In this document: in pieces, positions 1-26,528 of the stretch | Layout of the letters: each line of letters starts with the position of its first letter | How positions within the stretch are numbered: position 1 is the first letter of the stretch | From: a virus | Taxonomy: Duplodnaviria > Heunggongvirae > Uroviricota > Caudoviricetes | Virus record (IMG/VR): IMGVR_UViG_2563366972_000005 | Coordinates: 1 to 26,528 of that record | Strand: one strand, 5' to 3' | DNA: 26,528 nt | The notes under the pieces: model-generated | The model's input: only the letters and a program-made list of their open reading frames with translations | Told to the model about the DNA's origin: nothing | Database searches by the model: none | Translations under genes and position numbers: made by a program

Positions 1-1020
1 CTACTTACTGACCACAAGCGGCAAATCCAGTGTTGGCGTGATTTTGGTTTTACGATCGTAAATCAACACCTGATTTTCTGTTTTGTGTCCACTGAAAATT
101 TGTTTGTCGCGACTGCTGCCTTCGTAATCTGAAATCCCTTTGGCTTTTATGTCATGGAAGTTGCACCCAAACGGAACGCCGGCTTTTTGCTCGGCTGCAC
201 GTTTAGCCTGATTCCACCAGTTGTTCAGCGTCTTGGCTATTACCTTCCCGCCTTTGGTTGTGTTGATCACATACTCGCATGTGCCGGAAGATACATTTCG
301 GGCTAACTGGATCGCCGTACGTAATCGCGGAGACCATTCCTTGATTTGTTTAGTGCCGGTCTTGTTTTGCTCAATGTAAATCCCTTTATCCATAATATCC
401 TGCCATTTCAGCTCGAGTACATCACCGAGCCTTGCCGCACAAAGATAGGATATCTCCATTGCAATACGTAACTGTGGAATTGCTTCCGCATATATTGCAG
501 CATACTGTTCATCGGTGATGTAAACAGTACGGGCTTTAAGTGTGAATTTTCTGACTCCTTTGCATGGATTATTTTTCACATACCCACGCTCATATCCCCA
601 TCCGTATACACGGCTCAGACTTGCCAGTTCATGGTTTGCCTGGGTCTTGCTCTCAAGTCCTCGCTTATCCATGAAAATTCTTACCTGTTCAATTTTTACA
701 TTATCAGTAAGCACTTTTCCGAATACTGCCAACAATGCCCTTTGATGTTGCCGATAATCTTTTTGGGTTCGGGGGGCCAGTTCTGTAAATGCAGGGGAGT
801 CCATAAACATGTGCCATAATTTAGCTACTGTCATTATGTTGTGGAGTTTTGCTTTTTCCAGCTCATAATTTTGCCAGACTTTAGCTACGCTGGTTTCCCG
901 CACTCTTCCGAGCCCTATAGTTCTTGTGCTTCCTTCGGGTTTCCATACGTAACTGTAACCATTCGATCTAACACGTGGTGGCAGTGCATTATCTTTTTTG
1001 TTTTTTCTTGGTCTTCCCAT
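1..1020 (-). CDS. int: Phage integrase, tyrosine recombinase family
   Basis: 339 aa ORF with basic N-terminus (MGRPRKNKK...) and C-terminal R...H..R...Y-type motifs (ARLGDVLELKWQDI, FHDIKAKG, GHKTENQVLIYDRK); overlaps the xis-like ORF as in lambdoid int-xis pairs. Stop codon sits at window position 1-3. Confidence 0.88.
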   Translation of the reverse strand: MGRPRKNKKDNALPPRVRSNGYSYVWKPEGSTRTIGLGRVRETSVAKVWQNYELEKAKLHNIMTVAKLWHMFMDSPAFTELAPRTQKDYRQHQRALLAVFGKVLTDNVKIEQVRIFMDKRGLESKTQANHELASLSRVYGWGYERGYVKNNPCKGVRKFTLKARTVYITDEQYAAIYAEAIPQLRIAMEISYLCAARLGDVLELKWQDIMDKGIYIEQNKTGTKQIKEWSPRLRTAIQLARNVSSGTCEYVINTTKGGKVIAKTLNNWWNQAKRAAEQKAGVPFGCNFHDIKAKGISDYEGSSRDKQIFSGHKTENQVLIYDRKTKITPTLDLPLVVSK

Positions 1021-1240
1021 TGTTCAGCGCCTCAAAATCGGGTTCAGCAGAAACCAGTTCAGATACTTTCGACATCGCTGTCAGCCCGTGCGGAACATCC
1101 CGGCGAAGAACTATTGGTTCGTTTTTAGGTCCGATTACAAACGGGATGCCGTGCAGCCTTAGCTGGTGTTGCTGTCTTGTGTATCGCTCGTATCTTGTGA
1201 TCTCTTGAATCTCTGCTGGCGATAGAGTTAATTCGTACAT
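989..1240 (-). CDS. xis: Excisionase-like small DNA-binding protein
   Basis: 83 aa ORF immediately upstream of int on the same strand with a 32 nt overlap; basic C-terminal tail. Assignment is by position and size. Confidence 0.55.
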   Translation of the reverse strand: MYELTLSPAEIQEITRYERYTRQQHQLRLHGIPFVIGPKNEPIVLRRDVPHGLTAMSKVSELVSAEPDFEALNNGKTKKKQKR

Positions 1241-1306
1241 GTGGTCACGTGCCTTACAGCATGACCGCCGCCAATATAATTCGGAGACGGCGATCAGGGG
1301 TGAACA

Positions 1307-3790
1307 TTAAAAATCAACCGGATTCGGGATCAGTTTTTGTATCGTGGCTGTAACGTATTTTGCCTGGTGACGGGCATCATCCAGCGCATTGTGGCGCACG
1401 CCTTCAAATGGAATAACTGTTCTGGCATCAAAGTCGATTGTTTTTCCCAGCTCAACGATTGTGCGTACATCGCGATCGTTGTAGTAGCGCCACGGGCAGG
1501 GGATGTCCAGACGTTCGTATGAGGTGCGCAAAATTGCGTTATCGAAAGTTGCACCATTACCCCATACCTGAACGAATTTTTCATCTGAGTATTCGTTGAT
1601 GAACTCCCGAAACCGCGAAAGGGCATCCTTCAGTTTTACCTGGTCTGTTAAAATGGCAGCTCTGGCTTCACTGGACTGCTTCAGCCACCATTCGATGGTT
1701 CCACCGTCAGGAACAGCCCCTGTATTCATTGCGTCAGTCAGACTGATAACGATATAAAATACTGGCCCGATTTCCCCTGTTTGTGGGTCGAAGAAAACCG
1801 CACCAATAACCACGATGGGCGCATTGGTGTTGGTTCCCATTGTTTCAAGGTCGATCATCAGGTGATACCACACTCTGCTGGTGGATGTGATAACGTGATG
1901 ACCGTTCACCGCAATTAAGGGATCTGCCGTCTCGCCAGTTTCATTATCGCTGGCGTGGTCCTGAGCGCTGCCAGCATTCTCCTTGTGTGGATGTTCAGCG
2001 CCTTCCATTTCCTTCGGATCATTTTCCTGAACTTCAACCTGATTCTCTTCATCGAATGTTTCCTGGTATGTTGCGTCGCCCATCACCGCGCCACAATCAG
2101 GGCAGTTGCCGTCGCCGGTCTGACCGCAGGCGGTGCAGACTTTTTCCGCTTCCTGTTGCGCTACTGGCTCAGGTTGTTTCGTTTCTGGCTCGTTTTGTAA
2201 CGCATTTGGGCTGTTTTGTTCCGCTTTCTGGTCGTTCTGTTCCGTTTCTTGCTGGTTCTGATTCACTGAATCGCGGGTTTCAATCCCCTTCACCCATTTC
2301 GGATCATTCGGGTCGCTAATCCCTGCAACAAATTCACCACGTGATACAGCAAGCAACTGATTGGCGTCAGGCTGGCTGATATTGGCTGCCTGCATAATTT
2401 TGTTTACTTCGTCAGCGGTAACTTTTACCGGCTCCGGTTGTGCGGTCGTGTCAGATGCACCAGTATTTTGTTGTGAACCTGAGTATGTACCGTTTTTGCG
2501 GGCAAAATATTCTTCTTTCGTGATTTCAGTAGCCCCTGTAGCCAACGCCTTATTCAGACCAGAAAGTTTGTTTGCACGACCATATTTTTCGCCATCCTTA
2601 TCGGTGAAGAGGAAGTAGAACGGCCCCTCACGCTCTACAGATGGTTCAGTTTCCAGCGCGCTTTCATTTTTTTGGGTATCAGATACTTCAGTTTCCACTG
2701 CGTCAGTTTCTGGTACTGGCGACGAGAGAGTATTAGTTGTGCCCTGATTTGTTCCTTCGTCATCTTCAAACACGCCCTTTGTAGCCAGGTATTCAGTGAT
2801 GTATTTGTTCAGTGCCATGGGATCTTTGTGAATGTCGATCGGACGTTCACGGACAAGGCCAAAAATAGTCTGGCGGCTGTAGCGAATCGCATCGGGTTGT
2901 TTGCGCATTGATGCGGAAATGCGCTTCCAGTCTTCGCGATCTTTGTCGATAACTTCATTTTTTGCCCAGCGATGGATGCTGCCGTCAATGTTTCCGGCAT
3001 TAATATCGCCAGGCCACAGAGCGTAGGCCAGTTCTTCATCCAGCGTTTTCCATGTCTGCTTGTATTCGCGACGAATGGCGGCAGTGGCGGGGTTGATTTT
3101 TCCTGCTGAGTTTTCAGTGTGCTGCCGGTTGACTCTGGCGCGGGCAAGATCAACAACAGACGTGTATTTTCCAGTCTCTTTGCGCTCTGCGTCCTGCCGT
3201 TTTTTCCAGTTACGTAATTCGGCCTGAATGTCCGGCCATTTTGCGCCAGGCTTACATTTATGTTTAACCCATCCGATAGCGAACAGTTTGCGTTCCGGAT
3301 ACATAGCGTTAATTTCTGGTGTTTTCATCAGTGCTTCAACGATATGCCCGTCGAATGTCGCCACGTCTTCCTGCAGTAACTCCTGTGCGCTAATCACCAT
3401 ATCAACGGTGATGTTTTCGCATGTACCGAACTTAACCAGGACTGCGTTCTGCACTTCAGGGGACAGCTTGTCAAAATTGACGTTCATCGGATCGGATTCT
3501 GGTTCGACCGGGACAAAAGAGGCTGACTCTTCATCCCAGCGGTTTTCCTGCATATATTCGGTATCCCATGAGTCGATAGCAGGGCGGGGCATGCCGGGTT
3601 TATCCTCGCAGACAAGAAATTTATAAGCGCAGTCCTGAGCAGCCGGATATTGCTCCAGGAATTGCCAGGTAAATTTGGCACGGGCGCGGCGTTCGTCACC
3701 GGCTTCAATGGCAGTGGCTACAGCGACTGCACCTTCTTCCTTTATTGCCTGTTCGTCCGGAATGGCGGCGCAAATAAAGACTTTACTCAT
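1307..3790 (-). CDS. Large early-region protein with C-terminal DEDDh-type 3'-5' exonuclease domain (of the kind often annotated exodeoxyribonuclease VIII in prophages)
   Basis: 827 aa ORF; C-terminal ~190 aa carry exonuclease motifs (MIDLETMG..., ...HNALDDA...); central CxxC...CxxC zinc-ribbon-like motif (CTACGQTGDGNCPDCG); acidic/Gln-rich low-complexity linker; start preceded by GAGG. Confidence 0.8.
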   Translation of the reverse strand: MSKVFICAAIPDEQAIKEEGAVAVATAIEAGDERRARAKFTWQFLEQYPAAQDCAYKFLVCEDKPGMPRPAIDSWDTEYMQENRWDEESASFVPVEPESDPMNVNFDKLSPEVQNAVLVKFGTCENITVDMVISAQELLQEDVATFDGHIVEALMKTPEINAMYPERKLFAIGWVKHKCKPGAKWPDIQAELRNWKKRQDAERKETGKYTSVVDLARARVNRQHTENSAGKINPATAAIRREYKQTWKTLDEELAYALWPGDINAGNIDGSIHRWAKNEVIDKDREDWKRISASMRKQPDAIRYSRQTIFGLVRERPIDIHKDPMALNKYITEYLATKGVFEDDEGTNQGTTNTLSSPVPETDAVETEVSDTQKNESALETEPSVEREGPFYFLFTDKDGEKYGRANKLSGLNKALATGATEITKEEYFARKNGTYSGSQQNTGASDTTAQPEPVKVTADEVNKIMQAANISQPDANQLLAVSRGEFVAGISDPNDPKWVKGIETRDSVNQNQQETEQNDQKAEQNSPNALQNEPETKQPEPVAQQEAEKVCTACGQTGDGNCPDCGAVMGDATYQETFDEENQVEVQENDPKEMEGAEHPHKENAGSAQDHASDNETGETADPLIAVNGHHVITSTSRVWYHLMIDLETMGTNTNAPIVVIGAVFFDPQTGEIGPVFYIVISLTDAMNTGAVPDGGTIEWWLKQSSEARAAILTDQVKLKDALSRFREFINEYSDEKFVQVWGNGATFDNAILRTSYERLDIPCPWRYYNDRDVRTIVELGKTIDFDARTVIPFEGVRHNALDDARHQAKYVTATIQKLIPNPVDF

Positions 3791-3883
3791 TTTGTTTTAA
3801 CCTCATTACAGATTTAAGGGTGAACAAATCCCTGCCATTGCTGGCATATAAAAATAAAACCGGATATTAATTACGGTGCTGTT

Positions 3884-4075
3884 TTAAAGTCCTGCCGGTA
3901 TTTCGTTATTATTAGTGTGAGTAGCTTTATCTACCGGATAACAGTTACCGGGAATTTTTTGTTCTGCTGCGGCAGCCATGCATTCTTTCATTGAACCGTA
4001 TAAGCCAGTCACCAGCTCAAGAGATTCGCCGGAAACAAGATAAACTGTCAGAACGAGTGCAAATGTTGTATTCAT
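3884..4075 (-). CDS. Small hypothetical protein with hydrophobic N-terminus (signal-peptide-like)
   Basis: 63 aa ORF, stop/start abutting neighbouring ORFs in the leftward operon. Confidence 0.45.
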   Translation of the reverse strand: MNTTFALVLTVYLVSGESLELVTGLYGSMKECMAAAAEQKIPGNCYPVDKATHTNNNEIPAGL

Positions 4076-4356
4076 TGTTTATATCCTTTTAGCAGCAGGT
4101 CCAGACGAGCCAGCATTGAAGGAATGCATACTTCATTTAACAGGTCATGCTCGAGTTTTCTCTGCTTAATGGCGTCTTCAATAAATGTTTTGTCTCCAGT
4201 GATAACGCCAATTTCGAAACGAAGTTCAGACGTACTGGCATTGCATGATAACTTTTCCATTATCGCGTCCTCAACAATGAATTTTGTGATGCGGTGCCTG
4301 GTGCCTCCAGGTGACGTTAACCAGTTAACAATTAACGCCGGATACAGAGAACCCAC
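4072..4356 (-). CDS. Kil-like small protein (possible host cell-division inhibitor); likely true start is the ATG at 4260 (62 aa)
   Basis: Motif FEIGVITGDKTFIEDAI resembles the lambda Kil core as I remember it; internal ATG at 4260 is preceded by GAGGA with 7 nt spacing; the long ORF begins with GTG. Confidence 0.4.
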   Translation of the reverse strand: MGSLYPALIVNWLTSPGGTRHRITKFIVEDAIMEKLSCNASTSELRFEIGVITGDKTFIEDAIKQRKLEHDLLNEVCIPSMLARLDLLLKGYKQ

Positions 4357-4834
4357 CCATAAGAACCAATACGGAAGTCAACTGGCCTTTTTAACTGTTC
4401 CGCGTGCGCTGAGCCGCATTCACCGCATCACAAAATTCACTTTAAAAAGGGCGGGTATCACAAGGGAAAACAAAAAACGGATACCCGCCAAAAGGTAATC
4501 AACATGGGTTGTTGCAGCGGGGTTGTCACTTAAGCGTATGGTCAACCTGACAACCTGGTGTCCTCAACGGGGAAGGAATAACCCCGCCATACTTACCGCC
4601 GCGCCATTTCGCGGATTGCCACAACCGGAAGCGCACGGTCGACGAAAATTTAACGACAGGCTATCTATGAACCAGCTACCTCGCCGTGCGCTTTCGCGTT
4701 ATGGTCTGACTTTTCATGGAAATATCCTTTCAGTAAACTGTCAGTGCCGGATGCTCACCCGTGTCCGGCGCACGCACTCCACCTCACCCGTGGAGAACTC
4801 CTTAATTACCAACCTTAGCTTCGTTGGTTAGCTA

Positions 4835-5053
4835 TTAACGCGGGTATGTAATCATTCTGGCAATGCTTAATGCCGCTGCTTTTTCCAGCCTGGTGATATC
4901 CTGCTCCAGAGCGGACAGATTTTCAGCCTGCTTAGCCCTGGCTTCATTGGCCCATTTCAGATCCTGCGCTGCATTAATTTTCTGGCGCATCCACTCATAA
5001 AGTTCATCATCGGTATAGTCTGGCGCGATGATGACGGGTTCTCGTTTCTGCAT
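4835..5053 (-). CDS. Hypothetical early-left protein
   Basis: 72 aa ORF with GAGGAA Shine-Dalgarno 6 nt upstream of ATG; co-oriented with the early-left operon. Confidence 0.5.
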   Translation of the reverse strand: MQKREPVIIAPDYTDDELYEWMRQKINAAQDLKWANEARAKQAENLSALEQDITRLEKAAALSIARMITYPR

Positions 5054-5082
5054 ACTGATTCCTCGCGGTGCTGTTTCGCTTA

Positions 5083-5211
5083 TCAGCCGTTAGATTTTGC
5101 CGAACTGGAAAGCGCCTGTTTAAATTCGCTGAAGCTGAGAGTTTCTTCGCCTTCGGCAAGGCCTTCGAAGTATTCTTCGTAAGCCTTTTTCATGATTGTG
5201 TCGAAATCCAT
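5083..5211 (-). CDS. Small acidic hypothetical protein (42 aa, MDFDTIMKKAYEEYFEGLAEGEETLSFSEFKQALSSSAKSNG); not in the supplied ORF track (below its size cut-off)
   Basis: Hand-translated; AGGTGA Shine-Dalgarno 5 nt upstream of ATG and embedded in the stop region of the upstream ORF (translational coupling); size and position recall Rac ydaG. Confidence 0.35.
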   Translation of the reverse strand: MDFDTIMKKAYEEYFEGLAEGEETLSFSEFKQALSSSAKSNG

Positions 5212-5212
5212 A

Positions 5213-5449
5213 TCACTCACCTGAGTTTCTTTCCAGCCAGCGACGGGCACCATTTTCGGTTTTAAACGTTTTGCTTTTGGTATACGTCATCGCGGTGAAT
5301 GTGCCGTCCTGGTTGGGAAACACGCCGTACACCAGAGATTCGTTGTTGCCAAGATCGATAGTATCCATGTTGACCTCATTTCCCCTTAACGCCGGGGTAG
5401 CGGAACAAAAACCTGCTGCATAGTTATTAAAGTTGAACCCTGCCGTCAT
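5213..5449 (-). CDS. Hypothetical protein, possibly YdaF-like; alternative start at 5368 gives 51 aa
   Basis: 78 aa ORF; internal ATG at 5368 preceded by GAGGT; sits directly leftward of the repressor, as ydaF/ydaG do in Rac. Confidence 0.45.
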   Translation of the reverse strand: MTAGFNFNNYAAGFCSATPALRGNEVNMDTIDLGNNESLVYGVFPNQDGTFTAMTYTKSKTFKTENGARRWLERNSGE

Positions 5450-5575
5450 GTTCTTACGCCTCGGGCTGGCTACTTAACCCCTGACCACTGCCTGGTAACT
5501 CGAAGTATTGCCCTGCATTCTGTGGGGTGGGGTGAGGGAATGAATGAAGTTTAGAAAAATGAACTTTTCAGGTCA

Positions 5576-5594
5576 ATGTTTTTTATCAAAACAT
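5576..5594. promoter_or_regulatory. oL-like operator: perfect inverted repeat ATGTTTT-N5-AAAACAT
   Basis: Palindrome read directly from sequence downstream of the repressor gene; same half-site (GTTTTGAT / ATGTTTT) recurs in the cI-cro intergenic region. Confidence 0.45.
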
Positions 5595-5659
5595 TTTAAG
5601 CAGGCAGCTGTTAAGCCATCACCACGATGGCATACAGTTAATCAAATAGATGAGGTTGG

Positions 5660-6298
5660 TTAAATATCTTGTTGAATTTTAAAGCATACGCCCAATATGC
5701 AAGATAGATCATCCAGCATAATTGAAGGGTAGCGAGGATTCGTGGGGACTAAAAGAATATCCGGCCCTTCTATCTCCAGTTTACGAATGACAGGTGTTGT
5801 GGTCCCTTTGGGTAAGGCAAGGACAATATTTCCTGGTTGTACGGTTCGATCGGGATCAACAAAAACTGTTGAACCATTTGGGATGGAAACTCCCCCACCA
5901 GATGTTGACATACTGTCACTCTCTAGAACAACTGCAAAGGTATTGGCCGGGATTTCTCCGACAAGCTGCACACAAGAGGTTATTGAGGAATTTTTCATAT
6001 AATCACTCCAGCTTGCTGCCTGCTGAAGTGATAGTAGCGGAACCGTTTTTATCGGCGGTAAAGATAGATCAAGCGAATCACCTGTATTTAACTCTCCTCC
6101 ATTAAGAAGCCAATTTTCGTTTACTTTCAATATCTTTGCCAGTGAACTTATGTAACGCGAGGACGGCGCTCCTCCACCGTTCATCCATTGACTTACGGAG
6201 CCTTTTGATGCGCCAGTGGCATTGACAAGGTCTTTGCCTTTCAGGTTTAGCGCATGCATACGTTGGGTTATGCGTTCAGATATTGTTTGCTTGCTCAT
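5660..6298 (-). CDS. CI-like repressor (N-terminal HTH plus C-terminal S24/LexA-like autopeptidase domain)
   Basis: 212 aa; N-terminal HTH-like segment (RMHALNLKGKDLVNATGASKGSVSQW) and C-terminal S24-like segment; divergently oriented from the cro-like gene. Confidence 0.88.
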   Translation of the reverse strand: MSKQTISERITQRMHALNLKGKDLVNATGASKGSVSQWMNGGGAPSSRYISSLAKILKVNENWLLNGGELNTGDSLDLSLPPIKTVPLLSLQQAASWSDYMKNSSITSCVQLVGEIPANTFAVVLESDSMSTSGGGVSIPNGSTVFVDPDRTVQPGNIVLALPKGTTTPVIRKLEIEGPDILLVPTNPRYPSIMLDDLSCILGVCFKIQQDI

Positions 6299-6361
6299 GT
6301 TTTGATTTTAAAACACAGATGGTTTTGTTTCTTGACTTTCTTTGGTTTTGATTATTAAACT
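6297..6361. promoter_or_regulatory. oR-like operator/promoter region with three GTTTTGAT-containing repeats between the repressor and cro-like genes
   Basis: Repeats ATGTTTTGATTTTAAAACAC (overlapping the repressor start codon), GGTTTTGTTTCTTGAC and GGTTTTGATTATTAAAC read from sequence; TTGACT -35-like element within. Confidence 0.5.
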
Positions 6362-6389
6362 TTTGGCGTTCAGTTTTATGGAGCGACTC

Positions 6390-6620
6390 ATGAAAAAATC
6401 AGAAGTATTAGGCTATTTTGGCGGAGTTGTTAAAACAGCCGCAGCTCTAGGAACGTCAAAAACCACAGTCAGCATGTGGGGGGAAGAGGTTCCGTGGAAA
6501 TGGGCGTTGCTAATTCAGGCAGTCACTGCTGGGGCGCTCAAATATGAGTTACACATACCGACGGTTGTCATTCCCGGTTCTGATCATAATCCGCCTTCTA
6601 ACCAAGGGGGGGATTCATGA
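6390..6620 (+). CDS. Cro/YdaS-like small HTH regulator
   Basis: 76 aa from ATG at 6390 (GGAG 5 nt upstream); HTH-like segment VVKTAAALGTSKTTVSMW; first gene rightward of the repressor; stop overlaps next start (ATGA). Confidence 0.72.
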   Translation: MKKSEVLGYFGGVVKTAAALGTSKTTVSMWGEEVPWKWALLIQAVTAGALKYELHIPTVVIPGSDHNPPSNQGGDS

Positions 6621-7042
6621 AAATCAAGCATGAACACATCCGCATGGCGATGAATGCCTGGGCGCGTCCTGATGGCGAAAAAGTTCCAGCAGCTGGAATA
6701 ACCCAGGCTTATTTTGAGTTGGGTATGACGTTTCCTGAACTGTATGACGACAGCCATCCGGAAGCCCTGGCTCGCAATACCCAGAAAATTTTCCGCTGGG
6801 TAGAGAAAGACACCCCTGATGCAGTTGAAAAAATTCAGGCGTTGTTACCAGCGATCGAAAAGGCAATGCCACCTTTGCTGGTGGCCAGAATGCGCAGCCA
6901 CAGTTCAGCTTATTTTCGGGACCTGGTGGAGACGCGGGAGCGATTGGTGAGAGACGCTGATGATTTTGTCGCAGTGGCAATCGCCGGCTTCAATCAGATG
7001 AACCGTGGTGGTCCGGCAGGAAATGCTGTGGCGGTACATTGA
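6617..7042 (+). CDS. YdaT-like protein (CII-like functional equivalent in Rac/CP-933P-type immunity regions)
   Basis: 141 aa starting MKIKHEHI, matching the YdaT N-terminus as I remember it; position directly after the cro/ydaS-like gene; strong AAGGGGGGG Shine-Dalgarno. Confidence 0.65.
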   Translation: MKIKHEHIRMAMNAWARPDGEKVPAAGITQAYFELGMTFPELYDDSHPEALARNTQKIFRWVEKDTPDAVEKIQALLPAIEKAMPPLLVARMRSHSSAYFRDLVETRERLVRDADDFVAVAIAGFNQMNRGGPAGNAVAVH

Positions 7043-7113
7043 CTGACAATATTCATACCGGATCGCTTCCGGAAACTCGTGAGTAAAAAGATTCGGTATC
7101 AGAAGAGGTGAGT

Positions 7114-8154
7114 ATGGCCAACGCCTGGCTCAGATTATGGCATGACATGCCAAATGACCCTAAGTGGCGAACAATTTCAAGGGTGTCAGGACAGCCGATT
7201 GCAACAGTGATGGCGGTGTATATCCACCTTCTGGTTAGCGCGTCACGAAATGTCACGACATGTCACGGCGTGTCACTACGGGGTCACATTGATGTCACGA
7301 CGGAAGATTTAGCAAGTGCGCTTGATGTGACGGAAGACGTAATTGATTCAATTTTGCAAGCAATGCAGGGGCGGGTGCTTGATGGAGATTTAATCACTGG
7401 ATGGGAAAAACGCCAGGTACTGAAAGAGGACAACGGTAACGTTTCTCAAACCGCGAAATCCCCGGCAGAGCGCAAGAGAGCGCAGCGTGAGAGGGAAAAA
7501 TTACGAAAACAGAATGAGGAATGTCACGACGAGTCACGCATATGTCACGACATGTCACGACGAGTCACGACAGATACAGATACAGATAAAGAATTAAACC
7601 CCACACATAGCGCGCGCGTGCGCGAGATCGCTCCGACCAGTGAGTCGAATGGCGCGCCGTTGCAGGCAGCGGAACCTGATTACCTGGAAGGTCTGAGCGA
7701 ACCCATCGGAAAATTTCCGATGACCGACGGCTGGAATCCGTCGCCCGATTTCCGACAACGGGCTGCACTGTGGGGAGTGGCTCTGCCGGAGCCGGAATTT
7801 ACACCTGCTGAACTTGCCGCCTTCCGGGACTACTGGGCAGCGGAGGGGAAAGTTTTCACGCAGGTTCAGTGGGAGCAGAAATTCGCCCGTCACGTAAATC
7901 ACGTCAGGGCGCAGGTTAAACCAGTCAGCAAGGGGGTGAGCCATGCAGCAACGCCAGGTGGCACCGCATCACGGGCAGTTCAGGAAATTCGGGCAGCACG
8001 TGAGCAGTGGGAACGTGAAAACGGATTTATCAGCGACGGAAACGGCGTGGAAGCTGTGGGAACTCATGGGGGAGGTTTATTCGAACCGCTGGACTCAGAA
8101 GAACGGGGCCGCACCTTCGAAGCTCTGGATTGCACAGATTGGCGCGATGACTGA
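7114..8154 (+). CDS. Replication initiation protein, O-like, with embedded iteron origin
   Basis: 347 aa from ATG 7114 (GAGG 5 nt upstream); two clusters of 10-bp-phased GTCACG iterons inside the coding sequence; immediately upstream of a lambda-P-like gene. Confidence 0.7.
   Translation: MANAWLRLWHDMPNDPKWRTISRVSGQPIATVMAVYIHLLVSASRNVTTCHGVSLRGHIDVTTEDLASALDVTEDVIDSILQAMQGRVLDGDLITGWEKRQVLKEDNGNVSQTAKSPAERKRAQREREKLRKQNEECHDESRICHDMSRRVTTDTDTDKELNPTHSARVREIAPTSESNGAPLQAAEPDYLEGLSEPIGKFPMTDGWNPSPDFRQRAALWGVALPEPEFTPAELAAFRDYWAAEGKVFTQVQWEQKFARHVNHVRAQVKPVSKGVSHAATPGGTASRAVQEIRAAREQWERENGFISDGNGVEAVGTHGGGLFEPLDSEERGRTFEALDCTDWRDD
7241..7300. repeat. Iteron cluster 1: six GTCAC(G) repeats at ~10-11 bp spacing inside the O-like gene
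   Basis: Direct repeats cGTCACGaaa tGTCACGaca tGTCACGgcg tGTCACtacg ggGTCACatt gatGTCACGa read from sequence. Confidence 0.7.
7521..7600. repeat. Iteron cluster 2 (five (T/A)GTCACGAC repeats) followed by a CAGATA x3 tandem and an AT-rich tract; putative origin of replication
   Basis: Repeats at 7523, 7533, 7544, 7554, 7564 with 10-11 bp phasing, then cagatacagatacagataaagaattaaacc; mirrors the lambda ori architecture (iterons plus AT-rich region inside O). Confidence 0.65.
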
Positions 8155-8608
8155 GCAGCAAATCCGGCAGGTCTGCCGCCAGTGCATGGAGCGTTGTCGG
8201 GCGGGTGAAACATGGCCTCCTGACCTGGCAGAGTTTGTGGCGTTGATTTCGGAAAGTGGGGCAAATCCGTTTGGTTTGACTGTGGATGCCGTGATGGAGG
8301 AGTACCGCCGCTGGCGCAACGAGTCCTGGCGATACGACGGAAGCGATAAATACCCGTGGTCTCAGCCTGTGCTGTATCACATTTGCCTCGAGATGCGTTC
8401 AAAGGGGATTGAGCGCCAGATGACCGAAGGGGAGTTAAAACGACTTGCAGAACGGCAACTGGCGAAATGGGCAAAGCATGTTGGTGACGGCTTCAGTGTT
8501 CCGCCCGTACGGCGGCAACTGGCTGCACCAGAACGCCCGTCGGGGCCAACTCCAATTGAGTTGCTGAAACAGGAATATGAACGCCGGAAAGCGGCTGGGT
8601 TTGTTTGA
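7943..8608 (+). CDS. Replication protein P-like (DnaB helicase loader)
   Basis: 221 aa; segments ...[12 protein letters not shown]... and ...[17 protein letters not shown]... parallel lambda P (...LPSPGQFVAWC..., ...ESYPWKSNAHYWL...); AGGGGG Shine-Dalgarno 6 nt before ATG 7943. Start uncertain: in-frame ATGs also at 8066 and 8147. Confidence 0.75.
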
Positions 8609-8642
8609 GTTGAGAAGTAATTTTTACCGGGAGGAAATTTTA

Positions 8643-9389
8643 ATGGAGACCGTTTTTGACGCACTGAAAGCAATGGGAAAAGCCACGTCGGTAGAACTGG
8701 CAGCGCGACTTGATATCAGTCGTGAAGAAGTGCTGAACGAGCTGTGGGAACTGAAAAAGGCTGGCTTCGTTGATAGAAGCGTATACACCTGGCGTGTGGC
8801 TGATAACAACGTTCAGCAGGGACAGCCAGCACAGGCAGTACTGCCGGAAGAAACCACTACGGCAACAGTGACGAAAATTTCGGAGAGCGATTTAACTTCG
8901 ACGATTGAACAACGTGGCCCACAAACGGCGGATGAACTGGCTACGCTGTTCGGTACAACATCCCGCAAAGTGGCTTCAACGCTGGCAATGGCAATCAGCA
9001 AAGGTCGTCTGATTCGCGTAAACCAGAACGGTAAAATTCGTTACTGCATACCAGGTGATAATTTACCAGCAGAGCCGAAAGTTGAATCGGTAGCGGAAAC
9101 CGATGGTAAAGCCTTTCCTCAGCCAGCCGGTGTTGCGTTACCGGTACAGAAAGATGCAACACAGGAAGATATTAAAACAGAAACTGTGGCGGACATTGTG
9201 CAGTCGCTGCCATCGTTTACTGCAACGCGAGAAGATGATTTGATTTTGCCATCGCTGCATATGGCAAATCGCGAACTGCGTAGGGCGAAGAATCATGTCC
9301 AGAAGTGGGAGCGAGTCTGCGCCGCGCTGCGGGAGCTGAACAAGCACCGGGATATGGTTGCCGGGATTTGTCGGAAGTCCGGGCAATGA
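8643..9389 (+). CDS. Hypothetical protein with two tandem winged-helix-like DNA-binding segments and a charged C-terminal helix
   Basis: 248 aa from ATG 8643 (GGGAGG upstream); wHTH-like segments [28 protein letters not shown] and [28 protein letters not shown]. Confidence 0.6.
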
Positions 9390-9518
9390 GCGGATGGTGC
9401 AGGCCTGAAATCATGATACTAACAATGAAGGTAAAATGCATCGGCTGTCTGATTGGTCGTAGTGAGGCGGCGGTCAGGATGAAAGCCCGGGTTAAGGGAA
9501 TAAGCCTGATTCTGCGGG

Positions 9519-9830
9519 GTGATTTTCACCAGTCAACAAAATATCCGTAGCGCGATAACGGTCAAAAATCATGGCGCTGACACTTTTGTGCCGCTGGAGA
9601 TGACTGTACCTAAGTTCAGGGGAGAAGAACACGTCCGGTGGGATGGTCGGGCCAGATTTAAAGGGCAGGTCATGGCTCCAGCCTGTACGCTGGCAATGGA
9701 GGCTGCCTGGCGGGAAATTGATATGGGAACCACGCCACTCAGGGATTTACTGCCGGTCCAGAGAATAAATCCCTGTTACGGTTACACCACTGTGATCTTG
9801 CAAGTGCAGGAAAGTAGGTCTACACGGTAA
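9519..9830 (+). CDS. Hypothetical ORF, possibly a fragment of a decayed gene
   Basis: 103 aa ORF with no convincing RBS; protein-like sequence continues in other frames on both sides (9386-9550 and 9818-9996). Confidence 0.25.
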   Translation: MIFTSQQNIRSAITVKNHGADTFVPLEMTVPKFRGEEHVRWDGRARFKGQVMAPACTLAMEAAWREIDMGTTPLRDLLPVQRINPCYGYTTVILQVQESRSTR

Positions 9831-10056
9831 CGCGAGTGCGTGTAACTTTTGATGTCATTCCCGTAGAAACACCGGACAAATTTTCGCTGACAGGTCATGC
9901 TGAAGGTATAAATCTGCAGATTATGGACAATTACGGATATCCGGCAAGAGCCGGAAAAAGCATGCCGCCTTTAATTCTCAGTGGAAGATGGACTTGATTA
10001 TACTCATTGCATTGTCAGAAATAGTTATCCATTAAAGGCTGGCTATTCCAAACAGG

Positions 10057-10084
10057 ATGTTGATTACAAAAATGTAATCAACAT
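10057..10084. promoter_or_regulatory. Perfect 12-bp inverted repeat ATGTTGATTACA-N4-TGTAATCAACAT upstream of the ModA-like gene; candidate operator
   Basis: Read directly from sequence; lies ~25 bp upstream of a TATAAT hexamer (10111-10116) in a 420 bp AT-rich intergenic region. Confidence 0.4.
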
Positions 10085-10248
10085 GTAAGGTTTATACTCT
10101 TCAACATGCGTATAATTTTCCTTATTTTGTTAACTTTAAATAACAAGCTATGCACGAGGTAAAGTCGGATAAGTCTATCTGGATATAATATATATTATTT
10201 GTAGTGTTTATAACTTTATTTCATGATAACCAATAAAAGGAGTTTTTT

Positions 10249-11007
10249 ATGAGGAACATAATGGCTGGTTTTTTAATATTCCTGTCTTCTGCTGCTTATG
10301 CTGATATCAATCTGTATGGTCCTGGTGGCCCGCATACAGCCTTGCTTGATGCAGCCAAACTTTACACCAAAAAAACAGGTATTATAGTGAACGTTCATTA
10401 CGGCCCACAGAACAAATGGAATGAAGATGCAAAAAAAAATGCAGATATCTTGTTTGGCGCATCAGAACAATCTGCTCTGGCTATCATTCGGGACCATAAA
10501 GACAGCTTCAGTGAAAAAGATATTCAGCCTCTTTATCTGCGAAAAAGTATTTTACTGGTAAAGAAAGGTAATCCTAAAAATATCCGGAGTATTGACGACC
10601 TGACCAGACCCGGGATTGGCATAATTGTTAATGATGGTGGTGGTACCAGTAATACATCAGGCACTGGCGTCTGGGAAGATATTGCCGGACGTAAAGGGAA
10701 TATAGAAACTGTCGCCGCAATCCGAAAAAATATTATTTTATATGCGCCCAATAGCGGAACTGCACGTAAGGCTCTTGAGAATCAGCCTGAAGCAGATGTC
10801 TGGATAACCTGGGCTGACTGGGCAGCCAGTAATCCAGGAATTGGTGATGTCGTGGAAATAGCGCCAGACTACGTGATATGGCGTGATATGAACATTACAG
10901 TACGTCAGGATGCAAATGATGAAACCCGTCGATTTGCAGAATGGCTACAAACCGATGAAGCGGCGCCTGCATTCAAAAAATATGGCTGGACCAGGAAAGG
11001 CACTTGA
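10249..11007 (+). CDS. Solitary periplasmic substrate-binding protein, ModA/WtpA-like (type 2 PBP fold), with signal peptide
   Basis: 252 aa; N-terminal signal peptide (MAGFLIFLSSAAYA); ModA-like landmarks (INLYGPGG...ALLDAAKLYTKKTGIIVNVHYG, ADILFGASEQ, C-terminal FKKYGWTRKG versus ModA FKRYGFT); AAAGGAG Shine-Dalgarno; AT-rich; no permease or ATPase partner nearby. Confidence 0.7.
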   Translation: MRNIMAGFLIFLSSAAYADINLYGPGGPHTALLDAAKLYTKKTGIIVNVHYGPQNKWNEDAKKNADILFGASEQSALAIIRDHKDSFSEKDIQPLYLRKSILLVKKGNPKNIRSIDDLTRPGIGIIVNDGGGTSNTSGTGVWEDIAGRKGNIETVAAIRKNIILYAPNSGTARKALENQPEADVWITWADWAASNPGIGDVVEIAPDYVIWRDMNITVRQDANDETRRFAEWLQTDEAAPAFKKYGWTRKGT

Positions 11008-11012
11008 CATCC

Positions 11013-11045
11013 ATCCACGTCCTTCAGGACGTGGATTCTTTTTCC
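11013..11045 (+). terminator. Rho-independent terminator after the ModA-like gene
   Basis: Perfect 10-bp stem ATCCACGTCC/GGACGTGGAT with TTCA loop followed by TCTTTTTCC. Confidence 0.7.
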
Positions 11046-11130
11046 GGATGCCGCGCCAGCGGCATGTAGGGGCAGCTCACAAAACGGAAAAAATTGTACG
11101 CTAAGCCTCGCCAGGTGAACTGAATTCATT

Positions 11131-11154
11131 CCGATATGGGAATTCCCATATCGG
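11131..11154. repeat. Perfect 24-bp palindrome CCGATATGGGAATTCCCATATCGG
   Basis: Read directly; centred on GAATTC; lies in the structured leader region upstream of hok. Confidence 0.5.
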
Positions 11155-11346
11155 GCGAAAACGGTTTGCTGTAACGGCAGAGTTAAGTAGAATTGCTGCG
11201 GGTGCTTGAGGCTATCTGCCTCGGGCATGAACACCAACGGCAGATAGATAAAAGCCCCACCCGACTATAAATCGAAGTGAGGCCCCTATATGCTCGTCAC
11301 ATATAGATTGCCTCTTACGGACCGAAAGGTCAAGGAGAAGCAGGCT

Positions 11347-11502
11347 ATGAAGCAGCAAAAGGCGATGTTAATCGCCCTGATCGTCATCTGTTTAACCGTC
11401 ATAGTGACGGCACTGGTAACGAGGAAAGACCTCTGCGAGGTACGAATCCGAACCGGCCAGACGGAGGTCGCTGTCTTCACAGCTTACGAACCTGAGGAGT
11501 AA
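11347..11502 (+). CDS. hok: Hok/Gef-family type I toxin (small membrane-depolarising peptide)
   Basis: 51 aa MKQQKAMLIALIVICLTVIVTALVTRKDLCEVRIRTGQTEVAVFTAYEPEE; close match to the Hok signature (...LTRKSLCEIR...REVAAFMAYE...); single TM helix; highly structured upstream leader. Confidence 0.85.
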   Translation: MKQQKAMLIALIVICLTVIVTALVTRKDLCEVRIRTGQTEVAVFTAYEPEE

Positions 11503-11572
11503 GAGACCTGGCGGGGGAGAAATCCCTCGCCACCTCTGATGTGTCAGGCATCCTCAACGCACCCGCACTTAA

Positions 11573-11599
11573 CCCGCTTCGGCGGGTTTTGTTTTTTCC
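11573..11599 (+). terminator. Rho-independent terminator downstream of hok
   Basis: CCCGC-TTCG-GCGGG hairpin followed by TTTTGTTTTTT. Confidence 0.6.
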
Positions 11600-11669
11600 T
11601 GGCATTCTGGTTTACAATTCGCACGCCAGCCTGAACAACTGGCACCTGCTGCGCCAGCAGAGACAACCG

Positions 11670-11948
11670 ATGGCGCACGATACCAAATTACACAATTCTG
11701 ATGATTCTGCCGTCTTTGCCAGCAGGTGCGGACGGCGTTTTCATGCATTCAAATCGGACTGGTTCCAGCATCCACCATGCACTGAAGAGCAGGCTGAATG
11801 GATAATTCAGTGTTACCGCAGGCGCGGATACGAGGTTAAAAAAGCCCTCAGCCTCGACTACCGTCACTGGATAATCTCCGTCAGGCTTCCTTACTCCGAA
11901 CGCCCACCGCGTCCGTCCCGCACATTCCAGCAACGCATCTGGAGGTAA
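11670..11948 (+). CDS. Hypothetical nin-region protein
   Basis: 92 aa from ATG 11670; stop TAA lies 1 nt before the GTG start of the downstream gene (coupling); weak RBS. Confidence 0.4.
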   Translation: MAHDTKLHNSDDSAVFASRCGRRFHAFKSDWFQHPPCTEEQAEWIIQCYRRRGYEVKKALSLDYRHWIISVRLPYSERPPRPSRTFQQRIWR

Positions 11949-11949
11949 C

Positions 11950-12999
11950 GTGCGGGTATTACTTCGACCTGTTCTGGTACCGGAACTCGGGCTGGTGATC
12001 GTTAAGCCGGGCCGTGAATCCATGCCGGTATTCCACAATACCCGGGTACTGGTGGAGCCGGAACCGAAAAGCATGCGTAATCTGCCGTCCGGGGTCGTTC
12101 CTGCCGTTCGCCAGCCGCTGGCGGAGGATAAATCATTACTGCCGTTTTTCAGCGACGAACGAGTGATTCGTGCTGCTGGTGGCGCTGGCGCATTGTCTGA
12201 CTGGTTACTGCGCCATGTTAAATCCTGCCAGTGGCCACACGGCGATTATCACCACAGTGAAACCGTCATTCACCGTTATGGTACCGGCGCAATGGTGTTG
12301 TGCTGGCACTGCGACAACCAGCTGCGTGACCAGACATCCGAATCACTCGAGCAACTTGCTCATCAAAACCTGTCAGCATGGATGATTGACGTCATCGGTC
12401 ACGCAATAAGCGGTACGCAGGAGCGTGAATTATCTCTGGCTGAATTATCCTGGTGGGCGGTCCGCAATCAGGTGGCGGACGCGCTACCGGAAGCTGTATT
12501 ACGTCGTTCACTGGGGTTGCGTGCGGAAAAAATTCGCTCGGTGTACCGCGAAAGCGACATCGTACCGGGAGAGCAGACCGCCACCAGCATACTGAAGCAG
12601 CGCACAAAAAATCTTGCGCCGTTGCTTCACACCCACCAGCCACAGAACCCAGCACAGGAAAAGGCGGTGGTCAGCATTGCCGTTGATCCGGAGTCTCCGG
12701 AATCTTTCATGAGGCGACCTAAACGTCGCCGTTGGGTAAATGAGAAATATACGCGCTGGGTGAAGACACAGCCGTGTGCGTGTTGTGGTCAGCCAGCCGA
12801 CGATCCCCATCACCTGATTGGTCACGGTCAGGGAGGGATGGGAACAAAGGCCCACGATATTTTCACGCTACCGCTGTGTCGGGAGCATCACAACGAGCTT
12901 CATGTGGATCCGCTGGCGTTCGAAGAAAAGCATGGTTCCCAGGTTGATTTAATTTTTCGTTTTCTTGATCACGCCTTTGCAACCGGCGTGCTCGGGTAA
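11950..12999 (+). CDS. DUF968-like prophage protein with C-terminal HNH-like Cys/His motif (CACCGQPADDPHHL...GHGQGG...LCREHHNELH)
   Basis: 349 aa; GGAGGT Shine-Dalgarno before GTG start; C-terminal Cys/His cluster typical of the DUF968 family found between replication and Q genes in Qin-like prophages. Confidence 0.75.
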   Translation: MRVLLRPVLVPELGLVIVKPGRESMPVFHNTRVLVEPEPKSMRNLPSGVVPAVRQPLAEDKSLLPFFSDERVIRAAGGAGALSDWLLRHVKSCQWPHGDYHHSETVIHRYGTGAMVLCWHCDNQLRDQTSESLEQLAHQNLSAWMIDVIGHAISGTQERELSLAELSWWAVRNQVADALPEAVLRRSLGLRAEKIRSVYRESDIVPGEQTATSILKQRTKNLAPLLHTHQPQNPAQEKAVVSIAVDPESPESFMRRPKRRRWVNEKYTRWVKTQPCACCGQPADDPHHLIGHGQGGMGTKAHDIFTLPLCREHHNELHVDPLAFEEKHGSQVDLIFRFLDHAFATGVLG

Positions 13000-13011
13000 A
13001 AGAGGTTACTG

Positions 13012-13386
13012 ATGCGTATAGAGTTTGTTTTGCCTTACCCGCCGACGGTGAACACCTACTGGCGTCGTCGTGGCAGTACATATTTTGTATCAAAAGCCGG
13101 TGAGCGTTATCGCCGGGATGTGGCACTTATTGTTCGCCAGCAGCGACTGAAATTAAACCTGTCCGGAAGGCTGGCGATAAAGATTATTGCAGAGCCACCG
13201 GATAAGCGCCGTCGTGACCTGGACAATATTCTGAAAGCTCCACTGGATGCACTGACGCATGCGGGACTACTCATAGACGACGAGCAGTTTGATGAAATTA
13301 ATATTGTGCGCGGTCAGCTCGTTCCAGGTGGGCGGCTGGGCGTGAAGATTTACGAAATAATGCATGACGGGCAGGTCCAAAAATGA
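13012..13386 (+). CDS. rusA: RusA Holliday-junction resolvase (crossover junction endodeoxyribonuclease)
   Basis: 124 aa; YPPTVNTYWRRRG...RRRDLDN...LIDDEQ... parallels E. coli RusA (WPPSNNRYYR...RRRDLDN...WLDDAQ). Confidence 0.9.
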   Translation: MRIEFVLPYPPTVNTYWRRRGSTYFVSKAGERYRRDVALIVRQQRLKLNLSGRLAIKIIAEPPDKRRRDLDNILKAPLDALTHAGLLIDDEQFDEINIVRGQLVPGGRLGVKIYEIMHDGQVQK

Positions 13387-14204
13387 AACTGGAAGATTTA
13401 CCGAAATACTATTCTCCAAAATCGCCAGGCCTGACTGATGCGCCCATCTCGACGTCAAAAGATGCGCTGAGTATCACTGATGTAATGGCTGCGCAGGGTA
13501 TGACACAGAACCGGGCTGAGATGGGATTTTCCGCGTTCCTGGGAAAAATGGGCATTAGTATGAATGACAGGATGCGGGCAACAGAATTACTGGCAGATTA
13601 TGCATTAAGTCGGTGCGATCGCGTCGCGGCGTTAAGGAAACTCCCGGCAGAAATAAAACCGGCAGTGATGCGCATTATGGCTTCGTATGCTTTTGAGGAT
13701 TATGCCCGTAGTGCAGCGAGCAAAAAGCAGTGTCCTTGTTGCCGTGGGGAAAAATTTATTGAAAGCGAAGTTTTTACAAACAAGGTTCTGTATCCGGATG
13801 GTAAGCCGCCAGTATGGGCAAAGTGTACAAAAGGGGTGTATCCGTCTTACTGGGAAGAATGGAAAAAAATCCGGGAGGTGGTGAAAGTTTTCTGTCCTGA
13901 ATGTAAAGGGAAGGGGGAGATTTCGACCGCCTGTAAAGACTGCCGTGGGCGTGGTGTTGCCATTCATCGTGAAGAGTCGGAAAAACGGGGTATGCCTGTA
14001 ATCAGGAACTGCCAGCGTTGTGGCGGTCGGGGCTATGAAAGACTACCATCAACGGAGGCATTTAATGCCATACGCAAAGTGACGAGTGCTATCACGCTTG
14101 ATACGTGGAAAAAATCAGTGAAACGCTTTTACGATACGTTGGTGGTTCGGTTTGACATTGAAGAGGCATGGGCGGAGCGGCAGTTAAAGAGGGTAACGCG
14201 ATAG
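13383..14204 (+). CDS. Late-gene antiterminator Q-like protein with DnaJ-type CxxCxGxG zinc-finger repeats
   Basis: 273 aa; start overlaps rusA stop (ATGA); four CxxC motifs (CPCCRGEKF, CPECKGKGE, CKDCRGRGV, CQRCGGRGY); immediately upstream of a pR'-like promoter and tR'-like terminator. Confidence 0.65.
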   Translation: MKLEDLPKYYSPKSPGLTDAPISTSKDALSITDVMAAQGMTQNRAEMGFSAFLGKMGISMNDRMRATELLADYALSRCDRVAALRKLPAEIKPAVMRIMASYAFEDYARSAASKKQCPCCRGEKFIESEVFTNKVLYPDGKPPVWAKCTKGVYPSYWEEWKKIREVVKVFCPECKGKGEISTACKDCRGRGVAIHREESEKRGMPVIRNCQRCGGRGYERLPSTEAFNAIRKVTSAITLDTWKKSVKRFYDTLVVRFDIEEAWAERQLKRVTR

Positions 14205-14209
14205 TGTTG

Positions 14210-14237
14210 TTGATTTTTCCCGAATCTGTGGTAAATT
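14210..14237 (+). promoter_or_regulatory. pR'-like late promoter (TTGATT -16 bp- TAAATT)
   Basis: -35/-10 hexamers read from sequence just downstream of the Q-like gene; followed ~50 nt later by an intrinsic terminator, as for lambda pR'-qut-tR'. Confidence 0.45.
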
Positions 14238-14286
14238 TGCTCTAACGATGGGCGTTTTATGCCTGACGTTAGAAGAATTTTTACAG

Positions 14287-14308
14287 CCCGCCATCGAGCG
14301 GGTTTTTT
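14287..14308 (+). terminator. tR'-like intrinsic terminator (short 6S-like transcript end)
   Basis: CCCGC-CATCGA-GCGGG hairpin followed by TTTTTT. Confidence 0.65.
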
Positions 14309-14443
14309 ATATCTGGAAAGCGGTGCATAACGTTAAACGTGATGGCGATTGCGCAATGAGTTTCTCCTGCTCTGAAGTCTCTTGACTGCATGGAATCTCC
14401 TTTGTTATGTAAGGTGAGTTGATGTTTTAAAATTGTTAGAGAG

Positions 14444-15163
14444 ATGGGTATGGATGACAGCACTCTGCTGAGGAACTCTTCACTTTTTATTGCTTATATG
14501 GGCTGTCTTGGATGGGGAAGCGCTTATTTCTATGGATGGGGGACTTCCTTTTACTATGGCTTTCCATGGTGGATCGTCGGGGCTGGCGTTGATGATGTGG
14601 CTCGAAGTTTGTTTTATGCTGTGAGCGTTATCGTTATATTCCTTACTGGATGGGGAGTAGGTATTGTTTTCTTTTTAGGCATAAAACAAAAAAACAATAT
14701 ACAGAATTTGAGTTTTATCAGACTTTTTCTGGCAATATTGCTGCTTTTTATTCCGCCTGTTCTGGAGTTTTCGGTAATTCATCAGCACGTTGAGCCAGAT
14801 GTGCTGTTTTTTTGTGTTATTGCTGCCTTTACAATTACGCTTTTTGTCAGGTCAGGAAGAAGACTTATTTCAGTCAAATGTTTTTCGGAAGTGTCTTTTA
14901 TTCGCCATCACCGAATTGAGTTTATTATGGCTGGATTCATGATTTATTTCTGGACATTCTCTCTTATTGCCGGTTGGTATAAACCCCAGTTTAAGAGGGA
15001 ATATCAGACGATCCACTATGAGAATACCTGGTATTACGTTCTTGCACGCTATGATGATCGTCTGGTTTTATCGAAATCGTACAGTAATGGGAGTTCTGCA
15101 TTCGTTATACTTAATAGCGGGCAGATTGATGACTTTGAAATTAATGTAGTCAGAGTTCGTTAA
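14444..15163 (+). CDS. AT-rich integral membrane protein (about 5 predicted TM helices plus ~60 aa soluble C-terminal domain), function unknown; first gene of the late operon
   Basis: 239 aa; hydrophobic segments SLFIAYMGCLGWGSAYFYGW, LFYAVSVIVIFLTGWGVGIVFFLGI, FIRLFLAILLLFIPPVLEFSVI, VLFFCVIAAFTITLFV, FIMAGFMIYFWTFSLIAGWY; markedly lower GC than flanking phage genes. Confidence 0.65.
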   Translation: MGMDDSTLLRNSSLFIAYMGCLGWGSAYFYGWGTSFYYGFPWWIVGAGVDDVARSLFYAVSVIVIFLTGWGVGIVFFLGIKQKNNIQNLSFIRLFLAILLLFIPPVLEFSVIHQHVEPDVLFFCVIAAFTITLFVRSGRRLISVKCFSEVSFIRHHRIEFIMAGFMIYFWTFSLIAGWYKPQFKREYQTIHYENTWYYVLARYDDRLVLSKSYSNGSSAFVILNSGQIDDFEINVVRVR

Positions 15164-15285
15164 TATTGCCTGAGTAACTTTCTGTTGACCGCTCAGATTC
15201 TTTTATCATGTGTAGGCCAATATGCAGGATTTAATCAGGGTAGGGTATTGCAGAGCTAAACTGGCATAAGTATTATTCCGCATAT

Positions 15286-15361
15286 GGCCCTTTAGCTCAG
15301 TGGTGAGAGCGAGCGACTCATAATCGCCAGGTCGCTGGTTCAAATCCAGCAAGGGCCACCA
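15286..15361 (+). tRNA. tRNA-Ile2 (anticodon CAU, lysidine-type, reads AUA), ileX-like
   Basis: Cloverleaf folded by hand: acceptor GGCCCTT/AAGGGCC, anticodon loop CTCATAA, T-loop TTCAAAT, encoded CCA; near-identical to E. coli tRNA-Ile2. Confidence 0.88.
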
Positions 15362-15362
15362 A

Positions 15363-15439
15363 CCGCCACTAGCTCATCAGGAAAGAGCGTCAACCCTTTA
15401 AGTTGAGAGTGCGAGGTTCGAGTCCCCGGTGGCGGTCCA
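15363..15439 (+). tRNA. Noncanonical tRNA-like gene (anticodon loop CCTTTAA: UUU at 34-36 but C at position 33; A.C mismatch in T-stem)
   Basis: Acceptor CCGCCAC/GTGGCGG, U8, D-arm GCTC/GAGC, T-loop TTCGAGT, encoded CCA; anticodon stem TCAAC/GTTGA. Confidence 0.55.
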
Positions 15440-15441
15440 GT

Positions 15442-15517
<76 letters not shown>

Positions 15518-15520
15518 TAT

Positions 15521-15595
<75 letters not shown>

Positions 15596-16147
15596 GCATT
15601 TGAAACAAGCCTTATTGTATCGTGGCACTGGCGTATTTTTTATTACGTGGAGGTTGTTTTAAAAAGACATTCTGTTCTCTGGCTATGATTGGAGGTCGGT
15701 TGTAGTCACAGTGCTGATTTTTTACAGCAGCAGAATGGTGCATTATCGGTGGAGATTTTGTATTTCCTGGCAGGGTCGGTGATGCATCATTCTGGTGTTG
15801 TAAACACGTTGCAGAGGCGTTCCTCAGGGCGAAGGTAATTAAGAGTTGGTTTAGTGGGAAATCACAGTATCCATACAGGACGGAATACTTCGGGAGGTGC
15901 TCGACGCCCAGGTTTTATAACAATCAAAAAATTCATCTCTTGCATTGACCAACCTTCTTCATGGCGGTTTTTTTTGGTAATTGATTGAATTGCATACTGA
16001 ATAATCATTGCATCGTTAAAATTATAACTAATTCCGAATATGCTGTGCTTGCTTATTGTTAGTTTGCTTACATTTCTGTATCTTGCTGCACCGCAGGATT
16101 CCCCTGTAACGACGATTGTATGATGAATCATTTAAACTTTGTAATTT

Positions 16148-16179
16148 GCCAGCCAGTCTCTGGTGGCTGGTTTTTTTTT
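16148..16179 (+). terminator. Rho-independent terminator (CCAGCCA...TGGCTGG hairpin plus T9)
   Basis: Read from sequence; terminates rightward transcription of the unexplained region after the tRNA cluster. Confidence 0.6.
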
Positions 16180-16232
16180 GCAAGGTGTTCCAGTAATTCT
16201 GTCGTCAGGCTGGATTCCCACAGAACAAAAAA

Positions 16233-16314
16233 CCGTCACTAACTCATCGGGTAAGAGTGCATAACGCGTATTGTTGTTTTGTGGTGCGGGGTTCGAGTCC
16301 CCGGTGACGGTCCA
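16233..16314 (+). tRNA. tRNA-like gene / probable pseudo-tRNA, paralogous to the gene at 15363, with expanded noncanonical anticodon region
   Basis: Intact acceptor (CCGTCAC/GTGACGG), D-arm (ACTC/GAGT), T-arm (CGGGG-TTCGAGT-CCCCG) and CCA, but 28 nt between D- and T-stems instead of 23; best anticodon stem ATAAC/GTTGT gives loop GCGTATT. Confidence 0.45.
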
Positions 16315-16342
16315 TTTGTAACGGTAAATATACTTTTAACAG

Positions 16343-16363
16343 GCTCGCTTCGGCGAGCTTTTT
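16343..16363 (+). terminator. Rho-independent terminator after the tRNA-like gene
   Basis: GCTCGC-TTCG-GCGAGC hairpin followed by TTTTT. Confidence 0.6.
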
Positions 16364-16683
16364 GTATGAGTTCAACCCGGTTTATATTGGAGAAAAAAGG
16401 GCGCGGCTGTCGGATTAAAGCCGCGGGACAAAGTCCATGAAGAAGAATAAGTATTGGCCCCCTTCTGGGGACATGTTCATATTACTAAGCATTAAAAATG
16501 GTTTAAATCCTCAGATTAACTTTAATTTCAGATAAGCTTTATTTCATTTCTTCGCGCCACGCCCGGCGCATATCAAAAACCACAGAGCCTTTCAGGGGTG
16601 AGCTTACGGGATGGTCAGTGTGACTTTCTCTGTGGGCTGGTCACCCCCGTGCGGAGGCTCATCCACCAAAAGGAAAAGTCACG

Positions 16684-17109
16684 ATGTTTGGTATTTTCAA
16701 AAAGAAAACCCGCAAGGCCATTACTGAAGTGAAGAAAATGGAGAATCGCGATGCGGTGGAGGCAACCGTCTGGGGTGCGTATTCCATTGCATACGCTGAC
16801 GGCACCTGTGACGCGAAAGAAATCGCGGTACTGGAGAAAACCATTGCAGCACTTCCTTCTTTTGCGCCGTTCTCCGGTGAGATTGCCCAGATGAGTGCCA
16901 ATATCCGCGCCCGTTATGAAGCGTCACCGCGTTCTGCCAATGCCGAAGCTCTTCGTCAGCTGGCTGATGTCGCCGGTACTGATGACGCGGTGAATGTGCT
17001 GTGCCTGTGTCTGGATATCGCTGACCAGGACGGCATTGGTCCGGATGAAGAAGCACAGCTCAAGAAAATTGCACAGGCGTTGCAGTTGCCGCTGGAGCAG
17101 TACCTGTGA
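16684..17109 (+). CDS. TerB-like protein (tellurite-resistance TerB family fold)
   Basis: 141 aa; pattern resembles E. coli TerB throughout (N-terminal AVEATVWGAYSIAYADG..., C-terminal DGIGPDEEAQLKKIAQALQLP versus TerB DGNFDDDEKSAVREIARSLGFDP); AAGGAAAAG RBS. Confidence 0.7.
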   Translation: MFGIFKKKTRKAITEVKKMENRDAVEATVWGAYSIAYADGTCDAKEIAVLEKTIAALPSFAPFSGEIAQMSANIRARYEASPRSANAEALRQLADVAGTDDAVNVLCLCLDIADQDGIGPDEEAQLKKIAQALQLPLEQYL

Positions 17110-17258
17110 AAAGTGCGCGCCTTGTGCTGGCTGCCATCCTGCTGTTTCTGGTAGTGGCGGTGGATTTCACCGGACGGCTGATGTCGGTGCTGGCAGATGG
17201 TGTGCTGGTGGCGATGGCGCTGGTTGTGCTCCGACCTTTACTGCGCAAATCTGAATAA
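17106..17258 (+). CDS. Small membrane peptide (50 aa, VKSARLVLAAILLFLVVAVDFTGRLMSVLADGVLVAMALVVLRPLLRKSE); not in the ORF track
   Basis: Hand-translated; GTG start overlaps the TerB-like stop (GTGA); two hydrophobic segments; followed by tandem hairpin terminators. Confidence 0.3.
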   Translation: MKSARLVLAAILLFLVVAVDFTGRLMSVLADGVLVAMALVVLRPLLRKSE

Positions 17259-17310
17259 CACCACACAAAAGGCATCTGCGGGTGCCTTTGACGGGGTGTT
17301 GTTTTTTTAC

Positions 17311-17334
17311 GGGCCGCTGGTGGCCCTTTTTTCT
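17311..17334 (+). terminator. Rho-independent terminator (GGGCC-GCTGGT-GGCCC plus TTTTTTCTTT), preceded by a second hairpin at 17271-17290
   Basis: Read from sequence; separates the TerB-like pair from the lysis cassette. Confidence 0.6.
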
Positions 17335-17350
17335 TTACAGGAGAAAATGT

Positions 17351-17743
17351 ATGTCTGAACCCTTATCCGGTTCTGGTACAGCCGCTGCGCTCGGCGGGGC
17401 GACGGTATTCGGACTGTTTACCGGGACGGATTTCGGGATTGTGTTTGGGGCGTTCGCCGGAGCGTTGTTTGTGGCAACGATGCCGCAGGCGCTTTCAGCC
17501 TGGCGGGTGGCGGCACATTTTCTGGTGTCGTTCATTGTCGGCGTGCTGGGAGCGCGCGTGCTGTCAGCCTGGATTGCAGCAAAAACAGGTTATGACGGTA
17601 CATCGGCGGATGCACTGTGTGCGGTGCTGGTATCGGTGGTGTCGGTAAAGATTCTGTCGTTTATCCACCAACAGGATATCGCATCACTGGTGTCCGGCCT
17701 GTTCTCCCGCTTGCGTGGCGGAGGAGGCGGCAATGTTAAGTAA
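17351..17743 (+). CDS. Holin-like membrane protein
   Basis: 130 aa from ATG 17351 (AGGAG 7 nt upstream); Gly/Ala-rich TM helices (GATVFGLFTGTDFGIVFGAFAGALFVA...); first gene of the lysis cassette. Confidence 0.65.
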   Translation: MSEPLSGSGTAAALGGATVFGLFTGTDFGIVFGAFAGALFVATMPQALSAWRVAAHFLVSFIVGVLGARVLSAWIAAKTGYDGTSADALCAVLVSVVSVKILSFIHQQDIASLVSGLFSRLRGGGGGNVK

Positions 17744-18008
17744 CCTTCCCGGATTGCTGAATGTGGCGTTATGCACGGTTATCGTGCTGACGCTCTTTTT
17801 TTATCGCCGTCGTGATTCCAGACATAAACCGCTGATGTCATGGCTGGCCTGGCTGTTGATGTTGCTTTATGCCTTAACGCCTCTCAGCTATCTGTGTGGT
17901 CGCCCGTTAGCAACGGGCTGGCTGGAAGTGTTTTTTAATCTGTTGTTCTGCGTGCTGGTAATACGTGCTCGCGGGAACGTTTCAAAAATCCTTTCATCCC
18001 GGAGGTGA
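17733..18008 (+). CDS. Second lysis-cassette membrane protein (holin/antiholin-like)
   Basis: 91 aa from ATG 17733 (GGAGG upstream); 2-3 hydrophobic helices; lies between holin and endolysin. Confidence 0.55.
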   Translation: MLSNLPGLLNVALCTVIVLTLFFYRRRDSRHKPLMSWLAWLLMLLYALTPLSYLCGRPLATGWLEVFFNLLFCVLVIRARGNVSKILSSRR

Positions 18009-18010
18009 AC

Positions 18011-18388
18011 ATGTCGGGTAAATTCAGATTCAGTCGTCGGAGCGAGAAAAATCTGGAGGGCGTCAAACCACAACTGGTTGCCGTGGTTCGCCGTGCGCTG
18101 GAACTGACGGAGGTTGATTTCGGTATTACGGAAGGCCTGCGCAGTAAGTATCGCCAGAAACAGCTGGTCGCGGAAGGGAAAAGCCAGACCATGAACAGCC
18201 GCCACCTGACCGGTGATGCGGTGGATGTTGTGGCCTACATTGGTAGCCAGGTGTCATGGGACTGGCCTCTGTACGAGAAAATCGCGCAGGCATTTAAGCA
18301 GGCTGCCGCAGAGCTGGGGACTGCCATCGAATGGGGCGGGGACTGGAAAACACTGAAAGACGGACCTCACTTTCAGTTGAAACGCTGA
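18011..18388 (+). CDS. Endolysin, peptidase M15 family (L-alanyl-D-glutamate / D-Ala-D-Ala peptidase fold)
   Basis: 125 aa from ATG 18011 (GGAGGTGA upstream); motifs GITEGLRS...Q...G.S...SRHLTGDAVDV and WGGDW are typical of M15 peptidase endolysins. Confidence 0.82.
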   Translation: MSGKFRFSRRSEKNLEGVKPQLVAVVRRALELTEVDFGITEGLRSKYRQKQLVAEGKSQTMNSRHLTGDAVDVVAYIGSQVSWDWPLYEKIAQAFKQAAAELGTAIEWGGDWKTLKDGPHFQLKR

Positions 18389-18402
18389 TAACCAGGTGTG
18401 TT

Positions 18403-18585
18403 ATGAGCAGAAAACACTGGACACACAGAATGCCGCGAACGGCGGCGAAATGGGCACTGGTAGCGATACTGGTGCCTTTTTTATTGGTGGGATGCGTCAG
18501 CCTGGATAAGGCGAGCCGGCTTTTCGATACCGCGTCTCAGGTCTGCCAGCTTATTGATGACGTTCGACGGTGTACGCAGAACTGA
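18403..18585 (+). CDS. Small lipoprotein (lipobox LLVGC), possibly lysis-associated
   Basis: 60 aa from ATG 18403 (AGGTG upstream); signal peptide plus lipobox; sits where Rz/Rz1 would be expected but lacks a proline-rich Rz1-like mature region. Confidence 0.5.
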   Translation: MSRKHWTHRMPRTAAKWALVAILVPFLLVGCVSLDKASRLFDTASQVCQLIDDVRRCTQN

Positions 18586-18759
18586 TCGCCGGTAAGAGCA
18601 GAACATTTTTCTGAAAAATGAAGGGTGTGCCTGCGTGTAGAAAGCATGAAATTCTGTGTTTATGGTTATTCAATAAAATAAATTCTTTCTTTCGCCGCGA
18701 ATACTCAAATGTTGATCAGCGCCTGGTGCGGCGACGGGCTTCGATATCAGGAGACGATG

Positions 18760-19056
18760 ATGGAAAAAACAGAAAACAAACCGATTGTAATTGGTGCTGA
18801 TGCTGCTCCGTTTAAGTTTGAGTTGTCTCAACTGGTGGAGATGCGCATCAGTGATGAATGGGGTGAGGTTAAAGCCCGCGCGCAGTATGCGGATGGCGAA
18901 AACCAGTACTTAATCCACTACAAAGCAGCTGATGGTCGCGCCACGACAGAGTGGTTTGGTGAGTCAATGCTGGAAGCAACAGAAGATGATCGCCATCCGG
19001 GCTGTCCGGTATTTGCCGGTATGAAATTACCGGAAGGCGCAGTCGTGACTGAATAA
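18760..19056 (+). CDS. Hypothetical acidic protein
   Basis: 98 aa from ATG 18760 (AGGAGA 5 nt upstream). Confidence 0.5.
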   Translation: MEKTENKPIVIGADAAPFKFELSQLVEMRISDEWGEVKARAQYADGENQYLIHYKAADGRATTEWFGESMLEATEDDRHPGCPVFAGMKLPEGAVVTE

Positions 19057-19149
19057 CAGGTATTACAGCAGTTCTTCGGTGATGGGCTGCTGTAATGCAG
19101 GTGTTAGAGTGTGTGTAAATGATGATTGCTCCCATTTTCACGGGTCCTT

Positions 19150-19330
19150 TCCAGAACCTGAAACACCGGGGGGATGCGGACGCGCAGAAATCGCCAAATT
19201 TTTGCATTTTCATTCGTCATCATCATCTTGTTAACTACATGATATTTATTGTTAATTTATTTCTTCTATGTCGAAATTGGTGTTTTTTTATTCGACAACA
19301 TAAAACTCGTCGTGACCTTGGTTTTTTATG
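19150..19330. other. Putative cos region (cosN/cosB-like) upstream of the terminase small subunit
   Basis: GC-rich element CCGGGGGGATGCGGACGCGC followed by AT-rich segment containing TTCGTCAT (also in lambda cosB R3) and the inverted repeat GTCGAA...TTCGAC; same position as lambda cos. Confidence 0.35.
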
Positions 19331-19343
19331 TGTCTGGTGAATT

Positions 19344-19841
19344 ATGGATCGTGAACTGAAGAATCTTGCACTCAACATCAGTCAGGTAGCTGCTCTGTCT
19401 GGGTTACACCGACAAACGGTGTCTGAAAGGTTAAAAAAAATTAAAACCACGGGTGGGCACGACAAACTTAAGTTGTACAAACTCACTGATATTCTGGCTG
19501 AGTTATTGAAGTTGCCACCGCCGGTCGCTGAAGGGGAAATGGATCCCCATGACCGAAAAGCCTGGTATCAGTCAGAACGGGAACGTCTGAAATTCGAACA
19601 GGAGGTCGGAGAACTGATCCCTGCGTCTGATGTCGCCCGTGAATTTGCTGAAATGGCAAAGGCTATGGTGCAGGTTCTGGAAACCCTCCCCGATATTCTT
19701 GAACGCGATTGCGCTCTTGAGCCTTCGGCTGTCATGCGGGTGCAAAGCATTATTGATGATCTGCGTGACGAAATTGCGCGGCGGGTGGCAGATGACAGCA
19801 AACAGGAAGATACAGAGGAGGAAAATCAGGAGGACGAATAA
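19344..19841 (+). CDS. Terminase small subunit (Nu1-like)
   Basis: 165 aa; N-terminal HTH-like segment (LALNISQVAALSGLHRQTVSERLKK), acidic C-terminus; stop overlaps TerL start (TAATG). Confidence 0.72.
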   Translation: MDRELKNLALNISQVAALSGLHRQTVSERLKKIKTTGGHDKLKLYKLTDILAELLKLPPPVAEGEMDPHDRKAWYQSERERLKFEQEVGELIPASDVAREFAEMAKAMVQVLETLPDILERDCALEPSAVMRVQSIIDDLRDEIARRVADDSKQEDTEEENQEDE

Positions 19842-21958
19842 TGCCTGTGCAGGCGACCGCCAGATCGTTGAAACTGGATACAGGCCAGTTAATTAAAGCG
19901 CCGCGCAGAATGCCTGTTGCCGAAGCGGTACAAAAATTTATGCGAGTCCCTACATCTGGTGGCAACTCTGTTCCGTGGGATCCGATGGTTGCGCCGTATG
20001 TGATTGACCCCATGAACTGCCTGTCGTCCCGTGAGTTTGATGCGGTTGTTTTTGTTGGCCCTGCCCGTACGGGTAAGACTAACGGCCTGATTGATGGCTG
20101 GGTGGTTTATAACATTGTCTGCGATCCGTCGGACTTTTTGCTGGTGCAGATGACGCAGGATAAGGCGCAGGAGCACTCCAAAAAGCGCCTGGCAAGAACA
20201 TTTCGTTGCAGCCCGGAGGTCAGAAAACGCCTCAGCCCACGCCGTAACGATAACAACGTTCATGACAAATATTTTCTGTCAGGCAGCTTCCTGAAAATCG
20301 GCTGGCCTTCCATCAATGTCATGTCATCCTCTGATTTTAAATGTGTTGCGCTGACTGATTACGACCGATTTCCTGAAGATATCAATGGCGAAGGTGATGG
20401 TTTCTCTCTGGCTTCAAAACGTACCACCACATTTATGTCAGCTGGTATGACGCTGGTGGAGAGTTCCCCTGGGCGTGAGATCACAAACAGCAAATGGCGC
20501 AGAACGTCACCGCATGAAGCCCCGCCCACCACGGGGATCCTTTCTCTGTATAACCGTGGCGATCGTCGTCGCTGGTACTGGCCCTGTCCTGATTGTGGTG
20601 ATTATTTTCAGCCATCAATGGAGGCTATGACGGGATATCGTGACAATCCTGATCCTGTAAAAGCCAGTGAATCGGCTCATATATTGTGTCCGCATTGTGG
20701 CAGTCAAATCACTGCAGATATGAAACGTGAACTGAATGGTCGCGGCGTCTGGTTGCGTGAAGGTGAGCAGATTGACAGAGAAGGGAATGTTACCGGAACG
20801 CCACGTCATTCAAGGATAGCCAGCTTCTGGATGGAAGGGCCGGCTGCTGCGTATCAGACCTGGGCGCAACTGGTTTACAAACTACTGACTGCTGAGCAGG
20901 AATATGAAGCCACAGGCAGTGAGGAAACGCTGAAGGCGGTGATTAACACCGACTGGGGATTACCTTATTTGCCTCGTTCCGCAATGGAGTTGCGCAGTGC
21001 AGATGTTCTGATGCAGCGGGCTGAGGATTACGGTAAGCGTCTGGTACCGCCGAAAGTGCGTTTTCTTATTGCGGCGGTGGACGTGCAGGGCGGGAAGAAC
21101 CGACGGTTTGTGGTGCAGATTATTGGTTATGGCGAGGACGGTGAACGCTGGCTGGTGGACCGTTATAACATCCGACAGTCATTGCGCTGCGATGAAAATG
21201 GCGAAGCATTACCTGTGCATCCCGGGGCTTATCCTGAAGACTGGCAGTTGCTGGTCACCGATGTACTGGAGAAAACGTATCCGCTCCAGTCCGATCCGGC
21301 CCGCAGAATGCCTGTACTGGCAATGGCGGTGGACAGTGGTGGTGAAGACGGGGTGACGGATAACGCCTATAAATTCTGGCGAAAATGTCGTCAGGATGGA
21401 CTGGGGCGACGGGTTTTTCTGGTAAAGGGAGACAGCACGAAACGCCAGAAAATTATCACCATCACACACCCGGATAATACCGGGCGAAGCGATCGCCGTG
21501 CGGATGCTCAGGGAAAGGTGCCGGTATATCTCCTGCAGACAGACCTGCTGAAAGATCAACTAAGCAATAACCTGCAACGTGAAATGCCCGGACCGGGCTA
21601 CATTCATTTTCCTGACTGGCTCGGGGAGTGGTTTTATGAAGAGTTGACCTATGAGGAACGCGGTGCTGACGGGAAATGGCGCAAGCCGGGAAAAGGGAAT
21701 AACGAAGCGTTTGACCTTTTTTGCTATGCCCATGCCGTCGCCATTCTGCGTGGCTATGAAAAAATCCGTGACTGGAGCAACCCTCCCCAGTGGGCAAGAG
21801 GGCAGGATGCTGACGCGGGTGCTTCGGCAGACAGACGTTCTTCCGGCACAGTGGACAAGAAAAACGTTGCCGGAAGAGATGAGCGGCAAAAAGCAGCGTC
21901 GCCGGAAGCGTTATCCGGAAACTGGTTATCACTACCCCGAAACGGAGGATGGTTGTGA
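19841..21958 (+). CDS. Terminase large subunit, lambda gpA-like
   Basis: 705 aa; Walker A-like VGPARTGKT; size and position match lambda A. Confidence 0.88.
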   Translation: MPVQATARSLKLDTGQLIKAPRRMPVAEAVQKFMRVPTSGGNSVPWDPMVAPYVIDPMNCLSSREFDAVVFVGPARTGKTNGLIDGWVVYNIVCDPSDFLLVQMTQDKAQEHSKKRLARTFRCSPEVRKRLSPRRNDNNVHDKYFLSGSFLKIGWPSINVMSSSDFKCVALTDYDRFPEDINGEGDGFSLASKRTTTFMSAGMTLVESSPGREITNSKWRRTSPHEAPPTTGILSLYNRGDRRRWYWPCPDCGDYFQPSMEAMTGYRDNPDPVKASESAHILCPHCGSQITADMKRELNGRGVWLREGEQIDREGNVTGTPRHSRIASFWMEGPAAAYQTWAQLVYKLLTAEQEYEATGSEETLKAVINTDWGLPYLPRSAMELRSADVLMQRAEDYGKRLVPPKVRFLIAAVDVQGGKNRRFVVQIIGYGEDGERWLVDRYNIRQSLRCDENGEALPVHPGAYPEDWQLLVTDVLEKTYPLQSDPARRMPVLAMAVDSGGEDGVTDNAYKFWRKCRQDGLGRRVFLVKGDSTKRQKIITITHPDNTGRSDRRADAQGKVPVYLLQTDLLKDQLSNNLQREMPGPGYIHFPDWLGEWFYEELTYEERGADGKWRKPGKGNNEAFDLFCYAHAVAILRGYEKIRDWSNPPQWARGQDADAGASADRRSSGTVDKKNVAGRDERQKAASPEALSGNWLSLPRNGGWL

Positions 21959-22173
21959 AAAAAGATGAGATTTTCCAGATGCTGGTTATCGTGCGTCAGG
22001 CATACAGGGATTCCCTGGATGGTAAAAGTGTGTCTTTTACCGGGGTGAATGGCAGGGCGATCACCAACCATGATCCTGTTGCATTGCGCAGGGAGCTTGA
22101 ATACTGGGAAAAACGCTGGGCGGCGGCCTGCCAGCCCACAAGGAAACCGTACAAACTCGCCCGTTTCTCCTGA
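21949..22173 (+). CDS. Head-tail joining protein, gpW-like
   Basis: ~72 aa; position between terminase and portal and size match lambda W; probable GTG start at 21955 with GGAGG 6 nt upstream. Confidence 0.65.
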   Translation: MVVKKDEIFQMLVIVRQAYRDSLDGKSVSFTGVNGRAITNHDPVALRRELEYWEKRWAAACQPTRKPYKLARFS

Positions 22174-22181
22174 GGTTTTTT

Positions 22182-23693
22182 ATGGGTTTTTTTGATAAAG
22201 CACTTGGCGCAATTGCGCCAGGGTGGGCGGTTTCGCGCGCCAGAAACAAAATGCTGCTGAGAGCTTATGAGGCGGCGCAGCCTTCACGCCTGAATAAAGC
22301 CCGGCGCGAGAGTCGCTCTGCCGAGACTGCGGTTTTTTCTGCCGGTACCTCGTTAAGGGAGCAGGCCAGGGCACTGGATGAAGATCACGATATCGTGATT
22401 GGTCTGCTGGATAAGCTGGAAGAGCGGGTTATTGGTGCGCAGGGGATCCAGGTTGAACCACAACCACTGAGAAGCGATGGCACCCTGCATGAATCGCTGG
22501 CAGAGCAGATCTCGGCATTGTGGTCTGAATGGTCTGTTCGCCCTGAGGTCACGGGGATGTTCACCCGCCCGGAGGCTGAACGGATGGCGTTGCGGTCTGC
22601 TTTGCGCGATGGTGAGATGTTCGTACAACTGGTGCGTGGTCCTGTCGCCGGTCTGAATCATTCCACTGTGGTGCCATTATCTCTGGAACTGCTCGAAGCA
22701 GATTTTGTTCCGGTCAGTCTGAACACGAATGCGGGTCAGCAAGTCCGTCAGGGCATTATTCTTAACAACTGGGGACGACCCGTAGGGTATCGGGTTTATA
22801 AATACCATCCTGCAAATATGCGCGGATTCAGCGCCGATCTCAAAACTGTTCACGCAGACAGCATGCTTCATCTGGCGATGCGGAAACGGCTTCATCAGGT
22901 GAGAGGTGTCAGCCTGTTACATGGTGTGATTCGCCGGATTGCTGACCTGAAAGATTACGAAGAATCAGAGCGTGTGGCTGCCCGTATTGCTGCCGCGCTG
23001 GGTTTCTACATTAAGCGTGGTGATGCCGCCAGCTTTCCGACGGATAACGACTGGACACCCACAGAACAAAAACCCCGGTACTTTGATATTTCACCGGGCA
23101 TGATTTTTGACGAACTGGCCCCCGGTGAAGATCTGGGGATGGTGGAGTCGAATCGTCCGAATGTTCATCTTTATGAATTCCGGAACGGGCAGTTGCGTGC
23201 TGTGGCTGCCGGAACCCGTGGCAGTTATTCCAGTATTGCCCGTGACTATAACGGTTCCTACAGTTCGCAGCGCCAGGAGCTGGTGGAAAGTTACGAAGGC
23301 TACGGGGTTTTACAGCAGTGGTTTGTCGGTCAGTACAGTCGCCCGGTGTACCGGGCATGGCTGGAGCAGGCAATACCTTTTCTTGATATTCCTCCTGATG
23401 TGGATATGTCCACACTTTTCAATGCCACTTATCTTGGGCCAGTGATGCCGTGGATTGATCCGGTGAAGGAGGCTGCAGCATGGCGGGCCATTCTTCGCGG
23501 TGGTGCCGGGACGGAGGCCGAGTGGATACGTGCCCGTGGGCAGTCACCGCAGGAGGTCAAACGTCAGCGACTGCGTGAAACTGAATTTAACCGGGAAAAC
23601 GGGCTGGTGTTCGATTCTGACGCCGCTAACGATAAAGGAGCGATCCCTGATGCAGCAAATGATAACCCCGCGTCTTCGCGGGACGATGATTAA
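22182..23693 (+). CDS. Portal protein, lambda gpB-like
   Basis: 503 aa; size and position after the W-like gene; acidic C-terminus. Confidence 0.85.
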   Translation: MGFFDKALGAIAPGWAVSRARNKMLLRAYEAAQPSRLNKARRESRSAETAVFSAGTSLREQARALDEDHDIVIGLLDKLEERVIGAQGIQVEPQPLRSDGTLHESLAEQISALWSEWSVRPEVTGMFTRPEAERMALRSALRDGEMFVQLVRGPVAGLNHSTVVPLSLELLEADFVPVSLNTNAGQQVRQGIILNNWGRPVGYRVYKYHPANMRGFSADLKTVHADSMLHLAMRKRLHQVRGVSLLHGVIRRIADLKDYEESERVAARIAAALGFYIKRGDAASFPTDNDWTPTEQKPRYFDISPGMIFDELAPGEDLGMVESNRPNVHLYEFRNGQLRAVAAGTRGSYSSIARDYNGSYSSQRQELVESYEGYGVLQQWFVGQYSRPVYRAWLEQAIPFLDIPPDVDMSTLFNATYLGPVMPWIDPVKEAAAWRAILRGGAGTEAEWIRARGQSPQEVKRQRLRETEFNRENGLVFDSDAANDKGAIPDAANDNPASSRDDD

Positions 23694-25740
23694 TCCCCGC
23701 GCCAGCCTTGCGGGGGTGGATGCCGCTAATGGTCAGTGCTGGTATGAAATCCGTGCACAGGCTGCCTGGCGGGTGGAAATTTACCTCTATGACGTGATTG
23801 GCGGATGGGGCATCACCGCGCAGCAGTTTATTGCTGACTGTAAGGATGCGGGGGTGTTTGAGGCCAGCGCTATTGATCTGCATATCCACAGCCCGGGCGG
23901 TGATGTGATGCAGGGGTTTGCCATCTTTAACACGCTGTCACGGCTGAAAGCGAAGGTGGATATCTGGGTGGATGGTGTTGCAGCCAGCATGGCCTCCATG
24001 ATTGTCTGCCTGCCTGGCGCCACAGTGCATATGCCTGAAAATTCCTGGCTGATGGTGCACAAGCCGTGGGGCGGGATCGCCGGTGATTCCGATGATATGC
24101 GTGATTATGCCGACTGGCTGGATCGCAATGAGCAGCTGATGCTGTCAGCCTACATGAATAAAACCGGACTCGGGCAGGAGGAGCTGGAAGCCATGCTGAA
24201 AGCAGAAACCTGGATGAACGGTGCAGAAGCCGTGGAAAAAGGCTTCGCTGATACGCTTGAACCTGAATTACAGGCTGCGGCCTGTGTGAATCAAAATAAA
24301 CTGAAGGATTACCATAATATGCCAGAACAGCTTAACGCGCTTTTTGCTCCGCGTGCAGAAACGACGAACGGACAGCAGCAGGAACCGAAAACAGCCCCGC
24401 AAAATGCACAACAGACAACTGCTCAGCAGGTGCCATCAACCGGAAATGTGGATATCAGCGCAATTGCTTCGCAAGTTCAGCAACAACTGATGGCAGCCAA
24501 TGCGGAACGTGTGCAGGCTGTAACTGCAATCTTTGCCTCTTTCCCGTCTTATGCCGACCTGAAAGCGGAGTGCCTGAACGACATGACCTGTACGGAAGCA
24601 CAGGCCCGTGAAAAACTGTTGCAGGCGCTGGCAGCCGGAACGACACCAAGTGCAGGTCCGGGAGCCATTCATATTCATGCCGGGAACGGTAATCTGGTTG
24701 GCGATTCTATTCGTGCGGCTGTCATGGCGCGCGCCGGATATGCTGAAGCAGAAAAAGACAATGCCTATAACGGCTTTACACTGCGTGAACTGGCGCGTGC
24801 CTCGCTGGTTGATCGTGGCATCGGTATTTCCGGACATTCCGCGCCCATGGCGATGGTCGGGCTGGCATTTACCCACAGCAGCAGCGATTTCGGCAATATC
24901 CTGATGGATGTGGCTCATAAAGCTGCGTTGCAGGGCTGGGATGATGCCAGCGAAAATTTTGACAAATGGACCCGCAAGGGAACGCTGACTGATTTTAAAA
25001 CCGCGCATCGTGTCGGGCTGGAAATTTTCCCGACGCTACGAAAAGTATTGCCGGGGGCTGAATATAAATATGTGACCCTGAAAGATCGTGGCGAACCGAT
25101 TGCACTGGCGACTTATGGTGAATTGTTCAGCATTGATCGCCAGACCATCATCAATGATGACCTGGATATGCTGACCCGTATTCCGATGGCAATGGGGGCG
25201 GCAGCGCGTACTACCGTGGGTGATCTGGTCTGGGCCGTGTTGACCAGTAATCCGAAAATGTCGGATGGCAAACCGCTGTTCCATGCAGATCATGGCAACC
25301 TTGTGACTGCCGATTTGTCTATTGAGGGGCTGGATTCCGGGCGTAAAGCCATGCTGCTCCAGAAATCGGGTGACCGTCGCCTGAACATTCGTCCTGCTTT
25401 TATGTTGACGCCTGTTGCCATTGAGTCACGTGCCAATCAACTGATTAAGTCTGCCAGCGTGCCCGGTGCAGATGCGAACAGCGGCATTATTAACCCGATT
25501 CAGAATTTTGCCACGGTTCTGTCAGAGGCCCGTCTTGATGACAGCAGCCCGACGGATTATTACCTGGTGGCAGCGCAGGGGCGTGACACGATTGAAGTGG
25601 CTTATCTCGACGGTATTGATACGCCGTATCTGGAGCAGCAACAGGGCTTTACGGTTGATGGCGCAGCATTCAAGGTGCGCATTGATGCCGGAGTGGCACC
25701 GCTTGACTGGCGTGGCATGGTCAAAGTGAAAAAACAATAA
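23650..25740 (+). CDS. Single ORF encoding ClpP-like (S14) prohead protease, Gln/Ala-rich scaffold-like linker and C-terminal major capsid protein domain
   Basis: 696 aa from ATG 23650 (AAAGGAG 9 nt upstream); ClpP landmarks HIHSPGGDVMQG, GVAASMASMI (Ser), MVHKPWGG (His); low-complexity linker; ~340 aa C-terminal domain; no separate capsid gene follows. Confidence 0.8.
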   Translation: MQQMITPRLRGTMINPRASLAGVDAANGQCWYEIRAQAAWRVEIYLYDVIGGWGITAQQFIADCKDAGVFEASAIDLHIHSPGGDVMQGFAIFNTLSRLKAKVDIWVDGVAASMASMIVCLPGATVHMPENSWLMVHKPWGGIAGDSDDMRDYADWLDRNEQLMLSAYMNKTGLGQEELEAMLKAETWMNGAEAVEKGFADTLEPELQAAACVNQNKLKDYHNMPEQLNALFAPRAETTNGQQQEPKTAPQNAQQTTAQQVPSTGNVDISAIASQVQQQLMAANAERVQAVTAIFASFPSYADLKAECLNDMTCTEAQAREKLLQALAAGTTPSAGPGAIHIHAGNGNLVGDSIRAAVMARAGYAEAEKDNAYNGFTLRELARASLVDRGIGISGHSAPMAMVGLAFTHSSSDFGNILMDVAHKAALQGWDDASENFDKWTRKGTLTDFKTAHRVGLEIFPTLRKVLPGAEYKYVTLKDRGEPIALATYGELFSIDRQTIINDDLDMLTRIPMAMGAAARTTVGDLVWAVLTSNPKMSDGKPLFHADHGNLVTADLSIEGLDSGRKAMLLQKSGDRRLNIRPAFMLTPVAIESRANQLIKSASVPGADANSGIINPIQNFATVLSEARLDDSSPTDYYLVAAQGRDTIEVAYLDGIDTPYLEQQQGFTVDGAAFKVRIDAGVAPLDWRGMVKVKKQ

Positions 25741-25812
25741 ATAACCGCCGGGCAGGGCGGTTTTTTTATGGCTGAAGCGGCGCACCGGGCGCCGCATTTA
25801 CCGGAGAAGAAA

Positions 25813-26142
25813 ATGTCAAAAAATTATGTTCAGGACGGAAAAAACGTCGACTGGCTGAATGGGACCGGAAAGGCGGTGTCATCTGGCGATCTGGTTGTTC
25901 AGGATAATCTTGTTGGTGTTGCTCACGCTGATATTCCGGACGGGGAGGCTGGCATTTTGCATACGACGGGGGTTTTCTCTTTACCTAAAGAAGCAGAAGC
26001 GCTGACGCAAGGCAAGCTGGTGTATTTCAAAGCGGATACGGCAACACTGACTGCAACGAAATCAGGTAATACGCTGGTGGGTACGGTATGGATCACAGCT
26101 GACACTGGTGATGCTACCGTGTGCGTACGTCTGGGGCACTGA
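25813..26142 (+). CDS. Small head protein (DUF2190-like; candidate decoration/cement protein)
   Basis: 109 aa from ATG 25813 (GGAGAAG upstream); occupies the lambda D position. Confidence 0.5.
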   Translation: MSKNYVQDGKNVDWLNGTGKAVSSGDLVVQDNLVGVAHADIPDGEAGILHTTGVFSLPKEAEALTQGKLVYFKADTATLTATKSGNTLVGTVWITADTGDATVCVRLGH

Positions 26143-26528
26143 TGAACAGGTTTCGACGCCTGCTTACAAACGCGGATGCCCGGATAACCCGGGCATTTGC
26201 TGAAGAGGTACCTGCATATCTGTTTCTTCAGGGAGGAGAAAAACGGCCTGTAATGGTGATATTCGAATCGCCGGATGCAACCGTCGGGATCCGTGACGGC
26301 GGTGAAATTAATGATCATGCACCAGCCTTCAGTGCTATGACAGCAGATATTTCCGGGTTAATGAAACGTGATCAGGTGGAAATTAATGCTGATGTTTTTC
26401 ATGTGACGCATATTGGCGCTGATGAGGAAGGGCGTACACGGGTTACTCTCGCGCGGGGAGAACCCGGAAGAAGTACACCTGCTGCACCGGAACGACCGAG
26501 TAAACGTTATGGCAGTCAGAGAGCATGA
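26142..26528 (+). CDS. Head-tail connector protein, lambda FII-like
   Basis: 128 aa; start overlaps upstream stop (TGATG); pattern ADARITRAF...VIFESPD...MKRDQVEI...V parallels lambda FII (ADETIRGYMG...GVFDDPE...LRRGDTLTI...V); stop codon at window end. Confidence 0.55.
   Translation: MNRFRRLLTNADARITRAFAEEVPAYLFLQGGEKRPVMVIFESPDATVGIRDGGEINDHAPAFSAMTADISGLMKRDQVEINADVFHVTHIGADEEGRTRVTLARGEPGRSTPAAPERPSKRYGSQRA

Follow-up and report, generated by a model that had tools for sequence, protein, structure and literature searches.

The stretch of DNA analysed here, hereafter the window, comprises 26,528 nucleotides and is a lambdoid prophage of the Escherichia type. The interval of concern, 15596-16232, lies between a cluster of phage tRNA genes and a tRNA-derived RNA. 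An earlier sequence-only reading had set the interval between these borders, and ARAGORN and Rfam place them identically, with tRNA-Gly(TCC) ending at 15595 and the tRNA-like gene starting at 16233. The features in and around the interval are listed below.

13383-14204: Q antiterminator gene (PF03589), upstream of the tRNA cluster
14285-14304: tR'-like terminator, directly beyond the Q gene
14444-15163: membrane ORF between the tR'-like terminator and the tRNA genes
15248-15276, plus strand: pT-type sigma-70 promoter, with −35 hexamer TTGCAG (15248-15253), 17-nt spacer and −10 hexamer TATTAT (15271-15276)
15286-15595, plus strand: tRNA cluster of CAU (Met/Ile2), Lys(UUU), Thr(UGU) and Gly(UCC), identified by ARAGORN and scoring 45-74 bits as Rfam tRNA
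15596-15720, plus strand: leader/trailer part of module A, starting directly after the tRNA-Gly CCA, with helices H1, H2 and H3 and then a U-run
15623-15630 with 15709-15716, and 15631-15635 with 15644-15648, plus strand: leader helices H1 and H2, respectively (alignment A3, RNAalifold)
15721-15804, plus strand: long G·U-rich hairpin of 34 bp (H4 and apical H5)
15811-15916, plus strand: STnc100-like five-helix domain (closing helix P1, hairpins P2-P4, and P5)
15917-15950, plus strand: A/U-rich single-stranded linker, unpaired in the consensus and variable in sequence
15951-15977, plus strand: intrinsic terminator of module A, eroded in the window copy
15689-15838, plus strand: longest plus-strand ORF of the interval, 49 aa, no Pfam match
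15862-16131, minus strand: longest minus-strand ORF of the interval, 89 aa, no Pfam match
16023-16181, plus strand: module B, an sRNA-like unit of ~158 nt that ends in the terminator at 16148-16179
16040-16123, plus strand: 27-codon hydrophobic ORF in module B (MLCLLIVSLLTFLYLAAPQDSPVTTIV)
16148-16179, plus strand: strong intrinsic terminator with an 8-bp stem, 5 G-C pairs and a U9 tail
16233-16314, plus strand: tRNA-derived RNA (ARAGORN), the right border of the interval
16341-16360: terminator after the tRNA-like gene

Further downstream the gene order is TerB, DUF3927, two holins and an M15 endolysin, as assigned by Pfam. Comparison of the interval against the window itself reveals no repeats. 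The first tRNA of the cluster (CAU), which PGAP names tRNA-Ile in relatives, starts at 15286, 9 nt past the −10 hexamer of the pT promoter. The hexamers, their spacing and the distance to the first tRNA are the same in the loci L006, L137, L008 and L142, while the spacer sequence differs. This promoter, situated outside the interval, is the likely source of the interval's transcript. Positions 14200-15596 share 99.5% identity with a prophage carried by ST95 strains, IHE3034 among them, and this similarity stops exactly at the end of tRNA-Gly. The interval therefore opens at a mosaic junction.

The sequence-only reading had described the interval as containing no convincing gene and no toxin-like ORF. 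Both statements hold, as none of the ORFs is conserved or has a Pfam match. Substitutions in module A lack 3-base periodicity (0.088, 0.094 and 0.101 per codon phase in 81 unique copies), and its ORFs on either strand keep neither length, ends nor frame from one relative to the next. The 89-aa ORF on the minus strand ranges from 44 to 89 aa among relatives, with different C-termini. The frame that PGAP annotates as a "hypothetical protein" over module A has no conserved start, shifts through indels of 1-2 nt, and in different genomes traverses differing downstream sequence and the terminator. The corresponding "hypothetical proteins" in TW11681 and ETEC1749 have in common only a nucleotide-conserved start, after which unlike sequence and terminators follow, and we rejected them as coding sequences. 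The PGAP "hypothetical proteins" on these modules are probably spurious. The interval is thus empty with respect to protein genes, as had been claimed, but that description missed its main feature, a conserved structured RNA of ~380 nt at 15596-15977.

BLAST searches against 5,426 complete E. coli genomes and 50,697 phage records divide the interval into two modules, A and B, which are shuffled RNA units. Module A, from 15596 to ~15977, is present in 305 of the 5,426 complete E. coli genomes, and also in the phages vB_EcoS-683R6 and SerU-LTIIb and at ~100 IMG/VR loci. Of 26 non-redundant representatives, 25 have the module immediately 3' of the CCA of a phage tRNA-Gly(UCC), and the same number start with the tRNA-Gly 3' end GCUCCA or GUUCCA. 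All homologs come from Escherichia prophages. A 24-nt degenerate pattern of the core, searched in 185,579 species representatives, gives a single match, in E. ruysiae; divergent homologs may escape this pattern. A second, independent scan with a 20-mer from the five-helix domain brought in L146-L161, relatives of much greater divergence. In the majority of phages the block found in the window at 16389-16577 comes after module A, and module B and the tRNA-like gene are therefore an insertion relative to the common layout. A full-text literature search with six core sequences of the modules gave no paper.

Module A is strongly structured as an RNA, and on the plus strand only. The consensus obtained with RNAalifold from the 26 representatives contains 79 pairs, to which five terminator pairs were added by hand, giving 84 pairs in the counts. 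In the alignment 97.8% of the cells at these positions are paired, compared to 38-53% when the partners are slid. Thirteen pairs have changed on both sides, against 6.2±1.4 in shuffled alignments, and the observed number was reached in none of 500 shuffles; since all homologs are from Escherichia prophages, some of the covarying cells reflect few independent events. The plus strand folds with −119 kcal/mol (z −3.5), compared to −73.6 kcal/mol (z −0.9) for the minus strand, on which the same pairs reach 83.8% of cells instead of 97.8%. G·U pairs make up 14.6% of the paired cells.

The individual parts of module A are conserved in different ways. Compensatory changes are present in the leader helices H1 and H2. 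In the long hairpin that follows, the apical part and an internal loop are invariant (GGUGGAGAUUUUGUAUUUCCUGGCAGGG, 15748-15775), and the 91-nt segment 15718-15808 that contains it folds with −43.4 kcal/mol (z = −8.7). The 28 pairs of H4 are paired in 98.8% of cells; 16 of them vary on one side only and three on both sides. A long hairpin of different sequence is found at the same place, after a U-run, in the divergent relatives L146, L147 and L148, with z between −6 and −8. Since these divergent subtypes also carry a long hairpin upstream of the domain, the composite of hairpin and domain is itself conserved. The P5 helix of the five-helix domain is the near-invariant CGGGAGGCACCCG hairpin of the family, which reads CGGGAGGUGCUCG in the window. 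The module A terminator has a conserved stem and a variable loop in relatives, and a strict pattern search found it in 63 of 68 full-length copies.

The window copy deviates from this consensus. Its terminator at 15951-15977 has the 5' arm changed from AACCGCC to AACCUUC, and folds with only −4.5 kcal/mol (z 0.07), compared to −12.4 kcal/mol (z −3.95) for the E. ruysiae copy. Four of the 84 consensus pairs are broken, one of them in the terminator stem, which makes the window copy somewhat eroded. Its five-helix domain has extra broken pairs, and the window copy of module A may be decaying. Two other readings of the module were considered and dropped. Against a riboswitch or antiterminator, no conserved alternative partner of the terminator could be recognized, and the genes downstream are variable. 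A promoter of the sigma-54 or sigma-70 type within the invariant core, looked for by eye, does not fit, with a GG-to-GC spacing of 15 instead of 12 and no −10 element.

A direct scan with Rfam, which had been named as a check on the sequence-only reading, gave only spurious sub-threshold matches on the window (miRNA-precursor, Qrr and VqmR), and positions 15700-16000 do not match STnc100 (RF02076), a prophage sRNA known from Salmonella, EHEC and Stx2 phages, even at E≤10. Relatives of the window's module A do match it, with scores of 22, 27.6, 28.4 and 36 bits, all below the gathering threshold of 47 bits. Since the window copy goes unreported and the relatives stay below the threshold, a separate alignment was made from 20 diverse domain copies, none of them from the window, STnc100 or PasD, and the covariance model R1 was built on it. 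The consensus of this alignment comprises five helices with 29 pairs, 14 of them compensatory, that is, changed on both sides. Of the cells 97.5% are paired, compared to 41-50% with slid partners, and none of 500 shuffles reached the observed covariation. All 110 R1 positions align to the window domain at 15811-15916, which scores 73.2 bits (E 4.6e-19), while the canonical STnc100 of phage 933W scores 26.3 bits (E 1.3e-6), the STnc100 of strain M8 20.4 bits (E about 5e-4), and PasD2 barely scores (10 bits, E 0.46); all these E-values are rough, as they come from a shortened calibration.

In the opposite direction, the Rfam model aligns over its full length to the divergent relatives L146-L161 with 28-36 bits, and gives 22-28 bits on closer relatives. 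Its alignment to L147 spans model positions 1-206, with the same helices paired. For comparison, it gives 41 bits on PasD2 of E2348/69, also below the 47-bit gathering threshold, and 107 and 207.7 bits on the canonical copies of strain M8 and 933W, respectively. At 47 bits module A does not qualify as a formal member of RF02076. As Rfam matches the relatives and R1 matches STnc100, homology of the five-helix domain with the STnc100 superfamily in the wider sense is supported in both directions. Since R1 also matches canonical STnc100, we take module A to be a sub-threshold, tRNA-linked member of the STnc100/PasD superfamily.

In the plan that both have in common, a closing helix encloses internal hairpins, and a hairpin of the CCGGGAGGCACCCGG type, which contains GGGAGGCACCC, adjoins the 3' strand of the closing helix. 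As in STnc100, a linker and an intrinsic terminator follow, the latter intact in the relatives of module A and weak in the window, and the RNA lies in sense orientation in the interval between Q and the lysis genes. The helix sequences of module A differ from those of STnc100, and module A has no promoter of its own; a search for one belonging to the STnc100-like domain itself gave no convincing candidate. Module A is also fused to a tRNA-Gly trailer with the long hairpin, which canonical STnc100 lacks. PasD1 and PasD2 of EPEC E2348/69 are likewise sub-threshold relatives of STnc100, located in the prophage late region beside DUF3927 and holin genes. They have no detectable sequence similarity to the window, carry a promoter-like TTGACT/TATTAA of their own upstream and, by our reading, have lost the P5 hairpin. 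In EDL933, 11 STnc100 copies are transcribed, one of them confirmed by Northern blot (PMC5331693), and RIL-seq recovered PasD1 and PasD2 on Hfq, with Northern blots as confirmation (PMC8550237). Zhu, Shabalina and Storz (bioRxiv 10.64898/2026.05.13.724894) propose that PasD and STnc100 share an origin. The subfamily that is fused to tRNA-Gly and carries the long hairpin was not found in the papers cited here or in our sequence search of the literature.

Could the conserved structure act in cis only? A stack of terminators with processing hairpins might shield the lysis genes against transcription from the constitutive tRNA promoter and keep tRNA maturation apart from the late mRNA, with no RNA acting in trans. 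Such a purpose would be served by the intrinsic terminators that separate the tRNAs from the holin, three to four in number (15951-15977, 16148-16179, 16341-16360), and there is a terminator before the holin in the unrelated trailer of the IHE3034 prophage and another immediately after the tRNAs of 933W. The lack of an established function for STnc100 (PMC12370729) also fits. However, a terminator takes ~30 nt, whereas here ~300 nt of additional structure, including near-invariant loops, is kept by compensatory change. The five-helix domain also occurs at sites without an upstream tRNA (933W, M8) and in tandem arrays (L143, L144), and for both STnc100 and PasD a discrete RNA is known to accumulate (PMC5331693, PMC8550237). 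On balance we consider a role in cis only unlikely.

The second module is conserved chiefly in sequence, with a fold of −46.7 kcal/mol (z −2.0). Module B is present in 46 of the 5,426 E. coli genomes, where all matches run from 16023/16024 to 16180-16183 in differing contexts. It is located in the interval between Q and the lysis genes, in the direction of the late operon and near tRNAs, and in every case another terminator is found ~50 nt upstream. The alignment of eleven variants, drawn from six lineages, extends from a conserved TATAAC to the terminator. This TATAAC (16023-16028) lacks the final T of a −10 element and a properly spaced −35, and a consensus scan found no promoter for module B. 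The terminator at 16148-16179, which the sequence-only reading had called strong, is detected by a terminator scan and folds with −16 kcal/mol (z = −3.45), a stability reached by none of 200 shuffled sequences; every relative retains it, and one of its pairs has undergone a compensatory change from C-G to U-A. The interval does not end in this terminator, as had been stated, but extends 53 nt beyond it. A discrete conserved unit with a stem-loop and U-tail preceded by conserved sequence, as in Hfq-type sRNAs, makes module B a new sRNA candidate. Of the options that the sequence-only reading had offered for the interval, an sRNA gains support, and the sequence and structure in fact predict two RNA units.

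Another of those options was that the small ORF at 16040-16123 encodes a toxic or regulatory peptide. The ORF exists, and its 27-residue hydrophobic translation is exactly as had been given, so a small membrane toxin or regulator, for example of the type I toxin kind, has to be weighed. In the L140/ECOR29 lineage an ATG lies at the same place and the first 22 residues are in common, with five synonymous and four non-synonymous differences, and A10 keeps the frame and the stop codon. The start codon of A10 is ATA, however, M19 has +1/−1 indels, the ORF of E9 ends after 12 codons, and O170 changes frame after residue 14. The ORF is broken in three of six lineages and intact only in the window lineage and in that of L140/ECOR29, while the nucleotide sequence stays highly conserved. 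There is no purine-rich Shine-Dalgarno sequence in 16020-16039, the peptide has no Pfam match, and within 14000-18000 no terminator-like site of a possible antisense RNA is seen on the minus strand. This is not the intact, conserved ORF with start and ribosome-binding site that defines a type I toxin. Since the ORF is broken across lineages, module B looks like an sRNA and not like a peptide gene; the 27-codon ORF is probably not translated, and we consider a peptide function very improbable.

The comparison with the Stx phage 933W bears on the statement that the interval occupies the position of stxAB. The 933W record annotates pR', terminators, "pT; putative tRNA promoter", three tRNAs, a terminator and stx2AB. 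Rfam places an STnc100 75 nt past stx2B, with AsxR on the opposite strand, and then the lysis genes follow. The position of STnc100 after stx2B in an Stx2 phage is likewise given in PMC12370729. The pT architecture is identical in 933W and the window (in the window TTGCAG, 17 nt, TATTAT, 9 nt, tRNA), where the promoter and tRNA cluster are followed by the STnc100-like RNA with no toxin between them. The shared order of promoter, tRNAs and STnc100 makes the positional claim correct, and by this comparison of gene order the toxin slot is the space between the tRNAs and the STnc100-type RNA. Its counterpart in the window is the 215-nt conserved structured leader.

That the interval is the scar of a lost cargo gene such as stx is hardly credible: it does share the slot of stx2AB, open exactly at a mosaic junction and carry eroded helices and an eroded terminator, but both modules are complete units with defined boundaries, module A intact in hundreds of genomes and module B in dozens, the 215 nt from tRNA-Gly to the STnc100-like domain are conserved structured RNA and not debris, no truncated ORF resembles any Pfam family, and the two of 50,697 phage records that match the interval, both to module A, are not Stx phages. 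As the interval matches neither Stx phages nor toxin flanks, there is no evidence of a scar. The interpretation given in the sequence-only reading is, as a whole, partly supported.

We consider it probable that the interval is a non-coding RNA cassette of the lambdoid prophage late region, and neither a gene desert nor a scar. The cassette is composed of a divergent, slightly eroded, tRNA-linked element of the STnc100 family and a second, sRNA-like unit. This reading draws on the observed conservation, the lack of a coding signal, the strand-specific covarying structure, the profile homology, the terminators and the promoter motif. In the lysogen, transcription would start at the conserved pT promoter, and after induction it would also come from pR' through Q-modified polymerase. 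The transcript would pass through the four tRNAs into the trailer, which, judging from the covariation, would fold into the leader helices, the 34-bp G·U-rich hairpin, the five-helix domain, the A/U-rich stretch and the terminator. Processing of the tRNA 3' end, together with cleavage by RNase III/RNase E at or near the long hairpin, could then free an STnc100-like RNA of ~170 nt. By analogy with Hfq-bound PasD, the freed RNA may act in trans or bind a partner via the near-invariant GGGAGGCACCC hairpin. Since the closing helix and the terminator of module A are eroded in the window, transcription probably continues into module B as far as 16148-16179, and module B would be made by read-through from module A. 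In the lysogen the stacked terminators would prevent expression of the holins and the endolysin, and Q-modified polymerase would override them.

A more specific proposal is that the tRNA-linked composite is not an ordinary base-pairing sRNA but a functional unit of the tRNA operon that binds a specific protein through the GGGAGGCACCC hairpin and the invariant top of the long hairpin, and serves as a counter-defence decoy or inhibitor or as a lysis timer. The tRNAs Thr(UGU), Gly(UCC), CAU and Lys(UUU) belong to anticodon classes that are reported to be targets of tRNA-cleaving defence nucleases. As the cluster carries these anticodons, the composite RNA might be a decoy or an inhibitor of such nucleases. 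We regard this proposal as speculative and doubtful. If it were true, the RNAs of the entire STnc100 superfamily, of which an EHEC genome has ~11 copies, would be directed at proteins and not at mRNAs.

As a non-coding RNA cassette, the interval can be compared to several known systems. The 3'ETS-leuZ RNA of the glyW-cysT-leuZ operon, ~50 nt long and little structured, is a sponge for RyhB and RybB. It extends from the CCA end of the last tRNA to the intrinsic terminator of the operon, and module A has limits of the same kind, the 3' end of the last tRNA on one side and a terminator on the other. In contrast to 3'ETS-leuZ, module A is ~380 nt long and highly structured, and its co-transcription with the tRNAs is suggested by the pT motif. 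Module B lies between two terminators, as do the rrA, rrB and rrF sRNAs of dual rrn terminators (PMC8144298). The likeness is by analogy only, since there is no sequence relation and the host transcript would be a phage tRNA operon and not an rRNA operon. PasA/PasC, AgvB and AsxR are found in the same neighborhood (RusA, TerB, holin) and are also small RNAs ending in a terminator; unlike modules A and B, PasA, PasC and AsxR lie in antisense orientation relative to the late operon. Rfam detects neither AgvB nor AsxR (RF02702/RF02703) in 14000-18000 of the window at E≤1, while as a control it detects both in 933W, AsxR with 88 bits. PasA, PasB, PasC and PasD2 of E2348/69, taken from their published coordinates, have no similarity to the window; PasA, PasB and PasC give only chance matches of 9-13 nt.

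Few non-coding elements are repeated as often in the prophages of pathogenic E. coli as RNAs of the STnc100 type, and one lies right behind stx2. The present analysis shows that the family is wider than the Rfam threshold captures, provides it with a five-helix structure supported by covariation, and recognizes a subfamily joined to phage tRNA-Gly via a conserved long hairpin, which gives handles for experiments. The advance is moderate, in that a known, unexplained RNA family is extended and structured and no new kind of element is added. For the window copy itself, slightly eroded and with no toxin, the result is modest.

The tRNA-derived RNA at 16233-16314, which usually co-occurs with module B, is a paralog of the tRNA-Lys of the cluster in which the anticodon arm has been replaced. 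Its acceptor stem contains a compensatory change (alignment A7).

The window changes ancestry at position 15596, which is the exact 3' end of tRNA-Gly. Left of this mosaic breakpoint the sequence is 99.5% identical to the IHE3034-type prophages of ST95 strains, and right of it lies module A, the structured RNA that follows tRNA-Gly(UCC). At the same junction the trailer of the ST95 prophages is an unrelated one, ~290 nt long, that has a terminator of its own. The combination of an ST95-like left side with module A was found in no complete E. coli genome of the collection, the criterion being coverage of at least 80% of positions 14200-16700.

Promoter, tRNA cluster and further RNA elements in the window
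4283-4437, - strand: second STnc100-like element, early-left prophage region, scored with Rfam STnc100 and R1
11200-11349: sok, hok/sok-type antitoxin RNA, nin region (Rfam, 103.9 bits)
15248-15276: conserved pT-type promoter, TTGCAG, 17 nt, TATTAT, 9 nt 5' of the first tRNA
15286-15595: tRNA set CAU, Lys(UUU), Thr(UGU), Gly(UCC)
16389-16577: conserved non-coding block, ~85% identity, common to phages 683R6 and SerU-LTIIb

The promoter agrees with a site annotated as a putative tRNA promoter in the Stx2 phage 933W, and was missed by a consensus scan because its -35 hexamer fits only three of six positions. Within the tRNA set, the Thr-Gly pair is the constant tRNA companion of module A. The defence systems PARIS and PrrC both target tRNA-Lys(UUU). 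The four tRNA genes together may form a counter-defence cassette.

Sequence comparison identifies the tRNA-like gene at 16233-16314 as a paralog of the tRNA-Lys(UUU) of the cluster (15363-15439). It retains the acceptor stem, with one compensatory change (C-G to U-A), the D-arm and the T-arm, and its anticodon arm has been swapped for a longer GU-rich sequence. For the homolog in strain A10, ARAGORN predicts a tRNA whose anticodon, UUA, would decode a stop codon.

The conserved block at 16389-16577 has a counterpart in E. ruysiae that is similar in sequence as judged by eye. In both phages and in E. ruysiae it lies directly 3' of module A, upstream of holin or TerB genes. At the place corresponding to the sok RNA, the related IHE3034 prophage has an annotated hokD.

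Genome records of relatives place "hypothetical proteins" on either strand over module A and over module B, the sRNA-like unit that ends in a terminator. The ends of these frames vary and they read through the terminators, and they therefore look like false calls on RNA genes. Separately, the anti-adaptor gene iraM, which is not in the window, repeatedly adjoins these RNA modules on the opposite strand in several prophages.

Annotated genes at related loci (L numbers, in other genomes)
L137 3119-3379; L138 2618-3016; L006 3171-3425; L003 4190-4507, either strand: "hypothetical proteins" over modules A and B
L002 3270-3596; L005 2603-2758; L010 2385-2720; L145 3028-3363, opposite strand: iraM beside the RNA modules

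The second STnc100-like element scores 33.7 bits (E 1e-5) against Rfam STnc100, below the threshold, and 24.4 bits with R1, the covariance model of the five-helix domain. Both the hallmark CCUGGAGGCACCAGG hairpin and the closing helix GCGGUG...CACCGC are present in it. In E. coli 95-3322 (L143, 2840-3870) and A39 (L144, 2840-3609) the STnc100-like five-helix domain is repeated in tandem: three to four copies, scoring 26-32 bits with R1, lie 3' of module B and upstream of an esterase or DUF6645 gene.

Follow-up and report, generated by a model that had tools for sequence, protein, structure and literature searches.

TerB has been described as a membrane-associated or amphitropic protein, and its complex with TerC as the core unit of ter operons. 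These operons inhibit phages and make cells resistant to pore-forming colicins, and ter-operon phenotypes have been reported to depend on terC, terD and terZ. TerB domains recur in Bunzi, Shango and Dionysus, three anti-phage systems for which 'membrane surveillance' has been proposed, and Dionysus acts on jumbo phages. TerB is now a recurring, and mechanistically opaque, part of anti-phage systems; that TerB domains occur in such systems had been noted in the sequence-only reading of the DNA analysed here. Phage P1 carries a TerB-like gene, tciA, followed by tciB and tciC. The tci names are stated as 'by homology' only in the P1 GenBank annotation, and later papers on P1-like elements keep the homology-based tellurite label. 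All three P1 genes were non-essential by CRISPRi, about half of one P1-like subgroup lacks the tci operon, and tciABC counts among the eight hypervariable regions of P1-like elements. Beyond this CRISPRi dispensability, we found no experiments on TciA or TciB function in the searchable literature.

The window analysed in this study is a whole 26,528-nt stretch of tailed-phage DNA (IMG/VR record IMGVR_UViG_2563366972_000005), in which a TerB-like gene is followed by a gene for a small membrane peptide. The sequence-only reading could not match this pair to a described system, a claim that is refuted by phage P1 TciA (85% identical), by the DUF3927, PHROG 632 and PHROG 1470 families, and by RefSeq annotation in hundreds of E. 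coli prophages. Judged by sequence, the pair can securely be called the already named and widely annotated phage tciA/tciB, which received its first annotation in P1, here in a two-gene form of P1 tciABC. RefSeq labels the same arrangement 'tellurite resistance TerB family protein | DUF3927 family protein | putative holin', and proteins identical or 98-100% identical to TciA and TciB are already public. When the pair and its flanks were used as a 1-kb query, 514 of 5426 complete E. coli genomes matched, 142 of them covering at least 80% of the query. The pair itself is thus already known, and as a catalogue entry it adds nothing.

The tciAB pair and its protein families

The two genes and their junction are as follows.

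16684-17109, plus strand: tciA, 141 aa, ATG start; soluble all-helical TerB-family protein with a basic conserved N-terminus, MFGIFKKK
17106-17258, plus strand: tciB, 50 aa, GTG start; hydrophobic DUF3927 peptide
17094-17109, plus strand: translational-coupling junction read from the sequence, with GGAG at 17094-17097, an 8-nt spacer, and GTG at 17106 overlapping the tciA stop codon TGA at 17107-17109

The two ORFs share the tetranucleotide GTGA, and this overlap would have TciA and TciB made in a fixed proportion. TciA scored 32.8 bits (E=9.3e-8) on the Pfam TerB model (PF05099 / COG3793; cut-off 24.4) and matched PHROG 632 ('tellurite resistance') at 9e-65. A TciA-family profile built from 100 full-length members aligned end to end with the NMR structure of Klebsiella pneumoniae TerB, 2JXU (E=8e-30). 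The AF2 model of TciA is all-helical (pLDDT 92.4), and TciA belongs to the helical fold family shared with solved TerB-type structures. The assignment to TerB, which the sequence-only reading had offered as open to refutation by profile searches, thus survived both profile and fold comparison, and the standalone TerB-fold protein was borne out by the Pfam, 2JXU-profile and fold searches. The family is small, with 173 clusters at E<=1e-3 in an exhaustive search. Its consensus contains the acidic motif ADG....E...L twice, residues G40, E46 and E122 are at least 90% conserved, and the hydrophobic-plus-polybasic N-terminus MFGxFxKK is conserved in the family.

TciB scored 53.5 bits against the Pfam DUF3927 model (PF13064; cut-off 25) and matched PHROG 1470 ('TciB-like') at 2.5e-24. 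The family alignment gave the motif VDFTxxxxSxLxDGxLV...(W/R)P, in which P44 never varies and D20 and D31 hardly do. The peptide had been described as two-helical. Hydropathy supported this description insofar as two hydrophobic stretches are separated by DFTGR, but the AF2 monomer is a single continuous helix spanning residues 2-47 (pLDDT 92.9). Searches of Pfam and PHROG gave no holin-family match for TciB, DUF3927 being the only family found, and no solved structures resembling it were found. A 'mini-TerC' hairpin was also considered for TciB and rejected, since aligning the TciB family with a phage TerC in hhalign returned a probability of 0.04.

Pairwise dN/dS relative to the window copy was 0.02-0.24 for tciA (five distant pairs had saturated dS) and 0.19-0.86 for tciB, remaining below 1 wherever dS was computable. 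These values, together with the Pfam and PHROG matches, indicate that tciA and tciB are more than chance ORFs. By profile comparison, TciA is securely assigned as a full-length TerB homologue and TciB as a DUF3927 membrane peptide.

Genomic setting, expression and exchange of tciAB

The window is a lambdoid prophage with exonuclease, dicB-type and replication genes, RusA, and a Q antiterminator at 13383-14204. After Q come a 239-aa membrane protein, four clear tRNA genes, tciAB, the lysis genes, terminase, portal and a ClpP/capsid fusion. A Phage_holin_8 ORF starts at 17351, 93 nt past tciAB, followed by a Phage_holin_3_7 ORF (17715-18008) and an M15 peptidase, the endolysin (18005-18388). That the pair occupies a cargo slot of the late operon, immediately ahead of the lysis genes, as had been proposed, was borne out by this gene order and by relatives in which the slot is empty or refilled. 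In a close relative (L003, CP076274), the post-Q gene leads directly to the holin and tciAB is absent; a second prophage (L004, CP076279) has Stx2a and subtilase (SubAB) in the slot and keeps leftover sequence from the 3' end of tciA and the 5' end of tciB; a third (L002, CP025856) has tciAB there. The slot between Q/tRNAs and holins is therefore a cargo-exchange site, and tciAB is exchangeable cargo between the Q/pR'/tRNA genes and the lysis cassette. As in a moron, the pair is present or absent among collinear relatives and is followed by a double terminator at 17256-17332. It lies just upstream of holins in most of the 80 viral loci examined.

Several observations concern the neighbourhood of the slot. 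The remnant in the Stx2a/SubAB prophage (L004, 22205-22527) is a decayed cassette consisting of the tciA 3' end and a truncated tciB only. In an IMG/VR contig (L017, 4423-4560), a deletion has removed the tciB 3' end and probably the terminators too, leaving tciB near the holin start. The 239-aa multi-TM protein at 14444-15163 belongs to PHROG 1521 and has a weak AbiC-like PADLOC match (E=0.004); its ORF lies directly after Q and the pR'-like promoter and is conserved in phage 434 and in Stx-phage relatives. ARAGORN called an 82-nt tRNA-Val(aac) at 16233-16314 that the Rfam tRNA model did not match, and it is probably a pseudo-tRNA or a false call. The tRNA genes of the window lie at 15286-15595, and tRNA genes adjoin tciAB in unrelated phages too, namely P1/P7, JLK-2012, Erwinia Caitlin and Pseudomonas phiK7B1.

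Outside the lambdoid phages the pair is found in quite different settings. The GenBank annotation of P1 places tciABC downstream of the C1-operator-controlled Pban promoters. In N4-like phages, tciAB lies in apparently early regions and adjoins dUTPase and MoxR-like genes; Erwinia jumbo phages have a TerB-like gene and a small hydrophobic ORF at the genome start. In some prophages (L010, L012, L013), the pair is beside cI-like/HTH repressor genes, so that expression in lysogens is possible there. An esterase gene follows tciAB in PPyecE and JLK-2012. Given the settings in P1, N4-like phages, Erwinia jumbo phages and some prophages, tciAB is a mobile accessory cassette that is not tied to lysis genes. 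Note that two host labels in this set look doubtful. PP818812.1, 'Actinobacillus phage vB_Apl-pPE4', is 94% identical in nucleotides to this E. coli-type lambdoid region, with a TciA identity of 98.6%, and the contig of L010, labelled Pseudomonas lundensis, has an enterobacterial-type TciA. The latter contig also carries, adjoining tciAB at 2893-3774 on the minus strand, a 293-aa ORF with a TerB-resembling motif, 'ADGIVNDAEVLYL'; a fragment of this ORF, when searched, had no Pfam match.

The following features bear on expression of the pair.

16148-16171: second upstream terminator-like hairpin, from terminator scan and RNA fold
16341-16360, plus strand: nearest upstream terminator-like hairpin, closing the tRNA region 324 nt 5' of tciA
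16558-16683, plus strand: conserved tciA 5' leader, from sequence conservation and consensus fold
17256-17332, plus strand: two tandem intrinsic-terminator-like hairpins between tciB and the holin, from terminator scan and RNA fold

The downstream terminators begin at the tciB stop codon, the first hairpin (17256-17301) being followed by U7 and the second (17311-17326) by U6. Together they fold at -34 kcal/mol (z=-3.87), and none of 200 shuffled sequences was equally stable. The two upstream hairpins gave z values of -3.5 and -2.8. The total number of terminator-like sites in the region, 9 as compared with 5.9 +/- 2.6 in shuffles, was not above chance. The pair had been described as bracketed by terminators on both sides. 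This is correct for the downstream pair, but the upstream hairpins are 320-530 nt away, outside 16684-17334, with the conserved leader in between.

A sigma-70 promoter scan of 16360-16684 found no site with 9/12 matches, and a lenient scan before tciA gave only weak 8/12 sites outside the conserved leader, none of them convincing. A pR'-like promoter is located just after Q, at 14210-14237. Since no promoter of its own was found for the pair and terminators lie on both sides, tciAB would be transcribed by Q-antiterminated late read-through from the pR'-like promoter near 14210-14237; such Q-dependent read-through is most likely, being the most economical account of tciAB transcription here.

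The leader is predicted to form an 86-nt hairpin (16588-16673) in which CCUUU at 16588-16592 pairs with AAAGG at 16669-16673, covering the tciA Shine-Dalgarno sequence. The consensus fold of 21 distinct sequences has 32 pairs, with 96% of cells paired as compared with at most 53% when the pairing was slid. Five pairs show compensatory changes, a number reached by 3 of 500 shuffles; the covariation is modest and the sequences are closely related. The leader is conserved even before a tciA allele that is only 43% identical at the protein level. The hairpin may gate tciA translation by covering the Shine-Dalgarno sequence, and it could be either a translational gate or a processing site. A riboswitch comparable to the Mn riboswitch of TerC/Alx genes was considered for the leader and rejected, because an Rfam E-value scan of 15000-17500 matched tRNAs alone and returned no family for the leader.

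We examined how regularly the two genes occur together. In 93 of the 95 close loci with a readable tciA 3' end, a DUF3927-type ORF begins at the stop codon of tciA, overlapping it as CTGTGA (-4) in 90 loci and as TGATG/TAATG (-1) in 3; of the two exceptions, one is disrupted and one is a remnant. Distant phages were sampled one by one. Even where the TerB-like protein has just 30-45% identity, the next ORF scores above the DUF3927 cut-off; the examples are P7, two virulent N4-like Salmonella phages (SP-058 and SP-076), Pseudomonas phiK7B1 and Pantoea LIET2. The peptide that follows the TerB-like gene of Erwinia jumbo phage Caitlin scores 16 bits, which is below this cut-off. The coupling of a TerB gene to a small membrane peptide is thus upheld by the overlap kept in 93 of 95 loci, and the conservation of the small ORF with the TerB-like gene, on which the sequence-only reading had staked its proposal, extends from these close loci to distant temperate and virulent phages.

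The pairing has departures. Phages 434 (L107, 2941-3099) and 2B8 (L109, 1441-1599) have a DUF3927 TciB without tciA, and in Pseudomonas phage AF the same overlapping position after the TerB-like gene is taken by a different single-TM ORF. The lone TciB of 434 and 2B8 lies directly after a membrane protein 57% identical to the product of window ORF 14444-15163. In the virulent N4-like Vibrio phage BUCT194 (L105, 1-1926), a TerC/Alx gene stands between two TerB genes and there is no DUF3927 peptide; by its predicted gene content, this locus is a phage-borne TerB-TerC unit.

Within the cassette, tciA is exchanged while its surroundings are kept. Between the window and PPyecE_EH1910 (L098), the leader and the first 25-30 nt of tciA are 86-100% identical and the tciB core 76-90%, while the tciA body (window 16708-17100) has only 26-66% nucleotide identity. 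Between P1 and P7 (L001/L100), tciA is replaced and tciB nearly unchanged, with a conserved flank on the tciB/tciC side. The same replacement beside a nearly unchanged tciB is seen between SP-076 and SP-058 (L097/L104), where the flanks are conserved on both sides. In three independent phage pairs, therefore, tciA is a swappable allele (about 35-45% identical) between conserved flanks, and this mosaicism suggests diversifying or conflict-type selection.

Proposed function and alternatives

We tentatively propose, by analogy with TerB and TerC, that TciB is the membrane partner of TciA and that their complex protects, or keeps watch on, the inner membrane of the cell occupied by the phage; this is our preferred reading, held at somewhat less than even confidence. 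TciB would reside in the inner membrane and serve there as partner of a peripheral, amphitropic TciA, much as TerC of ter operons does for TerB. The complex would buffer or watch the state of the inner membrane during phage development. The expected phenotypes would resemble the 'Phi' and 'PacB' traits of ter operons, namely fewer successful superinfecting phages, less action of pore-forming colicins, and no premature membrane collapse. The cassette would then be an accessory fitness module, and neither a tellurite pump nor lysis machinery.

The idea of a membrane partner draws on the TerB literature together with three features: a membrane peptide coupled to TciA, a TciA N-terminus that is hydrophobic and polybasic, and carriage by obligately lytic phages. 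Partnership is supported by the overlap in 93 of 95 loci, by the pairing in distant phages, and by BUCT194, where TerC/Alx accompanies TerB and TciB is missing. The obligately lytic carriers, the P1 position downstream of Pban and the lack of a convincing sigma-70 promoter before tciA point to a role in the lytic phase, and the P1 CRISPRi dispensability together with the loss in about half of one P1-like subgroup points to an accessory nature. However, TciB without TciA in 434 and 2B8, and the other small ORF in phage AF, count against the partner model. The tciA alleles of about 35% identity beside near-identical tciB (P1/P7, SP-076/SP-058) argue against tight co-evolution of an interface, and late lambdoid expression is an odd time for exclusion, which counts against protection. 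The possible expression in lysogens where the pair adjoins repressor genes also counts against this reading.

It is unlikely, in our estimate, that the pair serves in counter-defence, with the phage TerB (together with TciB) mimicking, titrating or jamming host TerB-based membrane surveillance, as in ter Phi, Bunzi, Shango or Dionysus, and so averting abortion of the infection. TerB is a shared, sensor-like component of several defence systems, including one directed at jumbo phages, and a TerB-like gene with a small hydrophobic ORF is found both near the genome start in Erwinia jumbo phages and in N4-like phages, whose copies lie in apparently early regions. The swapping of ~35%-identical tciA alleles in three phage pairs is the pattern expected in an arms race, and tciABC is hypervariable among P1-like elements. 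Nevertheless, the genes of this lambdoid phage are in the late transcript, too late for most defences, and they resemble none of the PADLOC models, among which the TerB proteins of Bunzi and Shango should be found according to the 2022 paper, so that close mimicry is not evident. It is likewise doubtful that TerB/DUF3927 is a widespread phage module in an arms race with TerB-based membrane immunity, acting in counter-defence or in phage-versus-phage exclusion, with TciA as the swapped specificity part and its translation gated by the leader hairpin. Abortive infection or exclusion expressed in the lysogen, by a TerB sensor and a small membrane effector laid out like lambda RexA/RexB or Dionysus DinB/DinC, is quite unlikely. 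The pair is also carried by obligately lytic phages, which speaks against a defence system that solely protects lysogens; the P1 genes are in a C1-controlled lytic operon, and in the window neither a promoter nor a PADLOC match was detected for the pair. Moreover, at 50 aa TciB is very short to act as a pore-forming effector, and nothing here corresponds to the third gene of Dionysus. These points stand against the repressor genes beside the pair in L010, L012 and L013, the moron-like layout flanked by terminators, and the resemblance of a TerB plus membrane-protein architecture to Dionysus.

The position 93 nt upstream of two holin genes, which recurs in most of the 80 viral loci examined, and the nature of TciB as a small membrane peptide would suit an antiholin-like or holin-modulating pair that is functionally part of the adjacent lysis cassette and adjusts lysis timing. 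This is improbable in view of the two terminators between the pair and the holins, the same lysis cassette without the pair in L003, the esterase gene after the pair in PPyecE and JLK-2012, the annotated neighbours in P1, N4-like phages and Erwinia Caitlin, which are not lysis genes, and the failure of TciB to match a holin family. Literal tellurite resistance, or division inhibition, is very improbable: its homology with terB and the gene names used for P1 and in RefSeq speak for it, but the P1 names were given by homology, the terC, terD and terZ genes that ter phenotypes reportedly need are all missing from the window, and the leader showed neither a riboswitch nor a metal-responsive element. 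The automatically propagated 'tellurite resistance' label for tciA is probably misleading.

With one TerB protein and one 50-aa peptide, tciAB is the simplest possible TerB unit, and it is present in temperate and virulent phages of Enterobacterales and Pseudomonas. It therefore offers a small, genetically tractable model for TerB action at the membrane.

Comparison with described systems

P1 tciA-tciB-tciC (AF234173; terB-upf69.4-upf69.6 in P7) resembles the window pair in that a DUF3927 TciB directly follows TciA with a stop/start overlap, tRNA genes adjoin, and the genes are dispensable accessory cargo. However, the overlap is TGATG in P1 and GTGA in the window, and the two TciB peptides are only about 50% identical. 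The window lacks tciC, which encodes a 35-aa single-TM peptide, and tblastn gave no TciC match in it. The context also differs, P1 having the C1-controlled ban operon and the window a lambdoid late cargo slot with terminators.

Lambda bor and lom are the classic morons. Compared with these and with stx as cargo of the Q-to-lysis slot, tciAB lies in the same slot as Stx2a/SubAB of L004 and is flanked by terminators, but no promoter of its own was found, and its product is neither a toxin nor a virulence factor.

With the terZABCDE(F) operon, whose TerB is represented by K. pneumoniae 2JXU, the pair shares full-length homology, the helical fold, the duplicated ADG..E...L motif and a membrane partner encoded alongside. 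Unlike that operon, it is phage-borne, terC, terD, terE, terZ and terA are absent from the window, and the partner is a 50-aa peptide without detectable similarity to TerC. A tblastn search for TerC gave no match in the window, and the annotation of the homologous regions L002-L004 lists no ter genes.

Neither TciA nor TciB matched PADLOC-DB 2.0 at E<=1. Membership of Shango or Bunzi was rejected, since there was no PADLOC match, the partner genes are absent, and the neighbours are tRNA and lysis genes; in particular, the helicase or ATPase partners of Shango are missing. Membership of Dionysus was rejected by comparison with its described gene content. Dionysus has three genes, DinA (MAEBL plus TM), DinB (TerB-like) and DinC (a 4-TM pore-forming toxin), whereas the window pair has two, with a 50-aa partner and neither a 4-TM pore-forming toxin nor a MAEBL-like protein. 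In contrast to Bunzi, Shango and Dionysus, tciAB consists of two genes, is carried by phages, and occurs in virulent phages as well; what it has in common with them is a TerB-type protein accompanied by membrane protein(s), for which the proposed role is membrane surveillance.

Follow-up and report, generated by a model that had tools for sequence, protein, structure and literature searches.

The window analyzed here, a 26,528-nt stretch of a lambda-like prophage, contains the complete late region, from Q (13383-14204) through the terminase and portal genes. The features of its lysis cassette are as follows.

17311..17335, + strand: terminator-like hairpin with a T-run directly 5' of the holin start (terminator scan; context only)
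17351..17743, + strand: Phage_holin_8 holin-like membrane protein, 130 aa (Pfam PF16931, E 4e-23; phrog_198 holin, E 4e-42)
17733..18008, + strand: second membrane protein, 91 aa, 3-TM, Phage_holin_3_7 (PF05449, E 1.6e-21; phrog_217 holin, E 1.9e-38)
18011..18388, + strand: endolysin, 125 aa, M15 metallopeptidase of the L-alanyl-D-glutamate peptidase type (Peptidase_M15_4, E 1.5e-12; phrog_465 endolysin, E 5.6e-75)
18394..18398, + strand: Shine-Dalgarno-like AGGTG read from the sequence, 4 nt 5' of the lipoprotein ATG
18403..18585, + strand: 60-aa prolipoprotein with lipobox LVGC (phrog_7528, E 5e-34)
18403-18492, + strand: lipoprotein signal peptide with the long basic n-region SRKHWTHRxPRxxxKW, ending in the lipobox LVGC
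18452..18487, + strand: intrinsic-terminator-like RNA hairpin with an 11-bp stem and a 4-nt loop, then TTTTTTATT (terminator scan)
18493-18495, + strand: codon of the lipidated Cys31
18493-18582, + strand: mature 30-aa peptide, amphipathic and helix-prone, with conserved Cys48 and Cys57

The holin-holin-endolysin part of the cassette is normal. The Phage_holin_8 protein, with three to four predicted TM segments, shows 87-89% identity to L28 of phiP27 and to other phage 'holin' genes, and the Phage_holin_3_7 gene starts within an overlap with its stop. The endolysin is named 'M15 family metallopeptidase' by PGAP in E. coli genomes. The hairpin at 17311..17335 probably ends the moron encoding TerB and DUF3927 (16684-17258) that was recognized in Pfam/PHROG-type searches. 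The sequence-only reading of this locus had a holin-like gene and a second membrane protein gene preceding an M15 endolysin, and all four genes indeed lie on the + strand where it had placed them. The lipoprotein start follows the endolysin stop after 14 nt, a gap that includes the Shine-Dalgarno-like motif and in which no sigma-70-like promoter was predicted. Together with the same strand and a G+C content (0.545) equal to that of the lysis genes, this makes the lipoprotein gene look like a part of the lysis operon.

The prolipoprotein reads MSRKHWTHRMPRTAAKWALVAILVPFLLVG followed by CVSLDKASRLFDTASQVCQLIDDVRRCTQN. Its mature part of 30 aa has Cys at +1, +18, and +27 and zero proline, so the earlier description of a 60-aa product with an LVGC lipobox, mature cysteines, and no proline-rich region was accurate. 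M1 is the true start: residues 1-9 are conserved, and homologues have T, I, Q, or V at the position of M10. The L-V-G-C lipobox is invariant, whereas position +2 varies among V, A, T, S, and G, with no Asp in any member of the main group. According to the E. coli Lol sorting rule, the lack of Asp at +2 means that sorting to the outer membrane is expected for this type II signal peptide, which carries no inner-membrane retention signal. A Tat signal was considered and rejected, the twin arginine being present in one sub-branch only (PRRGAK).

Across 56 distinct DNA variants, dN/dS was 0.14 in the n-region, 0.19 in the h-region, and 0.19 in the mature part. Since all three parts of the gene gave such low values, it is not a chance ORF but a real gene under purifying selection. 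All 108 distinct loci, and both divergent sub-branches, retained an intact ORF, lipobox, and Cys pattern; C31, C48, C57/58, and the amphipathic pattern were likewise kept in both sub-branches. The window copy carries a net charge of 0, and family members range from about -2 to +3. Past the lipidated Cys, the last 29 residues are hydrophilic/amphipathic, with a mean Eisenberg hydrophobicity of -0.19, and contain no TMD; an AlphaFold2 model built on a 16-sequence alignment predicted, at low confidence (pLDDT 66), a single long helix. Divergent members aligned too variably to allow pattern scanning. Searches of Pfam (E<=1), NCBIfam, and PDB sequences gave no informative match, and phrog_7528 carries no assigned function in PHROG. 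A link to a known non-lysis family, which would have spoken against a lysis role, was thus not found among Bor, Cor, or other Pfam and NCBIfam families.

The hairpin at 18452..18487 falls within the codons of signal-peptide residues W17-L28. Its folding energy is -21.7 kcal/mol (z -4.05), and its synonymous sites are nearly invariant even among homologues with 56-63% protein identity, the changes in the stem preserving pairing. Accordingly, pS was 0.10 in the hairpin region vs 0.27-0.28 in the rest of the gene. In a covariation test, 98% of cells were paired and nearly all one-sided changes kept pairing, but with so little variation the comparison with shuffles was not significant (88 of 500); hence the case for the hairpin rests on synonymous-site conservation. 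A terminator-like element at this position would block expression of the lipoprotein unless late antitermination operates. The alternative-frame ORF 18396-18509 ('L32' of phiP27) was considered as a relic of an Rz frame and rejected: no alignment with SfII Rz was obtained by BLASTP, and this frame is not coding, since the synonymous divergence of the n-region is ordinary in the lipoprotein frame.

The absence of a nested Rz/Rz1 pair, noted from the sequence alone, held when the window was searched with tblastn using lambda-, GER2-, and SfII-type Rz and Rz1 as queries. The sole match in the 26.5 kb was that of the SfII Rz1 signal peptide to the lipoprotein itself. The embedded +1 frame ORF that had been proposed as a check was looked for, and neither an embedded or overlapping +1 lipoprotein ORF nor an ORF for a type-II membrane protein was found. 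No Rz/Rz1 and no u-spanin were detected anywhere in the window, and a canonical pair nearby, the finding that would have overturned the earlier view, did not emerge. Because the window spans the whole late region from Q to the terminase/portal genes, the spanin pair is absent and not merely displaced. An ORF/lipobox scan of related loci likewise gave an Rz/Rz1-like pair or a cognate i-spanin (N-terminal TMD plus coiled-coil periplasmic domain) in 0 of 108 distinct loci. In the positive controls, the scan detected Rz/Rz1 of GER2 and Rz of SfII; SfII Rz1 was missed by the lipobox rule owing to its L-N-G-C box. The complete prophage of E. coli SE11, in which the lipoprotein gene occupies 1766155-1766337 of NC_011415, had no spanin annotation from int to J.

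The claim that no recognizable spanins were present stood as far as the Rz/Rz1 pair is concerned, but it did not hold for the lipoprotein, whose signal peptide, as judged from profile and pairwise alignments, is homologous to those of LysC/Rz1-type o-spanins. Hhalign against the LysC/Rz1 family PF23793 gave, over the signal peptide, a probability of 97% (E 6.5e-11), a pairwise BLASTP comparison gave 3e-9, and SfII Rz1 matched phrog_7528 at 1.3e-3. The match of the lipoprotein to phrog_1275 ('Rz-like spanin') was weak (E 0.13). The homology does not include the mature part. Hhalign does choose a register that sets the mature domain against the LysC/Rz1 C-terminal helix (SLDLNVSLLSALASC vs SLDKASRLFDTASQVC), but at E 0.36 a relation between the two is not claimed.

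The phiP27 orthologue (20706-20861) has already been catalogued as an o-spanin within a 'separated' two-component spanin, with the ORF 20348-20542 as the i-spanin (Kongari et al. 2018, PMC6139136). The o-spanin was read there from Met10, whereas the real start is Met1. The putative i-spanin ORF starts with TTG, runs antisense to a better 90-aa ORF, and sits in a phiP27-specific insert; it occurred in 1 of 158 related loci and was absent from the window. On these sequence grounds, neither the phiP27 'i-spanin' nor the 'shortest spanin pair' derived from it is supported, and the assignment in the literature is corrected here. Literature searches on lone or orphan o-spanins and on spanin-less lambdoid phages found nothing on this lipoprotein family.

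The lipoprotein is confined to enterobacterial prophages. Its cassette was found in 440 of 5426 complete E. coli genomes (~8%) and also in Shiga-toxin 2e/2k phages. In all 95 distinct loci it was the last gene of the lysis cassette, located 3' of the endolysin as is typical of o-spanins. The endolysins ahead of it were of three unrelated types (M15 in 71 loci, GH108 in 23, CHAP-like in 1), and the holins were the holin_8 + holin_3_7 pair in 87 loci and of the phrog_126 type in 5. The gene directly abutted or overlapped the endolysin stop in 59 of these loci, morons lay between the endolysin and the lipoprotein in about a third, and small TM proteins adjoined the gene in 29. Both the genes 3' of the lipoprotein and the terminases differed between loci. 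The lipoprotein is therefore linked to lysis modules and not to structural modules.

Comparison of the loci indicated that the presence of the lipoprotein is complementary to that of Rz/Rz1. In phage GER2, which has S-R-Rz/Rz1, the copy of the lipoprotein gene is a pseudogene with at least three in-frame stops. Rz/Rz1 next to a decayed lipoprotein represents a single lineage of 43 E. coli genomes (>=99% identity), beyond which no further independent cases were found. In Salmonella phage 118970_sal3, a holin_8-type holin occurs together with an Rz spanin, and the lipoprotein is missing. One and the same small TM protein (phrog_4493/1115) lies ahead of Rz in GER2 and ahead of the lipoprotein in GH108 cassettes. 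In a survey of Stx phages, Rz was present in 277 of 279, the two exceptions being M15 cassettes of the phiP27 type (Pinto et al. 2021, PMC8136144). In the LT-II prophages, which share these holins and have a GH108 endolysin, the lipoprotein gene has been lost and no Rz gained; because of this, the lipoprotein may be dispensable, at least in these possibly defective prophages.

Among the known systems, the LysC/Rz1 o-spanins (PF23793; Rz1 of Shigella phages SfII/SfV, P2 LysC-like) form the outer-membrane subunit of two-component spanins and, like the product studied here, are SPII lipoproteins whose genes lie at the 3' end of a lysis cassette. The two also have in common the n-region motif (S/K)HW(S/T)HRxPRxxxKW, a conserved periplasmic Cys, and predicted outer-membrane sorting. 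Unlike the o-spanins, the lipoprotein has no Rz/i-spanin gene overlapping, embedding, or adjoining its own, its mature part is 30 aa instead of about 70 aa and lacks a proline-rich stretch, and the mature domains show no detectable similarity, with no match to PF23793 or PF06085 at E<=1. The unimolecular spanin of phage T1 (gp11) is likewise a single lipobox gene ending the cassette in place of Rz/Rz1, but gp11 possesses a C-terminal TMD as the inner-membrane anchor and an envelope-bridging periplasmic domain, whereas the lipoprotein stops 29 residues past the lipidated Cys with no second hydrophobic segment.

Colicin lysis proteins/BRPs (PF02402) and entericidin B are also tiny lipoproteins with mature parts of ~25-35 aa and lipoboxes of the LVGC/LVAC type, and they permeabilize the envelope from within. 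The BRP signal peptide is itself stable and active; by analogy, such a signal peptide would fit the conservation observed here. The colicin lysis proteins differ, however, in sequence (no similarity, and no match to PF02402 Lysis_col or any other Pfam family at E<=1) and in context (colicin operon vs phage lysis cassette of a prophage), and the lipoprotein has Cys in its mature part. The likeness to disruptin (gp28 of phage phiKT), described in its preprint as a cationic antimicrobial peptide (bioRxiv 10.1101/515445), is that of a small, amphipathic, helix-prone peptide that stands in for spanins in a coliphage without them. Disruptin is not known to be a lipoprotein, whereas the product described here has an SPII lipobox signal peptide, conserved cysteines, and, unlike a strongly cationic peptide, a net charge of about -2 to +3.

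Altogether, the comparative data suggest, with a probability of about 0.55, that the gene encodes an outer-membrane lipoprotein of the late lysis operon that stands in the place of Rz/Rz1 and most likely does its job without a phage i-spanin. This role is assigned through guilt by association. Of the two roles proposed initially, the comparative context favors the atypical outer-membrane disruption factor, with the gene always cassette-terminal, behind three endolysin classes, never accompanied by an i-spanin, and decayed beside Rz/Rz1. Q-antiterminated late transcription would read holin, holin, endolysin, and lipoprotein as a single unit. The precursor would be exported and then lipidated at Cys31 via Lgt/LspA/Lnt, and in the absence of the Asp+2 retention signal Lol would take it to the inner leaflet of the outer membrane, where it would wait as a 30-residue amphipathic, helix-prone, disulfide-capable peptide. 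After the holins free the endolysin and the murein is destroyed, the lipoprotein could destabilize the outer membrane or fuse it with the turgor-pressed inner membrane, and no phage-encoded inner-membrane partner would be needed. As to ancestry, in this scheme the signal peptide descends from a LysC/Rz1-type o-spanin whose Rz partner and long proline-rich periplasmic domain were lost or replaced. The 30-residue mature domain cannot span the intact periplasm. Lambda Rz1 is inactive without Rz, so an o-spanin that works without a partner would, to our knowledge, be unprecedented.

The alternative role named at the outset, a Bor-like conversion lipoprotein, belongs to a wider explanation in which a moron-type or late gene encodes an outer-membrane lipoprotein with an accessory task outside lysis, such as receptor masking/superinfection exclusion (Llp/Cor-like) or serum resistance (Bor-like), and these phages have no outer-membrane disruption factor. 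The lysis-packaging interval is a classic moron site, where bor sits in lambda, and morons (KilA-N, a PerC-like gene, LT-II toxin genes) are inserted around the gene; small disulfide-bearing outer-membrane lipoproteins such as T5 Llp block receptors, and the LT-II prophages lost the gene with no obvious replacement. Given that phages can do without spanins in shaken laboratory cultures free of divalent cations, a phage with no spanin at all is conceivable. We nevertheless regard this explanation as unlikely, and its Bor-like version is not supported. No Bor, Cor, or Llp-type family matched the product, and the gene has the strand, G+C content, and tight spacing of the endolysin with no promoter of its own predicted. 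Its linkage follows lysis modules across unrelated terminase/structural modules and not tail/receptor-binding modules, the internal hairpin counts against read-through expression in the lysogen, and the gene decayed in the sole lineage that acquired Rz/Rz1.

We hold it to be rather improbable that the lipoprotein is half of a two-component spanin with an unrecognized inner-membrane partner, be it either 'holin', one of the small TM proteins (57-aa phrog_4493/1115 or 44-aa phrog_4906), its own uncleaved precursor held in the inner membrane by the unusually conserved signal peptide, or the Rz of a co-resident prophage. The filing of phiP27 as a 'separated' spanin and the signal-peptide homology to real o-spanins point to such a partner, as do the small TM proteins adjoining the gene in part of the loci and the protein-level constraint on the n-region (dN/dS 0.14 at pS 0.27), unusual for a merely cleaved-off sequence. 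Moreover, the Rz of other prophages is available in most E. coli (3160 of 5426 genomes matched the Rz region). Nonetheless, the i-spanin proposed for phiP27 is the insert-borne antisense ORF, and no single membrane protein is common to all architectures, the holins themselves varying. Both small TM proteins are missing from the window and from the 59 loci of the adjacent type, and a homologue of the 57-aa protein precedes a complete Rz/Rz1 in GER2, so it is no Rz substitute. With 30 + 30 residues, the pair would also be by far the shortest spanin. Very little credence is given to a vestigial o-spanin remnant devoid of protein function and kept for a DNA/RNA element, which could be a recombination linker or the terminator-like hairpin between the lysis and packaging modules. 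In its favor, no other part of the gene is as conserved as the hairpin with its T-run, synonymous sites included; both persist in the decayed GER2 copy, and in one locus (L047) a duplicate of them forms the 3' end of a PerC-like moron. Purifying selection outside the hairpin, at ordinary pS, and the ORF preserved throughout the family speak against a remnant.

A bolder version of the preferred lysis role, which we put forward tentatively and consider doubtful as a whole, would make the lipoprotein a self-sufficient third outer-membrane disruption factor beside spanins and disruptin. Such a 'one-anchor mini-spanin', derived from an Rz1-type o-spanin by the loss of Rz, would have its sole tether in the outer membrane, would be inert under intact murein, and would rupture or fuse the membranes after endolysin action has let the inner membrane press on it. 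Its gene would be dual-coding, the signal-peptide codons serving also as a conserved intrinsic terminator/RNA element at the lysis/packaging border.

Of the steps in phage lysis, disruption of the outer membrane is the one understood least. The only factors known to us are spanins, two-component or unimolecular, and one cationic peptide, disruptin. For ~13% of phages of Gram-negative hosts, no disruption factor has been identified (Kongari et al. 2018, PMC6139136). The cassette described here is common and its host genetically tractable, since it is carried by ~8% of complete E. coli genomes and by Stx 2e/2k phages. Should the lipoprotein by itself suffice to break the outer membrane, an o-spanin lineage would be shown to do without its inner-membrane partner, and membrane bridging would be challenged as the only spanin mechanism. 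It would also offer a 30-residue minimal tool for controlled outer-membrane permeabilization, and it would bear on toxin release by Stx2e phages and possibly on the LT-II prophages, which have the same holins and have lost the lipoprotein.

ORF mapping of the window sequence revealed four closely packed lysis genes on the + strand, over precisely the span (17351-18585) and in the order proposed by the sequence-only reading (holin, second membrane protein, M15 endolysin and small lipoprotein):

17351-17743, + strand: holin, 130 aa (Phage_holin_8, PF16931, E 4e-23)
17733-18008, + strand: second holin, 91 aa (Phage_holin_3_7, PF05449, E 1.6e-21)
18011-18388, + strand: endolysin, 125 aa (Peptidase_M15_4; phrog_465 endolysin, E 5.6e-75)
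18403-18585, + strand: lipoprotein, 60 aa (phrog_7528 'unknown function', E 5e-34)

Also in the window are Q (13383-14204), a tRNA cluster and a TerB/DUF3927 moron, with the genes for terminase and portal after these; the late region is thus visible in full from Q to the packaging genes. No second lipobox ORF and no type-II membrane ORF were detected in this region, and tblastn of the window with lambda-, GER2- and SfII-type Rz gave no match; with these spanin-specific checks negative, the earlier claim that the cassette lacks an Rz/Rz1 pair held. Between Q and the holin, at the position of the stx genes in phiP27 and the Stx2k phages, lie five tRNA genes (Met, Lys, Thr, Gly, Val; 15286-15595 and 16233-16314) and the TerB-like plus DUF3927 (TciB-like) moron (16684-17258), equipped with its own terminator-like hairpin (17311-17335).

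In the lipoprotein, MSRKHWTHRMPRTAAKWALVAILVPFLLVG followed by CVSLDKASRLFDTASQVCQLIDDVRRCTQN, a long basic n-region and a hydrophobic core precede the lipobox LVGC; its mature part of 30 residues contains three cysteines and no proline. The sequence-only reading had likewise given this lipobox, with cysteines but no proline-rich region in the mature part. Neither Pfam nor NCBIfam gave a match. Translation starts at Met1: at the position of Met10, the start used by Kongari et al., homologues have T, I, Q or V. The family splits into two sub-branches (...DKARQLFDTASQVCxIVDGVRQC... and ...EKARNWFGVAADVCDTVxKIKDRC...), which have in common the lipobox, two more cysteines and an amphipathic pattern. 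Among 56 distinct DNA variants dN/dS was 0.14 in the n-region, 0.19 in the h-region and 0.19 in the mature part. Protein searches yielded 151 homologue clusters (90% identity). Their members come only from enterobacteria (Escherichia, Citrobacter, Salmonella, Cronobacter, Yersinia, Lelliottia), and no cluster carries a functional name; only 25 representatives were present among 1.84 billion 50%-clusters. Of 5426 complete E. coli genomes, 440 matched the 1.8-kb cassette, and the PGAP annotation there names the gene 'hypothetical protein'. Phages phiP27 (Stx2e), phiSTEC1575-Stx2k and vB_Apl-pPE4 matched the cassette as well. Hence, the lipoprotein is encoded by a real gene under selection, with a narrow distribution.

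The best E. coli match to the window cassette (17300-19100) was only 93.7% identical, and 5.8 billion clustered proteins did not include the exact lipoprotein sequence, the best reaching 93%. The source of the window may therefore be an enterobacterial host or prophage lineage that has been sampled less. 'Actinobacillus phage vB_Apl-pPE4' (PP818812.1) showed about 89% nucleotide identity to E. coli prophages over the whole cassette, and its TerB and endolysin proteins were 99% identical to those of E. coli prophages, which is surprising for a Pasteurellaceae phage. Its host attribution may be questionable.

Approximately 160 related loci were collected, and the genomic context was counted in the 95 distinct ones with at least 2.3 kb upstream. 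The lipoprotein gene lay downstream of the endolysin in all 95, be it of the M15 (71), GH108 (23) or CHAP-like (1) type. The holin_8 and holin_3_7 pair was present in 87 loci and an unrelated phrog_126-type holin in five; no holin was found in three, one of them with a Mu-like insertion in the endolysin (L039). In 59 loci the lipoprotein start overlapped the endolysin stop or lay within 25 nt of it; in the other 36 the interval held small TM proteins (phrog_4493/1115, phrog_4906) or morons (KilA-N, antisense ORF). As the gene always follows the endolysin while terminase types and downstream genes differ among phiP27, pPE4, Stx2k and the window, it is linked to the lysis module. Its G+C content (0.545) is the same as in the lysis genes, with a drop only after it, and no promoter-like site was predicted upstream.

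The junction between endolysin and lipoprotein, with the stretch just after, is a cargo hotspot for KilA-N genes (pPE4, Salmonella), a PerC-like regulator and LT-IIa/LT-IIb enterotoxin operons; prophages Rac-SA53 and SerU-LTIIb, which carry the latter, have lost the lipoprotein. Cargo was located in the pPE4 locus L002 (4333-4896) and in loci L004 (5444-6004), L047 (5480-5760), L159 (4798-5938), L087 (5077-6226) and L039 (1246-3252, the Mu-like element). The small proteins with a tail anchor or a single TM segment (57/60 aa, phrog_4493/1115; 44 aa, phrog_4906) directly precede the lipoprotein in GH108-endolysin cassettes (L038, 4826-4999; L060, 4662-4844 and 4862-4996). The window has none of them; they may represent lysis accessory proteins that have gone unrecognised.

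The scan for lipobox and type-II membrane ORFs recovered Rz and Rz1 in the control phage GER2 and Rz in SfII, whose Rz1 escaped the lipobox rule (its box is L-N-G-C). No convincing Rz/Rz1 pair was found in 108 distinct lipoprotein loci, nor is LysB/LysC annotated from int to J in the complete lambda-like prophage of E. coli SE11. Among 279 Stx phages, Rz was found in 277, and the remaining two carry phiP27-type cassettes (Pinto et al. 2021, PMC8136144). In Salmonella phage 118970_sal3, which lacks the lipoprotein, a holin_8-type holin occurs together with Rz. In GER2, S, R, a small TM protein and Rz/Rz1 are followed further downstream by a lipoprotein copy with at least three in-frame stops. 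The lipoprotein distribution is thus complementary to that of Rz/Rz1, the GER2-type decay representing one lineage only. The small TM protein found before the lipoprotein in GH108 cassettes has a homologue (2630-2782 of the GER2 locus) directly before Rz in GER2, which marks Rz and the lipoprotein as positional equivalents.

For phiP27, Kongari et al. 2018 (PMC6139136) list a two-component spanin of the 'separated' class whose periplasmic length, 62 residues, is below that of all others; its i-spanin is assigned to 20348-20542 and its o-spanin to 20706-20861. The latter is the orthologue of our lipoprotein. The former (4339-4533 in L001, the phiP27 locus; NC_003356 20348-20542) starts with TTG, comprises 64 codons and runs antisense to a 90-aa ORF that is more plausible; the approximately 470-bp insert containing it is unique to phiP27. 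The window lacks this i-spanin ORF, which occurs in one of 158 loci. Hence, the pairing is not supported and the lipoprotein stands alone. In phiP27, the annotated ORFs L31, a frame running into the insert, and L32, overlapping the unannotated lipoprotein gene out of frame, also look spurious.

The signal peptide resembles that of SfII-type Rz1 (LysC family, PF23793) in tblastn against phages (E 0.05) and pairwise BLASTP (3e-9); SfII Rz1 matched phrog_7528 at 1.3e-3. Hhalign of the two family alignments gave 97% probability (E 6.5e-11) over 34 columns including HW(S/T)HRxPRxxxKW, and the mature domains showed no significant similarity (E 0.36). In LysC genes the n-region overlaps Rz, whereas the lipoprotein gene has no such overlap and the motif is still under protein-level constraint. 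These alignments argue for o-spanin ancestry of the signal peptide. The cytoplasmic motif (S/K)HW(S/T)HRxPRxxxKW common to both families, part of a basic n-region rich in His and Trp, is encoded at window 18406-18453 and at 1995-2045 of the SfII locus.

Codons W17-L28 of the signal peptide (h-region) also encode a hairpin:

18452-18477: terminator-like hairpin with an 11-bp stem, then TTTTTTATT; 18452-18487 with the U-run

It has a terminator-like score and a folding energy of -21.7 kcal/mol (z -4.05). Synonymous sites in the stem hardly vary among 27-44 distinct variants, even in homologues only 56-63% identical in protein; the loop varies freely, and stem changes are transitions keeping pairing via G-U. 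pS was 0.10 in the hairpin segment versus 0.27-0.28 on either side, variation so low that formal shuffling for covariation was not significant. The hairpin makes the signal peptide look more conserved than the mature part. It is retained in the GER2 pseudogene, duplicated as the 3' end of the PerC-like moron in L047 (5792-5825), and absent from the SfII Rz1 gene. These features suggest that the border of the lysis and packaging modules carries a terminator or RNA element; should it stop unmodified RNA polymerase, lipoprotein synthesis would require Q antitermination and so be confined to the late phase.

Altogether, this is an SPII lipoprotein gene, selected, linked to lysis cassettes and without an i-spanin. 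We infer that the product is sorted to the outer membrane (no Asp+2), co-expressed late with the lysis genes, and probably disrupts the outer membrane. The mature peptide is predicted to be helical (25 of 30 residues in the Jpred table of Kongari et al. 2018, PMC6139136; one AF2 helix, pLDDT about 60), moderately amphipathic (muH 0.5-0.6) and roughly neutral; it is therefore no cationic disruptin, and it is too short to bridge the periplasm. In the most economical model, a lipid-anchored, amphipathic, disulfide-capable peptide would act on the outer membrane, or the apposed inner membrane, after murein loss. As an alternative, the peptide may take a BRP-like route in which OMPLA and an active signal peptide take part.

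The 'atypical outer-membrane disruption factor' of the sequence-only reading is the best supported interpretation (probability about 0.55): cassette-terminal position, i-spanin absence and o-spanin-type signal peptide favour it. A non-lysis accessory lipoprotein, to be set against the constant linkage to endolysin genes, is unlikely. Action with an unrecognised partner, for which the scanned loci offered no Rz-like candidate, seems somewhat less likely still. A relic kept for the hairpin, which does persist in the GER2 pseudogene, is very improbable; the mature part too is under selection. The disruption factor would represent an o-spanin lineage without an i-spanin, one that is common in E. 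coli prophages.

Follow-up and report, generated by a model that had tools for sequence, protein, structure and literature searches.

Nested genes for a protease and its scaffold are established for phage lambda and HSV-1, and have been reported for HFTV1 (2026 preprint). Other arrangements have also been described: gpO of phage P2 is a protease-scaffold fusion made as one self-cleaving full-length protein, with no internal start, and Bas13 likewise carries a protease-scaffold fusion. In HK97 the scaffold is an N-terminal delta domain on the capsid protein, which is removed by the prohead protease (PMC8508860). [quoted passage not shown]

The locus described here has the same three-part architecture as MD8. 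The window, by which we mean the whole stretch of 26,528 nucleotides that was analysed, carries at 23650..25740 (+ strand, as for all features below) a head-assembly gene of a lambdoid prophage, in which a protease, a scaffold-like linker and a major capsid protein are fused in a single intact ORF of 696 aa plus stop (ORF list, NF045540, phrog_133). The stop-to-stop frame is 23500..25740 and, read from the ATG at 23650, yields exactly 696 aa. A Shine-Dalgarno (SD) sequence, AAGGAG (23636-23641), lies 8 nt upstream of this ATG, and the ribosome-binding site predicted there is strong. The RefSeq start of the E. coli A19 copy (92% identical DNA) is the equivalent of ATG 23650; the Chris1 copy begins at the equivalent of the second in-frame ATG, 23686, near the portal stop codon (23691-23693). 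Given these alternative ATGs, the N-terminus of the fusion protein is uncertain by 12 residues. Within the 696 aa, a peptidase S14 domain (residues ~43-202) is followed by a spacer and helices (~236-335) and by the capsid domain (~336-696).

The gene is a regular member of NCBIfam NF045540 (scaf_prot_MCP1), a family already named and published. With 936 bits the fusion protein passes the cut-off of 475, its residues 42-694 aligning end to end with profile positions 2-651/652, and the family is called 'ClpP-like prohead protease/major capsid protein fusion protein', the name RefSeq gives to the E. coli copies. The initial annotation, which had recognised the single ORF and its three parts, had also implied that such a fusion was new; since the family is named and the fusion has been published for MD8, this implication has to be dropped. 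A second family, NF045541 (scaf_prot_MCP2), scores 382 bits, below its cut-off of 525, and aligns over residues 238-693 only, so that scaffold and capsid parts are common to both families and the protease differs. Members of NF045540 have the same three parts, 650-700 aa and the same gene order, with 52-84% identity and nothing essential different; MD8 gp5 is 56% identical to the fusion protein. The full fusion is found in about 80 GenBank phages, including Pseudomonas F10, MD8, E. coli cdtI, mEp460 and VT1-Sakai, and further members are JBD68, LESphi2/3, CP-1639 and Citrobacter Chris1. The closest relatives of the window copy have a contractile P2/Mu-like tail; downstream in MD8 and cdtI lie major tail protein/subunit genes, with no sheath gene in the stretches examined. 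Genes of this kind are labelled inconsistently in GenBank ("Clp protease", "head maturation protease", "protease/scaffold", "Nu3", "major capsid protein"), so that phage genomes of the fusion type can seem to lack a capsid gene. No biochemical study of the family (N-terminal sequencing, mass spectrometry/virion proteomics or Ribo-seq) was found in the literature searched.

The protease domain (23776..24255) is of the ClpP type, as had been proposed initially. It matches Pfam CLP_protease PF00574 (residues 73-202, E 1.5e-29, 103.6 bits against a gathering score of 20.2), NF045542 (194 bits, cut-off 120) and ClpP chains in the PDB (best E 1e-15), and is modelled by AF2 with a pLDDT of 70-85. The candidate catalytic residues are Ser113 (codon 23986-23988, in GVAASMAS, the GxAASM motif) and His137 (codon 24058-24060, in MVHKP, the MxHxP motif), both invariant in an alignment of close relatives (A1) and 97% conserved in 131 diverged relatives. 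The third triad position, aligned with Asp171 of E. coli ClpP (PDB alignment and manual residue count), is occupied by Glu186, which is invariant among close relatives and absent from the columns conserved at 85% or more across the diverged ones.

Between protease and capsid domains lies the Gln/Ala-rich, scaffold-like linker of the initial annotation, with about 20% Gln and 21% Ala in residues ~236-300 as counted on the translation. Its first part (24355..24444, residues ~236-265) is a Gln/Ala/Pro-rich spacer, variable and rich in indels both in alignment A1 and in the representative set, with pLDDT below 50. The second part (24445..24654, residues ~266-335) is a conserved, helical, delta-like segment, with AF2 helices at 269-296, 299-310 and 316-328 (pLDDT 72-82) and an arginine, R287, conserved in 92% of the 131 diverged relatives. 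This segment is covered by the PHROG protease-scaffold families 94, 53, 2976 and 3348, whose profiles span residues ~26-435 with alignments ending at 316-435; PHROGs 94, 53 and 2976 are those of the ClpP-type protease-scaffold proteins of T1-like phages.

The C-terminal domain (24655..25737, residues ~336-696), on whose being a capsid fold the initial annotation had staked its reading, is related to Mu gpT. Pfam Phage_capsid_4 (PF25209) matches residues 385-693 (E 6e-51, 174.6 bits against 27) and Mu-like_gpT (PF10124) scores 31.4 bits against 20.1; the best matches of the domain's sequence profile (A2) are the shell proteins of Mu (9jod, E 7e-15) and JBD30 (8rkx/8rkc, E 3e-13). The full-length AF2 run, made with 20 close homologues of at least 75% identity, had an overall pLDDT of 46.6 and a poor capsid domain. 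Run alone with 16 diverged sequences, the domain gave a pLDDT of 82 and a pTM of 0.77, and in this model it adopts the HK97 capsid fold, having a beta-rich core and, at domain residues 171-198, a long spine helix. Foldseek returned 355 PDB matches at E<=1e-3, the best 50 of the 355 being all capsids or encapsulins. The Mu gpT and JBD30 capsid proteins are homologous to the domain by profile and fold, but are stand-alone proteins of ~300 aa, whereas the domain here has about 70 extra N-terminal residues forming three helices. The maturation cleavage can be placed only within a candidate range, residues ~330-410, reaching from the Pro/Gly-rich hinge GTTPSAGPG to the equivalent of the Mu gpT N-terminus.

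The best explanation of these data, to which we give a probability of roughly 85%, is that the gene is a fusion of a known family and the sole capsid gene of the phage, that it works by a scaffold and tethered-protease mechanism, and that it yields a second product from M224. The capsid domains would polymerise on the portal with their N-terminal parts directed inward, the helical segment serving as an internal scaffold. The tethered protease (Ser113/His137) would then cut off itself and the scaffold. The shell protein would thereby mature to about 30-40 kDa, its exact size set by where the cleavage falls, and the DUF2190 cement protein would bind to the shell. An internal start at ATG 24319 would very probably give a second, more abundant product of 473 aa and ~51 kDa. 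Such a product, comprising scaffold and capsid parts and no protease, would mean that only some subunits carry the enzyme, following the nested-gene logic of lambda C/Nu3.

The predicted internal initiation region (24271..24330, codons 208-227) is supported by synonymous-site entropy, RNA folding and SD-ATG pairing. Synonymous-site entropy there is 0.28-0.35 bits, whereas every other 20-codon window of the gene gives 0.58-1.19 (76 copies). The in-frame ATG of M224 (24319-24321) is preceded by AAGGA (24304-24308), and the 50 nt around it have a folding energy of -1.9 kcal/mol, where the mean for the gene is -11.4; their GC content is the lowest in the gene. The SD of the window copy is AAGGA only, at a 10-nt spacing. 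Neither an overlapping ORF (in the ORF list, no frame of at least 50 aa other than the gene's own, on either strand, overlaps 24250-24340) nor a known structured RNA (no Rfam family within the gene) accounts for the frozen synonymous sites.

Met is present at residue 224 in only 9 of 132 sequences (the query and 131 diverged representatives). This scarcity had seemed to refute the internal start, an objection overturned at the DNA level in the diverse loci, where the start is found elsewhere in the linker according to clade (position ~224 or ~245-250). In 32 of 33 lineages that share less than 75% identity with each other, an in-frame ATG with an SD before it lies within query positions 203-252; for other 50-codon windows the average is 19% and the maximum 45%. 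Homologous SD-ATG sites also occur in MD8, cdtI, RcKai and Chris1, the predicted nested products of these phages and the window being 465-480 aa long. From this sequence evidence, the gene probably encodes a nested 473-aa scaffold-capsid product from ATG 24319, as in lambda C/Nu3.

The frozen synonymous sites could instead mark a recombination junction between a protease module and a scaffold-capsid module. The strongest rival explanation is built on this: the full-length 75-kDa polyprotein would be made alone, with protease and scaffold on every subunit, and the conservation around codon 224 would reflect such a junction or a protein motif. The residue following M224, P225, is indeed 95% conserved, and the motif D-L-S-x-F-K-N-x-P is kept even in sequences without Met at 224. 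The matches to distant relatives are often broken in two at ~198-250, which, together with the NF045541 alignment starting at 238, suggests module exchange at this point. Rough volume arithmetic for an assumed T=7 shell of ~415 subunits further indicates that ~415 extensions of ~330 aa would fit in the prohead. However, an SD-preceded ATG is not something that a recombination junction would predict, and the SD-ATG pairing is specific to the linker stretch: at positions 203-252, 60% of ATGs but 17% of other codons have an SD before them (odds ratio 7.5, p 2e-14), whereas in the rest of the gene the figures are 13% and 15%, with no association. As the lineages are phylogenetically related, the binomial p-values overstate their independence. 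The density of SD sequences as such is not raised in the linker stretch (17% versus 15% elsewhere). In most lineages the gene is also least structured and richest in A+T around the predicted start (local RNA structure in the weakest quartile in 24/33), and lineages without Met224 carry AAGGAG, followed 6-8 nt on by an ATG, about 20-25 codons downstream of 224. We regard production of the full-length chain alone as unlikely, though the most serious of the rivals.

A second rival explanation bears on the capsid domain itself, which would be an accessory or encapsulin-like protein, with the true capsid gene beyond the window. The gene order speaks to this point. Upstream is a lambda-family portal gene (22182..23693; TIGR01539 412.6 bits, Pfam Phage_portal_2), whose last 44 nt overlap the fusion gene. 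A putative terminator-like GC hairpin with a T-run (25743..25769, pattern scan), kept in three relatives' loci (L001, L003, L004), is found directly 3' of the fusion stop codon. Downstream, as the initial annotation had seen, there follow a head decoration/cement gene (DUF2190; 25813..26142, alternative start 25768; Pfam Phage_cement_2 E 2e-26, phrog_122), annotated in E. coli A19 in its 109-aa form, and an FII-like head-tail joining gene (26142..26528, alternative start 26121; Pfam Phage_attach, NF049848, phrog_82), at whose stop codon the window ends. The order portal, fusion gene, decoration, head-tail joining recurs in A19, Chris1, MD8, cdtI and RcKai. A capsid gene elsewhere could be argued for because the window stops 788 nt after the fusion gene and because encapsulins are among the fold matches. 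There is, however, no second capsid gene within the window, only neck, baseplate, sheath and tube genes lie downstream in the relatives A19, L004 (98% protein identity) and Chris1, and the annotations of the complete Chris1 genome (45.4 kb) and of the MD8 head region list no further capsid gene. The position of the gene between portal and decoration genes and the shell proteins of Mu and JBD30 as best profile matches further make this alternative very improbable. Judging by the annotations of relatives' genomes, on which its putative shell role is based, the phage has no capsid gene besides the fusion gene, as first proposed.

Least credible of all is the idea that protease and capsid genes were merged by misassembly, by a frameshift or through loss of a stop codon, giving a pseudogene in a defective prophage: many prophages are defective, and HK97- and lambda-type head modules have the two genes adjacent but separate, yet thousands of proteins, drawn from many genera, show the same unbroken architecture, as do plaque-forming phages (MD8, for example), the window protein spans the family profile, and its catalytic and capsid-domain residues are conserved. 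Database proteins matching at E<=1e-10 number 2919, and both domains are present in all 120 matches listed, a recurrence that rules out chance as the origin of the fusion. Among cluster representatives, 3895 match at E<=1e-30, most of the best 150 being full-length, down to 33% identity. Among 80 diverse viral-contig loci, obtained by searching with an alignment headed by a distant sequence (single-protein searches with the distant representatives P0133 and P0168 gave 2 loci each), one fused frame of 614-819 codons is present in 66 of the 69 with a complete 5' end.

The comparison with lambda drawn in the initial annotation stands as an analogy and fails as homology. The terminase gpA, W-like adaptor, portal and FII-like genes of the window are lambda-family genes in the same order, both proteases have a C-terminal scaffold region, and the predicted internal start is modelled on C/Nu3 nesting. 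In contrast, the window protease is S14, its capsid domain Phage_capsid_4/Mu-gpT-like and its decoration protein DUF2190, whereas in lambda the protease gpC is S49 (SppA-type) and both gpE and gpD fall into other Pfam families; Pfam and NCBIfam searches reported no gpC-, gpE- or gpD-type family for the window proteins. The lambda capsid gene is also separate, C-E fusions arising only post-translationally. As is predicted here, Mu gpI/gpZ, HSV-1 UL26/UL26.5 and HFTV1 gp17/17.5 have protease and scaffold in one frame with a short product made by internal initiation, but in these systems, as in the T1-like phages, the capsid protein has its own gene. The small-genome siphovirus fusions do combine protease and capsid in one gene, but are distant in sequence and come from Gram-positive hosts. 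RcKai, with 37% identity over the capsid domain, has the same SD-ATG site. The predicted 473-aa product would have the layout of HK97 gp5, with about 112 aa before the capsid domain, but the two delta regions have no recognisable similarity in sequence, and the HK97 protease is encoded by a separate gene and has a different fold (S78, herpesvirus-like).

It seems reasonably likely, from the sequences compared, that the whole family consists of two nested genes, the internal start giving an HK97-gp5-like delta-plus-capsid protein in excess over the full-length chain and so setting the protease dose per prohead. The literature searched contains no description of an internal start for this family, and none is mentioned in the MD8 paper (PMC8508860). 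The fusion itself adds nothing new, being routinely named by genome annotation. The internal start, if confirmed, would explain how a phage whose protease, scaffold and shell share a frame is spared from packing as many proteases as subunits, and would show that the nested-gene strategy, as used by lambda, Mu, herpesviruses and HFTV1, also serves a gene with three functions.

The gene at window positions 23650-25740 (plus strand) lies in an open frame extending from 23500 to 25740, and from the ATG at 23650, preceded by AAGGAG 8 nt upstream, it encodes a protein of 696 residues. This ATG is equivalent to the RefSeq start of the E. coli A19 copy, which is 92% identical. A second in-frame ATG at 23686, overlapping the stop codon of the portal gene, is the annotated start in Citrobacter phage Chris1, so that the N-terminus of the protein is uncertain by 12 residues. 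The genes on its upstream side encode a DUF1441 protein (positioned as a small terminase subunit would be), a large terminase of the gpA type, a W-like adaptor and a portal of the lambda family. Directly downstream is a gene for a DUF2190/Phage_cement_2 decoration protein, followed by one for an FII-like head-tail joining protein, the stop codon of which ends on the last nucleotide of the window; these matches agree with the D-position and FII-like genes proposed in the initial annotation. Located 3 nt past the fusion gene stop (25743-25769, plus strand), just before or overlapping the start of the decoration gene, is a GC-rich hairpin (AACCGCCGGGCAGGGCGGTT) with seven consecutive T after it. 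This hairpin is kept in three relatives; it may serve as a partial terminator, or it may stabilise the mRNA beyond the most strongly expressed head gene.

The initial annotation had read the single ORF as a protease, a scaffold-like linker and a capsid domain, and the domain matches confirm the observation and support each of the three parts. The first is clearly ClpP-like, with a Pfam CLP_protease match at residues 73-202 (E 1.5e-29) and alignments to solved ClpP structures (best E 1.3e-15). Ser113 (in GVAASMAS) and His137 (in MVHKP) show no variation among close relatives and are 97% conserved in 131 representatives whose identity to the window protein is 33-55%. Glu186 lies opposite the third residue of the ClpP triad but is absent from the family-wide columns conserved at 85% or more, which makes catalysis by a Ser-His dyad possible. 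The linker begins with a variable spacer rich in Gln, Ala and Pro (residues ~236-265) and continues with three conserved helices (residues ~266-335, pLDDT 72-82 in an AF2 model). The protease-scaffold PHROG families 94, 53, 2976 and 3348 align over this region, which, along with the helical segment, supports a scaffold-like linker.

The C-terminal domain matches Phage_capsid_4 of Pfam at residues 385-693 (E 6e-51) and, more weakly, Mu-like_gpT. When 16 diverged capsid domains are combined into a profile, it hits the capsid proteins of solved structure from Mu (9jod, E 7e-15) and JBD30 (8rkx/8rkc, E 3e-13). The AF2 model of residues 336-696, built on a 16-sequence capsid alignment (pLDDT 82, pTM 0.77), has only HK97-fold capsids and encapsulins as its best PDB fold matches, including LME-1, JBD30, Mu and HFTV1. 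The capsid-sized domain thus has the HK97 capsid fold. No second capsid gene was found within the window. In E. coli A19 (92% DNA identity to the window) and in the viral contig L004 (fusion protein 98% identical), the genes that follow the FII-like gene encode a Neck1/tail-completion protein, an unknown small protein, baseplate V, the tail sheath and the tube, and in Chris1 (84% protein identity), whose complete genome spans 45.4 kb, no other capsid gene is annotated. The claim that no separate capsid gene exists therefore holds in the window and in these relatives.

The fusion, correct as it is, is already known, and its implied novelty is nil. The window protein scores 936 bits against NF045540, the NCBIfam family of ClpP-like prohead protease/major capsid protein fusions (cut-off 475), covering the whole profile, and the E. 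coli copies, present in 82 complete genomes, bear the name of this family in RefSeq. There are 2919 close proteins matching the window protein, with both domains in 120/120 of the matches listed, and 3895 cluster representatives match at E<=1e-30; of the best 150 listed, most span the full length, with identities as low as 33%. The full fusion occurs in about 80 GenBank phage records, including Pseudomonas F10, MD8, JBD68 and LESphi2/3, E. coli cdtI, mEp460, CP-1639 and VT1-Sakai, as well as Hafnia yong2 and several Stx2 phages. MD8 gp5 shares 56% identity with the window protein, and the MD8 paper (PMC8508860) assigns protease, scaffold and capsid protein to a single gene. In actinobacteriophages, too, fusions of capsid protein and protease are routinely annotated, being "common in small-genome siphoviruses" (PMC9671004). 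GenBank product names for the family vary: Clp protease, head maturation protease, protease/scaffold protein, head-tail preconnector protein Nu3, major capsid protein or hypothetical protein. Genomes in which the gene has a protease name only are seemingly without a capsid gene.

Two loci (L003 and L004) encode fusion proteins 98-99% identical to that of the window, yet diverge sharply from the start of the FII-like gene (26142-26528), while the similarity of the A19 locus to the window (92% identity overall) persists through this gene. A mosaic junction therefore lies between the decoration and FII-like genes, where head and neck/tail modules have been exchanged. The closest relatives combine a head module of lambda type, with gpA terminase, lambda portal and FII-like genes, with a contractile P2/Mu-like tail that has baseplate V/W/J, sheath and tube genes; the arrangement is seen at 15010-27029 in the A19 locus, 15017-26292 in L002 and 8872-12754 in L004. 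MD8 and cdtI have the head gene as in the window, but major tail protein or subunit genes are annotated downstream, with no sheath gene in the stretches shown.

Other features of the window, all on the plus strand, include four tandem tRNA genes (Met-CAT, Lys-TTT, Thr-TGT and Gly-TCC; 15286-15595), found by both ARAGORN and Rfam; the Q antiterminator gene (13383-14204) lies about 1.1 kb upstream of them. An 82-nt Val-AAC tRNA (16233-16314) was called by ARAGORN only, without Rfam confirmation. A 239-aa ORF with no Pfam match (14444-15163) lies after the Q antiterminator gene and before the tRNA cluster, where Stx-type lambdoid prophages carry toxins or other cargo. Within the prophage early region, Rfam gives a strong match (11200-11349; 103.9 bits, gathering score 59) to sok, the antitoxin RNA of hok/sok-type systems (type I toxin-antitoxin). 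The gene for a 252-aa periplasmic solute-binding protein (10249-11007; Pfam SBP_bac_11, E 1e-34), in the kilobase of lowest GC (0.40 vs ~0.50), looks like a cargo ('moron') gene of the prophage.

Synonymous sites of the fusion gene were compared in 20-codon windows across 76 distinct DNA copies (the window and relatives' loci, including A19 and Chris1). Entropy falls to 0.28-0.35 bits at codons 201-230, against 0.58-1.19 in all other windows, and third positions are nearly invariant at codons 208-227. These frozen sites may in part reflect a recombination junction between modules. The near-invariant stretch also holds AAGGA (24304-24308) followed, after 10 nt, by an in-frame ATG (24319, codon M224), and no other part of the gene is as AT-rich or as weakly structured as the 50 nt around this ATG (-1.9 kcal/mol, gene mean -11.4). 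With Met224 rare in distant relatives and Pro225 95% conserved, this predicted internal start initially seemed to be a local feature, a reading overturned by the SD-ATG sites of diverged loci. Among 80 diverged viral loci fetched, 69 have a reading frame complete at the 5' end, with fused frames of 614-819 codons in 66 of them. In 32 of 33 lineages (mutual identity <75%), an in-frame ATG preceded by an SD (duplex <= -5.4 kcal/mol) is found at query positions 203-252, whereas other 50-codon windows hold one in a mean of 19% and a maximum of 45% of lineages. At these positions an SD precedes 60% of ATG and 17% of non-ATG codons (odds ratio 7.5, p 2e-14, p-values ignoring shared ancestry), against 13% and 15% in the rest of the gene. 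RNA structure around the predicted start falls in the weakest quartile in 24/33 lineages (median 5th percentile). Two classes of site emerge: GAGGA, AAGGA or CAGGAG, 9-10 nt and ATG at ~224, and AAGGAG, 6-8 nt and ATG at ~245-250, the latter reading "KEExxM". Chris1, MD8, cdtI and RcKai also have the SD-ATG site, with predicted products of 465-480 aa in all.

Lambda C/Nu3 and HSV-1 are established cases of nested protease/scaffold genes, and a 2026 preprint reports another, in HFTV1, by Ribo-seq; the MD8 paper makes no mention of an internal start in the fusion gene. Judging from sequence, the fusion gene probably yields two chains, one of 75 kDa (protease-scaffold-capsid) and one of 51 kDa and 473 aa (scaffold-capsid). 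The two products would co-assemble on the portal with their N-terminal parts inside, and the tethered protease would then remove the protease and scaffold, leaving a shell protein of about 30-40 kDa to which the DUF2190 cement protein would bind. The putative cleavage range extends from a GTTPSAGPG hinge (~330) to the equivalent of the Mu gpT N-terminus (~408). What is added to the known fusion is modest and testable: a predicted nested scaffold-capsid product.
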